Shown: positions 1 to 64,000 of the stretch, in pieces
How positions within the stretch are numbered: the stretch's first letter is position 1
Layout: every line of letters begins with the position of its first letter
Program-made: the position numbers and the translations under genes
The notes under the pieces: generated by a model
What the model saw: only the letters and a program-made list of their open reading frames with translations
Told to the model about the DNA's origin: nothing
The model's database searches: none
From: Nemertoderma westbladi
Lineage: Eukaryota; Animalia; Xenacoelomorpha
Assembly: GCA_032718475.1 (NCBI GenBank)
Contig: JAUCBJ010000700.1
Location: 1 to 64,000, forward strand
Direction of reading: 5' to 3'
Length of the DNA: 64,000 nt

Positions 1-1204
1 AGAACTTTTCGTTCATAATTAAATCTGTATATGTAATATTATATACAGGCTGTTCTTTGTAGTAATGTCGTGGTGAATTGACGAGGCAGCGAAAAAAACT
101 ATCATAGTAATTGAAAACATAGCAAGTAATGATAACCATGGACAATATAGTGATGATTAATAAATATTGTCTTTGTGTACGCAGTAAAGATAGTCTTAGT
201 TTGGTCATTGTTTATCACCAACTACAGTATTATCTTAATCGGATAATATTAAATCATATAAACATTGTATTTAAGAAAAAAAATAGTTATTTTAAACAAA
301 GGATAAATTAACTTAATTAAAAATGAAAAATATTATTACTAATATCTACAATTGCATGGGAGGAGTATTAGCCTAGGCCTACAGTACAGTAAACTTAACT
401 GATGATCTGGGTAGTCAGAATAAACTCACATTAACATGGTGATTGATGCCAGAATACATTGTGTTATCTTTTTAGGGTACACCCTTGTAGGTTTAATGTT
501 CTTGTTGCGGTTGGGCAGTTCATAAAGTTACAATTTACATTTACAATTACAAACAATTTTGGCAGCGTTTGACAACTTTCCCGCCTTCTTTACTTTGTGA
601 GCGGCGCCAAATTAGGAAATTCGGTCTAAGAGCATAGATAAAGATAATGAAACCATACATGGCATCATGTTCATAGATTCAAATTCTAATGTTTTAAGTT
701 TTAAAATAATGGGATTATGGAATTTTGCAATATATGTTTATCTTAAAAAAAAAAAAGGGGGGGGGGGGGGGGAGGGGGTGGATTGTCACAGGCGCTAGAA
801 ACACCGAATACCTGACAACTGGAATTTAAACCACAACATAAATGGGGAAACTTCTGTTATCAATGATGGAACCCCGTCACTGTATGCGAAATTTATTATT
901 TTATTTCTAAAGCTTAATTTATGAAATTTTAACATAACGCCAGAAGTGAGGCAAGACTTGGACGAGTAGCAATGATCTGGCAAATTAGAAATATATTTCA
1001 TTAGAATCAGCGCCACAGAAAACCTGGAAATGTGAATTTATATCATATCGTATCGTATAGCATCGTATAAGTGAATTAAATTATAACCCCCCCCCCCCCC
1101 CCCGTTATTTGTACTGTACAACATTTTATAGCCCGGTAGTCTACTAATAGGTTTAAGTATCACAATAATCGCAAGCAAGCTTATTCTATGAAATTATTTA
1201 TTTG

Positions 1205-1277
1205 AATCTGCCGGGGTTCGAACCTATAACCAATAGATTGCAGGCCTGCCGTTCAGACATGCTGCCCCGCCGTCCCC
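1205..1277 (-). repeat. Degenerate tRNA-derived SINE head
   Basis: Minus strand reads GGGGACGGCGGGGCAGCATGTCTGAACG...GGTTCGAACCCCGGC, with a B-box (GGTTCGAACC) at tRNA-like spacing. No intact cloverleaf. Confidence 0.35.
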
Positions 1278-1979
1278 AGTTAAGGTTCAGTTTCGTTACT
1301 CATTTAGTTATTATTTGCTATATACTTTTACTTACTGAACTCCTGGCATATTAGCCACAGATATGCATTTAACAAATAATATTATGCAGTATTATAACCT
1401 GAAATATAATAATTATTAATATAATGATTTTATTAGATTTACAGGGTGTCCCACACAATTTAACAATATTGAACACAATATTTAATATTATATATTCGAT
1501 GATAAAACAATACAATAATTATTCTAAACTATACAGTACTTCAATATATTATATTTGAACCACACAGAAGTTAGTTAGTTTCCATTCTTTGGTTACTAGT
1601 AACTATAATTGTTATGCGACATCAAGCGGTTAATGTAAGAACTATTTAAATGACAAGTTACAGTATAACAACAACTGCTAACTTAAAGAAAAACTTGTTG
1701 GAAACAATCATTTTGTTGCTATGGTAACCCCCTGGCGCAGTTCATAATGAAACAAGGGTTTTCGAAAGGTGGATTAATAATCAATTTTAAGAGTACAATT
1801 TTTAAGTATTTTAAAGCATTTAAAATTTGTTCTTTGTTAAGGAATTACAGTAACTTAAGATTACCATGGGTCTTGAATGATTTAGTTGCAATGGAAACCT
1901 CCTGGTTTTAGTGTCTCCAAACATTTTAAGTTTTCGGTTTCGCTTTTAAATAACTCCGCTACAATATAATAAAATTGAG

Positions 1980-2590
1980 TGGAGGTACCCGTACCACCTA
2001 AAGAATTGCAAAACGTTCTGAAGTAAACGGAAATGTAAGCCATATAAAATTCAAATGATCCATGGTCTAAAACCTACTGCTGACCCCACAAGAGTTGTCA
2101 CCGCTGGATAAATCTCTCAGAATTTGCAGAACAATGACTTACAGCGAGTCTTCATCAGTGAATAAGCCACATTCCACCTAAATGGCCAATGGAACTGCCT
2201 CGTTTGGTGTAAGGAACACCCCCATAAAATAGTGGAGCATTTTGGAGACTCTCCTAAGGTAACTCTGTGGGCTGCAATGTCCGAAAGCTGCTTTATAGGA
2301 GCCTACTGTACTACTGTACTTTAAGGACCCGTCAGAAGTAATAATTATTTGCAGATGTTACAGACGTTTTTTGTGCCTAGCATTGGCGAAAGATTGGAGA
2401 TTGGCGGAGATGTTGTCTTCCAGCAAGACGTTGCTCCTCCAAATTGGGGACTAATTTTGCGGGCGGTCCGATAGCATGATCCCCTAGGTCACCTGACCTA
2501 ACACTCTGTGACTTTTACTTGTGGGGTCATCCAAAGAACATTGTGTACAACCAGCCTCTTGCCAACCTCACCGAACTGCGAAATGCATGA
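1980..2590 (+). pseudogene. Mariner/Tc1-like DDD transposase remnant
   Basis: Fragments read FISE*ATFHLNG (SDEAxF motif), FQQDVAPP (QQDGAP) and *SPRSPDLTLCDFYLWG (WPPRSPDL motif), with stops and frameshifts. Boundaries are approximate. Confidence 0.8.
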
Positions 2591-2738
2591 TATAGATGTT
2601 TCTTTTGCAAAGAAATCCCCCTTGCCAATCTTAAGTTTGTGTATTCCTTAACAAAGTACAAATTTTTAAGTGCTTAAAATTATTAATTATTAATGTACCT
2701 TTCCAAAACCCTTATTTCTTTATGAACTGCGGCAGGGG

Positions 2739-4013
2739 TGTAAAAGCTTCTGTGGGATATAACTGGCCCTTTTGCTTCGCAACCCAGTTTCCCCCCAGGC
2801 GCTGGAATACTCTAAAAAGGTTCTCTAACTGTATATATATTCCCCTCGCCCGCAAGGTACCGTTACAGGTGTTTTAACGGACATAAAAGTTATTCTGCTA
2901 TATACGTGTTTTAGCGGACATGGTAAGGCAAAAAACCTGCAATGCGACAAATACCTTTCATAGCTTAGCCGTGATGATTCATATTACGACATCTAACAGC
3001 TGGTTGCTGACATGGAAACAGCCATTGGACGCATGGTTCTTTGTTTGGCTTGAACCAATCAGAGCGATTTTTCCTGTCGACGTGTAGCTTTTCGGTCGAT
3101 CATAAGGAGTGTGTTCAGTCTTACTGTTTTTTGGTGATACTCTGTTGTTATTGCTGTCTAGGCCAGGAACAACGGCTCTAGAGTCAATGCGTTTCATACT
3201 TTTAGAAGAAACATTAGTAGGCTTAAATTATAGAGCGTATGACTGTTATCAAATCTTATCAATTCAATGCAATTCTTAACAAACCATTCATAATTCAATA
3301 CTTTGTTGTTATTACTGTTCAACATACATTATTATACTGCTATTTACTGTTGTGTTCGGTTGAATATTATTTGGAGAACATATATAAAGAACCCAAATTT
3401 CCCAATTTTCTTGATACACTACAGGTTAGAGAGACGGGTTATATATAGCGATTGCGACTTATATTGTTGTGGTTTGTAGTGAATTTAATGCTATTTGATA
3501 AGCACTACATTGGTCCGTTGCTGTTCTCTTTATATATGATAAAATTCATTGACGATCGGCAAATTAGCGTGCAGTATTGTGTGTTACCGGTAGTGTGCAT
3601 GATTGTGATTGATAACTAAGCATTTCCTAAAGAATGCGCCTCATACGTGAATCTTAAGCCTTACCGACTTACCGTTGTGATTAGTATAAGTCATATCTCT
3701 GTTTACTTAGATAGAGCGCCACGTCCTAACTGTTAATATTTCCCGAAAGTAAATAATATTAGTCAGAAATTAATTATTAACGATCAATCGAATAATACAA
3801 TACAGTAAGCTTCACTGCAATAATAATCTAAGCCCTCAGAATCCAGTCTTCCGGGATTATCCAGCGGGTGAATGGACGCGCACTAGGCTGGCTTCTGCTA
3901 ATGTTGTGTTTATTGGTATTAAATATTTGTCATCTTCTAAAGTATATTTATAAACCAAAAGACATATAAATTTTGGCAGGTTAAACTGCTAAAGGTCTTC
4001 AAAAGCGCGTACA
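2739..4013 (+). repeat. 5' LTR of element A (1275 bp)
   Basis: Direct repeat of 22167-23446. By eye the copies differ by one 5-bp indel and two substitutions. A CCAAT box at ~3053 is conserved in the B LTR. Confidence 0.97.
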
Positions 4014-4024
4014 ATAACAGTCAT
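4014..4024 (+). promoter_or_regulatory. Non-tRNA primer-binding site (putative self-priming PBS) of element A
   Basis: ATAACAGTCAT directly follows the LTR and has no TGG start. It is the exact reverse complement of ATGACTGTTAT at 3239-3249 in the LTR. Confidence 0.75.
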
Positions 4025-4079
4025 TGACTTTATTGCAGTAAGCAATAAAGTTGAAAGTACCGGTCAACCGGTAAACCTG

Positions 4080-4206
4080 AACCGGTACTTCTGTAGGTCA
4101 GTAGGCCCAACTGCCAGAACCGGTACTGCTGTGGGTCCGTAGGTCCAACTGTCAGAACCGGTACTTCTGTAGGTCTGTAGGCCCAACTGTACTAACCGGT
4201 ACTTCC
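4080..4206 (+). repeat. 38-bp tandem repeat (~3.3 copies) in the leader of A
   Basis: AACCGGTACT(T/G)CTGT.GGTC.GTAGG.CCAACTG units start at 4080, 4118, 4156 and 4194. Confidence 0.85.
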
Positions 4207-4374
4207 AGTATAAGTACATTAGTATTATTCGATTTTGATTATTGCATACCGGTAGGCTGTTTAAGAGATTAGGGACTGTACACCCCTTGTTTCTTTTGGA
4301 GCTTACTTATTTCTGTCAGTTTTATTTACATGTAAGTTAATATTGAGCTGAAGACGTGTAAGTCTGCTCAGATT

Positions 4375-4965
4375 GTTCAGATAATTGTAGGCCGGACTGT
4401 TGTCAGATCGGCCATATCTACTGTTGGGTTTGGAGAGATTACGGCGTGTGTGGAGTTTGTCCGATAGAGTGCCAGTTAGTAAGTTGGGGCAGCCATTGCT
4501 GTAAGGTCAATCCCCTCTTAAAGAATAAGTCGTACTACCGTGTTAGAATGCATACTAACTAACAATTTTGGAATCTGCACATACTGTAGTTTATTTAGGC
4601 TTGACAGTATTCTGCCAGCGTTTTGGCTTGTGTTTGTTTGTGTGGTCTGTTCAGATACTGTAATAGTTATTACTCAGATATTTTGTAGGCTGGATTGTTG
4701 TCTAGCTATTATTAGGTCTGAAGAGATTGCTGCTTGTGTAGAGTTTGTCTGATAAAGTGCCAGTTAGTAAGTTGGGGCAGTCATAACTGTAAGGTCAATC
4801 CCCTCTTAAAGAATAAGTCGTACTACCGTGTTAGAACGCATACTAACTAACCGTTTTGGAATCTGCACATACAGTAGTTTATTTAGGCTTGGTGGTAGTC
4901 TGCCAGCGTTTTGGTTTGTATTAGTTTGAGTATTCTGTACGGGTAGCGTAATATTTATTATTCAG
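4375..4965 (+). repeat. ~288-bp tandem duplication in the leader of A
   Basis: GTAAGGTCAATCCCCTCTTAAAGAATAAGTCG at 4501 and 4789. A homologous ~290-bp repeat occurs about 3 times in B. Confidence 0.85.
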
Positions 4966-6263
4966 AGTTTATGCGATTATTCGCAACATTCATGTCCCCA
5001 AGTTTATTCCTACAGTAATTGTGTTTGTTACACATACCGTTATAGTTAAATTAACCCCGGTACTACACGGGCTGCTTGGCGTAGGACAAGACTGGTGACT
5101 TTGTGCTCTGGTCACTCCAGCAGATGCCGTGGTTCTTTTAACTGTTCAAGTATATTTAACTATTGATTATTGTTGTACCAGTGCTTGTACCTAATTTAGG
5201 GTTTAGTGTACAGTGCTTTCCGAAGTAATTAGTGTGTAGGCAGTATATTTGTGTTGTAAAGTGGTTAATAGGCACGCTGGATCTGGTAGTCCGCGGTAAT
5301 TAACTTCTAGGTAGGAACACTCCGTGATACATAACGTAGTACCTATAGCGATACGGTTATAGGTCGTCAGGCGGTGGTATTTTCGTATCTGGACAACGCA
5401 GTGTATTTACTACTACTTATTATTTTCAAATACCGTAGTACCCTGTCCGTTGTAATAACCAGAATTCTAACCCTTTGTTAGACTGGTTTGTAGACTTCCT
5501 GTAAAATTACCCTAAAAATTTCGTACGTAATATTTTTGTTGTGTTTAATTAGAGATTTAATCTCATCCGTATCGTAAGTAATTTGTAGTATTAAGTAACT
5601 TAGGTAAATTAGAATAATCTGTTTTAGTGTCCCATAAGTAGCACTCCACTGAGAGCGCACAGCTTCTGTGTAGTGACTTCCCCCAGAAATAATAACATTT
5701 ATTTCAAATATTGACAAAAAAAAACCCATTTTAAACGGGTATATATCTATTATAAATCAACTCAAACGATTTATAAATAGTAGGCCTGCCATACAACAAC
5801 TAGGTCTCAATATCAGTTGGACTACTGCTTAAATAACGGTAATAAAGTAAGTTAAAGTAACCAAGTAACCCTAAAATATTCAGAAATTCAATTATTCTAA
5901 AATAATTGACATACTGGTATTTACCATAGGCTTATTATATTTATTTCTATAAATTTGAGCTGAAATCATACCGGTATTCTGTAATTAATTCTAGTTCATA
6001 ATTATACTTATATATACTATAAGTGTAAGCTGTATACCGGTATTCACAATAGGCCTATTATATATTTATATATATTTGTGCTAAAATTATATACCGGTAC
6101 TCTGTGACAAAACTAGTTTAAAATACTTATATATATTATAAGTGCATACCGGTATTCTAATATACTGCAATAAATTACCGGTACTAGGCCAACGGTCATA
6201 CTGAATTACTAGACTTGCTTTAACTGTAACTATAGCAGTAAGTATTCAACTGTATAGCTAAAC

Positions 6264-9200
6264 ATGTCTGACACTCAGCAAAACCTGTCAGACAGTCTAA
6301 TCGATACAACCATCTGTGACACAGATAGGAGTGTGGAGCGATTAAGAAAGGAGTTCAGCTCACCTCCTACTGAAAGAAAGGTCATCCCTCCAGTAGTAGT
6401 ATCAGACCCTAAGTTAATCCAACACCGTAGGTCTATCATCGGCACTCGGGCCCAAGTCAAACGGAACCAGGAAGCAGCTGCCCTACAGCAGCAACAGCCT
6501 AGTCAAGAAACTTGTTCCCAGCGATCAGATAGCTCCAGTAGTTCGGATACTGTCGAACTGACCCCCGAACGCAGATTGCAGATGACGGCAAAAGCCTACT
6601 CGGACCCCCTTCTCACCCTTCCTGCCGCAGTGCTAACAACTATATTGATTGCTGTGGAGGAACATCAAGCAGATTGGGCGAGAAATAAGCGAGCGACCCA
6701 AGATGATTATGCGGGATACGCCAAGGAAGAATTGATGTATATTGTCGAGTCACAATGGAACTTTCCCAGACCCGGACTCCCGTTAGATCTGTCCGAGGCT
6801 ACTTGGGAAGATATACACAGGATGGGAGTGGCTAAAGATACGATGGATCCAGCTGTTTGAAAGAGGTCGGCAGCAGGATATGTGCAGGGATTCTTCGGCT
6901 CCTTAGAGAGATTAGAAGAACAACTGTTTCGACAACCCCAAGGACCTCAAGAGCAGGAAGAACTGCTATATCAAGTACGCGAAAGAACCCTACGCATTCG
7001 ACTAATCCTATCAGCTTTTGAGGAAACTTCCAAAAGGAGACAGGACACGTCACTGCAGGTTGCTGTCAAAACTTGGTTCCAGCGGGTAGGTCTCCAAATC
7101 CAAGAAACAGACCAGTGGAAATCCCAGCTGTCTGAGAGACTAACTTATGAAGAACCAACAGATGCCACCCTTTCTCAAGTGGAAGGCGAAGAGACCTCAG
7201 AGAAACCACGAACGAGAGACGCCATAGACATTTATCTGTCCGACTATCAGCGATTCCTAGGAGACGAAGAGTTGAGGAGACGGCTGTCTGGACTTTCCCC
7301 TAATAGTGAAGGAACCCAGCGTGTGTTAGATTCAATCGATGCTGAAATGTTAGCTGCTAACCAAGCAGAATTTGATGAAAAACTCCGCCTCGCTAGAGTC
7401 CAAGAAGAAAAGGTAAAGAAAAGACGGATAGAGGAACAAAAGGCGGCGGCTACGGCAGAAGCAGAAGCAGAAAGAAAAGCAGCGGCGGCAGAAGTAGAAG
7501 CAGAAAGAAAGGCAGCGGCGGCAGAAGTAGAAGCAGAAAGAATAGCAGCAAGGGCAGCAGCGGCAGAAGCAGAAGCAAAAAGAAAGGCAGCGGCGGCAGA
7601 AGCAAAGGCGGAAAGGGCAGTGGCAGAAGCAGAACGGAGAGCGTCTGAGCAGACTACCCAACTGGAGTTGGAAAATCTGCAAGAGACGCAAGACAATATA
7701 AATAAACAGTTAACTGCTAGTCACATGCAGATGATGAGAAAATCTACTCCCAAACGCCAGGGATACACATCATCGGAAGAAAGTGATACCACCGATCCTG
7801 AAGGCGGAGGAAATAGATCTCGTCTAAGCAGGCGTAGAAAAACATCTCATCGTCACAAATTGCCTGATTTGCCCCCAGCTGTTAAAAGACAGCTAGCTAG
7901 CACAGACTTAGGTAGTACGGAACCCATAGACCAAACTGTTCAGGTCAAAAGACTCCCTACAATAGTTGATGAACCTGAAATAATTAGGCCTGTCGTTCCC
8001 AAAGTCACTTCTGTGTTAGAGACCCCTGTACTTCCAGAGCTTCACTCTAAATTCCCTTTACACAGTACTACACTGCCTGTACCCGGTAGAACAGTCCATG
8101 AGAATATCCATGTCCTGGAAGCTGAGAGAGAAATCAAAGATTTGTCTCCCGTCGTCCCACGTCAGCCCGCTACAATGTTGGCGACTCCCGCTTCGGCGGT
8201 CGAGTGGGTAGAGGAGGGACGGCGGGGGATGAATCTCCTGCTCGGACAGATGCAGGAGACTGTCCACCAGCTTAAGGGAACAGTAAGGGAAAGTAGGGCC
8301 GAATTGCAAGAAGTGCAGCAAAGTATCGCGCTAGAACGCGACAAATTAGTCAATATACAAAAGGGCATACCAATACCCCCTGTAACATTGTGTCAACCTG
8401 TTAGGTCTGAAGTATTACATGCGCAAGGTGTGGAGCCTACACGCATCTATACTGCTAGTGAAGTTGAAACTCCTATAGCAAACCCTATTAAGGGTAATTA
8501 TAGACCTGTTATTAATGATATTCCCTATAGACCTGATAATGATCCGAGAAATTTATATACCGATAATTCGATATTAAATAACACGATGGCCCAAGAAAGC
8601 TTTACGCGGCAGATGGCTAGAACAGAAGCCCGCCAAGCGGTCAAAGTGGGAGAGATCGTCAAATTCAATGGAGATGAGATGAAATGGTTACCTTTCAATG
8701 AATATTACAAAGACAGTATACAGAACTCTGTACTATCTAATGGAGAGAAACTTAGGTTCCTCATCAAGTGCTTGGAAGGACCTCCCAAGTTAATGGCGTT
8801 AAAGTTTATTGGACATCCAGAAGGATTAAGACAAGTATGGGATACATTAAACATCAGGTATGGTAACAAGGATAACATAGCTAAGTATTTGTATGCAAAA
8901 TTAGTAGCCCCCCGACACTTCCTTAGTAGCGGGATTATAGAGTTTTCCGATGAAATTCAGGAGATCTGTAGACAATTGGACTGGTTAGGTAAGTCTCATG
9001 AATATCAGAGTTCAATGGTTATTGGAGCCGTAGTCTCTACTTTACCAAAGGGTGGAGTATGTACCCGCTGGGACAAGAAAGTGTTGTACATGAATGAACA
9101 ACAACGACGAAGTCCTACCATGGCTGATCTCATGTCCTTCTTAGATGGTGAGGTAAAACTACAACTCATCAAGCAGTCCAGAGAGAAAACATCGGAAAAT

Positions 9201-12200
9201 AAGGTAAGTGAGAAACCCGCTTCTTGGAGAAGAATAACACCGGTGTGTTACACTGACGACGGCGAAAGCCAAGTTTCTCAAGAAGAGGACAGCGGGAAAG
9301 ATACTGAGCGATCTTACTACGTTGACAAAACCTCAAAAGATGTAAGTAAATACAAGGCTCGAAACAACGATAGGAGAGAACAGGTTGCCAAGACCCCCCC
9401 TCAGTCTCCTAACAGAATGCACCGAAGAAAACCCGAAGAAAAAACGAGAGTGCATCAAGTTACCCAAGGTAAGGTGAGTAACATAAAACCTAACTGTGCG
9501 CTGTGCGACGGGACCCACCGTTTGAGTGCGTGTGTTGAATTTCTAAAGAAATCCCTTGTAGACAGACGTGCAGTTGTGTGGGACAAGCGGTTATGCTATA
9601 ATTGCCTCAGACCAGGACACCAACGGCGAACCTGTTACTCCGACATAAAGTGTGCAAAGTGTGGAGCGAAACATCACATCTTGTTACACAGTGAGTTCGA
9701 ACGAGACAAACAGAGTCAGGTAAGTGAGCCCGAACTACATGTCCAATTCAGTGATGTAAACGACACTGATCAGGAGTCTGAGATGGAAGGATTCTATACT
9801 GACGAATTCTCCGACGCCAACGAATCCTGTTATCTAATCAATACCGCAGTGTATCGAGCACTTACTTATGAAAAGGACACCAACAGTGAGTTTCCTCCAA
9901 CTACTTTTGCCAAACAACCATCTTGGAAAGCTCCAACTTCCAACGTAGGAATCAGAGAATTTCCTGTAGTGCAGGTAAGAGTTCACGGTCTTAACAAAAG
10001 TTACATAGTGAACGCCCTCCTTGACTCCGGCAGCACAGGAACATTCATCGATCAAGAATTAGCCGAAGATATCTTTGCTGGACAACCCAAGTTCCGGACT
10101 AAATTAAATATGTCAGGAATTATGCAGGTTTGGAAATCTACCTTAACGGCAGATTACTATGTAGGTGTGTTGTCCACCCCCCAGGATAAGTTAGGAGCAC
10201 AAGGTATAAGGTCGGTAAAAATGGTGGCTATAAAGAACTTCGCTACTACTCAAGCAGACCTTTATAATTGGGATGAGGATGAGAGCATCCAACATCTTGA
10301 GATACCTCGATTCCAGACAGATTATCCTGGAGTGCAAATCCTCATCGGCCAAAACGCGCACGAGGCGCTCGAAACATTAGAGAAACGGCCTGCTCAACCG
10401 CAGCCACTGCAAACCTATGCGGTAAGAACTAGAGTAGGTTGGTACTTTACTGGCCCTTCCCGCCGGACTCTCGAAGAGAGAATGCCACAAGAACAAACAT
10501 ACCAAGTACACGATTGGGAAGTGGAGAGCAGTGAGGTGGACGAACTAACTGAGGGAACACCATACTCCTCAGATAATGACGACATCTACCAACTCTTCGA
10601 TGAAGAGAACACAATCGACCTACTTACAGAAAACCAAACTTGGAAAAGTCAGGTGAACCTTTGTCAACTGATTCACCCATCGGAACCCATCGCTTACAAT
10701 GACGAACTAAACGATGAGATAGAGCGCTACAACGCTAGAACTCGGGACGAACTAGCTGTACGATTCTTTACTCAGGAACTGGTAGAGCCCAATTCATATG
10801 ATAAGGCTCTATCGATAGAAGAAGAAAGAGCCAAGCAAATCCAGGAAACAACTACACGTTTTTTCAAGGACCAAGGTAGGTATGAAATCGGCCTACCATT
10901 TCGAAAACGAGAACCTAGATTTATAAATAACAGACCCTTGGCAGAGAAAAGAATCGCTCAATTATATCGACGCCTTACAGCTAACGCTTCAGCGAAAGAA
11001 ATGTACCAAACTCAGCTGAAGAAATTTATAACAAAGGGATACGCGGAGCGAGTACCGGAAGGAACACCAGTGACTGAGAGAACGTATTATTTAACACATC
11101 ATTACGTTCCCAAACCCGGTAAACCCCATGAAGTACGAGTCGTATTTGATGGCTCTGCTCTATATATGGGCCAATCCCTCAATTCCGAGTTGTTACCAGG
11201 ACCCAACTTACTCCAATCTTTGTTGGGAATACTATTAAGATTAAGACAATATTCCATCGCGTTCGCCTCTGATATCGAAGGAATGTTCTTACAAGTCAAG
11301 GCGCTGGATAGAGATAGAGACAGCCTGAGATTTCTGTGGTGGCCTGAAGGAGACCTCAACCAGAAACCGGTAGAGTACTGGATGACCATCCAGGCTTTTG
11401 GGATCATATCAAGCCCTTCCAACGCCTGCTCCGTGGTGCGAACCACTGCGAATGACAACCGAGACTCCTTCTCCAAAGAAGTGATAGACAACATAAAACG
11501 CAATATATACATGGACGACAATTTAAGGTCCCTTCCATCAGTAGAAGAAGCCATAGCTGTCGCGAAAGGAACGGTAGAGTGTTTGAAAAGAGGTGGATTT
11601 CGACTGACGAAATTCACTAGCAACTCCCGTGAGTTTCTGGAAGCCATACCGGTAGAAGATCGCGGAGCGAAAGACCTAGACTTAATAAAGGACGATCTTC
11701 CTGAAACCAAGACGCTAGGCTTGAAGTGGGACACTGAAAGAGACATCCTGTTTTTTCAGTTAAAACAGCGAGATAATCCAGTTCGGACCAAACGGATTTG
11801 TTTAAGTATCCTGAGCACTTATTTCGACCCATTGGGATTTATTAGCCCAGTTATATTGATTGCTCGGAGTTTAGTACAACAAATGTGGCTTGAAAACCAC
11901 TCATGGGACGATCCGCTTAAAGGGGAATTGTTAAAGAAATGGATGAAATGGGAAGATTCTCTACCTGCCATCGAGAACTTTATAATTTCCCGTGCATATT
12001 TTGGCCATGTTCTTCCTACGTATTCTTATCAACTCCATGTGTTTGGAGACGCCAGCGACATGGGAATAGGTATAGTAGCATATCTGCGAGTCGAAACTCC
12101 GGATGGAATCAAGGTCGCCTTGGTTACCTCTAAGGCATTGATTAACAACAAGTTAAAGGTTCCTCGAGCGGAGTTAAAGCTGGCTTTATACGCTACAGCC

Positions 12201-14405
12201 ATCGGCCGGAACGTAACGGAACAAATCGACTATCCACTGGAGAAAACGGTTTATTGGACCGACGCTTCACTCGTGTTGGAGTATCTCACCAATGAAGTCT
12301 GTCAGTTTAGCGTTTTTGTTACTAACCGAGTAGCTATTATTCTTAGTCGCACAAAGATAGATCAATGGAGACATTGCCCTGATACGATTAATCCAGCCGA
12401 TATCGCCTCCAGGGGAGCAACTCCACAGGAACTGATAGATACTCCAGATTGGTTGGGTGGACCCGACTTCCTGAGCAAGGAAGAGGATGAATGGCCTCCT
12501 CACCTTACTACGGCAGAGATTAGACAAGCCAAGGGAGCGGAGACCGTCAAACCTAAAACCCGGGCGAGTAAATCGAAGTTATTTAAACCGACTATCGATC
12601 TATCTGTATTACATACTTCCAGGAATGATGTTTCGGATCCACAATCCCTCAACACAAATAAGTCTGTTGTGGAAATTAGAGATAGAGATTGGAAATCTGG
12701 AATACCAGACGTCTCGCAAGGAATCTCACCCATGCTGCAGAGAGCAATGCATCATTACAGTTCCTGGAATCGGCTCTGTAAAGCCGTCACATATTTAAGA
12801 CGATGTTTTCATCATCACTACTCCAGGACGAAGACCACTAGTGATCACGCTCCATTGACATCTGCACAAGTTCATGTTATTAAGAATTTACCCAAATATA
12901 AGATATCTGATCGTTTTCTAAAAGAGAAAATTAGTCACCAGGAGTATGAAGAAACAAATAAACAGATACTGAGACTCCTGCAATGCTATGAGGATTCCGA
13001 AAAGTACTTCCTGTTGTTGAGAAATCCACAGATGCGCTTAAGGGATCGATTCTCGAGCACAATGATAGATGGGTTAATACGTGTTGGAGGAAGACTCACC
13101 AACGCGCCCTTATCCTTTGACACCAAATTCCCCATACTTATTAGAAATCTTGAAGTACAAATCAAGATGATTGTAGACGTTCACAGTAAACTTTACCATG
13201 CTGGTAGAGAAAGAATTCTTAGCGAAATTCGAACTCGCTATTATTTTGATAAACCCCGTAGAGCTCTGAACCAAGTTCTTAGGAACTGCATACCCTGTAG
13301 GAAAGCATTCAGTAGGCCTTTAACACAGCGAGAGGCAGAATTACCTAGGGAACGAGTAAGCTCCTATGAACCACCTTTTACTAATACTGGTGTAGATTTA
13401 TTTGGCCCTATTGAAGTATATCGTGCAAGGACTATAGTCAAGAGATGGTGTGTCATCTTTGTGTGCATGACTTGTAGAGCCATCCATCTCGATATGGTAA
13501 ACGATCTATCTACTAACAGCTTCGTCTTAAGTTTACGACGACAGATCGCTCGCTTCGGGACGAGTAATACCATGAGATCGGATAAAGGAACGAACTTCAT
13601 AGGTGCCAACAACGAGATACAGGCTTACGTGAAGGACTGGAACCAAAGACAGGTGGACGACCAGCTAAGGATAACAGCGTCTAGCTGGACATTCAACGCT
13701 GCCGACGCCCCTTGGTGGGGAGGAAGTTGGGAGAGATTAATTCGAAGTGTCAAAACCGCATTTCACTTTATAGTGCCATGCCGCGCGTATCTCACCGACG
13801 AACTTTTGCGGACGTTAATGGAGGAAATCGCTGCCTATCTCAATGAGAGACCGCTTATGCCAGTCTCATCGAGTCCCGATTCCCTGGAAGCGCTAACACC
13901 CGCGCACTTCCTACTGAAGAAACCTGTAGCCATGCTCCCACGATCGGAGATTGCCGACGGAGACGAATATTGCCGTCAAACTTGGCAACTTATGCAGTTG
14001 CTATCCCGTCGTTTCGCTGACCATTTCGAGAAACATTATCTGCCCACGCTACAACTTCGAACTAAGTGGTTTGCGCAGCAAGAAAACGTCAGCGCCGGAG
14101 ATATGGTGCTTATTGTAGATCCAGACCTCCCACGTAAACGGTGGCAGACAGGTCGTATCATCGAGACACACATTTCAGATGATGGTTTAGTACGCTCGGT
14201 AGAACTCATCGTCATGCGGCGTAACTTCAAGAAGCCAGGCATCATCTTTGAGACGCAACAACTCAATCGCCCAGTTGGTCGTTTATGTTTACTGGAAAGA
14301 GACAGAGAACTCTCTGGAAACTATGGAAGGCAAGACACTCTTCCCACGACCACCTCCCTAATTCCTCAAACATCCAGTAAGCAACCGAGGGTGGACTCTC
14401 TATAG
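6264..14405 (+). CDS. Bel/Pao Gag-Pol polyprotein (~2710 codons) with one in-frame TGA at 6858-6860
   Basis: ORFs 6264-6860 and 6882-14405 share a frame, and B has TGG (W) at the stop. Motifs: DUF1759-like gag (FNGDEMKWLPF), three Cys/His knuckles, protease LLDSGS, RT DIEGMFLQV...YMDD, RNase H FGDASD, integrase HAG...CIPC, GVDLFGP, SDKGTNF, WERLI, and a C-terminal DUF5641-like DGLVRSV. Confidence 0.95.
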
Positions 14406-14469
14406 CCGAGGGGCACTTGTATAATAACTAATAATCACGAACCCCGTCCTCTTATAATATATAACTCTG

Positions 14470-14532
14470 TAGTAGTCAGTAGCAGTAGTAGTAATAGTAG
14501 TAGTAGTAGTAGTATAAGTAGTAAGTAATAGT
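14470..14532 (+). repeat. (AGT)n microsatellite
   Basis: Imperfect TAGTAGTAG run just 3' of pol. Confidence 0.7.
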
Positions 14533-15669
14533 AAAGGAGATCGGTTTAAACCAAAGTGATAAAGTAACATTATTATATAACATAATCATATAGACAAAGT
14601 AGAATAAGATACAGATTCATAATTATTTTATCAAACTCATGTACTACTTACATCAATGTGCCAATTGTAATAATAATTAAACATATTATTCCGATTAATC
14701 TGCGTTCGGCCCTATAACATATTATACTGAAGTGTTTTATATCAATATATCCATGCGAGTAAACAAGAAGTGAAGTAAATGTTTATTATTATAGTTTTAG
14801 AAATTGAATGATATACCCAAGATAGGGAAATAGATAATATACAAGAAATTGCCATTTGATTAGATATATCAAAGCGGCGTCTTTAGTATAATACCGTAAT
14901 AGTATCAATTAACTCTGTTATACAATGTAAATATACTAAATCTATTTATAAATATATTATGAGCCCTACATTGTATATTTCTCCTACAGGTAGACAATGT
15001 AGTATGTTAAAACTTGATATAATTTGGTATAATGTATAACATATTACAAATAAGACTGAGGCAGCTAAACTATATTGCAAAGAAATCAAATATCCTAAAG
15101 TAATATAGTAGACCCTCCCTCCACCCTATAAATAGTGTTCACCATCTACCCCACCCACCGCCCTTATTACTTCATAATAATGAAAGATAGTACTGGCGCT
15201 CCGGTCACTCCGTTCCCTCCGCTGGTGGGGTTAAGTTGTAGGTTTTCACACTATGCAAAATCCGAGCACAGAGTTAGAAGCGCTTTGGATAGGCGAACAT
15301 TTCTTGCAGTGAAAGTATTTCCATACCTATTATAGTTTTCGAGATAGTCAGACATGAGTAGCAAAAATTTAAATTTTTTTCGGTAAAGTCTGATTTCACC
15401 GGTACCTGTCATCTGAAATATGGATTGTGATATATCGTTAGATGCGGGTCCACTAACTGTACATTCACATATTTTCAAGGAAAAAATTCGATCAAGGGTT
15501 TTCGAAATATTTTCGAATTACCGGAAGCAGACTTTGGACGACCATATCTCCGGTACCGGTTGGCCTATTGAGTCGAAATTTTTTTTAATCTACTTAGAAC
15601 ACTCCAGTGAATGTTTTTTAATTTGACAGTTTTGCTCCAAAATGCTCAGAAGTAATTTCGAAAAAAATG

Positions 15670-16720
15670 ATAATTTCGCGATCATGATCTTTTGACCCCC
15701 TAGAATTGAACTTTTTTATGGTCAAATTTTGGCTACCCCCCCTAATTCGAGGGTGAGGAATCTTTTTGTAATGTTAAGTTTTTTCATACGGTGAACTCAC
15801 AGGACTTGGTCTTCGAAATAAAACCGAAAACACGATCTTTACTGATCATGGCCTGATCAAATCGCTTTTTGAAAATTTCGAAATGCTTAAAAGTTGCCCC
15901 TTCTTAATAGAAGTCGATTAGTAAAAAAAAAATCGGGGGTCTCAAACAAAGTTTTCGAGAAAATTGGAAAAAACCGAAAAATATGATCTTTAATGATCAG
16001 GTATCAGATCTCGAGAACCGGTTGACCGATCGAGCCAATTTTTTTTTAATCAACTCAGAATAGACCATTGAACATTTCTTACAATAAATGTTTATTAAAA
16101 AAATGTTTAGATTCGATTTTAAGTACACTGATCTTTTCGCGATCATGATCTTGAGTTTTGACCCACTAGACTTGAACTTTTTTATGCCCAAATTTTGGCT
16201 ACCCCCCATAATTCGAGGGTGAGGAATCTTTTTGTGATGTTAAGTTTTTCCATACGGTGAACTCCCAGGACTTGGTCTTCGAAATAAAACCAAAAACACG
16301 ATCTTTTCTGATCGCGGCCTGATCAAATCGCTTTTTGAAAATTTCGAAATGCTTAAAAGTTGCCCCTTCACCATAGAAGTCGATTCGTAAAAAAAAAATC
16401 GGGGGTCTCAAACAAAGTTTTCGAGAAAATTGGAAAAAACCGAAAAATATGATCTTTAATGATCAGGTATCAGATCTCGAGAACCGGTTGTCCGATTGAG
16501 CCAATTTTTTTTTTAATCGACTCAAGGCGGTGTTCTGAACGTTTCCTACAGTAATTGTTTATATCCAAAATGCTTAGTTACGATTTTACGAAGTCCGATC
16601 TTTGCGCGATCATGATCTTGGGTTTTGACCAGTAAGAATTCACTTTTTTTAAAATCTTTTAACGGGAATCATGACTAATGTGGGGTCGCTGAATCTTTTT
16701 GTAATGTTAAGTTTTTCGAT
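15670..16720. repeat. ~465-bp tandem repeat (2.2 copies) inside a segment of A that is absent from B
   Basis: GCGATCATGATCTT at 15678, 16139 and 16606. The long blocks 15700-16050 and 16170-16520 are nearly identical. Confidence 0.85.
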
Positions 16721-18825
16721 TAGAGCAAGCCTTGAGTGTCCGATTGCTGATCAAAACTGATCTTTGCTGATCATGGTCAAGATCATGATCTGATCGCTCC
16801 AAAAAAAAGCTCTTGAAGGTAAACCCATATGCTGCCTGCAGTTTGGCGCCGGTCCCAAGTCCGTAGCATTAGCGGTTCTGGACTTATCTCCATAGCAACG
16901 AGGTTGCTAGGGAGGCTGACTTTTTGACTCAAATTGGCCCTAGCCGGAGAACCGTAGACTTTTGAAACGTTATGTATATGGGGAAAAGTCTTCTAGATAG
17001 ATTTTGGGGGGGGGTCTAGGAACATCCTATTGGTGGTTTTCGCTTAGTTGCTGAGATCCTCTCGTCCCAACAATTCCAGGATTCTATAAAGGCATTCTGC
17101 TGGACTAGTTCCGTGGCCGGAATAGTGTTCGGTGTTCTGCGAACAGAGAACCTAATCGGTTTAGGGCCCTGACAGTCTAGGGACTCCCTAACGTGATACG
17201 TCTGGAGTGGGTGTATGACTATATTGTTTTATCTATTTTGTTATATTTTTATATGTGAACTTTATTATGTACTTTATTATAATCGTTTTTATTCAATTTT
17301 ATTTAGTAGAATGTTATTTTAGTGATTATTTAGTAGATTAGTGCAATATATTAGAGTTTATTACGTACGTAATTACTTATAATATATATTTAGTGCGACG
17401 GCGAGAAAATAATTATTTTTTCTCTTTCCTTACTGTCCGTATCATATTGTAAATACGTGACTACAGTAAGATGAAATGTCCGTACTTCTTAAAGTACAAT
17501 AAAGCCACTACTATATTCAAGTATTATTGGTAGGCAGAGTATTAGGAATGCAAAGTTCAGATCCTCGTGTCTCGGCTAAGCCAAGCTCTGGGTAGACCTT
17601 GGAAACGACTTGCCTCTTCACACTGACATTGCTTTGTGCGATATTGCTCTTCTACCTTATATTAAATAATACATATAGTAGCGTGATGTCCATATAACAG
17701 TAGCGTAAAACGCAAATAAATCTGTTAAACCTTTTGACCATCTGTAATTCTAGTCGATTAAGATATCGCGGCACCCACCGATATACTTGAAAGACAAATT
17801 CTAGAATCAGTGGTTAACGTCCCCAGACAAGTTCTGGAATAAATCGGTGCCCATCTTAAATATTAATTTAATATTTATTAAAATCTGTAAAATTCAGATC
17901 CTTTAAAATTTCTAGTCAATTAAGATATCGCAGCACTTACCGATACTCTTAAAAGACAATTTTATAGAATTAAAGATCCTATGTCCCCAGACCTGCTCTG
18001 GAATCAAATTGTGTCAATTTTAACATCAAATAATAAAATTCACGGGAATAAATTTAAATTCATATTTTTAAATGAATTTCATAAATTGTCATTTTGTACA
18101 ATTTATAACATTCCCAAAATTCCATTAATTAATAGATCATGGGAGCGGAGATTCATCCTATTGAGTGTACTAGAGTGCGAGAATCTCCAACATATAGTCA
18201 ATAGCCGATAAAATTAACAAAATCATGCATAAAGAGGATATTGACAATTAAAGAATTATTATTAAATAGCATCCCAGATCTGTATGCATGAGAATTACCC
18301 TAATTCTACCGCTAGCATTCCATAATGTCACCATAGCAACACCCAAGCTAGAATTAGAAGCAAGTTAAAAGAACAATAGAAAGCTTGTTCCATTGCCTAG
18401 CATAGAGAATACATAGCACACTGTTAGTATCCAAGGATACACAGTAATAAAGTGACATTCTGGTAGGCACTGACTAACGGACAAATGGCCTGTGTGTGTG
18501 CAGTTTGTTGACAGTTGTGTGGAATTGGTGCGTTTATAGGTGAATGTTACTGCTAAAGTATGTTTACAGTAGCTAGTCGCAATTGTAAAAATAGCCCAAC
18601 TCTCCTATAGAAAGAACCTAAGTGGATCCAAGCCTTTGGGACGGACAGTGGAGTGACTTGTGCCGGTTATCGTTGTCGTGCTGTTGCTACATGTTGGCGT
18701 AAACACCGCGACGACGGTACATCGGCGCTGAGAATCCCACTGTCCGGGGGCAAAGATAAATAGGCAGCGACGCCCGCTCGCCTAAATACAAACTTATTTG
18801 ATATTAATAAACTCAGATAGCAGAT

Positions 18826-19476
18826 ATGACGGAGTTGATAGAAGATGATCTTGGTATTAGGGAGCGATATACTCTACCTTTACAAGCGTTTGTGGATAGC
18901 TTAATACGCGGTGAAGCCGATCCAACCATTACGGAGGACGATGGTCGTTATATCGAACCGCCGATGTCCCAAGAGCAACTTGCGCGTGAATTGGACTATC
19001 GAAAATTCACCACTCGCTCTACGAATCGTAATGGTACGTATATGGACTTCCTAACGACCGGCCATCCTATCGATTTACATGATACGGACGATATAGATAC
19101 AGAAAGGGAAATGGTTCTATTTAAATATCATACCCAGCGGAGTCGTAACGATAAACCGAGAATAGATCACGAAAATTCTATTCGTAATAGACTGGAAAGA
19201 GAAAACGTTGAAGAACCGGATAAACGCATCGACTTCAACGAATACTTATAATTTTTGAGAGAAACCTATCTCAACGTCGCTAGTCAGCAGAACTTAGAGA
19301 CTCGATATCCTCAAGGTATCCATCACGACCCTGTGGTAGAACTCAAACGGCTCTATTTCACTATGATGTATCTTACCGCCGATCGTCCACTACCTGTTAT
19401 CCCGGATAGTTTTGAACGTGGAAGAAAACTTGTAAGGACAAATAGAGGAGAACACTGGAGAAGAGACATGGGTTAA
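18826..19476 (+). pseudogene. N-terminal part of the accessory 3' ORF of element A (unknown function), interrupted by TAA at 19249-19251
   Basis: ORFs 18826-19251 and 19255-19476 are in frame. The homolog in B (43416 downward) reads YLEFLRET where A reads YL*FLRET, and amino-acid identity to B is high. Confidence 0.7.
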
Positions 19477-20312
19477 TGGGTTAATGTCTAGGGTCCATGA
19501 TGTGAATAGTTTTTCCCCGGGGCACGGGTGTTCGCGGGCGGTCTCCTTCGGGAGGCTGTAATTTCTCTTCCTTCATCGTTTTCCTGTAATTATTGTGATC
19601 AGTATCACGATTAAAGGGCAAGAATGAATGATGATGTGACGGAAACATGTCCATTGTGGTATCTTATAGATACTACCATATATCCTCCCTCCTCTTTACT
19701 CCCTTTATCCCTCTATACATCGCTATCGAAAATATAGCATACTTCGTCCCACCTTCTCTTCCCAATGTGCTCGGAGCTTTGGGAGACGATCGACCAATCA
19801 TTGCCGTATCGTGGTATGGATCATACCGCCTCCTAATAAATCCCCACCCCTTACTGTTTATTTGTATGCTCATATTGGTGTCCGCACCTCTCGTCCATGT
19901 CACATTCCACATTCTGTTGATATTTATGATATCAACTTCCACCCTCGCGTTGTTGATTAGAAAATCAACCACCAATAATTTCCTCAAGTCCGCAACCGTG
20001 ATACAAACAAGGACTGAAAGGACACGAGGATAGTTTGTGAACAACTGGTACCATTATGTGTCATAAATCTGGTTGTTCACCTCCCTCAATGATTGGAGAA
20101 ATAAATCTTCTGTAGAACAACTGAGACAAACATATCCTTGAACTGGTATTTACCTCCTCGCTAGGGATAAATTCATTTAAAGATAGTCTTCGAATGATTG
20201 AATCCTCCTACTGAGATCGTATTCTGAATCTTTCTGAATACGACATAGGCCTTCCCCTGCTTTCTACCACTACCATCAATGGCGGAAAACATATTAGTCA
20301 TCCTACAGGAAC

Positions 20313-22088
20313 ATGGAGAACATTCCATACCCTTTCGTTGATACTCAGCTGATTGCTCCCTGGGCAGAAGGTCGAGGTTTCTTCCGCACTATGTATGCTA
20401 ATACGTCTAGCAACATTACCAAGGTGCAACGAACTTCCATCGGACATCTTGCCTTTCAGGAATACGGATGGAATTTCAAAGTCGGAAATCCCATTAACTA
20501 TCAACAGGTATACGGAGACCATTATTCTCGATTATACTTTGATGGATCATTGACCGCACCTGGCGCCGTGTATAGCTTCATGAGTGTTCCACTCCGTCCC
20601 TCCTTAGCTATATACACGATCTTTGAAAACACCGCACTTGCCGGTTGGCTAGCCGATGTGTGCAGTCGTACTATACGCGCCCATCCATTAATACTTGGGA
20701 CCAAACTCGCTAAGCTAGATGAACATAATAAATTCACCCGTTTCGAATGTTTCTGGCGATTTTTAACCCCGTTTCGCAACGTGGATAGCCAATTTAAAGA
20801 CCGCGCTTTGACCAAACTCAGCCTAAGAAATTCAGCTGCAGAGAAGTTGGATAGCGCTGGATTCGCCATTTTCCAAGAGATTTGTATATCGAACTTGCAC
20901 TCCTCAGTTATACAAAGACCTCGAATCCCCACAGGTTATTCTGTCGTGGAAATTCAGACGATAGGTCCACCTGAAGAGACAGACACGCCCACTTCAGCTA
21001 TGCACTTGGAAGACGAACCAATATGTCTAGAATCTGAAGAGATTCAGCCTATCGCGCCCCGGACCAGCGACAACGATTACATCATAGAATGGTATCAAGG
21101 CCCACAGTGTCTCACTGCGTACGATTATCGCCATGCCAACTATGTTTCTAGGCAACGTTGTCGGTTATGCGCATCGAGAGACCACGATACGCCCATGGAC
21201 ACCAACGTCCGCTGTTCCTATTTCCAAGAACAACCGACTATGGAAATTTATTGCGCATATTGCAGACTCAATAACTTGCATATCTTTGCATTTTGCCCTC
21301 AATTTATGACTCAATGTCACCATTGTCAACTAAAGGGACATGCTAGTTTCAACTGCCCTTTTAATCACGATTTGGAAAGCGTAGATGAAATGATCACACT
21401 GCGTTACATCAGAGCTTGGGAAGCGAACGCTGATTTACATTGTGATTCGCGCCATCGCTATTATCCCGGACGCGCTTACGAAGGAGTTTATACGTTCCAT
21501 CCTTATCTATTCGCTTCGGTTGAACAGAAATCACACATATCAAGTTACGAGCTACTGAAGCGCGTCGGAGAATGTATTTCAACCAAATTCGTACGCAAAT
21601 TTCTCAGGAGTGTTAATCCTAGCGACCTTCATTCCTATAACTTAATCAATTATATCCGTCAGGATCCGAACTATGGAGACTTGTTTGTTAACTCACACCC
21701 TGAGTTACAGGAAGTATATCGACGGCCTTACGAATACCGAGCCCGCGAACGCGAGTTGGAAAGGACCATTAAACCCCGGAAGTTTCTAACTGCCTATGGT
21801 CCACCCACGGCCCTCGTTCAGACCACTCGTAAAGGACCCGTAAGAGCGGCTGTCTTGAAACGAGCTCTCAAAGCCGTTAGACCCCTCTCACCTGACGTTG
21901 ATGTCAATCAACCCGGTACTTCGACTGGCGGATACACCGACCATAATCCTACACCCTCTGATGCAATCATATTGCACCCTTCACCCAGGAGTTATAGCCC
22001 TCCTTGTAAAGTGGCTCGCCCCAAAGAGAAAAGGACTCTGGCTAGCTTTAAAAAACTGCGTAAACGCCGTCCGCGCAAGAAAGACTAA
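20313..22088 (+). CDS. 591-aa accessory protein of element A with CCHC zinc-knuckle-like motifs and a basic C-terminal NLS-like tail
   Basis: Long intact ORF ending 78 bp before the 3' LTR. Motifs CRLCASRDH, CAYCRLNNLHIFAFC and CHHCQLKGHASFNC; tail KKLRKRRPRKKD. The last ~45 codons are conserved in B (42056-42190). Confidence 0.8.
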   Translation: MENIPYPFVDTQLIAPWAEGRGFFRTMYANTSSNITKVQRTSIGHLAFQEYGWNFKVGNPINYQQVYGDHYSRLYFDGSLTAPGAVYSFMSVPLRPSLAIYTIFENTALAGWLADVCSRTIRAHPLILGTKLAKLDEHNKFTRFECFWRFLTPFRNVDSQFKDRALTKLSLRNSAAEKLDSAGFAIFQEICISNLHSSVIQRPRIPTGYSVVEIQTIGPPEETDTPTSAMHLEDEPICLESEEIQPIAPRTSDNDYIIEWYQGPQCLTAYDYRHANYVSRQRCRLCASRDHDTPMDTNVRCSYFQEQPTMEIYCAYCRLNNLHIFAFCPQFMTQCHHCQLKGHASFNCPFNHDLESVDEMITLRYIRAWEANADLHCDSRHRYYPGRAYEGVYTFHPYLFASVEQKSHISSYELLKRVGECISTKFVRKFLRSVNPSDLHSYNLINYIRQDPNYGDLFVNSHPELQEVYRRPYEYRARERELERTIKPRKFLTAYGPPTALVQTTRKGPVRAAVLKRALKAVRPLSPDVDVNQPGTSTGGYTDHNPTPSDAIILHPSPRSYSPPCKVARPKEKRTLASFKKLRKRRPRKKD

Positions 22089-22166
22089 CTGTTTAGAGTA
22101 TTTACATATATTAGAAACTGTGATTTTGTATATTTTATAGACTCAAATCCCATTTTCTGGGAGCGG

Positions 22167-23446
22167 TGTAAAAGCTTCTGTGGGATATAACTGGCCCTTT
22201 TGCTTCGCAACCCAGTTTCCCCCCAGGCGCTGGAATACTCTAAAAAGGTTCTCTAACTGTATATATATTCCCCTCGCCCGCAAGGTACCGTTACAGGTGT
22301 TTTAACGGACATAAAAGTTATTCTGCTATATACGTGTTTTAGCGGACATGGTAAGGCAAAAAACCTGCAATGCGACAAATACCTTTCATAGCTTAGCCGT
22401 GATGATTCATATTACGACATCTAACAGCTGGTTGCTGACATGGAAACAGCCATTGGACGCATGGTTCTTTGTTTGGCTTGAACCAATCAGAGCGATTTTT
22501 CCTGTCGACGTGTAGCTTTTCGGTCGATCATAAGGAGTGTGTTCAGTCTTACTGTTTTTTGGTGATACTCTGTTGTTATTGCTGTCTAGGCCAGGAACAA
22601 CGGCTCTAGAGTCAATGCGTTTCATACTTTTAGAAGAAACATTAGTAGGCTTAAATTATAGAGCGTATGACTGTTATCAAATCTTATCAATTCAATGCAA
22701 TTCTTAACAAACCATTCATAATTCAATACTTTGTTGTTATTACTGTTCAACATACATTATTATACTGCTATTTACTGTTGTGTTCGGTTGAATATTATTT
22801 GGAGAACATATATAAAGAACCCAAATTTCCCAATTTTCTTGATACACTACAGGTTAGAGAGACGGGTTATATATAGCGATTGCGACTTATATTGTTGTGG
22901 TTTGTAGTGAATTTAATGCTATTTGATAAGCACTACATTGGTCCGTTGCTGTTCTCTTTATATATGATAAAATTCATTGACGATCGGCAAATTAGCGTGC
23001 AGTATTGTGTGTTACCGGTAGTGTGCATGATTGTGATTGATAACTAAGCATTTCCTAAAGAATGCGCCTCATACGTGAATCTTAAGCCTTACCGACTTAC
23101 CGTTGTGATTAGTATAAGTCATATCTCTGTTTACTTAGATAGAGCGCCACGTCCTAAAGGAACTGTTAATATTTCCCGAAAGTAAATAATATTAGTCAGA
23201 AATTAATTATTAACGATCAATCGAATAATACAATACAGTAAGCTTCACTGCAATAATAATCTAAGCCCTCAGAATCCAGTCTCCCGGGATTATCCAGCGG
23301 GTGAATGGACGCGCACTAGGCTGGCTTCTGCTAATGTTGTGTTTATTGGTATTAAATATTTGTCATCTTCTAAAGTATATTTATAAACCAAAAGACATAT
23401 AAATTTTGGCAGGTTAAACTGCTAAGGGTCTTCAAAAGCGCGTACA
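22167..23446 (+). repeat. 3' LTR of element A (1280 bp)
   Basis: Direct repeat of 2739-4013, TGTAAAAG...CGTACA, followed by the TSD AGGGG. Confidence 0.97.
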
Positions 23447-24584
23447 AGGGGGTTACCATAGCAACATAATCGTTTCCAACAAGTTACTTTTTTTAAGTTA
23501 GCACTCTCGCTTTCTAATGATACCAATAATCCCGAATATTATTAAGGTCCAGCTGAGTCATTTGAAAACGAAACCGTGTCAAATTTTGTGGGACACCCTG
23601 TATATTTTAATTTTTTTCTTTGAAAACGTTTTGGCAGCCACAAATCTTCACGTTGCCCGGACTACGGTATTAAAATTATGGCCCAGGGGCTAGGTCTGTA
23701 GTTCTCCCGAGCGTGCCCCCCCCCCCCCCCCCATTCCTTCTGAAATTTTGTAAATACTGTTACAAATGTGAGCGGATTCAATTCCGCCTTATTACCCCCA
23801 TAAAGTTGGGAAGTGGCGCCTTTTTCAGCAATATTGGAGATACGAGATTGATAACAACCAATCTCGTATCACACCCAATAACGGGGATAACACAAACCCC
23901 AAAAGCCACACAAAGGGAGGTTAGAGGTCAAACCACCTCGAGAGGGCAAATAACCAACAGGGGGGGGGGGGGGGAAGCACTCCCACAGAGGTGAGAGGCG
24001 TGAAGTAGGTTATAAGCCAATAGGAGCGGGAGAAAGCATCCACTGGACAAAGGCCAGAGTAATGTAGGAATGATTAGATATATTACCAATATGTTGAGAT
24101 AGCAATTCAGTTATTCCAGTCATTAGTTGAGTGCAGACCGGTGACATCTTGCACCGTCACCGTCACCACATATCACATTACCATACCGGTACACTGTTAT
24201 TCCATCACTCTATCAACTGTGCTGTTATTTACTATTATCAGTGTTTATTCAATTTTCAATACGAACATCAAGACGATAACAACAAACTTTATTTCATATC
24301 ACGGTGACGCGTAGCCTGACAACCGGTCGGGATCCCTTGATCCCGTCACAACAAACTAATAAGGCAGTGACGTATTCAACTGCTACGGACTTTGGTTTTT
24401 AGTCAATTAATTGATAATGTTGTAATATACTCTCTGTATCAGATTATTTTGAATGTTTATTGCTTATAATATATTAATATATAATACAAATATATAATTT
24501 CATATTGTACTGGTTGTGTGGTTCCTTTGTTATGTTATTATCACTGTTAGGATAACGAAATATTTCCCATGGTTTCAACCTCGG

Positions 24585-24873
24585 ATGATGTCGGAAACGC
24601 ATCCGTTACTGGAACCCGATGGGTCGACCGGTGTGCGACGGAACTACAGCCAACGGATGCTGACATTCCGCAGTAAGAAGACCCCGAGTCTGTTCCCTAA
24701 AAGAGGTTGCTTAAGGTGCATACGTAACCCTTACGTATGTGGATTCGCGATGGTTGTTCATGCCTTTACCCTTGGGGGATTGTTTGCGTTACCAGGGGCT
24801 TTCTTTCCTGTATTGGCTATGACGAAAGGTTTTAATGAATCGCTTATTGGGCTGATATTTACTGTATACGCAG
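24585..24873 (+). CDS. MFS transporter, SLC18B1-like, coding exon 1
   Basis: ATG at 24585. Hydrophobic helices (LPGAFFPVLAMTKGFNESLIGLIFTVYA). Donor G|GTGAGT, phase 1. Confidence 0.8.
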
Positions 24874-25040
24874 GTGAGTTAGTCCCGAATACCAGAGATG
24901 AAAGCGTCACTGGTGCCGTTGATTCATCGATGCAGGTTATCTAAAATTCTGATGTAAATTTATAGAGATAGAGATTACTGATTATAATAGCTTTATAAGG
25001 TTGTTGTAATGCGTGTTAGGCCTATTTTCATAGTTAATGT

Positions 25041-25232
25041 CTACGCCGACAACAACAACAGACAACCGCAATATTTATAACGATAAATATGATTAATTAT
25101 CAAACCAATTGATGGGAATGTAACAGAGGTTACCGTCGAGGGATTTTCTAACTATGACAATAAACGAAAGACAATATTTCAGGTTACAGGTTAAAGTTTG
25201 TTATCAACTGTGGTTGTCGATTGTCGGCGTAG
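25041..25232. repeat. Small inverted-repeat (MITE-like) remnant in intron 1
   Basis: CTACGCCGACAA ... TTGTCGGCGTAG. No clear TSD. Confidence 0.4.
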
Positions 25233-26077
25233 CGTTTACATTCATTCACTTTAATTCAGATACAGTAATTTATTTCAATTTGGTTCCTCTGTCGCTCTGT
25301 CCTTGAATACCGACGCACACGACCAGATTTCCTACATGGGTAAAATTCCGATGCCCGTTTGCAATTTCTTAATAGATTGAATTATTATTAATTATATGCT
25401 GGTATGAAGTCATACTGTCCTATTTGGTCCCTGCAACTGCGTAATTGGACTACAACTCACTTCATAAATGGTTTAGCGGCTTTTAATGATTGCCTGTGAT
25501 CTTGAAATCAACTTTTAAACTTCATCCAAGCTGTAGTAGATACAATAGTAGGTATACAACAGTTGAATGGTACTATTTCGTAGATTGGCGCTTACCGGTT
25601 ATCAACACACCATATGATATTACAGACACAAACAGTATAACACGACCCTGCAGAAACAACTTATAAGAATTGCTTGCTTGTGTAAGCGGCAGCCGTACAT
25701 AGGCTTGTCAATTACAGTAAATAAGTTCGACCAATTAGGGGCTAAACAATTGTTGAGGACTTGCAAATATATTGCTGGTTGATGATATTGGAGCGTATCC
25801 TCTATATTGTTACGAGGAATGCCTAAATTTTCATATCGATCTATGTAAATATGTATGAATGTACTGTATGTATGTACAGAGAACGTTAAAAGGTTAACAC
25901 TCAAAAATGCATGTAGCCAAAAATTTTGTGTGCCCAGAGTCAGAGAATCATTTGGCCAATGATGAGTGAAGAAATATTGCATAAGTTTTGTGAAACAAAT
26001 ATAATTGCTTGGTAAATTATATTGTGTTAGAGTAGTAACTTGAGGCAGCGTTTTATTAATTTAATTATTTGTTTCAG

Positions 26078-26987
26078 GTATTCGATTGATTTTGTACCCA
26101 ATTATTGGACGTTATCTTCCATCCGTGGGTGTCAAGAGTTGTCTGACTTTAGGAGCGACATTCGGATCTGTCTGCACCGTCCTCTTCGGGATTCTTGAGT
26201 ACGCACCCAACGGGAAACTCTTCGTCCTCATGTGCTTCATTGTGAAAGTTTGCGAAGCCATTGGAATGAGCGTCTCATTCATTGTGACATTCACGGCAAC
26301 TGCGGCATTGTTCCGAAACCAACGAAAACTTGTCCTCGGTTTCGTACAGAACTCGCTAACCATGGGAGCAACCGTTTTCCCGGCGATTGGTGGTTTCCTT
26401 TACGAACTGGGAGGTTTTGCGCTTCCCTTTTTCGTCGTGGGCACAGCGATGTTATGCAATTCTATTGTACTAATGATAACAATGCCCTCCGTGCCACAGA
26501 CTCCGTTAACTAATTCGTTTTCAGTAATTGATGTGCTGAAAAACAAAGTGGGTTTGCTAGCATCCCTTATCCAACTGTACTACCTAATAATAATTGGATT
26601 TTTTGACTCGAGCCTAAGTTTGCATTTATACCGCACTTTCCAACTAAATCCTTCCACAATTGGACTGATTTTTCTCATTGCGCCATTCTTGGAAACTATA
26701 TTGGGTAGTTTGATATCGACTACCTTACATCGCTTCAATTTACATAACATAAACCCGTTATCAATAGGGTTGCTAGGGACTATTCTTGTGATCATTAGTC
26801 TGCAACTAATCGATCCAAACCAATTCATTGGGATTACCTCCACTGTGGAAATCGCAGTATGTGGAGTTGTAGTGTTTGGCTTTGCCGGTGCTCTTACATT
26901 TGTTCCATGTATTCAGGCGCAGATTAAGGTTGCAATTCAAATCCTTGGTTGGCCCAACACAATCGCGGCTCACGCAGCTATATCGAG
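26078..26987 (+). CDS. MFS transporter, SLC18B1-like, exon 2
   Basis: Acceptor TTTGTTTCAG| matches phase 1. Multi-TM sequence including PAIGGFLYELGGFALPFFVVG, typical of the SLC18 family. Donor AG|GTAAGT, phase 2. Confidence 0.88.
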
Positions 26988-27594
26988 GTAAGTTACACTG
27001 TAGTAACATTAGGGTCTTCCCATCACCACACAAGTCTCTACACAAAGTAACCACAACATTGGTAAATTACATAAACTTACAAACTTATAAAATTGCTACA
27101 TTTTACTCCAGCTGAGAGATTCATGCACAATTCATACGGGTTCCAGGAAAAAATGAAATTATAATACAGTTTTATTTAAAGTTCCTTATTGTTTCAGATA
27201 TTGGATATTGTGAGTGCAGAAGTGAGTTATATACATGTAGTAATTTAAACGTCAGATAGTGGCGCACATTGACCGCAAGGGAAATAAGGTCTCGTGTATT
27301 ATATTGGGTGTCAGAAAACACCGCCACTGTAACCTGCTCCTTTCCCACAATGTTTTAAATTAAAATAACTTTTCGAACCCACTAAACACACATTTGGTGT
27401 TTGCGGTCATTTTGCAACATTGACTCACTATTTAATAAATACATCATATTTGCATAGAATAGCAACAGGGTTTAAATGCGTTTAATAGTCAATGGCGCAA
27501 AATGACCGCATCCTCTATGATATCTAACCAACCTGGTACACAACAACACAAGTTGTTTGGCAAAAGTTTATAATTTTTCCAGTATCAGTCTTAT

Positions 27595-28080
27595 GGACGA
27601 GCGCAACGAAGCTAATGAAGGAGACGGGTATTGTGTTGACTATACTCGTAAACAACAGTTTAGCATATTGGACGATATATCATTTTCATCAGTACCGGTG
27701 GTGGAATGTTTTATGCCAGTTATTTGATGATCAGATGTACAGGACGAGTGCAACGAGGGTTGTAATGAAGAGAGTCTGTGTTGACTATATTACTAAGAAC
27801 GCGGGTATTGTTTGAGAATACTCGTAAACCGCATTTGTTTAGCATATTTTGTACAATATTAATGGAATGTTGAAGATATATATTTGATGACCGGGTTGTA
27901 AAAGACGAACGCAACGAGTTTTGCAATGGATACGAGTATCCATCTGCCATAAATCAGTAATTACTGGCACAGTTTCGAGACTTTCATAGTTAAAAAGGTC
28001 GTCAGTCTGCGTTTGAAAAACAATTTTGAGACAAAATACGACGAGCGCAACGAGGCTAATGAAGGAGACGAGTGTTGTAC
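27595..28080 (+). repeat. Degenerate ~150-bp tandem repeats in intron 2
   Basis: GACGAG(C/T)GCAACGA-type motif recurs at ~27597, 27743, 27904 and 28039. Confidence 0.55.
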
Positions 28081-28764
28081 GAGTACGACAAAAATTGTCA
28101 TAGGCCTACTTAAGGGAACTATTACCCTAAATCTATTTGTTTTATTTATAAAGCTATAACTATGAAATATTAACAGAATGATCTGTGATCTTTAACTAAG
28201 AAAACCATGGATAGCTTCATAAACCCGATTGTTCAGAAAATATGGTACTTTTTGTGCAGGTCGGTTTTTTTCAAAAACAGTATAAATTGTGAGGCATTTC
28301 TATGTAAAATATCTCATGTTTAAGGATCAGTTATACCACCTGGGTGGAAGTTCTTGATCCAAGACTTTGGCAAAATGGACCTAGATATGTAGTTCATCAC
28401 CAAATTATTGTTTTTGAAAACATTATGGGGGATTTAGTATGTTCGGGCTATATTTTGGGAATCAAATATTTTGTGATTGACAAACGGTAGTAGTTACAAA
28501 TGAGTCATGAATATCAGCCATAAATTATGAAGCGTCGTTTAAGCCAAAACTACTGTATCTGAATAAATATTATACTCGAGATGTATCAATAAAAAATATT
28601 ATACTTAATTTAGTAGTTTTATAGGTGACAGTGAGAGCGTGTAAGGGCAAACTGAAATGGACCTCTGTTATTTTACAACAGTTTAACGCAAACTGAAAGC
28701 ATCACTCATTGATGGCCTACAGTATATTATTTATATTATACCGAACGAATTGATTTACTTTCAG

Positions 28765-29080
28765 TTTATACGCGACCACTAACACACTGGGAGTAGCTAT
28801 TGGACCGGTACTCGGTGGTGTTCTCGTACAATACCTCGACTTCCATCGGGCTGCTCTCTCGCTCAGCATAATCGGCGTACTCATAGTCATATTTTTCACC
28901 CTGCTTCGGGGCTACTACTGGTTCGATAACACGTCGATGTTTCGACGAGTCATCTCTGTAACGCGATTGGCGGAAGACGAAGACACTGCGAGAGCCCGCG
29001 CCTTAGAGACCGGGAGGAGGAAAAGTTCCCGGCATAGAATGGGTGGATTCTCTTCCGATTCTCAAGAAAGCGCCGTCTAG
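28765..29080 (+). CDS. MFS transporter, SLC18B1-like, terminal exon 3
   Basis: Acceptor TTTACTTTCAG| matches phase 2. Reads SLYATTNTLGVAIGPVLGGVLVQYLDF...QESAV* with TAG at 29078-29080. The spliced CDS is 1515 nt (504 aa). This exon is not in the ORF track. Confidence 0.85.
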
Positions 29081-29237
29081 ACGATTTGTTTTTAGTCAGA
29101 TTACGGACTTTCCTCGTATCCTAACGAATGTTAACTGGTGCTGTCTGATGTTGTGGGGGAGCAAATCCCTTCTCGGAGATGTCCTGGAATATATAGTCGT
29201 TATCCCTTTCAAGCTGGTTTATATATGTTATAGCGGG

Positions 29238-30454
29238 TGTAACAGGCTGAGATAACTCCCCACCAAACATGACTCCCCAGTTATCTCAGCCTAGGATGAG
29301 AACACTCCCCAGTCGTCTCAGCCTAGGCTGAGAACACTCCCCAGTCTTCTCAGCCTAGGATTAGAACACTCCCCTTAAGCTGAGATAACTCCCCTCTAGT
29401 TGCAAAAATTGTTTAGTTGTTTCTGACTTATTCATACTATATACATAGGATCTAAGTTCGTTTTACCATATACATGTACAGGCAGCATAAAAGCATAATA
29501 CTTTTGGCAGTGATTTTTTATATCCGTTCATTTGACTTTTTTCCGCAATTGTTTACGAATTTTGCATAATACTTTTGTTGTCCGCAGAATCACTTTTTAC
29601 GCAAGAATCACATTTTATGTATGATTTCTTCAATTAAGAGAAAGGAGCAGGTTTCATAGACGGTATTTTCTAACCAAAACAATAAACGATAAAATTACCA
29701 ATTGATGGAAAAAGGCAGGTTACATAGGCGAATTTTTCTAACCAAAACAATAAACAGTTACAATACAAAATGAGAAAAAAGAGACAGAAACGGGCGTTTC
29801 TAACTACAGTAGGCTATTTAATATAATTATTTAACATTGAGAAAGGCAGCATCAGGATTTAACTTAACGATCATACATGTAATAAATAATTATTTGTAGG
29901 GTTTTTCGCAATTAGGGGAGTCATCTCAGCCTAAGGGGAGTGTTCTCAGCCAAAGGGGAGTGTTCTCAGCCTAGGCTGAGATAACTGGGGAGTGTTCTCA
30001 GCCTAGGCTGAGACGACTGAGGAGTGTTCTCAGCCTAAGGGGAGTGTTCTCAGCCAAAGGGGAGTGTTCTCAGCCTAGGCTGAGATAACTGGGGAGTGTT
30101 CTCAGCCTAAGGGGAGTGTTCTCAGCCAAAGGGGAGTGTTCTCAGCCTAGGCTGAGATAACTGGGGAGTGTTCTCAGCCTAGGCTGAGACGACTGAGGAG
30201 TGTTCTCAGCCTAAGGGGAGTGTTCTCAGCCTAGGCTGAGATAACTGGGGAGTGTTCTCAGCCTAAGGGGAGTGTTCTCAGCCAAAGGGGAGTGTTCTCA
30301 GCCTAGGCTGAGATAACTGGGGAGTGTTCTCAGCCTAGGCTGAGATAACTGAGGAGTGTTCTCAGCCTAGGCTGAGAGGACTGAGGAATGTTCTCAGCCT
30401 AGACTGAGATGACTGGGGAGTCATTTCAAGAGGGAGTTATCTCAGCCTTTTACA
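29238..30454. mobile_element. Non-autonomous TIR element (Ginger-like termini) with inverted minisatellite arrays
   Basis: Termini TGTAACAGGCTGAGATAACTCCC ... GGGAGTTATCTCAGCCTTTTACA, flanked by CGGG and CCGG. Arrays of GGGGAGTGTTCTCAGCCTAGGCTGAGATAACT units at 29270-29395 and, inverted, at 29915-30447. Confidence 0.7.
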
Positions 30455-31154
30455 CCGGTCGTCCACGGGTACGCTTTCCATGTGTTGGTTGCCAGAAAAT
30501 TAGATCTGGTATGACCTCGTCTTTACTTGCAGTGCCCACTGAATCTTAGTCTGCGTTCACGGAGGGTGGTAGATACAGGTGGTATATTTGGTTATTTTAG
30601 AGAGATGAAAATATTTAATGAATTTATCGTACAGAATATTTAATACCAGAAACGTCACGATTACACCGAAATTATAAAGTATGAATTTACCGTAACGTAA
30701 CAATTAGTATATGAATTTAATTGAATGAATGAGCCGGAGATCCAAAATCCTTATAATTAAAATGCCATTTAGTAATTAGTTCTGGTTGACCCCTTATACT
30801 GCACATACTGTACTAACTACTGTACTGTTAGTATTTGACCCTTTATTCTGCACATACTATTTACTGTAAGTACTGTATATCTTGACTAATTAACAGGCGC
30901 GTATGCTAGTGCTAATTAACCCAATGTAGGTACTGAATAATCGAACTAAATATCAATCTACTGTACAATTATAGACAAACTTGTCATAGACTCAATATTG
31001 GCGAGTTCAACTGTATAATATAATTACCACACTCCCCCGTTGAACGACGCAAATATCTACATGTAAAACGACTATAAATAATTTAAATAAATATTGTAAC
31101 CAAACAGATAATAAATTAACCGCCACCGTTTTATTTATATAATTGCTATGTATT

Positions 31155-34100
31155 TCAATCACCAATTTCCAAGGGAAACAATTCTTGAACAGGTCGCTTT
31201 AGAGTTTGTGATTTGCCAGATTTGCGATCCCAGACCTTAACGACTGCTCCACGTACATGTCCATCTCTCCCTTGGAACAACGACTCTACGAGACCCAACT
31301 TCCACATAGAGCGGTGTAGACCAGCGTCTCGAACGATCACCGATTCCCCAACTTGAATGACTCTTTTCTGAGTTCTCGCTGTCCCGTAATGTTGCTGTCT
31401 TAGATTTAGTAGATATTCCGTCCGCCACCGTCTCCAACAATGGTTGAGTAGGATTTCCTGTAGTCGCCATCGCTGTCGAACGTCCGTTGAAGAGGTATAT
31501 TCAGTAACAAGCCTCACACCGAGATTTGGCATAGCTGTAAGGCGTTTCCCTACTAAGAAATGAGATGGGGTTAAAGGTTCAATGTCCATGTCACCTGGAA
31601 AATTAGAGCAATAAGTTAATGGTCTTGAGTTAATAGCCGCTTCGATTCCAATAAATACCGTTATGAGTTCCATGAGTGTCAATATCGCTTGTCCAATAAC
31701 CTTCACCAAACATCGTTTCACCGTTTGTATCATTCTTTCGAAGAATCTTCCCCACCAAGGTGATTTTTCCAGATTGAACTGCCACACTATGCCTTGGTTT
31801 ACAAAGAAGTCTTGTACCTGTTTAGATTTAAGAAATCGTTGATTAATTATGTAAAGATTTTTTGAAGCTGCTTTGAAAGTTTTAGCATTGTCGCTTACTA
31901 TCAATGTTGGCTTTCCTCTCCGACCAATGAATCTGGAAAAACATTCAATAAATGAAGAAGTTGTTAAATCAGTGACTACCTCTAAATGCACCGCCCTTGT
32001 GACGGCACAAGTAAAAATGCACAAATATGACTTTGAAAGATCTCCGTCTGCTATAATGCCTCCGTATATTGGTTTAATAAGAAATGGTCCTGCAAAATCA
32101 CATCCCTGTATTGAATGGCAACGATTCCTGTACCCGAAATGTTGGTAACGGTGGGGATTCTGGGGGACAATATGGTTTACCTTGGTGACGTATGCAAACC
32201 CCACATTTCGCTAGACATTTTTTTATGGCTTGTCTGCTCTGAAGGATCCAATATTTCTCTCGAATTTGGGCTAAGGTCGAAGCAAGACCCTGGTGTAACA
32301 CAATTTCATGACATTTTTGGATAATGAGACTGGTTAAATGGTGGACCTTTGGTAGAACAGCTGGTCTTTTGGCTGTTTCCGATATCATTGCGTTGTCTAA
32401 TCTTCCTTTACAAACCCAGATACCCTGAAACTGTATTATATTCAGTTGATATTTTAATTGCTTTATTTTCTCGGCATTGAATGTTTCTCCTTGAACTGCA
32501 ATTATCCACATAGCACGAGCCTTTTCAATTTCTGGGACTGTCAACTGACCTGTTAAATGTTTGTTCGATTTTGACACCTTGCATTTCAAGTTGTAAATAA
32601 ATCTATTGACATATGACGTCACACGTAATAATCGATTTAACTTACTGAATGACTCACATTTGATGATCCGAGAAACATTCTCAAATACGATGTTGTTAAC
32701 CGTTTTGTAACAAACCATTTCAGATCTGATAATCTTAGCATCTATTGTTTTATCTTCATTGGATTGGATGATGTTTGGTTGTTGCGGCCATTCTGCATTT
32801 CCTGCGTTCAACCATTTAGGGCCGTATATCCATTCTTTACTCATAACATAGTTCGCATTAACGCCTCGAGATGGCGCATCGGCGGGATTCAACGATGTAG
32901 GAACGTAAAGCCATGTCTCTGGTGGTGTTAGTCCGCGAATTTCCTGTACTCTAAATTCAACATATTGTTTATATTGACGTTTTACAGATGTAATCCAATA
33001 TAGAACTGCTGTAGAATCTGTCCAACACAAAATACTAGTTACGTTATACTTATATAAAGCATCTGCTACATTCGAAATAAGTCTTGCAAGAATTAACGTA
33101 CCTAAAAGCTCCAGACGTGGAATTTCTTTCACATTTTTTGGAGCCACGCGAGTTTTCGAAGAAACAAGCTGAACAGTTACCTTTCCATGTCTATTTACGA
33201 CTTTGATGTATACAACAGCTGCATATGCATATTTCGATGCATCTGAGAATCCGTGTAATTCCAATCTAGAATCGGTCCAATTGAAATCACCTGAGGTCAA
33301 ATAAAATCTAGGTATTTCAAAATTAGTTAAATTCTCTAGGTCAGATACCCAGCTGTTCCATGTGTCCAGATGTTCACCTTGTATTTGTTGGTCCCAGCTG
33401 AAAGCACCTACAGTTAGTTTCTGAAATAATATTTTTGGTATAATAACAACTGGGGAAATAAAACCTAAAGGATCGTAAATGCTTGCTGTTAATTTTAGGA
33501 TTGTCTTCCGATTGATCTTTGAATTATCCTTGCCGATAACCTTTGATAAATCAATAAATAATGTATCTTTCTGTGAATTCCAGCCAATACCGAGAACTTT
33601 AGAATTTGAATTATTATCAGCTGTGGGACTAAGAATTATGTCCGCGTAAGTAGATAAATCTTCTTCCACCATAGAATCACTTACCACCTTTTGTTCTTTC
33701 TTGTCTATATCCTTATTTTCCTTGTTTTCCTCATCCTCAATCATTTTGTTCAGTTCACTTGAGTTGCTTTTCCATTTCCTCATAATAAATCCTCCTTCCC
33801 GAAATATCGTCTTAACTCGTTTGTATATATCAAAGGTAGAAACAACATCATGTGAGCCACCGTTTAAGTCGTCGACGTAGAGACTATCCGTAATGAGATC
33901 AATTAGTTCTGGCTCCTGTGACATATAATTGCTAGCATGAAACTTTAAAGTACCTTGAAGCAAAAATAGACTGCAAACTAAACCAAAACATACCCGAGTA
34001 TACCTGTAAGTAACAATCTTGCTATTTTCGTCGAATGGATTCTCCCACCATAGGAACCTCACTGCATCCCGATCTTGGTTTTCTAAACCTACCATGTGAA

Positions 34101-36854
34101 AGGCCTTTTCGATATCTCCCAGTAACGCCACTTTATATGACCGTAGACGAAAGAGAATTTGAAATAAACTGGCACCTAGAAAGGGCCCAGTATATAAACA
34201 GTTATTTAAACTTACTCCTTTCTTAGAAGAGCAGCTTCCATTAAATACAATACGAACTTTGGTTGTAGACTTGTCTAATTTGACTACACAATGATAGGAA
34301 TGTAATGAATTGCATTTTCTGTTATCTCTAGATCAGGAACCCTTTCAATAATGCCGCGTTCAAATTGTTCATTAATTATTGAATTGTATTTATTTAGAAG
34401 TAAATATTCCTTTCGTAAACGATGCATTAGTGAAATAAGCTGCTTCAACGCAATATTCTTGTCATCAGTTAATTTTGGTTTTATAATTTCTTTCCATGGT
34501 AAACATACAACATACCTTTCATCCTGAAATTTCACCAGTTGTTTGAATTTGTCGTATATCCACGCCTCTGACTCAGATGCACTTGCGATTCCTAAAGATT
34601 CCACTTCCCAGAACTGTTTGAGTAACTGCATCAGGTTTCCATCATCTGTTGAGTCTTGATATTTTTTCTGGGTGTCATCTACATTTAGTGATCCTTGAAT
34701 AGCTAGAATTTCTGTTGATTTAGACCGCATATCTATGGGTTCTCTGGAAATAGAGCACATCATGATGTTAATTACATTAGAATATGTTTCGTTACATAAT
34801 GGACCTGACAATAACCAACCTAGGTGGCTTTTGATTGCCACTGGACCTTCACCAGATTCGCACTGTATTTTCTCTCCGGTAACAATTTTCCAATAGTAAT
34901 TTGCGCCAATGAGAATGTCAATCTTCGTATCCGTACAATACGTCTCCGTATCTGCTAGAGGAAGACCTTCTAAATGAGGAAAATTATATTTATTTACGGT
35001 AACGCAGGCGCGTTCTTGTTTCGTCTCACTTATATATGGCACAGAGTATGCTGTAATATCAATATTAATTCCCGATTTACATTCTAAAACAAATTTAACC
35101 ACATCCCTTTCTTCTATCCTTTTGTCCATAAATACATCAAGTGTTAATGAATCACGCCATAATGTTGGCAACTCGAGTAATTCTCGCTTTTGATTTGTAA
35201 TAAAACATGATGTGGCTCCAATATCAAAAAGAATTCTCACATTGGTCTTCTTACAAGTAATATCATTTGAAATAGTGCCGGTTGCAAACTGCAATAATGT
35301 AGGGGGTCGTCCTTCTACCATGAAGTTCAGGGTTTTGGAATTAGCCATCGGCTTTGGGACAAATTCATTTGCATTCTCGTTTAAAGTGATGTGACTAGAT
35401 TCACGTGTTTTGTTTATATTTTGATTGTATGTACCACTTTGGCTCCGATTAGACACACTATAAGAACCAGGATGGGGAGCATTGACATGATGTGGACCTG
35501 GAGTAAATGGAGGGGCTTGATGTGGGTTTGAACCGCGTGCATGGTTTGGATTATTGAGTGGGAATTTTTGTTCCATTTTACGACATAAACTTACATGATG
35601 TTTTCCGCGGCATTGGTAACATTGTTTACCTGAGTAGCAATCCCTCGCTGTATGCCTGGGTTTGAGGCAAATGAAGCATCGGTCATCATTTCGCAGTTGT
35701 TGTTTTCTTGAATCAAGATCCGTGTAGGTTGGACACCGTAATGATGAATGATTACCGTTGCAATATGAACAGAAAACAGCTGATATTTGATTATTATTGT
35801 CGTAGTCAGATCATGTTACCATCGCCGAAGCTGTAGAGGTAAACTTTGAAGCGTTAGGATTCCTGTAATTATAATTAGGGGTTGATTGTCTAGCGTAGTT
35901 AGATTCACTAATATTACTATTTGTAGCGATATACTCACTGGCCTCCATAGCATCAGCTTTTCTTCTGATAAAATCTGCAATTTTATCGATTTTGAAACAG
36001 TCATCAGATTCGGTATGTTCGTGAAATTTCTCTCTGACTGACTTCGGTAACTTACCAAGAATTACTTGACATATCATGGCTGAATTTATGTCCGAGATCA
36101 TTCCAAGTGATTCCAGGGAGCGAATGTGGGGAATCAAATTATCATAAAATGATCGCAAGTCCTTTAAATGTCGACACACTGGAATATTATAAACTTTATT
36201 AAAATGACCTGAAATAATCATACTTTTGCGTCCAAATCTTTCATGGATAATCTGAACAGCTGTACTGTAATTTTCAGCAGTCACTTCTAGTCCTTCCACT
36301 GTCAGTTTGGCTCTGCCTTTAAGAAATTTTTTTAAATATATAAACTTCTCTACAGTTGGGATTGCGGTGTTGCTGTCAATAGCACTAGTAAAGGACTGCC
36401 AAAACGGTTGAAAGGTTGTGTAATCACCTTCGAAATTTTCTATTTCTATTGCGGGAAGTCTTTTTCTATAGGTTGCTTGTTGCAAAATACGTGTTTCCAT
36501 ATCAGAACTAGTTTTGGGCATTGAAACTTCCGCTTTAGAGATAGTTTTGTCAAGATCACTATCTAAACAGACTTGTTGCAAACCAGAAATTGCAAGCAAT
36601 AGTCTGGAATTATATTCATCACTCTGATACAAATCATTTTCAACATCATCATCTTTCAATTGAAAATGGATTTCTTTGTTTTGACTGTCTAATTGAGCTT
36701 TTACATCTGGTATTAGAAGCAACAATTGTTTGCTTCTGGTCAATGATTCTGAAGTTATTTGATCGCATGCAAGAGCCTCAGCTTCCTTGGCTAACTTAGT
36801 AGCCTTGGATCTATAGCGCCCTCTTATTTGTACAAGGCGTGTTAGATCACCCAT
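31155..36854 (-). pseudogene. Bel/Pao Gag-Pol of element C, disrupted by one in-frame TGA (35811-35813) and two frameshifts (~34300, ~32105)
   Basis: DUF1759 gag (FEGDYTTFQPFW), Cys knuckles at 35580-35780, protease LFDIGA, RT DIEKAF...YVDD, RNase H FSDAS, integrase DFAGP, SDNAKTF, FERMI. Confidence 0.93.
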
Positions 36855-37070
36855 GGTGAATGATAATCTAATTTGCCAGATAAATAATCTTACTGGGTGT
36901 TGTGAAATGTAACCAACGTACCTTTTGAGTTATATCCGAAGAGTTTGATGTGATTTATTCTTCCGAGAAATCCGATGTAATTAGAGGGTTGTCCGTTGTT
37001 GTCGCGCAATTGCATTGAGTTCCGACCGTGAGTTGTCTCCCATCATTTCATCGTCTCCTTTTCGTAGTTG

Positions 37071-37089
37071 TATCCGGTTCGAAGGACCA
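37071..37089 (-). promoter_or_regulatory. tRNA primer-binding site of element C (tRNA-Tyr-like)
   Basis: Minus strand TGGTCCTTCGAACCGGATA directly follows the 5' LTR and is complementary to a tRNA-Tyr-type 3' end (...CCGG.TCGAAGGACCA). Confidence 0.85.
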
Positions 37090-37750
37090 TTTGGTTATTT
37101 TAGAGAGATGAAAATATTTAATGAATTTATCGTACAGAATATTTAATACCAGAAACGTCACGATTACACCGAAATTATAAAGTATGAATTTACCGTAACG
37201 TAACAATTAGTATATGAATTTAATTGAATGAATGAGCCGGAGATCCAAAATCCTTATAATTAAAATGCCATTTAGTAATTAGTTCTGGTTGACCCCTTAT
37301 ACTGCACATACTGTACTAACTACTGTACTGTTAGTATTTGACCCTTTATTCTGCACATACTATTTACTGTAAGTACTGTATATCTTGACTAATTAACAGG
37401 CGCGTATGCTAGTGCTAATTAACCCAATGTAGGTACTGAATAATCGAACTAAATATCAATCTACTGTACAATTATAGACAAACTTGTCATAGACTCAATA
37501 TTGGCGAGTTCAACTGTATAATATAATTACCACAGTATAGTACCATAGAGCTCGGCGTTTGTCATGTGTTGACTCCAGCTGATGTTTAGGGCTGCCCTTA
37601 GTAGTCTTGTGTAGCAACCATCAATTCGGTGTTCAAATGATTTGATGGTTATCAAAATATCAGTATAATTAATAAATATTTACTGATGTTATATAAAGGT
37701 TTTGTTCAGAAATGGAAAAAATGAGAAAACACGTCACCGGGAGTTGAACC

Positions 37751-37796
37751 AGCGCTATACGTATGTTTCGGCCTATCTGGCCTCATCAGTAGCGCT
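37751..37796 (-). ncRNA. Minimal type I hammerhead ribozyme flanked by Pol III A and B boxes
   Basis: Minus strand AGCGCTA-CTGATGA-GGCC-AGATA-GGCC-GAAAC-ATAC-GTA-TAGCGCT gives a 7-bp stem I, full core, 4-bp stem II, 2-bp stem III and a GUA cleavage triplet. Confidence 0.85.
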
Positions 37797-38788
37797 AACC
37801 AGTTTAGCCACTTGCCCATGACATTCACTCTTCCACCTAATCCACTTCTGTAATTGCAACTGTAATTAATGATGTAATATAAAGGTTTTTTTATATAAAT
37901 ATTTACTGGTAGTCCAATCACGTCAAAGATTCGTACCAAAGAAACACTATGCACTATGCGTGACAGTACAAAATTCTCAATTTTCTAGATTATTTCCGAG
38001 ATATGTAGGCCTAGATTATGAAAAATATTATTAGCCTACTGTACTTCCATACAACGCGGTACAGAACGATATCAAAAGATGATTCATTCAAATCGCAGTT
38101 TCATGTATTGGGTTATCAAACCTTCAAAATAGATTATTTAGCACCTACTGTAGTGTTCCTTTGGTGCGAATGTTTTGAGGTGCTCAGAACCTGTATTTAC
38201 CAATGGACTACCAGTAAATATTTTTAACAATGAAGCTGACATTTTAACCATAATTTATGTAGGTAAATAGGAATTGAAAACATACTGTAAAATTTAAAAG
38301 GTTCGTGTTTGAAAGAAATACCACCATACCTACAGTATGTATAGGTATACTGTAGGCCTACTCAATAATATTGTATAATTAATAAATACAGTATAAGGCC
38401 CTACAGTACTGTGTATATATGGAAATTAATTACTGACATTATAGGATAATTATTCGATAAAAAAAAGTAAGGGGAAAACACTGCTTATTTTCACTCATTT
38501 TCAGTTTAAAAAAATTCACTATTCTGTCCGAGTGGTCCAGAGCCAGTGTCGGGGCTCCAAGGTAAGACGGACAATAGGAGCTGTTTTTCCATTTTCTTGG
38601 AATGGAATTCGCACAACTGAACTCTAGTGAACAATGCAGTAACTAAAGCTTCTGATTCGAAGTTGCCATGTAGATCACCATGGTTCATGGTTCTAAGGAT
38701 TCCTTGAGTTCGATTGTTGGACGCCATTTAAATTTTATACTGAAGGCAGGTTTTATACTGCAGCACGACTTCATTATTCAGAATACGT

Positions 38789-39706
38789 CAGGCCCGTATG
38801 GTGATCATAATATCTGGGGGGGCAAACCCATTACTGGGATTTGGGGAGCATACAAAAAAGTGAGAGTTAATTTAGTACATATATAATCAATATTGTTGAA
38901 AAGCGTATGGGGCGAGCCACGAAGTTGGCGGAGCCTTGGCGAACTGACACTATTGGAGTATGTCAATAATGGCAAATAGTTTGACGTAACGATTTAATTA
39001 ACGTAACATTCAAATAACTTTGTTAGAATTAAAGCTGTCGAATTGAAAATTTGTAGGCATAAATATGTCCAAAACTTGACATTATTTAGCGACTTTAGAC
39101 ACAATCAATAATCTCCTGCTAGATGGCTACATGTCTAAAGCTTAAAGGGACATCTGCTTAGATGTTGCTTATATTTCTTTCGGGTTGACACTTACATAAT
39201 TTTATGTGCGCGAAGGACCCACTGCAGGCATAATGGTTAAGGTTAAGTTACAACAAATTATAGATATGGATACCAGCGCAAGCAACCCTCAGCGCGTAGC
39301 CTTTTAGCTGCAAGCTGGCTCCCAAATTACAGACAAATAGACAATGGGTCAACAACAAAGAAACCCCTGGTAGCCAATGAGAGAACCTGGAACTTTCGGG
39401 TATTTTTAGTAATTACAGGTAGGTAGGTTAATGTCAATGTAGTATTATATAATTGGACCAAAATGGGATGGTGGGGAGTCACGTCAGTGTGTATGAAGAC
39501 GTGTGTATCCTATTATAAGTATATCAATGTGAATCCAATAATATTGATCACTGGGGTCAACACTATTATTATTAATTAATTGTGAACAAGACGAGTGAGC
39601 AAGACATGTCTGGCTGGGGGGGGGGGGGGGGGGGGGGCATTGAAACGTGTCTGGGGGGGGGGGGGGGTGGCAGTGCCCCCAAAGCCCCCCGCACGATACG
39701 GGCCTG
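38789..39706. mobile_element. Non-autonomous hAT-type element (918 bp)
   Basis: 11-bp TIR CAGGCCCGTAT / ATACGGGCCTG with a perfect 8-bp TSD GAATACGT at 38781-38788 and 39707-39714. Internal poly-G tracts. Confidence 0.85.
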
Positions 39707-39794
39707 GAATACGTGTTTGCCAGTAACATCTTGGCTGATGCGTATAAACCATATAGTTGATAATCAATGTATTGTTATACAACGATCTATCTAA

Positions 39795-40515
39795 GATCCC
39801 ATCAATCTAAGAGGCAACACGCACAGGGCCGTCGTCCCACGCCGTAAAACCGTATCAGGCACAGAGTGCTTCTCGTTTGCGGCGCCAAAACTCTGGAATA
39901 AGCTCCCTGATGACATCAAAAACAGTGTGTCACTAGAAAGCTTCAAACATAGCGTAAAAAAGTACTACTTCTTTAAACTACTATCAGGCGACAAATCAAA
40001 CTATATTTATTTTTTTTAAAAACTTTTAGATAATTAACAATCATAGTAAATATTTACAAATAAACTCCGTCTCTTTACTGCTTCTAGATCATTATTTTTA
40101 GATATTTTAATTAAATCTTACATTGTATTGCACTTTTCATATATTTTATTTTATTTATTTTATTTTATTTAATTAAATTTTTACTCTCATGCCGTATTTG
40201 ATGAGCGCTAATTAATAGAATGAATTTTAAATAGGACCCCCATGGAAACGAGGTATAACCTCATGGGGCTATCCTAGGTGCACCATATTATTTTTCAATA
40301 GTGTTACTGTGTTAACAGGTTAACGTTATTTTTAATTTTGTTGTAAATGTTGTCAGAATGCTGGAATGTTATGCAGGGCCGATCATTAAGTATGTCTATT
40401 TATGCTGTCAATTTTAATATGTTTCGTAATTTTAATATGCTTTGTGTTCGTTTTACAGTAGTAGGCACTATTACTATAATTTGGCGTCCAATAAAAAACT
40501 TCAACTTAAACTCTA
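39795..40515 (+). mobile_element. 5'-truncated LINE (CR1/L2 group) 3' end
   Basis: Reads ...RKTVSGTECFSFAAPKLWNKLPDDIKNSVSLESFKHSVKKYYF, typical of an ORF2 C-terminus. It is followed by an AT-rich UTR with a CCCCATG...CATGGGG hairpin, AATAAA and a short repeat tail. Boundaries are approximate. Confidence 0.7.
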
Positions 40516-40797
40516 AATAATGGAATGACTGAATTGTGCTGATTTACTGCTGTACTTATTTATATTATTTGGTGATTAAGTTATTGTAAAGATTGGTGGT
40601 GTTGATATATGAAGATGCCGCTTTTAATAACTTTGCATTGTACTTTATCTATTTATATCATAAAGGTAAGCAGTACTGGCTGGTTAATTTGGCTGGTGCC
40701 GGTTCACAATCAATTGGTGTGTATGATAATTTTATATATTATTCTATAGTCCCAACGTGTGTGAGCCTGTCTAGGCCTACTCCTTATCCATGAACAA

Positions 40798-41977
40798 TGT
40801 TCGCGCTTTCAGACCTTTAGCAGTTTAACCTGCCAAATTTAGATGTCTTCTAGATTATAAATCGACTTTAGCCTATGACGAGTATTTGATACACTACATT
40901 AGCCGAAGCCAGTCTATGCGCGACCATTCACCCGCTGGATATACCCGGGAGACTGGATTCGGAAGCTTTGACCTTATTGCGGTGTAGGCCTACTGTATTA
41001 TTCGACTGATTGTTAATATATAATCTCTGACAAATATTATTCACTTTCGGGAAATATTAACAGTTCCTTTAGGACGTGGCGCTCTAAATATGTAAACAGA
41101 GTTATGACTTACACTAGACACAACGGGATGGCTATTGATTCACGTATAAAGCGCATTCTTTAGGAGATGCTTTGTTATCAGTCACAATCATGCACACTAC
41201 CGCACAATGCTGCACACCGATCTGCCGACCTTCACTAATTTTAGTCACATATAAAGAGAACAGCAACCGACACATGTAGTGCCTATGAAATAGCATTAGA
41301 TTCACTCCAAAACCAATATAATGTAAGTCGCAATTGTTATATGTAACCGGTCTCTTACCTTCAGTATATCAAGAAGATTGGGGGTTTTATGATTATTTAT
41401 CGATATTATCCAAATATAATAATATTCCATCAACTGATATAATTAATAACCGACAGTAAATAGCAGTAAAAATGCGGTGTTTGTAGTTGACAATATGATT
41501 TGCATTGATATGCATGTGTTGAGTTGATATGGTTTGATAACAGTTATACGTTTCTATGACCAAAGCCTACTAATGTTTGGCTAAAGCCTGAAACACAGAA
41601 ATTCCAAAGCCGGTCTTCTGGCTGTGGACAAAATACACATACTGACTGAATTGCATGAGTTTCTGTATACAATCTCCAACACAGAGTGAAAACCGCTCTG
41701 ATTGGTCGACCGAACAAAGAACGAACAAAGAACAAAGAAAAGTTACACGTGGACACAGCTGATAGATGTCGTCATCGAGTTCCGATGTTTAGAGTATTTG
41801 GCTTATTGCGACATAAAATCGCTAGTTATGTCCGCTAAAGTACACATACAGAAGAAATGGCTTTTTATGTCCACTAAAACACCGGTACAGTAAGGAAACG
41901 GCTTTTTATGTCCGTTAAAACAACTACAGAGTACTTTGCGGGGAAAATAACCAGCTAATTCCGCAAAAGCCTTTACA
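40798..41977 (-). repeat. 3' LTR of element B
   Basis: Direct repeat of 57740-58919. Confidence 0.95.
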
Positions 41978-42055
41978 CCGCTCCCAGAAAATGGGATTTA
42001 ATTCTATAAAATATAAAAAATCACAGTTTCTAAAATATAAAAATACTCTAAACAG

Positions 42056-43416
42056 TTAGTCTTTCTTACGCGGACGGCGTTTACGCAGTTTTTTGAGGCT
42101 AGCAAGAGTCCTTTTCTCTTTGGGGCGAGCCACTTTACTAGGAGGGCTGTAACTCCTGGGTGAAGGGTGCAATACAATTGCATCGGAAGGTTTAGGGTTA
42201 CGGTCGATGTCTCGTCCATTTCGATATGCTTCTCCTCGAGCTGATTTTCCTCCGCTTATCGTTGGATGCGTTCGTCCAAAACTCTTGCAGAGAATAGGGT
42301 CGTCCAAGTTCGATATCTTCTTAGAGATTCTGAATTTCCTGATCGAACTGAGATAAAGTTAATTCGTTTACCGCTTGGACTTGCTGCTGCAATTTACGTT
42401 TCTCTAAACAATTGTAGGTTCATTTTCCGATCTTTTGACGAATAGTGTCCAACGCGTTTCGTACAACTCTTTCCTCCGCCTCGGTGACAGGTTGTATCGG
42501 GTTAAACAGGGACGATGATACGGTTGAATGGCGATATTAGATGTCCGCGTCCCAATCCGACTAAGTAAGATGGGTGAATATTTAGGGAGCCCACAACCGG
42601 AGTGCCACCGACTAACTGTTCGGGTAACACTAGATCTTTGAACAGTGAGTACAGTTCGGGAGGATCCGTGATACTATTAGGATCAAGAGTCTGAGGTCTA
42701 ACTAGGGAATGAGGAGGTCTGACCGAGTATTCCGGAACTCTGATCATAGGTTTATTTAAGGATCGTTTGAATCGAGCGAGCGTAGGTGATACATCGAACA
42801 AGTTTCGCTCGAAACTCCCGTAAATATAGCGAGTAAAACCGTGTTTAAAGCAACGTCTCCGCGGATGTTTATGTCTTTCCGTTTGTTGGTTGGGTCTTGG
42901 GCATTCATCGCAATAATACCAAAGACGCACGTCTTGTAGGGGAAACGCGGGTGATATTTATTCGGTTTTACAACGTTTCTCTCAAGAATTCCAAATATAC
43001 GTTGGAGTTACTGCGTTTATCCGGTTCTTTAACGTCTTCTCTTTCGAGTCGATTTCGAATAGAATTTTCGCATTCGATTTTCAGTTTATCGTTCCGACTC
43101 CGCTGGGTAGGATACTCAAAACAGTACCATTTCCCTTTCGGTGTCGACATCGTCCGTATCGTGTAAATCGATAGGATGACCAGTAGTTAAGAAGTCCATA
43201 AGCGTACCATTACGATGCGTATAGCGAGCAGTGAATTTTCGATAGTCCAATTCACGCGTAAGTTGCTCCTGGGACATCGGCGGTTCGATATAACGACCAT
43301 CGTCCTCCGTAGTAGTTGGACTAGCGTCGCTGCGTATCAAGCTATCAACAAACGCTTGCAACGGTAGAGTATATTTCTCCCTGATACCAAGATCATCTTC
43401 TATCAACTGCAGTCAT
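42056..43416 (-). pseudogene. Degraded accessory 3' ORF of element B
   Basis: The N-terminal part (43416-42970) matches A 18826-19265 and the C-terminal tail (42190-42056) matches A 21950-22088. The middle ~780 bp looks coding but has no visible match to A. Confidence 0.7.
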
Positions 43417-45050
43417 AGCTGCTATATGAGTTTATCAATATTATAATTAGTTATAATTAGGCTAGCGGGCGTCGCTGCCTACCCCTCTCGGCCCCCGGAC
43501 AGCGCAAGATCCTCAGCGCTGGTGTACTTTCGCCGATGTGCCTATCGCCAACGTCGTAGCTGCACAACGACCACAACAACCAGCGCGAGTCACTCCACCG
43601 TCCGTCCCAAAGGCTTAGATTTACTTCAGGTTCTTACTGGAGAGTTAGGGCTACTTTCACAATTGCGACTCGCTACTGTAAACACACTTTAGTAGTAACA
43701 TTCACCTATAAACGCACAAATTCCACACAACTGTCACAAACCGCACACATTCGGGCCATTTGTCCGTTAGTCAAGTGCCTTCCAGAATGCCACGTTATTA
43801 TTGGGTATCCTGGGATACTAGCAGTGTGCTATTTTATTCCTTATGCTATTCAATGGGGCAAGCCTTTATTGTTCTTTTAACTCACTTCTAATTCTAGCGT
43901 GGTTGTTGCCATGGTGACATTATGGAAAGCTAGCGGTAGAATTAGGGTAATTCTCATGCATACAGATCTGGGATGCTATTTAATAGTAATTCTTTAATTG
44001 TCAATATTCCTCTTTATACATGATTTTATGAATTTTATCGGCTATTGACTATATATTGGAGATTCTCGCACACTAATACACTTAATAGGGTGAATCTCCG
44101 CTCCCATGATCTATTAATTAATGGAATTTTGGGAATGTTATAAATTGTATAAAAATGACAATTTATCAAATTCATTAAAAGATGAATTTAAATTTATTCC
44201 CGTAAATTTTATTATTTAATATTAAATAGACACAATTTTATTCCAGAACATGTCTGGGGACTAGGATCCTTGATTCTAGGAAATTGGTCTTTTTAAGAAT
44301 ATCGGTAAGTGCTACGATATCTTAATAGACTAGAATTTTAAAGGATCTAAAATTTGACAGATTTTGTAAATATTAATAATTAATATTTAGGATGGGCACC
44401 AGTTTATTCCAGAACTTGTCTGGGGACGTTAACCACTGATTCTAGAATTTTGTCTTTCAAGTATATCGGTGGGTGCCGCGATATCTTAATCGACTAGAAT
44501 TACAGATGGTCAAAGGGTTTAACAGATTTATTTGCGTTGTACGCTACTGTTAAAGGGACATCACGCTACTATATGTATTATTTAATATACGGTATGAGAG
44601 CAATATCGCACGAAGCAATGTCAGTGAGAAGAGGCAAGTCGTTTCCAAGGTCTACCCAGAGCTTGGTTTAGCCGAGACACGAGGATCTGAATTTTGCATT
44701 CCTAATACTCTACTTTACCAATAATATTTGAATATAGTAGGAGCTTTATTGTACTTTAATAAGTACGGATATTTCATCTTACTGTAGTTACGTATTTGTA
44801 ATGTAATACGGACAGTAAGGAAAGAGAAAAAGAATTATTTCTCGCCGTCGCTGTAAATATATAATATATAAGTAATTAAGTAATAAACACTAATATATAT
44901 TGCACTAATCTACTAAATAATCGCTAAAATAACATTTTACTAAATAAAATTAAAGAAAACGATTATAATAAAATTACATAATAATACGTACCTAAATATA
45001 AAATAATAAGAATATAAAATAATATAGTCACACACCCACTCCAGCTGTTA

Positions 45051-48000
45051 TTAAGTTGGGGAGTCCCTAGATGTTTGCTGGATTAGGGAGGTGGTCGTGG
45101 GAAGAGTCATGTCTCCAGCGCTGACGTTTTCTTGCTGCGCAAACCACTTAGTTCGAAGTTGTAGCGTGGGCAGATAATGTTTTTCGAAATGGTCAGCGAA
45201 ACGACGGGATAACAACTGCATAAGTTGCCAAGTTTGCCGGCAGTATTCGTCTCCGTCTGTGATTTCCGAGCGTGGTAGCATGGCTACAGGTTTCTTCAGT
45301 AGGTAGTGCGCGGGTGTTAGCGCTTCCAGAGAATCGGGACTCGAGGAGACTGGCATAAGCGGTCTCTCGTTGAGATAGGCGGCGATTTCCTCCATTAATG
45401 TCCGCAAAAGTTCGTCAGTGAGATACGCGCGGCATGGCACTATGAAGTGAAATGCGGTCTTCACGCTCCTGATTAATCTCTCCCAACTTCCTCCCCACCA
45501 AGGGGCGTCGGCGGTGTTGAAGGTCCAGCTAGACGCTGTTACCCTTAGCTGATCGTCCACCTGTCTTTGGTTCCAATCTTTGACGTAAGCTTTGATTTCA
45601 TTGTTGGCACCAATGAAGTTCGTTCCCTTATCAGATCTCATCGTGTTACTAGTTCCAAAGCGAGCGATCTGTCGTCGTAAGCTCAATAGGAAGCTGTTGG
45701 TAGATAAATCGTTCACCATATCGAGATGGATAGCTCTACAAGTCATACAAACAAAGATGACACACCATCTCTTGACTATAGTCCTAGCACGATATACTTC
45801 AATAGGGCCAAATAAATCTATACCGGTATTAGTAAAGGGTGGTTCATAGAAGCTTACTCGTTCCCTAGGTAATTCTGCCTCTCGCTGTGTTAAAGGCCTA
45901 CTGAATGCTTTCCTACAGGGTATGCAGTTCCTAAGAACTTGGTTCAGAGCTCTACGGGGTATATAAAAATAATAGCGAGTTCGAATTTCGCTAAGAACTC
46001 GTTCTCTACCAGCATGATAAAGTTTGCTGTGAACATCTACAATCATCTTGATTTGTATTTCAAGATTTCTAATGAGTATGGGAAACTTGGTGTCAAAGGA
46101 TAATGGAGCATTAGTTAATCTTCCTCCAACACGTATCAACCCATCTATCATTGTGCTAGAGAAACGATCCCTTAAGCGCATCTGTGGATTTCTCAATAAC
46201 AGGAAATACTTATCGGAATCCTCATAGCATTGCAGGAGTCTCAGCATCTGCTTGTTGGTTTTTTCATGCTCCTGATAACTGATCTTCTCCTTCAGAAACC
46301 TGTGGGATATCTTATATTTGGGAAGATCTTTAACAACATGGACCTGCACAGATGTTAGTGGAGCGGTATCACTATTGGTCTTCGTCCTGGAGTAGTGATG
46401 ATGAAAACATCGCTTTAAATATGTAACGGCCTTACAGAGCCGATTCCAGGAACTGTAGTGATATATCGCTCTCTGCAGGAGAGGTGAAAGTCCTTGCGAG
46501 ACGTCTGGTATTCCAGATTTCCAATCCCTCTCTCTGATTTCCACAACAGACTTATTTGTGGCTGTGGGTTTCGGATCCAAAGCGTCGTCCCCGGAAGTGT
46601 GTAGTACAGACAGATCTACCACGGGTTTAAATAATTTCGATTTACTCGCCCGAGTTTTAGGTTTGACTTTCTCCGCTCCCTTGGCCTGTCTAATCTCTGC
46701 CGTAGTAAGATGAGGAGGCCATTCATCCTCTTCTTTGCTTAGGAAGTCGGGTCCACCTAACCAGTCTGGAGTATCTATCAGTTCTTGTGGAGTTGCTCCC
46801 CTGGAGGCGATGTCTGCTGGATTAATCGTTCCGGGGCAATGTCTCCATTGATCCATCTTCGTGCGACTAAGTATAATGGCTACTCTGTTGGTAACGAAGA
46901 CGCTGAACTGACAGACTTCATTGGTTATATACTCCAACACGAGTAAAGCATCGGTCCAATAGACAGTTTTCTCCAGTGGATAGTCGATCTGTTCTGTTAC
47001 ATTCCGGCCTATGGCTGTAGCGTATAGAGCCGCTTTTAACTCCGCTCGAGGAACTTTCAACTTGTTGTTTATCAATGCCTTAGAGGTAACCAAGGCGACT
47101 TTGATTCCATCCGGAGTTTCCACTCTCAGGTAGGCTACTATACCTATTCCCATATTGCTGGCGTCTCCAAACACATGGAGTTGATAGGAATACGTAGGGA
47201 GAACATGACCAAAATATGAACGGGAAATTGTAAAGTTCTCGATGGCTGGTAGAGAATCTTCCCATTTCATCCACTTGTTTAATAATTCTCCCTTAAGTGG
47301 ATCGTCCCATGAGTGGTTTTCAAGCCACATTTGTTGTACAAAACTCCGAGCAATCAATATAACTGGGCTAATAAATCCCAATGGATCGAAATAAGTGCTC
47401 AGGATACTTAAATAAATCCGTTTAGTCCGAACTGGATTATCTCGCTGTTTTAGCTGGAAAAACAGGATATCTCTCTCTGTGTCCCATTTCAAACCAAGTG
47501 TCTTGGTTTCTGGAAGATCATCTTTGATTAGGTCTAGGTCTTTCGCTCCTCGATCTTCTACCGGGATCGATTCTAGAAACTCACGGGAGTTGCTGGTGAA
47601 TTTAGTTAATTGAAATCCACCTCTTTTTAAGCACTCTACCGTTCCTTTGGCGACATCAATGGCTTCTTCCACAGATGGAAGGGACTTTAAATTGTCGTCC
47701 ATGTATATATCCCGTTTGATGTTGTCGATCACCTCTTTTGAGAAGGCGTCCCGGTTGTCATCAGCAGTGGTGCGCACCACTGAGCAGGCGTTTGAAGGGC
47801 TTGAGATGATCCCAAAAGCCTGGATGGTCATCCAATACTGCACTGGTTTCTGGTTGAGGTCTCCTTCAGGCCACCACAGAAATCGTAGGCTGTTTCGATC
47901 CCTATCCAGCGCCTTGACTTGTAAGAACATGCCTTCTATATCGGAGGCGAAAGCGATTGAATATTGTCGTAATCTTAAGAGTATTCCCAACAAGGGACAC

Positions 48001-51000
48001 GTTGGGTCCTGGTAACAACTCGGAATTAAGGAATTGGCCCATGTAGAGGGCGGAGCCGTCAAATACTACTCGTACCTCATGGGGTTTACCGGGTTTGGGA
48101 ACGTAATGATGTGTTAAATAGTACGTTCTCTCAGTTAGGGATGTTCCTTCCGGTACTCTCTCCGCATATCCCTTGTTAATAAATTTCTTCAACTGAGTCT
48201 GATACATTTCTTTAGCTGAAGCATTTGCCGTAAGGCGTCGATGTAGTTGAGCAATTCTTTTCTCCGCCAAGGGTCGGTTGTTTATGAATTTTGGTTCTCG
48301 CTTTCGGAATGGGAGACCGATTTCATATCTACCTTGATCTTTAAGAAAACGTGTAGTTGTCTCCTGGATCTGCTTGGCTCTTTCTTCTTCTACTGATAGG
48401 GCCTTATCGTAGGAATTGGGCTCTACAGCCTCTTGAGTAAAGAATCGTACGGCATGTTCATCTCGAGTCTTCGCATTATAGCGCTCGATTACGTCATTCA
48501 GTTCGTCGTTATAGTCGACTTGTCCTGATGGACTAATGACTTGACATAGATTCACTTGGTTTTGCCAAGTCTCGTTTTCCGTAAGGATATCGATGGTATT
48601 CTCCTCGTCGAAGAGCTGGTGGATTCGTCATTATCTGAGGAGTATGGTGTTCCCTCAGTTGGGTCGTCAACTTCACTGCTCTCCACTTCCCATTCACTTA
48701 ATTGATATACCTGTTCTTTTGGTAATCTTTCCATGAGAGTTCTACGGGAAGGGCCAGTAAAGTACCAACCCACTCTAGTTCTTCCCGCATAGGCTTGTAG
48801 TGGTTGCGGTTGAGCAGGCCATTTCTCCAATGTCTCAAGCGCCTCATGCGCATTTTGGCCGATGAGTATTTGCACTCCAGGGTAATCTGTGTTGAATCTA
48901 GGTATATTAAGTTGCTGGGTGGAATCGTCCTCATCCCAGTTATAAGGTTCTACTTGGCTGGTAGCGAAGTTCTTTATCGCCACCATTTTTACTGACCTTA
49001 TACTGTGTTCTCCTAGTTCATCCTGGGGGGTGGACAACGCACCTACATAATACTCCGCTACTACTGTATATTTCCAAACCTGCATAATTCCTGACATGTT
49101 TAACTTAGTTCGGAACTTGGGTTGTCCAGCAAAGATGTCTTCGACTAGTTCTTTGTCGATGAATGTTCCTGTGCTACCGGAGTCAAGGAGGGCGTTCGCT
49201 ATATAACTCCTTTTAGGTCGACGGACCCTCAACTGTACTACTGGAAATTCTCGGATTCCTACATTGGAAGTTGGTGCTTTCCAAGATGGTTGTCGGTCAG
49301 AAGTAGTTAGGGGGAGCTCGCTGTCGGTGTCCTTTTCATACGTAAGTGCTCGATACACTGCGGTATTTATCAGGTAACAGGATTCGTTTTCATCGGAGAA
49401 TTCGTCCGTATAGAATCCTTCCATCTCAGAACTTTGGTCAGTGTCGTTCACATCACTGAATTGGACATGCAGTTCGGAATCACTTACCTGACTCGGGCTG
49501 TTTCGTTCGAATTCAGTATGCAACAAGAGATGATGTTTTGTGCCGCACTTCGCACACCTTGCGTCTGAGTAACAGGTTCGCCGTTGGTGTCCTTGTCTGA
49601 GGCAATTATAACACAACCGCTTATCCCACATGACTTCCCGTCTATCCTTTAATGATTTCTTTAGGAATTCATCACACACATTCAAACGGTGGGTCCCGTC
49701 ACATAGCGCACATTTCGGTTTGATATTACTTACCTTATTTTGAGTAACGTTGTGCGCACTCGTTCTTTCTTCGGGCTTTCTTACCTGAATTCTCTTAGGA
49801 GACGTAGGAGGAGTTTTTCTTACCTGTTCTCTCCTGTCATTGGTTCGAGACTTGAATTTACTTACGTCTTTAGGCGTTTTATTGACATAATAAGATCTTT
49901 CAGTGTCTTTCCCGCTGTCTTCTTCTTGAGAAGCCTGGCTTTCGCCGTCGTCAGTATAACACACTGGTGTTACCTTTCTCCTAGAAACGGGTTTCTCACT
50001 TACCTTGTTTTCCGGTGTCTTCTCTCTGGACTGCTTTAGGAGCTGTAATTTCACTTCTCCATCTAAGAATGACATGAGATCAGCCATGGTAGGGTCTCGT
50101 CGTTGTTGTTCCATCATATATAACACTCTCTTATCCCAGCGTGTACCTACTCCACCCTTAGGTAAAGTAGAGGCCACGGCTCCAATAACCATAGAACTCT
50201 GATATTCATGAGACTTACCTAGCCAGTCTAATTGTCTACAGATCTCCTGAATCTCATCGGAAAACTCTATAATCCCGCTGCTAATGAACTTTCGGGGCGC
50301 TGCCAATTTTGCATACAAATACCTAGCTATGTTATTCCTATTACCATACCTGGTGTTTAGTGTATCCCAAACTTGTCTTAATCCATCTGGATGTCCAATA
50401 AACTTTAACGCCATTAACTTGGGAGATCCTTCCAAGCACTCGATGAGGAATCTAAGTTTCTCTCCATTAGATAGCACAGAGTTCTGTATGTTATCTTTGT
50501 AATATTCATTAAAAGGTAACCATTTCATCTCATCTCCATTGAACTTGACTCTCTCCCACCTTTACCGCTTGACGGGCTTCGGTTCTAGCCATTTGACGCG
50601 TAAAACTTTCTTGGGCCATCGTGTTATTTAATATCGAGTTATCAGTATATAAATTTCTCGGATTATGATCAGGTCTATAGGGAATATCATTGTCAACCGG
50701 TTTATAATTACCCTTAATACGGTTTACTATAGGAGTTTCCACTTCACTAGCTGTATAGATGCGTGTAGGCTCCACACCTTGCGCATGAAATACTTCAGGC
50801 CTAACAGGTTGACACATTGTTACAGGGGGTGGTGGTATACCCTTTTGTGTATTTACTAATTTATCGCGTTCTAACGCGATACTTTGCTGCACTTCTTGCA
50901 ACTCTAACCTACTTTCCCTTACTGTTCCCTTAAACTGATGAACAGTCTCCTGCATCTGCCCGAGCAGGAGATTCATCCCTCGCCGCCCCTCATCCACCCA

Positions 51001-52959
51001 CTCGACTACCGAAGCGGGAGCCGCCAACGTAGTAGCGGGCAGACGAGAGACGACGGGCGATAAATTCTTGATGTCTTGCTCGGCGTCCAGGACGGGTTCG
51101 GACTCGGGAACAGTCCTACTGGGCACAGGTAGTTTAGTACTGTGCAAAGGGAATTTAGAGGTAGGTTCTGGGAGTACAGGTGTCTCTATCACCGAAGGGG
51201 TGGCTTCGAGAACAGGCCTAATTATTTCAGGCTCATCTACTATAGTAGGGAGTCTTTCTATTTTAATTATTTGGTCTGTGGGTTCTATACTACCTAAGTC
51301 TGTGTTAGTTAGTTGCCTTCTAACAGCTGGGGGCAAATCAGGCAATTTCTGACGGTGGGACATTCTTCTACGCCTACTTAGACGAGATCTATTTCCTCCG
51401 CCTTCAGGATCGGTGGTATCGCCTTCATCAGAGGATGTAAATCCCTGTCTTTTGGGAGTAGATCGACTCATCATCTGCATTTGACTAGCTGTTAACTGTT
51501 TATTTATGCAGTCTTGATTCTCTTGAATATTTTCCAACTCTAGTTGGGTGGTCTCTTCAGATGCTCTTCGTTCTGCTTCTGCCACTGCTCGCTTTCTTTC
51601 CGCTTCTGCCGCTTTTCTTTCCGCTTCTGCCGCTGCCGCTTTTGCCTCTGCCGCTGCCTCTGCCGCTTTTCTTTCCGCTTCTGCCACTGCCGCTTTTGCC
51701 TCTGCCGCTGCCTCTGCCGCTTTTCTTTCCACTTCTGCCACTTTTCTTTCTGCTTCTGCCGCTGCCACTGCCGCTGCTGCTGTCTTTCTGTCTTCTATAC
51801 GTTTTTTCTTGACTTGTTCTTCTTGGACCCTAGCGATGCGGAGCCTTTCATCAAATTTAGCTTGGTTCGCAGCTATCATATCCGCATCGATTGCGTCCAA
51901 CACAAGCTTGGCTCCTTCACTATTAGGGCGAAGTCCAGACAGCCGTCTCCTCAACTCTTCGTCACCTACAAATCGTTGATTGTCTGACAGATAGATGTCA
52001 ATAGCATCCCTCTTATGTGGTTTTTCTGCTGTCACTTCACTTTCCACTTGGGAAAAGGTAGCGTCTGTTGGTTCTCCATGGGTTGAGCGCTCAGCCAACT
52101 GAGATTTCTACGGGGCAGTTCCTTGAACTTTGAGACTCACCCGCTGAAACCAAGTCTTTACGGCAACTTGCAACGACGTGTCTTGTCTTCTTTTCGAAGC
52201 CTCCTCAAAGGCCGATAAGATTAGTCTGATTCTTAGAATTCTTTCTCTAACTTGATAAAGCAGCTCTCCCTGCTCTTGAGGTCCTTGTGGTTGTCGAAAC
52301 AGTTGTTCCTCTAATCGCTCCATAGAGCTGAAGAATCCCTGTACGTATCCTGCTGCTGACCTCTTCCACACAGCTGGATCGCTGGTTTCTTTTGTCACTC
52401 CCATCCTGTGTATGTCTTTCCAGGCAGCTTCCGATAAGTCAAACGGGAGTCTGGGTCCGGGGAAGTTCCATTGCGACTCGACAATAGACTTCAGTTCTTC
52501 CCTTGTGTATCCCGCATAACTATCCTTGGTCGATCGCTTACTTCTCGCCCAATCAATCTGGTGTTCCTCCACCGCAATCAATACCCTAGTGAGTACGGCT
52601 GTAGGAAGGATGAGAAGGGGATCCGAATAAACCGCATCTGCCATCTTTGCTCCGCACTCGGGTGTCAGCTCTACAGTATCCGCACTACTGGAGCTGTCGG
52701 GCCGCTGAGAAATAAGTTCTCGGCTCGAGTGTTGCTGCTGTTCTGCTGCTTCTTGGTCCCGCTTGACCTGAGCTCGAGTGCCTATGATAGACCTACGGTG
52801 TTGGACTAGCCTAGGATCTGATACTACTACTGGAGGGATGATCTTTCTTACAGTAGGAGGTGAGTTGAACTTCGGTCTCACACGTTCCACACTCCTGTCT
52901 GGGTCACAGATGGTTGTATCTAGGAGACTGTCTGACAGGTTTTGCTTTGTGTCAGACAT
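45051..52959 (-). pseudogene. Gag-Pol of element B, broken into five frames, with a deletion in the integrase C-terminal region
   Basis: ORFs 52108-52959, 50530-52098, 48552-50528, 47902-48555 and 45051-48062 align consecutively to the A polyprotein. AGDM is fused to TLPTTTS, so A ~14105-14335 is missing. Confidence 0.95.
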
Positions 52960-53130
52960 GTTTGTTTATACAGTTGAATGCCTACTGTTATATTACAGTT
53001 TAAGCAAGTCTAGTAATTCAGTATCACCGTTAGCCTAGTAATTAATTACCGATACTGTTACTCAGTAACGTGATATATATACAATATATTAGTATATATA
53101 TAAGTATTATTACAGACTAGGTTTGTCACA

Positions 53131-53445
53131 GAATACCGGTATATAATTTCAGCACAAATATATAAATATATAATAAGCCTATCGTGAATACCGGTATACA
53201 GCTTACACTTATAGTATATATAAGTATAATTATGGACTAGAATTAATTACAGAATACCGGTATATAATTTCAGCACAAATATATAGAAATATATAATAGG
53301 CCTATCGTGAATACCGGTATACAGCTTACACTTATAGTATATAAGTATAATTATAGACTAGAATTAATTACAGAATACCGGTATATAATGTCAGCACAAA
53401 TATATAGAAATATATAATAGGCCTATCACAAATACCGGTATGTCA
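53131..53445. repeat. ~121-bp tandem repeat (2.6 copies) in the leader of B
   Basis: GAATACCGGTATATAAT.TCAGCACAAATA at ~53131, 53252 and 53372. A homologous repeat is in A at ~5930-6180. Confidence 0.8.
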
Positions 53446-54879
53446 ATTATTTTAGAATAATTGAATTTCTGAATTTTAGGGGTTACTTGTTTACTTTACT
53501 TTACTTGATTACCGTTATTTAAGCAGTAGTCCAACTGACATTAAGACCTAATTGATGTATGACAGGCCTACTATTTTATAAATCGGTTTGAGTTGATTTA
53601 TAATATATGTGTACCCGTTTAATGGGTTTTGTCAATATTTGAAATAAATGTTATTATTTCTGGGAAGGAGTCACTACACAGAAGCTGTGCGCTCTCAGTG
53701 AAGTGCTACTTGTTGGACACTAAAACAAATAATTCTAATTTACCTAAGTTACTTAATACTACAAATTTCGTACAATTCGGGGTGAGATTACAATCTCTAA
53801 ATAAACACAAAAATTACACGTACGAATTTTTAGGGTAATTTTACAAGAAGTCTACAAACCAGCCTAACAAAGGGTTAGAATATCTGGTTATTACAAACAG
53901 ACAGGATACTACGGTATTTGAAAATAACAAAGCAGTAGTAAATATACTGCGTTGTCCAGATAGGAAAAATACCACCGTCTGACAACTTATAGCCGTAGCG
54001 CTATAAGTACTACGTTATGTTTCACGGAGTGTTCCTACCTAGAAGTTAATTACCGCGGTCTACCAGAACCAATGTGCCTATTAACCATTTTACAACACAA
54101 ATATACTGCCTACACACTAATTACCTTCGGAAAGTATTGTACACTAAACCCTAAATTAGGTACAAGTACTTATACAACAAATAATCAGCAGTTAGAAATG
54201 CTTGTACAGCTAAAAGAACCACGGTATCTGCTGGAGTGACTGGGGCACAAAATCACCAGTCTTTACCTACGCCAAGCAGCCCTGATGTAGTACCGGGGTT
54301 AATTTAACTATAACGGTATGTACAACAAGCACAATTACTGTAGGAATAAACTTGGGGATATGAATGTTGCGAATAATCGCATAAACTCTGAATAATAAAT
54401 ATTACGCTACGCGTACAGACTACTCAAACAAAATACAGACCAAACGCTGGCAGACTACTATCAAGCCTAAACAAACTACAGTATATGCAGACTCCGAAAT
54501 GGTTAGTTAGTATGCGTTCTAGCCGAGTAGTACGACTTATTCTTTCAGGGGGATTTACCTCACAGCACTGGAAGCCCCTACGTTCCTAACTAGTACTTTA
54601 TCGGACATACACTCTACACACACCGCAATCTCTTCAGACCTAACAACAGCCAGACAACAATCCAGCCTACAAATTATCTAAATAAGAAATATTACGCTAC
54701 CCATACAGACTACACATACAAAATACAGACCAAACGCTGGCAGACTACTATCAAGCCTAAACAAACTACAGTATATGCAGACTCCGAAATGGTTAGTTAG
54801 TATGCGTTCTAACCGAGTAGTACGACTTATTCTTTCGAGGGGATTTACCTCACAGCACTGGAAGCTCCTACGTTCCTAA

Positions 54880-57009
54880 CCCTGCAAACAATGTATTGTT
54901 AAAAAGTTGTTATTAAAATGTTATTTAATGACATAGATAACATTATTTCAAATTGTTAGATTAATGATAAAAAAACTGTAAATTGGCCAAGAAATATGAC
55001 GTTATATACTAACGTTATTATTTCGTTTTTAATAACATTAAAATAACAAAGCCAGGATGGTTACATATATCATTACTTTTATGTTATTCCTTATCATTAT
55101 TATTGTATTTTTATTGACATTAAAATAACAACAGCATAATGTTTATTTAGATCGTTACTTTTATGTTATTTCTTAACATAAAAATATTGTTTGCTAAAAA
55201 CGTAACATTATACGTGCATTTAAGCCCTTCTCTCATGTTTTATGGTTGGTTCGCTTGCTCAAACTAATAATCCCCCTCCATTGCCGTTCTTTATATCGTT
55301 CTTTATAATTGCCAAACCCTTTATTGAATAATTAATTAATAATTTCCCTACGCATGTTGATATGGTAGTGGCAGGCTACAATCTCTAACACAGTTTGATT
55401 GAATACAATTAATATCAATTAAAACGTATAACATGAATTGAATTTTTTGTATAATAATGACCAGTCAGGAACAAATAATGAAATAAACAGCAAAATCAAA
55501 GTAAAATATCACAGAATAAGTAAACAACAAATATATGGTTGTATGGCCCATTACGTAAATGGTTTTGATATTTCGGTTAAAATTAATCACAGACTTAAAA
55601 AGAATATGTTTATGACGTAATAATAAGTGACAACAACGTAATGAATTGCATCAATTAAAATACTTTGAGTTAATATTATTCACTAGATTTATAGATCTGA
55701 TTTGTAGTCTATATAAAATAATGTACATATAGTGGGTTTAATAAATAATACCTCACAACAATGTTAAATTATTAAAAGGAGCAGGTTACAGTTGGCTACA
55801 GAGGCACATTATTATATCCTACGGGTAAACAAAAAAAAACAGGTTACAGATTTATTTCTGGGAGAGTAATCAGTACGTATTTGAATCGATATCTCCCTGG
55901 AGAGGGATGATTTTTATTGCATCGCAAATCCTCCCTATCTGAACAAATCATATTTAAAAAATTAAATGTTAATTATAATTATAGCTGAGTGAGCTTCATT
56001 TATTAAACTGTAAAAATAAATCAATAGGCCTAGGCCCTACAAAAGTACAATCTAAAAACTGAAACAATAAATAGTTTGTAATAACAGTAAATGTGAAGTT
56101 TTCAAATCGAAATCGAATCGAAAGTTTTGTAGTAATGCTGTCCCTGTGCCCTGCCCCTTCAACTGAAAACTGGGACCTCCCAATAATAAGAATTCCAATC
56201 TTTAGTCCTCGGCTGTTGAAGTCCACCATCAATACAGACAAATAAGTCAATCCTCCACCTGTCAATGCTGGTTTAAGGGGACTTCCTGGTCCTGGCAGAC
56301 TTGAATTCTGTAATTGGTAGGTCTAATGCAGTAATTTGTAAATCCAGAGGGTAAAGGCGAACTCGCATTCAGGTAGATATGTTTTATTTATGAGTTCAGG
56401 TTAAATAAATCACAAAACCAAAACTATAAAACCAAAAATATAAGCTACTGTACAGTGCAGTAGGCCTGCAGTAACTACACTACAGTAATATAGAGATAGG
56501 CCTTGCAGTACAGCAGTATAACAATACATGTACGCAATACTGCAATAAACATTGAATACAGGCATACCAGAATGAGAGTACCGTATTGTACAATATACCA
56601 CTATGGTATGATACCATTTACATGTGGAAAATTCCTCCATTACCGCGAATTTTAAAATTAGCCAATCATCAATCTCAGATTAGATAATAGAAGTGACAGC
56701 GTCTATCGCATAATGTTTATTTTATGTGACAAAATAACATTGTTCTGATATGTAACAAACCATGTTCGTAAAATGTTAGAACTAAACACTTATAAAACAT
56801 TTTTGACTAATGCTTATGTTCTCACACTAAAATTACGTTTTTATAACATCAACAGTTCTCATTTATTTAATGTCTGACAAAGACATTATAGAGTAATGTT
56901 AAAATAACATATATTGAACATCTAAATATTCTATCAAACAAGGGAATAACATTTATAACAAATTAATGATGTTTTTCTGACATTCCTTGAAAGTAAATTG
57001 TTTGCAGGG
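54880..57009. mobile_element. Non-autonomous CMC/EnSpm-like DNA element (2130 bp) inserted in the leader repeat of B
   Basis: TIR CCCTGCAAACAAT / ATTGTTTGCAGGG with a 2-bp TSD AA. The empty site CGTTCCTAACTAGTAC is visible in neighbouring repeat units. Subterminal AACATT/AATGTT repeats. Confidence 0.85.
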
Positions 57010-57728
57010 AACTAGTACTTTATCGGACATACACTCTACACACACCGCAATCTCTTCAGACCTAACAATAGCCAGACAACAATCCAGCCTACAAATTATC
57101 TAAATAAGAAATATTACGCTACCCATACAGACTACACATACAAAATACAGACCAAACGCTGGCAGACTACTATCAAGCCTAAACAAACTACAGTATATGC
57201 AGACTCCGAAATGGTTAGTTAGTATGCGTTCTAACCGAGTAGTACGACTTATTCTTTCGAGGGGATTTACCTCACAGCACTGGAAGCCCCTACGTTCCTA
57301 ACTAGTACTTTATCGGACATACACTCTACACACACTACAATCTCTTCAGACTTAACAACAGTCAGACAACAGTCCAGCCTACACATTATCTGTACAATCT
57401 GAGCAGGCTTACACGTCTTCTGCTCAATATTAGCCTACAAATAAATAAAACTGACAGAAATAAGTAAACCATACAAAGGAATAAGGGGTGATCAATCCCT
57501 AATCCCCTAACAGCCTACAATATACAATATATCACAATCGAAATAATACTGCTGTACCTGTACTGCTGTAAGTACCGGTTCGGGTGGTTAGGTAGTTAGG
57601 CCTACTGGGTACCGGTTGACCGGTACTTCAGCTTTATTGCCTACTGCAATACAGAAGCAATAACTGTTATTATTCTTACCAGAACAATAGACAACTATAT
57701 TTATTGCCTACACTGCAATCAGAAGTTC

Positions 57729-57739
57729 ATAACTGTTAT
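57729..57739 (-). promoter_or_regulatory. Non-tRNA primer-binding site (putative self-priming PBS) of element B
   Basis: Element-strand ATAACAGTTAT directly follows the 5' LTR and is the exact complement of ATAACTGTTAT in the LTR (58480-58490). Confidence 0.75.
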
Positions 57740-58919
57740 TGTTCGCGCTTTCAGACCTTTAGCAGTTTAACCTGCCAAATTTAGGTGTCTTCTAGATTAT
57801 AAATCGACTTTAGCCTATGACGAGTATTTGATACACTACATTAGCCGAAGCCAGTCTATGCGCGACCATTCACCCGCTGGATATACCCGGGAGACTGGAT
57901 TCGGAAGCTTTGACCTTATTGCGGTGTAGGCCTACGGTATTATTCGATTGATTGTTAATATATAATCTCTGACAAATATTATTCACTTTCGGGAAATATT
58001 AACAGTTCCTTTAGGACGTGGCGCTCTAAATATGTAAACAGAGTTATGACTTACACTAGACACAACGGGATGGCTATTGATTCATGTATAAAGCGCATTC
58101 TTTAGGAGATGCTTTGTTATCTGTCACAATCATGCACACTACCGCACAATGCTACACACCGATCTGCCGACCTTCACTAATTTTAGTCACATATAAAGAG
58201 AACAGCAACCGACACATGTAGTGCCTATGAAATAGCATTAGATTCACTCCAAAACCAATATAATGTAAGTCGCAATTGTTATATTTAACCGGTCTCTTAC
58301 CTTCAGTATATCAAGAAGATTGGGGGTTTTATGATTATTTATCGATATTATCCAAATATAATAATATTCCATCAACTGATATAATTAATAACCGACAGTG
58401 AATAGCAGTAAAAATGCGGTGTTTGTAGTTGACAATATGATTTGCATTGATATGCAGTGTGTTGAGTTGATATGGTTTGATAACAGTTATACGTTTCTAT
58501 GACCAAAGCCTACTAATGTTTGGCTAAAGCCTGAAACACAGAAATTCCAAAGCCGGTCTTCTGGCTGTGGACAAAATACACATACTGACTGAATTGCATG
58601 AGTTTCTGTATACAATCTCCAACACAGTGAAAACCGCTCTGATTGGTCGACCGAACAAAGAACGAACAAAGAACAAAGAAAAGTTACACGTGGACACAGC
58701 TGATAGATGTCGTCATCGGAGTTCCGATGTTTAGAGTATTTGGCTTATTGCGACATAAAATCGCTAGTTATGTCCGCTAAAGTACACATACAGAAAAAAT
58801 GGCTTTTTATGTCCACTAAAACACCGGTACAGTAAGGAAACGGCTTTTTATGTCCGTTAAAACAACTACAGAGTACTTTGCGGGGAAAATAACCAGCTAA
58901 TTCCGCAAAAGCCTTTACA
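57740..58919 (-). repeat. 5' LTR of element B
   Basis: Direct repeat of 40798-41977, with blocks of similarity to the A LTR. Confidence 0.95.
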
Positions 58920-59808
58920 AACAAAATTGTCCCAAATCAGCAAGTCAGTCCCCAGAGTGTGTTTCAGTCGGATCTATAATACCACACCCCTAAAACTATG
59001 ACTATTGTTAACAATCTGTTGTAATTACCGTAAGAAATAAACCTGTTTGTTATCAAGAACGCAACACCTGAAACGGAACTGTTAATACTATCCTGTACAT
59101 GAATATTGTTGTTAGGAATTATATAGCGATAATCAATCGAATGATACCTAAACAAACAGCCCATTTTGGTCAGCCGATATCAGACTCCCTTTGGGTCACA
59201 CACCCCGCTAGCCTGATTTATTTACGATGCAACGATAATAAAAATTGATGATGAAAATTAGCGACGTCTTAAAAGCGCGAACAAAAATTAATGAAACAAT
59301 GTTAGATGAATGAAACTATATAACAAATAACAGTATAATAAAGTAATGCATACAGTAGATCTGCAGGGAACATTGCAGCAAAATAATGTTGTTTATCCCT
59401 AATTTACATTATATACCCAACACCCAGCTGACTGGTTGTATACAAAGTTGAAATCCGCTACTGTAAATTGTTCGATATGCGCTGATTATTGCTCACCGAT
59501 ACACCCGGTTGGTTACCTTCGAACCACTGCCGTTAGATTAATTCACTAAATTTTAAAAATTTTAGTGAGAAAAAAAGGGGATTTTTCAAATAAATACTAT
59601 TTTATTCAAAATGAAAATATTTTGTAACTCTGCTGTAGCTGGAAGAGATTGAACGTAATTATAATTAAATATAATATTATTGTTGTTTGGGTGGGAATTA
59701 TATTTCGGCAGCGTAGGGAGAGTGTAAATTAATTGGACGTAACTTATAAAGTTAGGCCCCTTCCCTTAGTAATTTTTACAAATTTATTTACTCATTTAAT
59801 AAGTACAA

Positions 59809-61654
59809 TGGGGTAGACGACTCGGAAAATTTTTTTCGAGTTTTCGTTGGTTACATGTGAAAGAGCATGTGAAAAAACCCCAGAGAGCAATTTTACTTAA
59901 AAAAAATTAATATTGGCCGAGTTATAGCGATTTTAAAACGCAAAATTAGCAACATCGAAAAATCAGGCCGTTTTAGAAAACTGCACTAGTGACGTCACTA
60001 GTGCAGCAGTAAATGTTCATTGGTTACTATACAATATAAATCTCTTGGTAACTAAAATAAATTGTGTAGCTAATATTTATTTAGTGTGTTTTTGTGTTGT
60101 GTTAAGAATACATTATTTGATATCTTAATGTGGAAATTGATTCATAACAAGTTAATTATTCCAGAATAATAATTATTTTTCCCAAACTATACAGTGGTTA
60201 GCTATAAAAATAAAACATATTTTGTAGCTAAAACTGCCAGGTGGTAGAAATCCAGTAGCTTATTGATGTTTTATTCAGCTTCAAAACTTAGATTACGGAT
60301 TCGGATACGGATTGTGGATTCGCACTTTTTCGATCGCAATTATTTTTATACAAGTTAAATTATTGAATTCCAAAAAGCATTGATAGTTAGTCCATGTAGC
60401 TGTAATGGATGACGTAGTATCTTCAGCTGCCATTAATCAGAATTTAGTTGAACTATAACTACTGTATAATTTACATTTTTTAATTATCTACTTTTTCACA
60501 ATTTTGGGAAATATATATTCCTTCCAGAAGCTACGACTACTTTTCAGTAAAGTTTGCATGTATATGGAATCATATGATACTTCAACTATTTTCACTTCGC
60601 CATTTATTTCAAAAGATGGATCTGCGACGCTAAACAAGGCCCATTGTTTATTGCAAAGATGTATTTGAAGTTGGATTTGTTACATGAATTTAGCGCTTAC
60701 GATATTCGATTGTGTAAGATAAGATTTTTGAATGGCATGTTTTGATGTTGGACATTTTACTTCTACCATATGCGTTGGTGTAATGGCATCTGAAATGGCA
60801 TCAAAAAATAAAATTTTGTGGTATTTTATAAAAACACTAGCTACAATATTAAAACAGTACATACCATTGAAAACAATAGCTACCACAAACATTTGTTTTC
60901 ATTTTCTTTAAAACATTTTGTTTCACATGTAACAAGCCAAAATATGTCAAGAACATAAACCAATAGCCCAAAACATTATGTTTTGGTATTTTTTGGTATT
61001 TTGATATTTTTGGATGTCAAACCAAAAACAGCTATTATGAAAGGCAGAGAATAATGGTGACACAGGCAACACTAGTACCAGTACAGTAACACTTTACAGT
61101 GAACTGACAAAAAATCTAAATAATTTCCATCTAGTGCTAATCTACCCATCCCGCATTGTTCGCTGTAAAAACAATAAAAAAATAGATTAATGAAACGCCT
61201 GGCAGTATTTAGCTAGCTATATTTGTTTCTAGCTACAGCTATACGGTACAGGTATGGGCGAAATAAATATTATTCTAGAATAATTAACTTGATATGAATA
61301 ATTTGCCTCCATACCGCTATCCTATAATCGATTCTTAACACAACACAAATACACATCCAAATAAATACATAGCTACATTTATTATTTGTTTTATTTTAGA
61401 TACTGCAATATTATACTTTATATTAGCCAATCAACTGCGCTTGACAACTGTTGCTGTGTTATGGCTGACGTCACTCGTGCAGTTTTCTGAAACGGCCTGA
61501 TTTTTCGATGTTGCTAATTTTGCGTTTTAAAATTGCTATAACTCGGCAAATATTAATTTTTTTGAAGTAAAATTGCTCTCTGGGGTTTTTTCACATGCTC
61601 TTTCACATGAAACCAACGAAAACTCGAAAAAAAATTTCCGAGTCGTCTACCCCA
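59809..61654. mobile_element. Non-autonomous long-TIR (foldback) DNA element, possibly Kolobok-type
   Basis: ~190-bp near-perfect TIR starting TGGGGTAGACGACTCGGAAA, with weaker inverted similarity for ~250 bp more. TTAA on the right flank and ACAA on the left, so the superfamily is uncertain. Confidence 0.75.
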
Positions 61655-62328
61655 TTAAGATAAAAAAAAATAATAAATGAATTGTTGTGAGGTGAGTGAT
61701 AAGGTAAGATAAAAAAAACCATCAACAGCTGACTGTAATTACTGTAGGAGAGGACTTACCCAAGGGAGGGAAATTTAAAAGTAGTGCAGTAGCAGCCACT
61801 ACAACTAACGACAGAACGGTTCTGCTGCTCTGTCAGTCTGTCCGCGTTCGCGGCCAGACGATGTACAACATGCTGACATGTCGGCCACAGAACAATGTTC
61901 CGGACGTTTCAGGGCCGATCGGCAACCCCGTAGGCACACCAGCACACAGCAGTGTGTTCATTTTTCTTTGTTTATTCCACATCCACACACTCCGAGCGGT
62001 TATCAGCTACTGTAGTTATAGCAGGACCATTGAACGACTGGTCTGGTACAGTACTACAGTACGTACCGTACACCCAGTACAGATGGCCCACTACTTACTT
62101 TCATTTTACGGATGTATACCAGTGTAAAGGAAGACCTACCCTACAAACCGCTGACAGCGACAGGCAGATGGCCGTGTGCTACGGTATGCCTAATATAGAC
62201 ATACCGCCAGCACCAGTACCTATGTTTAATGCCCAATTACTACTTTAAATATATTATCTTGTACCAGAGAGCAAAGTTAATTGTCTGGTTTATTTAACAA
62301 ACTTGTTAATATAATACTGTAATATGAC

Positions 62329-64000
62329 ATGAATAATTGGAAAAACATATTTTTTGAGGATTTTGAATTAGTCAGCCCGGGTATTACCACAGTAGATTCC
62401 CCTGTCACTCCACGGAAACCGCCCTCTTCCACACCACATAAACCCCGGGTTAATCCAATCATATGGAACCCGACGTCGGCCCAACAAACACGCAGTTACG
62501 ATTGGCCTAATTGGCTTCCGGATGTTGGAGATCTGTCCTGGTCCAGCCAATCACGGGAGGTATCTAGGGAAACAGGCAATGATGGCGATTTCCTGAGTAT
62601 TTATAGTACCGCGGAATCGCCGTCTTTTATTCCGGCAAGCGGAATAATCGAAGGTATTAACAACACGAGTATCACTCCACAAATTATTAATGATCGAACT
62701 CCCGCACAGTTGGAGAATCGACCATCTAAAAAGCGACCCTATTGGTCTCTTGAGGACAGTTTCGTAACTGGTTCGCAAGTTGCAAATGGCAAATCGAAAT
62801 CTAAATCAACAAAAATAGATGGAGACAGCCCCTTGCTAATTACCAGCACTTGGTCATCAACTCAAGACTCAGAACTATCGTCTGATATTGCCGATGAAAC
62901 TGTTGTCGACGTTAATTCTGCGGACAGCGAAGATATCGCGGTATCGTTCCAGGATAGCCCGTTCACCAGAGTCGCCCGTCTGTGGGACCAATTCGATGAA
63001 GGAAGAGATCTGGAGGAGGATGAGTCGGGAGACTATGAGATAAATATAGAGAACGAAGATGTTGAGGACGTCATAGGAGAGCTACGAGACGGTCGAATAG
63101 TCCGGCGTGGTTTACTGGGGTCCCAGCCCGTGGTACCGGTACCTCTCGTCTGCCACCAACCGACTCCCCTCACACAGCTGATAGAGTCCTTATCTAGCGA
63201 TGCCAACCACTCAGAATACGCCGATCAGACTCCGCAATCCGACGACGACGTTATAATCAGTCCGACTCCGACGCAAACCTCCACGAGTGGTCCGGTCGCC
63301 GACGGATCCGATATAATCATAAACTCGCCGGAAGGTGCCACCGTGATCCAGAGCGAGGGATCCCCGACCTTAGCCTATAGGGATCGCAGTCGGACCTCTA
63401 CGAAGAAAGCGAACCCGCTGGTTACGGGGGGACTGGCGGAACGGGCGAGACGACTGGAGCTGCGGAGTCGGAGTTCCGTGGCGTTCCGGTCGTTTCGTCC
63501 CGCGGACCCGGAACCGCCTCGACTCGTCGTCCTCACCGTTACGCGGTGCCACGTTGAGTGTGGCCTCGAGGTGGTCGAGTGTCGCCTACACTCCGGCGTC
63601 GTCTGCTGCCATGGCGACACCCCGGTATCTAGGGTCGCGCTGATGTTCCCTGTGGACGAATCGACTCCACTGCGGCTTCCCGAGGGCTCCCAACTAGCGG
63701 TCGACGAACCCTGGCAGGTTTTTCGACCGGAAGTTTCCGGGATTCCGGTTCTCCTCGCTCGGAACGTCCAGCTCATTAGTTCACCGTCGTTGCAACGCGT
63801 TCCCATAGTTACCATGGACTCCCCAGCCTTCATTGGTCCGCCTACGGGCTGGGAGACCCGCGCGTTACGCAGACTAATAGAACTCTACCCCAGCCACTAT
63901 GTCGCTAAAAAGATTGTGCGCCATCTATCGGCAACATCTAGTACCGCAGAATGCGATTCGACTACCAAAACTGTTCCAGAATTAAATAAAAAAACAAACA
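62329..64000 (+). CDS. SPIDR: SPIDR-like DNA repair scaffolding protein, 5' part (runs off the window)
   Basis: Hand translation gives a frame open from ATG 62329 to the window end (~557 codons). An acidic Ser-rich N-terminus is followed by GGLAERARRLELRSRSSVAF...CHVECGLEVVEC...AVDEPWQVF...IPVLL, which resembles the DUF4502 block of SPIDR as I recall it (GGLAERLNGLQNRERSAISLW...PPWQKL...PVIL). Confidence 0.72.
   Translation, partial: MNNWKNIFFEDFELVSPGITTVDSPVTPRKPPSSTPHKPRVNPIIWNPTSAQQTRSYDWPNWLPDVGDLSWSSQSREVSRETGNDGDFLSIYSTAESPSFIPASGIIEGINNTSITPQIINDRTPAQLENRPSKKRPYWSLEDSFVTGSQVANGKSKSKSTKIDGDSPLLITSTWSSTQDSELSSDIADETVVDVNSADSEDIAVSFQDSPFTRVARLWDQFDEGRDLEEDESGDYEINIENEDVEDVIGELRDGRIVRRGLLGSQPVVPVPLVCHQPTPLTQLIESLSSDANHSEYADQTPQSDDDVIISPTPTQTSTSGPVADGSDIIINSPEGATVIQSEGSPTLAYRDRSRTSTKKANPLVTGGLAERARRLELRSRSSVAFRSFRPADPEPPRLVVLTVTRCHVECGLEVVECRLHSGVVCCHGDTPVSRVALMFPVDESTPLRLPEGSQLAVDEPWQVFRPEVSGIPVLLARNVQLISSPSLQRVPIVTMDSPAFIGPPTGWETRALRRLIELYPSHYVAKKIVRHLSATSSTAECDSTTKTVPELNKKTN

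Follow-up and report, generated by a model that had tools for sequence, protein, structure and literature searches.

Putative Tf1-like self-priming of reverse transcription in two giant BEL/Pao retrotransposons and in their relatives

The 64,000-nt window (the whole stretch of DNA that was analysed) contains three BEL/Pao elements recognised with Pfam, here called A, B and C, of which A and B are young BEL/Pao retrotransposons that likely prime reverse transcription with an 11-mer of their own RNA, as Tf1 does; we put the probability of this reading at about 80%. It is based on the geometry of the match that this 11-mer makes with the primer-binding site (PBS), a matched change between A and B, the lack of a TGG start, the RT and RNase H motifs, and the different letters in which relatives carry the same pairing. 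The coordinates of the features are collected in Table 1.

Table 1. Positions of the annotated and predicted features of elements A, B and C in the window.
Feature	Positions	Strand	Remarks
A 5' LTR, TGT...ACA, 1275 nt	2739..4013	+	99.3% identity to 22167-23446
CCAAT box	3055..3059	+	conserved in B (58646)
TCAGTC, initiator-like motif, rival start	3115..3120	+	B: 58592
A putative self-primer 11-mer	3239..3249	+	exact complement of 4014-4024; LTR position 501
Stem-loop just upstream of LTR end, U5-IR-like	3971..3994	+	predicted; z -4.5 in A, -4.7 in B
A PBS, no TGG	4014..4024	+	first base follows the terminal CA of the LTR
Hairpin immediately 3' of PBS	4026..4052	+	predicted; z -5.5 in A; weak in B (-0.1, -1.3)
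A Gag-Pol frame, 2514 aa	6861..14405	+	PF03564, PF05380, PF17921, PF18701
A polypurine tract region	22159..22166	+	sequence preceding 3' LTR
A 3' LTR	22167..23446	+	same 11-mer present at 22667
C tRNA-Tyr-type PBS	37072..37089	-	TGG start; tRNA-Tyr match
B 3' LTR	40798..41977	-	LTR pair with TSD TTGTT
Second B PBS copy	57660..57670	-	short leader duplication, 69 nt downstream
B PBS	57729..57739	-	abuts LTR at offset 0
B 5' LTR, 1180 nt	57740..58919	-	98.9% identity to 40798-41977
B putative self-primer 11-mer	58480..58490	-	exact complement of 57729-57739; LTR position 430

Classification of the three elements

Element A occupies 2739-23446 (+; 20.7 kb, TSD AGGGG) and element B 58919-40798 on the minus strand (18.1 kb), both with the TG...CA LTRs and 5-bp target duplication of BEL/Pao elements. 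The Gag-Pol frame of A encodes, in this order, a Gag with three zinc knuckles (located by their motif at residues 879, 912 and 931), protease, RT (YMDD), RNase H and integrase; this Pao-type domain order, established from Pfam and motif order, places A in BEL/Pao (Belpaoviridae), of which the three-knuckle Gag is also a feature. A 200-codon frame and one stop lie upstream of the 2514-codon frame. The sequence motifs of RT and RNase H, including the RNase H acidic motifs, are intact in A, and the coding region of B is broken by a stop and frameshifts. The best database matches all contain PF05380; their identity in the RT region does not go beyond about 42-44%, and the named ones come from sea urchins, corals, molluscs and fish. 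Contigs placed on the window, 9,177 of them from one run, show high abundance and diversity of the A/B family in the host.

Element C (37534-30587, with two identical 445-nt LTRs) shares with A and B the superfamily, the domain order and a 5-bp TSD, but differs from them in carrying a TGG site for tRNA-Tyr and in its RT: over a piece of 216 residues A is 95% identical to B and 33% identical to C. Of the final 12 nt of the tRNA-Tyr listed in supplement 2 of PMC13524379, 11 are matched by the PBS of C, whose self-match to its own LTR is 5 nt only. When the ends of the C LTRs are set by the TSD TATAC (37090 and 30587, minus strand), they read CCAAA and not CA.

The 11-nt match and the signals around it

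The initial annotation had stated that A and B have no TGG-starting tRNA PBS, that C has one, and that the 11 nt after the 5' LTR of A and of B are the exact reverse complement of an 11-mer inside the same LTR; all of this is borne out at sequence level, the match at all four coordinates. The TGG start of tRNA-primed elements is absent from both PBSs, and both elements have at least 10 nt complementary to their own LTR at an offset within 0-5 nt, which, in the passages of PMC6317226 available to us (at least 10 nt complementary, starting 0-5 nt after the LTR), is how self-priming elements are recognised. The G-C pair of A that is an A-T pair in B, described as a compensatory change, is indeed found between LTR 11-mers that align with each other, and it is the one pair between A and B at which pairing was kept through matched changes. 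That the match measures exactly 11 nt in both holds for Watson-Crick pairing; a G-U pair makes it 12 in B. Since the 11-mer of B is near-palindromic, it is from A alone that a complement, as opposed to a repeat, is evident.

A complement to the PBS was found in 20 of 20,000 dinucleotide-shuffled LTRs for A and 24 of 20,000 for B (P about 0.001 each), rising to 43 and 72 if the PBS may start 0-3 nt later. A and B are 79% identical over 804 aligned sites, and at this identity the probability that all 11 pairs would survive independent drift is about 0.008. The match could have arisen by chance because the LTR is AT-rich, both elements having inherited it: the 11-mer is AT-rich and near-palindromic in B, and 11-nt complements to the LTR also occur inside the elements (10 among about 18,150 positions in A, 15 among about 15,750 in B). 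The joint probability of about 0.001 x 0.008 makes this very improbable, and the relatives described below bear on it further.

In the A/B family, a third PBS allele at position 8 (57732) accounts for 15,165 of 36,204 and 8,377 of 24,258 depth units in two DNA runs, i.e. 42% and 35% of the depth of the DNA-run contigs placed on B. Of 156 variant positions, the 40 listed have shares from roughly 35% upwards and do not include the mirror site, 58487; the mirror change is expected at a share of about 15-22%, below that level. The family comparison comprises two members readable at both sites and one change in all.

A U5-IR-like stem-loop close to the PBS is predicted in both A and B (Table 1), and a stem-loop of this kind was reportedly described for self-primed elements by Lin and Levin in 1998. 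The 11-mer and the PBS are separated by 764 nt in A and 740 nt in B, and the computed probability of this long-range helix runs from 0.0 to 1.0 as the ends of the folded window vary, A and B responding in opposite ways, so that folding speaks neither for nor against self-priming. An upstream extension of the helix was also tried in A/B and rejected, its -3.4 kcal/mol being no improvement on 75% of the cross pairs; Rfam gave no match in 2700-6300. The length of the loop and the window-dependent folding would suit another explanation, in which the helix is a real RNA structure involved in packaging, in dimer formation or in a translation switch that hides the PBS, the primer being something else, and retroviral leaders do use such RNA switches. 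We consider this unlikely, as in A, in B and in the relatives the end of the helix falls within 0-3 nt of the LTR end, where cDNA synthesis must start, and an alternative primer site is absent.

The initial annotation had transcription start with the 11-mer, at 3239 in A and 58490 in B, downstream of the conserved CCAAT box; an exact start at 3239 has, on the sequence signals, about even odds. A pyrimidine-purine step at -1/+1 in both elements, a conserved 16-nt block at about -32 to -17, an identity between A and B that climbs at about 3189 from 0.36-0.60 to 0.72-0.74 and a helix that does not extend upstream of the 11-mer in A/B all favour it; against it, TATA is absent at -30 and the relatives pair further upstream than the core. 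The distance from the CCAAT box down to the 11-mer is 184 nt in A and 156 nt in B, and a conserved TCAGTC, which from the promoter consensus we take to be an initiator-like motif, lies 60 nt (A) and 54 nt (B) below the box and about 100-120 nt upstream of the 11-mer; the CCAAT box would fit a start near 3117 better than one at 3239. Both candidate starts could be real, because transcription of Tf2 can begin at alternative sites, and from just one of them does the RNA contain the self-primer (PMC5341516, in the part available to us). Both the A and the B LTRs are without AATAAA, so the R/U5 boundary cannot be placed. Downstream of the primer there is a donor-like splice site, canonical in B (58300, minus strand) and weaker in A (3425, plus strand), which could yield a PBS-less mRNA or a shortened loop; no intron-less DNA copy of this possible U5 intron was seen among the joints listed.

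Self-matches and LTR introns in the relatives

Relatives were collected as 79 metagenome loci by profile search (from the best 80 of 541 confirmed matches in the 24 of 64 parts scanned), and direct repeats were present in 39 of them. The test set consists of the 11 relatives in which two copies fix the 3' end of the LTR; partial repeats were left out, as were L001, L050 and L062 (duplicates, one family) and L040 and L078 (end unclear). The LTR ends of L063 and L057 were placed manually, and the stretch searched in L008, L016 and L072 took in some pre-LTR sequence.

None of these 11 relatives has TGG at offsets 0-3. Eight of the 11 have a Watson-Crick self-match of 10-15 nt between PBS and LTR, seven across an intron (modelled with GTRAG donors and YAG acceptors, 71-164 nt long) and one contiguous (10 nt); a ninth has an 11-nt self-match if one G-U is allowed, and L057 and L063 have none under the strict rule. 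As a control, 1 of 112 unrelated LTR/PBS pairs reached 10 nt, and 2 of 112 with G-U, a difference by which, together with the joint probability given above, the chance reading of the A/B match is already largely refuted. Since L008, L058 and L072 have a core in common and fall in one clade, the eight strict matches amount to six different sets of letters. In the relatives, to which the initial annotation had proposed to extend the covariation test, the pairing is thus kept by eight of 11 in different letters, and its proposal of self-priming in BEL/Pao gains more support than A and B alone could give. The trait is not peculiar to the A/B family: the signature appears, from these sequences, to span the sampled BEL/Pao group, usually in an intron-split form.

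Unspliced self-matches are short in most relatives, but they lie directly after strong 3' splice sites. Canonical LTR introns whose removal creates a PBS-complementary primer were noted in L002, L008, L016, L023, L026 and L029, and primer-creating LTR introns also in L046, L054, L058, L069 and L072. A scan independent of LTR ends found matches in 9 of 28 loci against 1.6 expected (20 shuffles each), many of the 28 being without part of the LTR and the 9 including 2 doubtful cases and 2 that repeat families already counted. In 11 non-redundant relatives, moreover, a second helix lies beside the core, formed by the 16 nt that precede the core and the 16 nt that follow the PBS (mean -8.65 versus -5.73 kcal/mol, permutation p 1e-4; p 0.13-0.81 in five shifted windows). 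From this it is likely that transcripts of these relatives begin a few bases upstream of the perfect core.

Like the intron-split relatives (L002, L008, L016, L026, L054, L058 and L072), A and B have no TGG and an own-LTR complement that ends 0-3 nt from the LTR end. They differ in that the primer of the relatives is formed across a GTRAG...YAG intron and accompanied by the second helix, whereas that of A/B is contiguous and has no significant extension, in the loop, which measures 62-216 nt in the eight matching relatives, and in their size of 18-21 kb, two to three times that of the intron-split relatives. A splice from within the 11-mer of A/B to an AG close to the end of the LTR was also considered, and gave a 10-nt match; we rejected it because the donor is poor, the match is shorter than the unspliced one and the hairpin accounts for the acceptor-like letters.

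The PBS might instead be bound by a host RNA such as a tRNA half produced by cleavage in the anticodon loop, the LTR match then being secondary. The middle of the 11-mer presumably resembles the anticodon loop of Asn-tRNA, and one G could pair with either letter of the C/T change in the PBS. Half-tRNA priming is also known in copia lineages, according to the passages of PMC6317226 available to us. Such a primer would leave unexplained the matching change in the LTR and also the relatives, whose PBSs differ in sequence and yet are complementary, frequently over a splice junction, to the LTR of the element concerned; we regard it as improbable. Scans for tRNA genes found none in the 64-kb window or in 34 of the 79 relative loci. 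A TTCGAA core is common to the PBSs of one clade (L008, L058, L063 and L072) and to the tRNA-Tyr-type PBS of C; it may be left over from a tRNA site in their ancestry, or may be chance.

The RT phylogeny proposed in the initial annotation was obtained as a maximum-likelihood tree of 82 rows, rooted only on the very long branch of C. It places A/B on a long branch outside all 79 relative loci (support 97/95), so the evidence from the relatives carries over to A/B by inference. Contiguous and spliced primers are found in sister positions (L019 with L023, L021 near L029), a pattern suggestive of repeated loss or gain of the intron, in an order of events that the tree does not fix; the labels for spliced and contiguous primers do not cluster in this tree beyond shuffles. 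The A/B LTR motif was absent from the metagenome and viral contigs, and no relatives of A/B were found in the viral contigs.

Proposed mechanism and comparison with known systems

In Tf1, it is bases 1-11 that are paired to the PBS, and the RNase H cut falls between bases 11 and 12 (PMC7175516, in the part available to us). By analogy, transcription of A would begin at or upstream of 3239, and the 11-mer would fold back onto the PBS downstream, which the conserved hairpin at 3971-3994, joined in A by the one at 4026-4052, may help to keep open. The RNase H of the RT would then cleave after 3249 and free a 3' end, from which a minus-strand strong-stop DNA of about 760 nt would be made. The 3' LTR would template the 11-mer of the progeny LTRs and plus-strand synthesis would recopy the primer into the PBS; consistent with such copying, about half of the Tf1 cDNA retains a PBS copy at its 3' end (PMC11042837, likewise seen in part). 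Recopying would carry a change in the 11-mer into the PBS and produce a compensatory pair without two selected mutations, and because matched changes would arise in one round of replication, the change between A and B counts as a single event that priming directly predicts. An intron inside the primer of the relatives would by the same recopying escape being copied out. The loop of A/B, far longer than in the relatives, and the missing AATAAA fall outside this explanation.

With less confidence, we lean towards a wider picture in which a large and widespread animal branch of BEL/Pao has left tRNA priming, most of its members making their primer by removal of an intron from the first RNA bases, and A and B would be deeply divergent giants with a ready-made primer and a loop of about 750 nt.

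The arrangement in A/B resembles that of the Ty3/gypsy elements Tf1/Tf2 of Schizosaccharomyces pombe, Tj1 and the Tf1/sushi group, in all of which an 11-nt LTR segment is complementary to the LTR-adjacent PBS; Tf1/sushi elements and A/B also share the lack of a tRNA site and a stem-loop near the LTR end. The PBS of A/B even has the first five letters of that of Tf1, ATAAC (in the part of PMC11042837 available), which may be coincidence. Unlike Tf1/sushi, A/B have a BEL/Pao polyprotein, LTRs of 1.2-1.3 kb, a loop of 740-764 nt, and relatives that form their primer by splicing. A chromodomain, as in the polyprotein of Ty3/gypsy chromoviruses, had no Pfam match in A/B, and A and B are not members of the Tf1/sushi group. 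Self-priming is named for the Tf1/sushi, Tcn1 and copia TAR lineages in the passages of PMC6317226 available to us; for plant Tcn1 (gypsy) and TAR (copia; Houba, Osr-1), it was predicted by the same rule that A/B satisfy, in superfamilies and hosts different from theirs. The independent origin suggested in the initial annotation is plausible as an origin separate from that of Tf1, but it has a precedent, as independent self-priming had been proposed for copia TAR (same passages).

Our full-text literature searches returned no report of self-priming in BEL/Pao, and older papers or repeat and virus database entries may hold one. The main-text portions available of three BEL/Pao surveys (PMC554778, PMC3118150 and PMC6238403) have no passage on tRNA or priming, and those of PMC4600332, PMC6934838, PMC3601003 and PMC3286476 nothing further on BEL/Pao.

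With A and B, BEL/Pao gains a lineage on a long branch whose primer is free of introns and whose loop is long, a simple test case beside the intron-split relatives. How an LTR element obtains the primer of its reverse transcription is one of its basic traits, and BEL/Pao elements are abundant in animals. If self-priming holds, BEL/Pao would be the third superfamily with it, tRNA would have been abandoned within all three LTR superfamilies, and, on the wider picture above, host splicing would be tied to the start of reverse transcription. Host control based on tRNA fragments would then not reach self-priming BEL/Pao elements, and annotation pipelines that depend on the PBS would miss or mis-trim them.

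The length of A and B, very large for BEL/Pao, is due to about 6 kb after the integrase and to a 2.2-kb leader. In A, the leader (4025-6270) contains 290-nt tandem repeats, and the region following the integrase (14406-20297) is mostly non-coding with 466-nt repeats and partly kept in B (17176-19265 versus 45071-42975, 88%). An extra frame of 596 codons (20298-22088, plus strand) precedes the 3' LTR of A; it is not env-like, and has one clear CCHC knuckle, two further knuckle-like Cys/His clusters and a basic C-terminal tail. It had no homologs at E 0.001, its Atlas leads were CCHC proteins only, with scores of at most 0.83, and it is recognisable in B for its last 40 codons only. The window also contains two host-like frames divergent from database proteins, an MFS transporter fragment (26065-26991, plus strand; Pfam MFS_1) and a frame with a weak DUF4502 match (62323-63999, plus strand).
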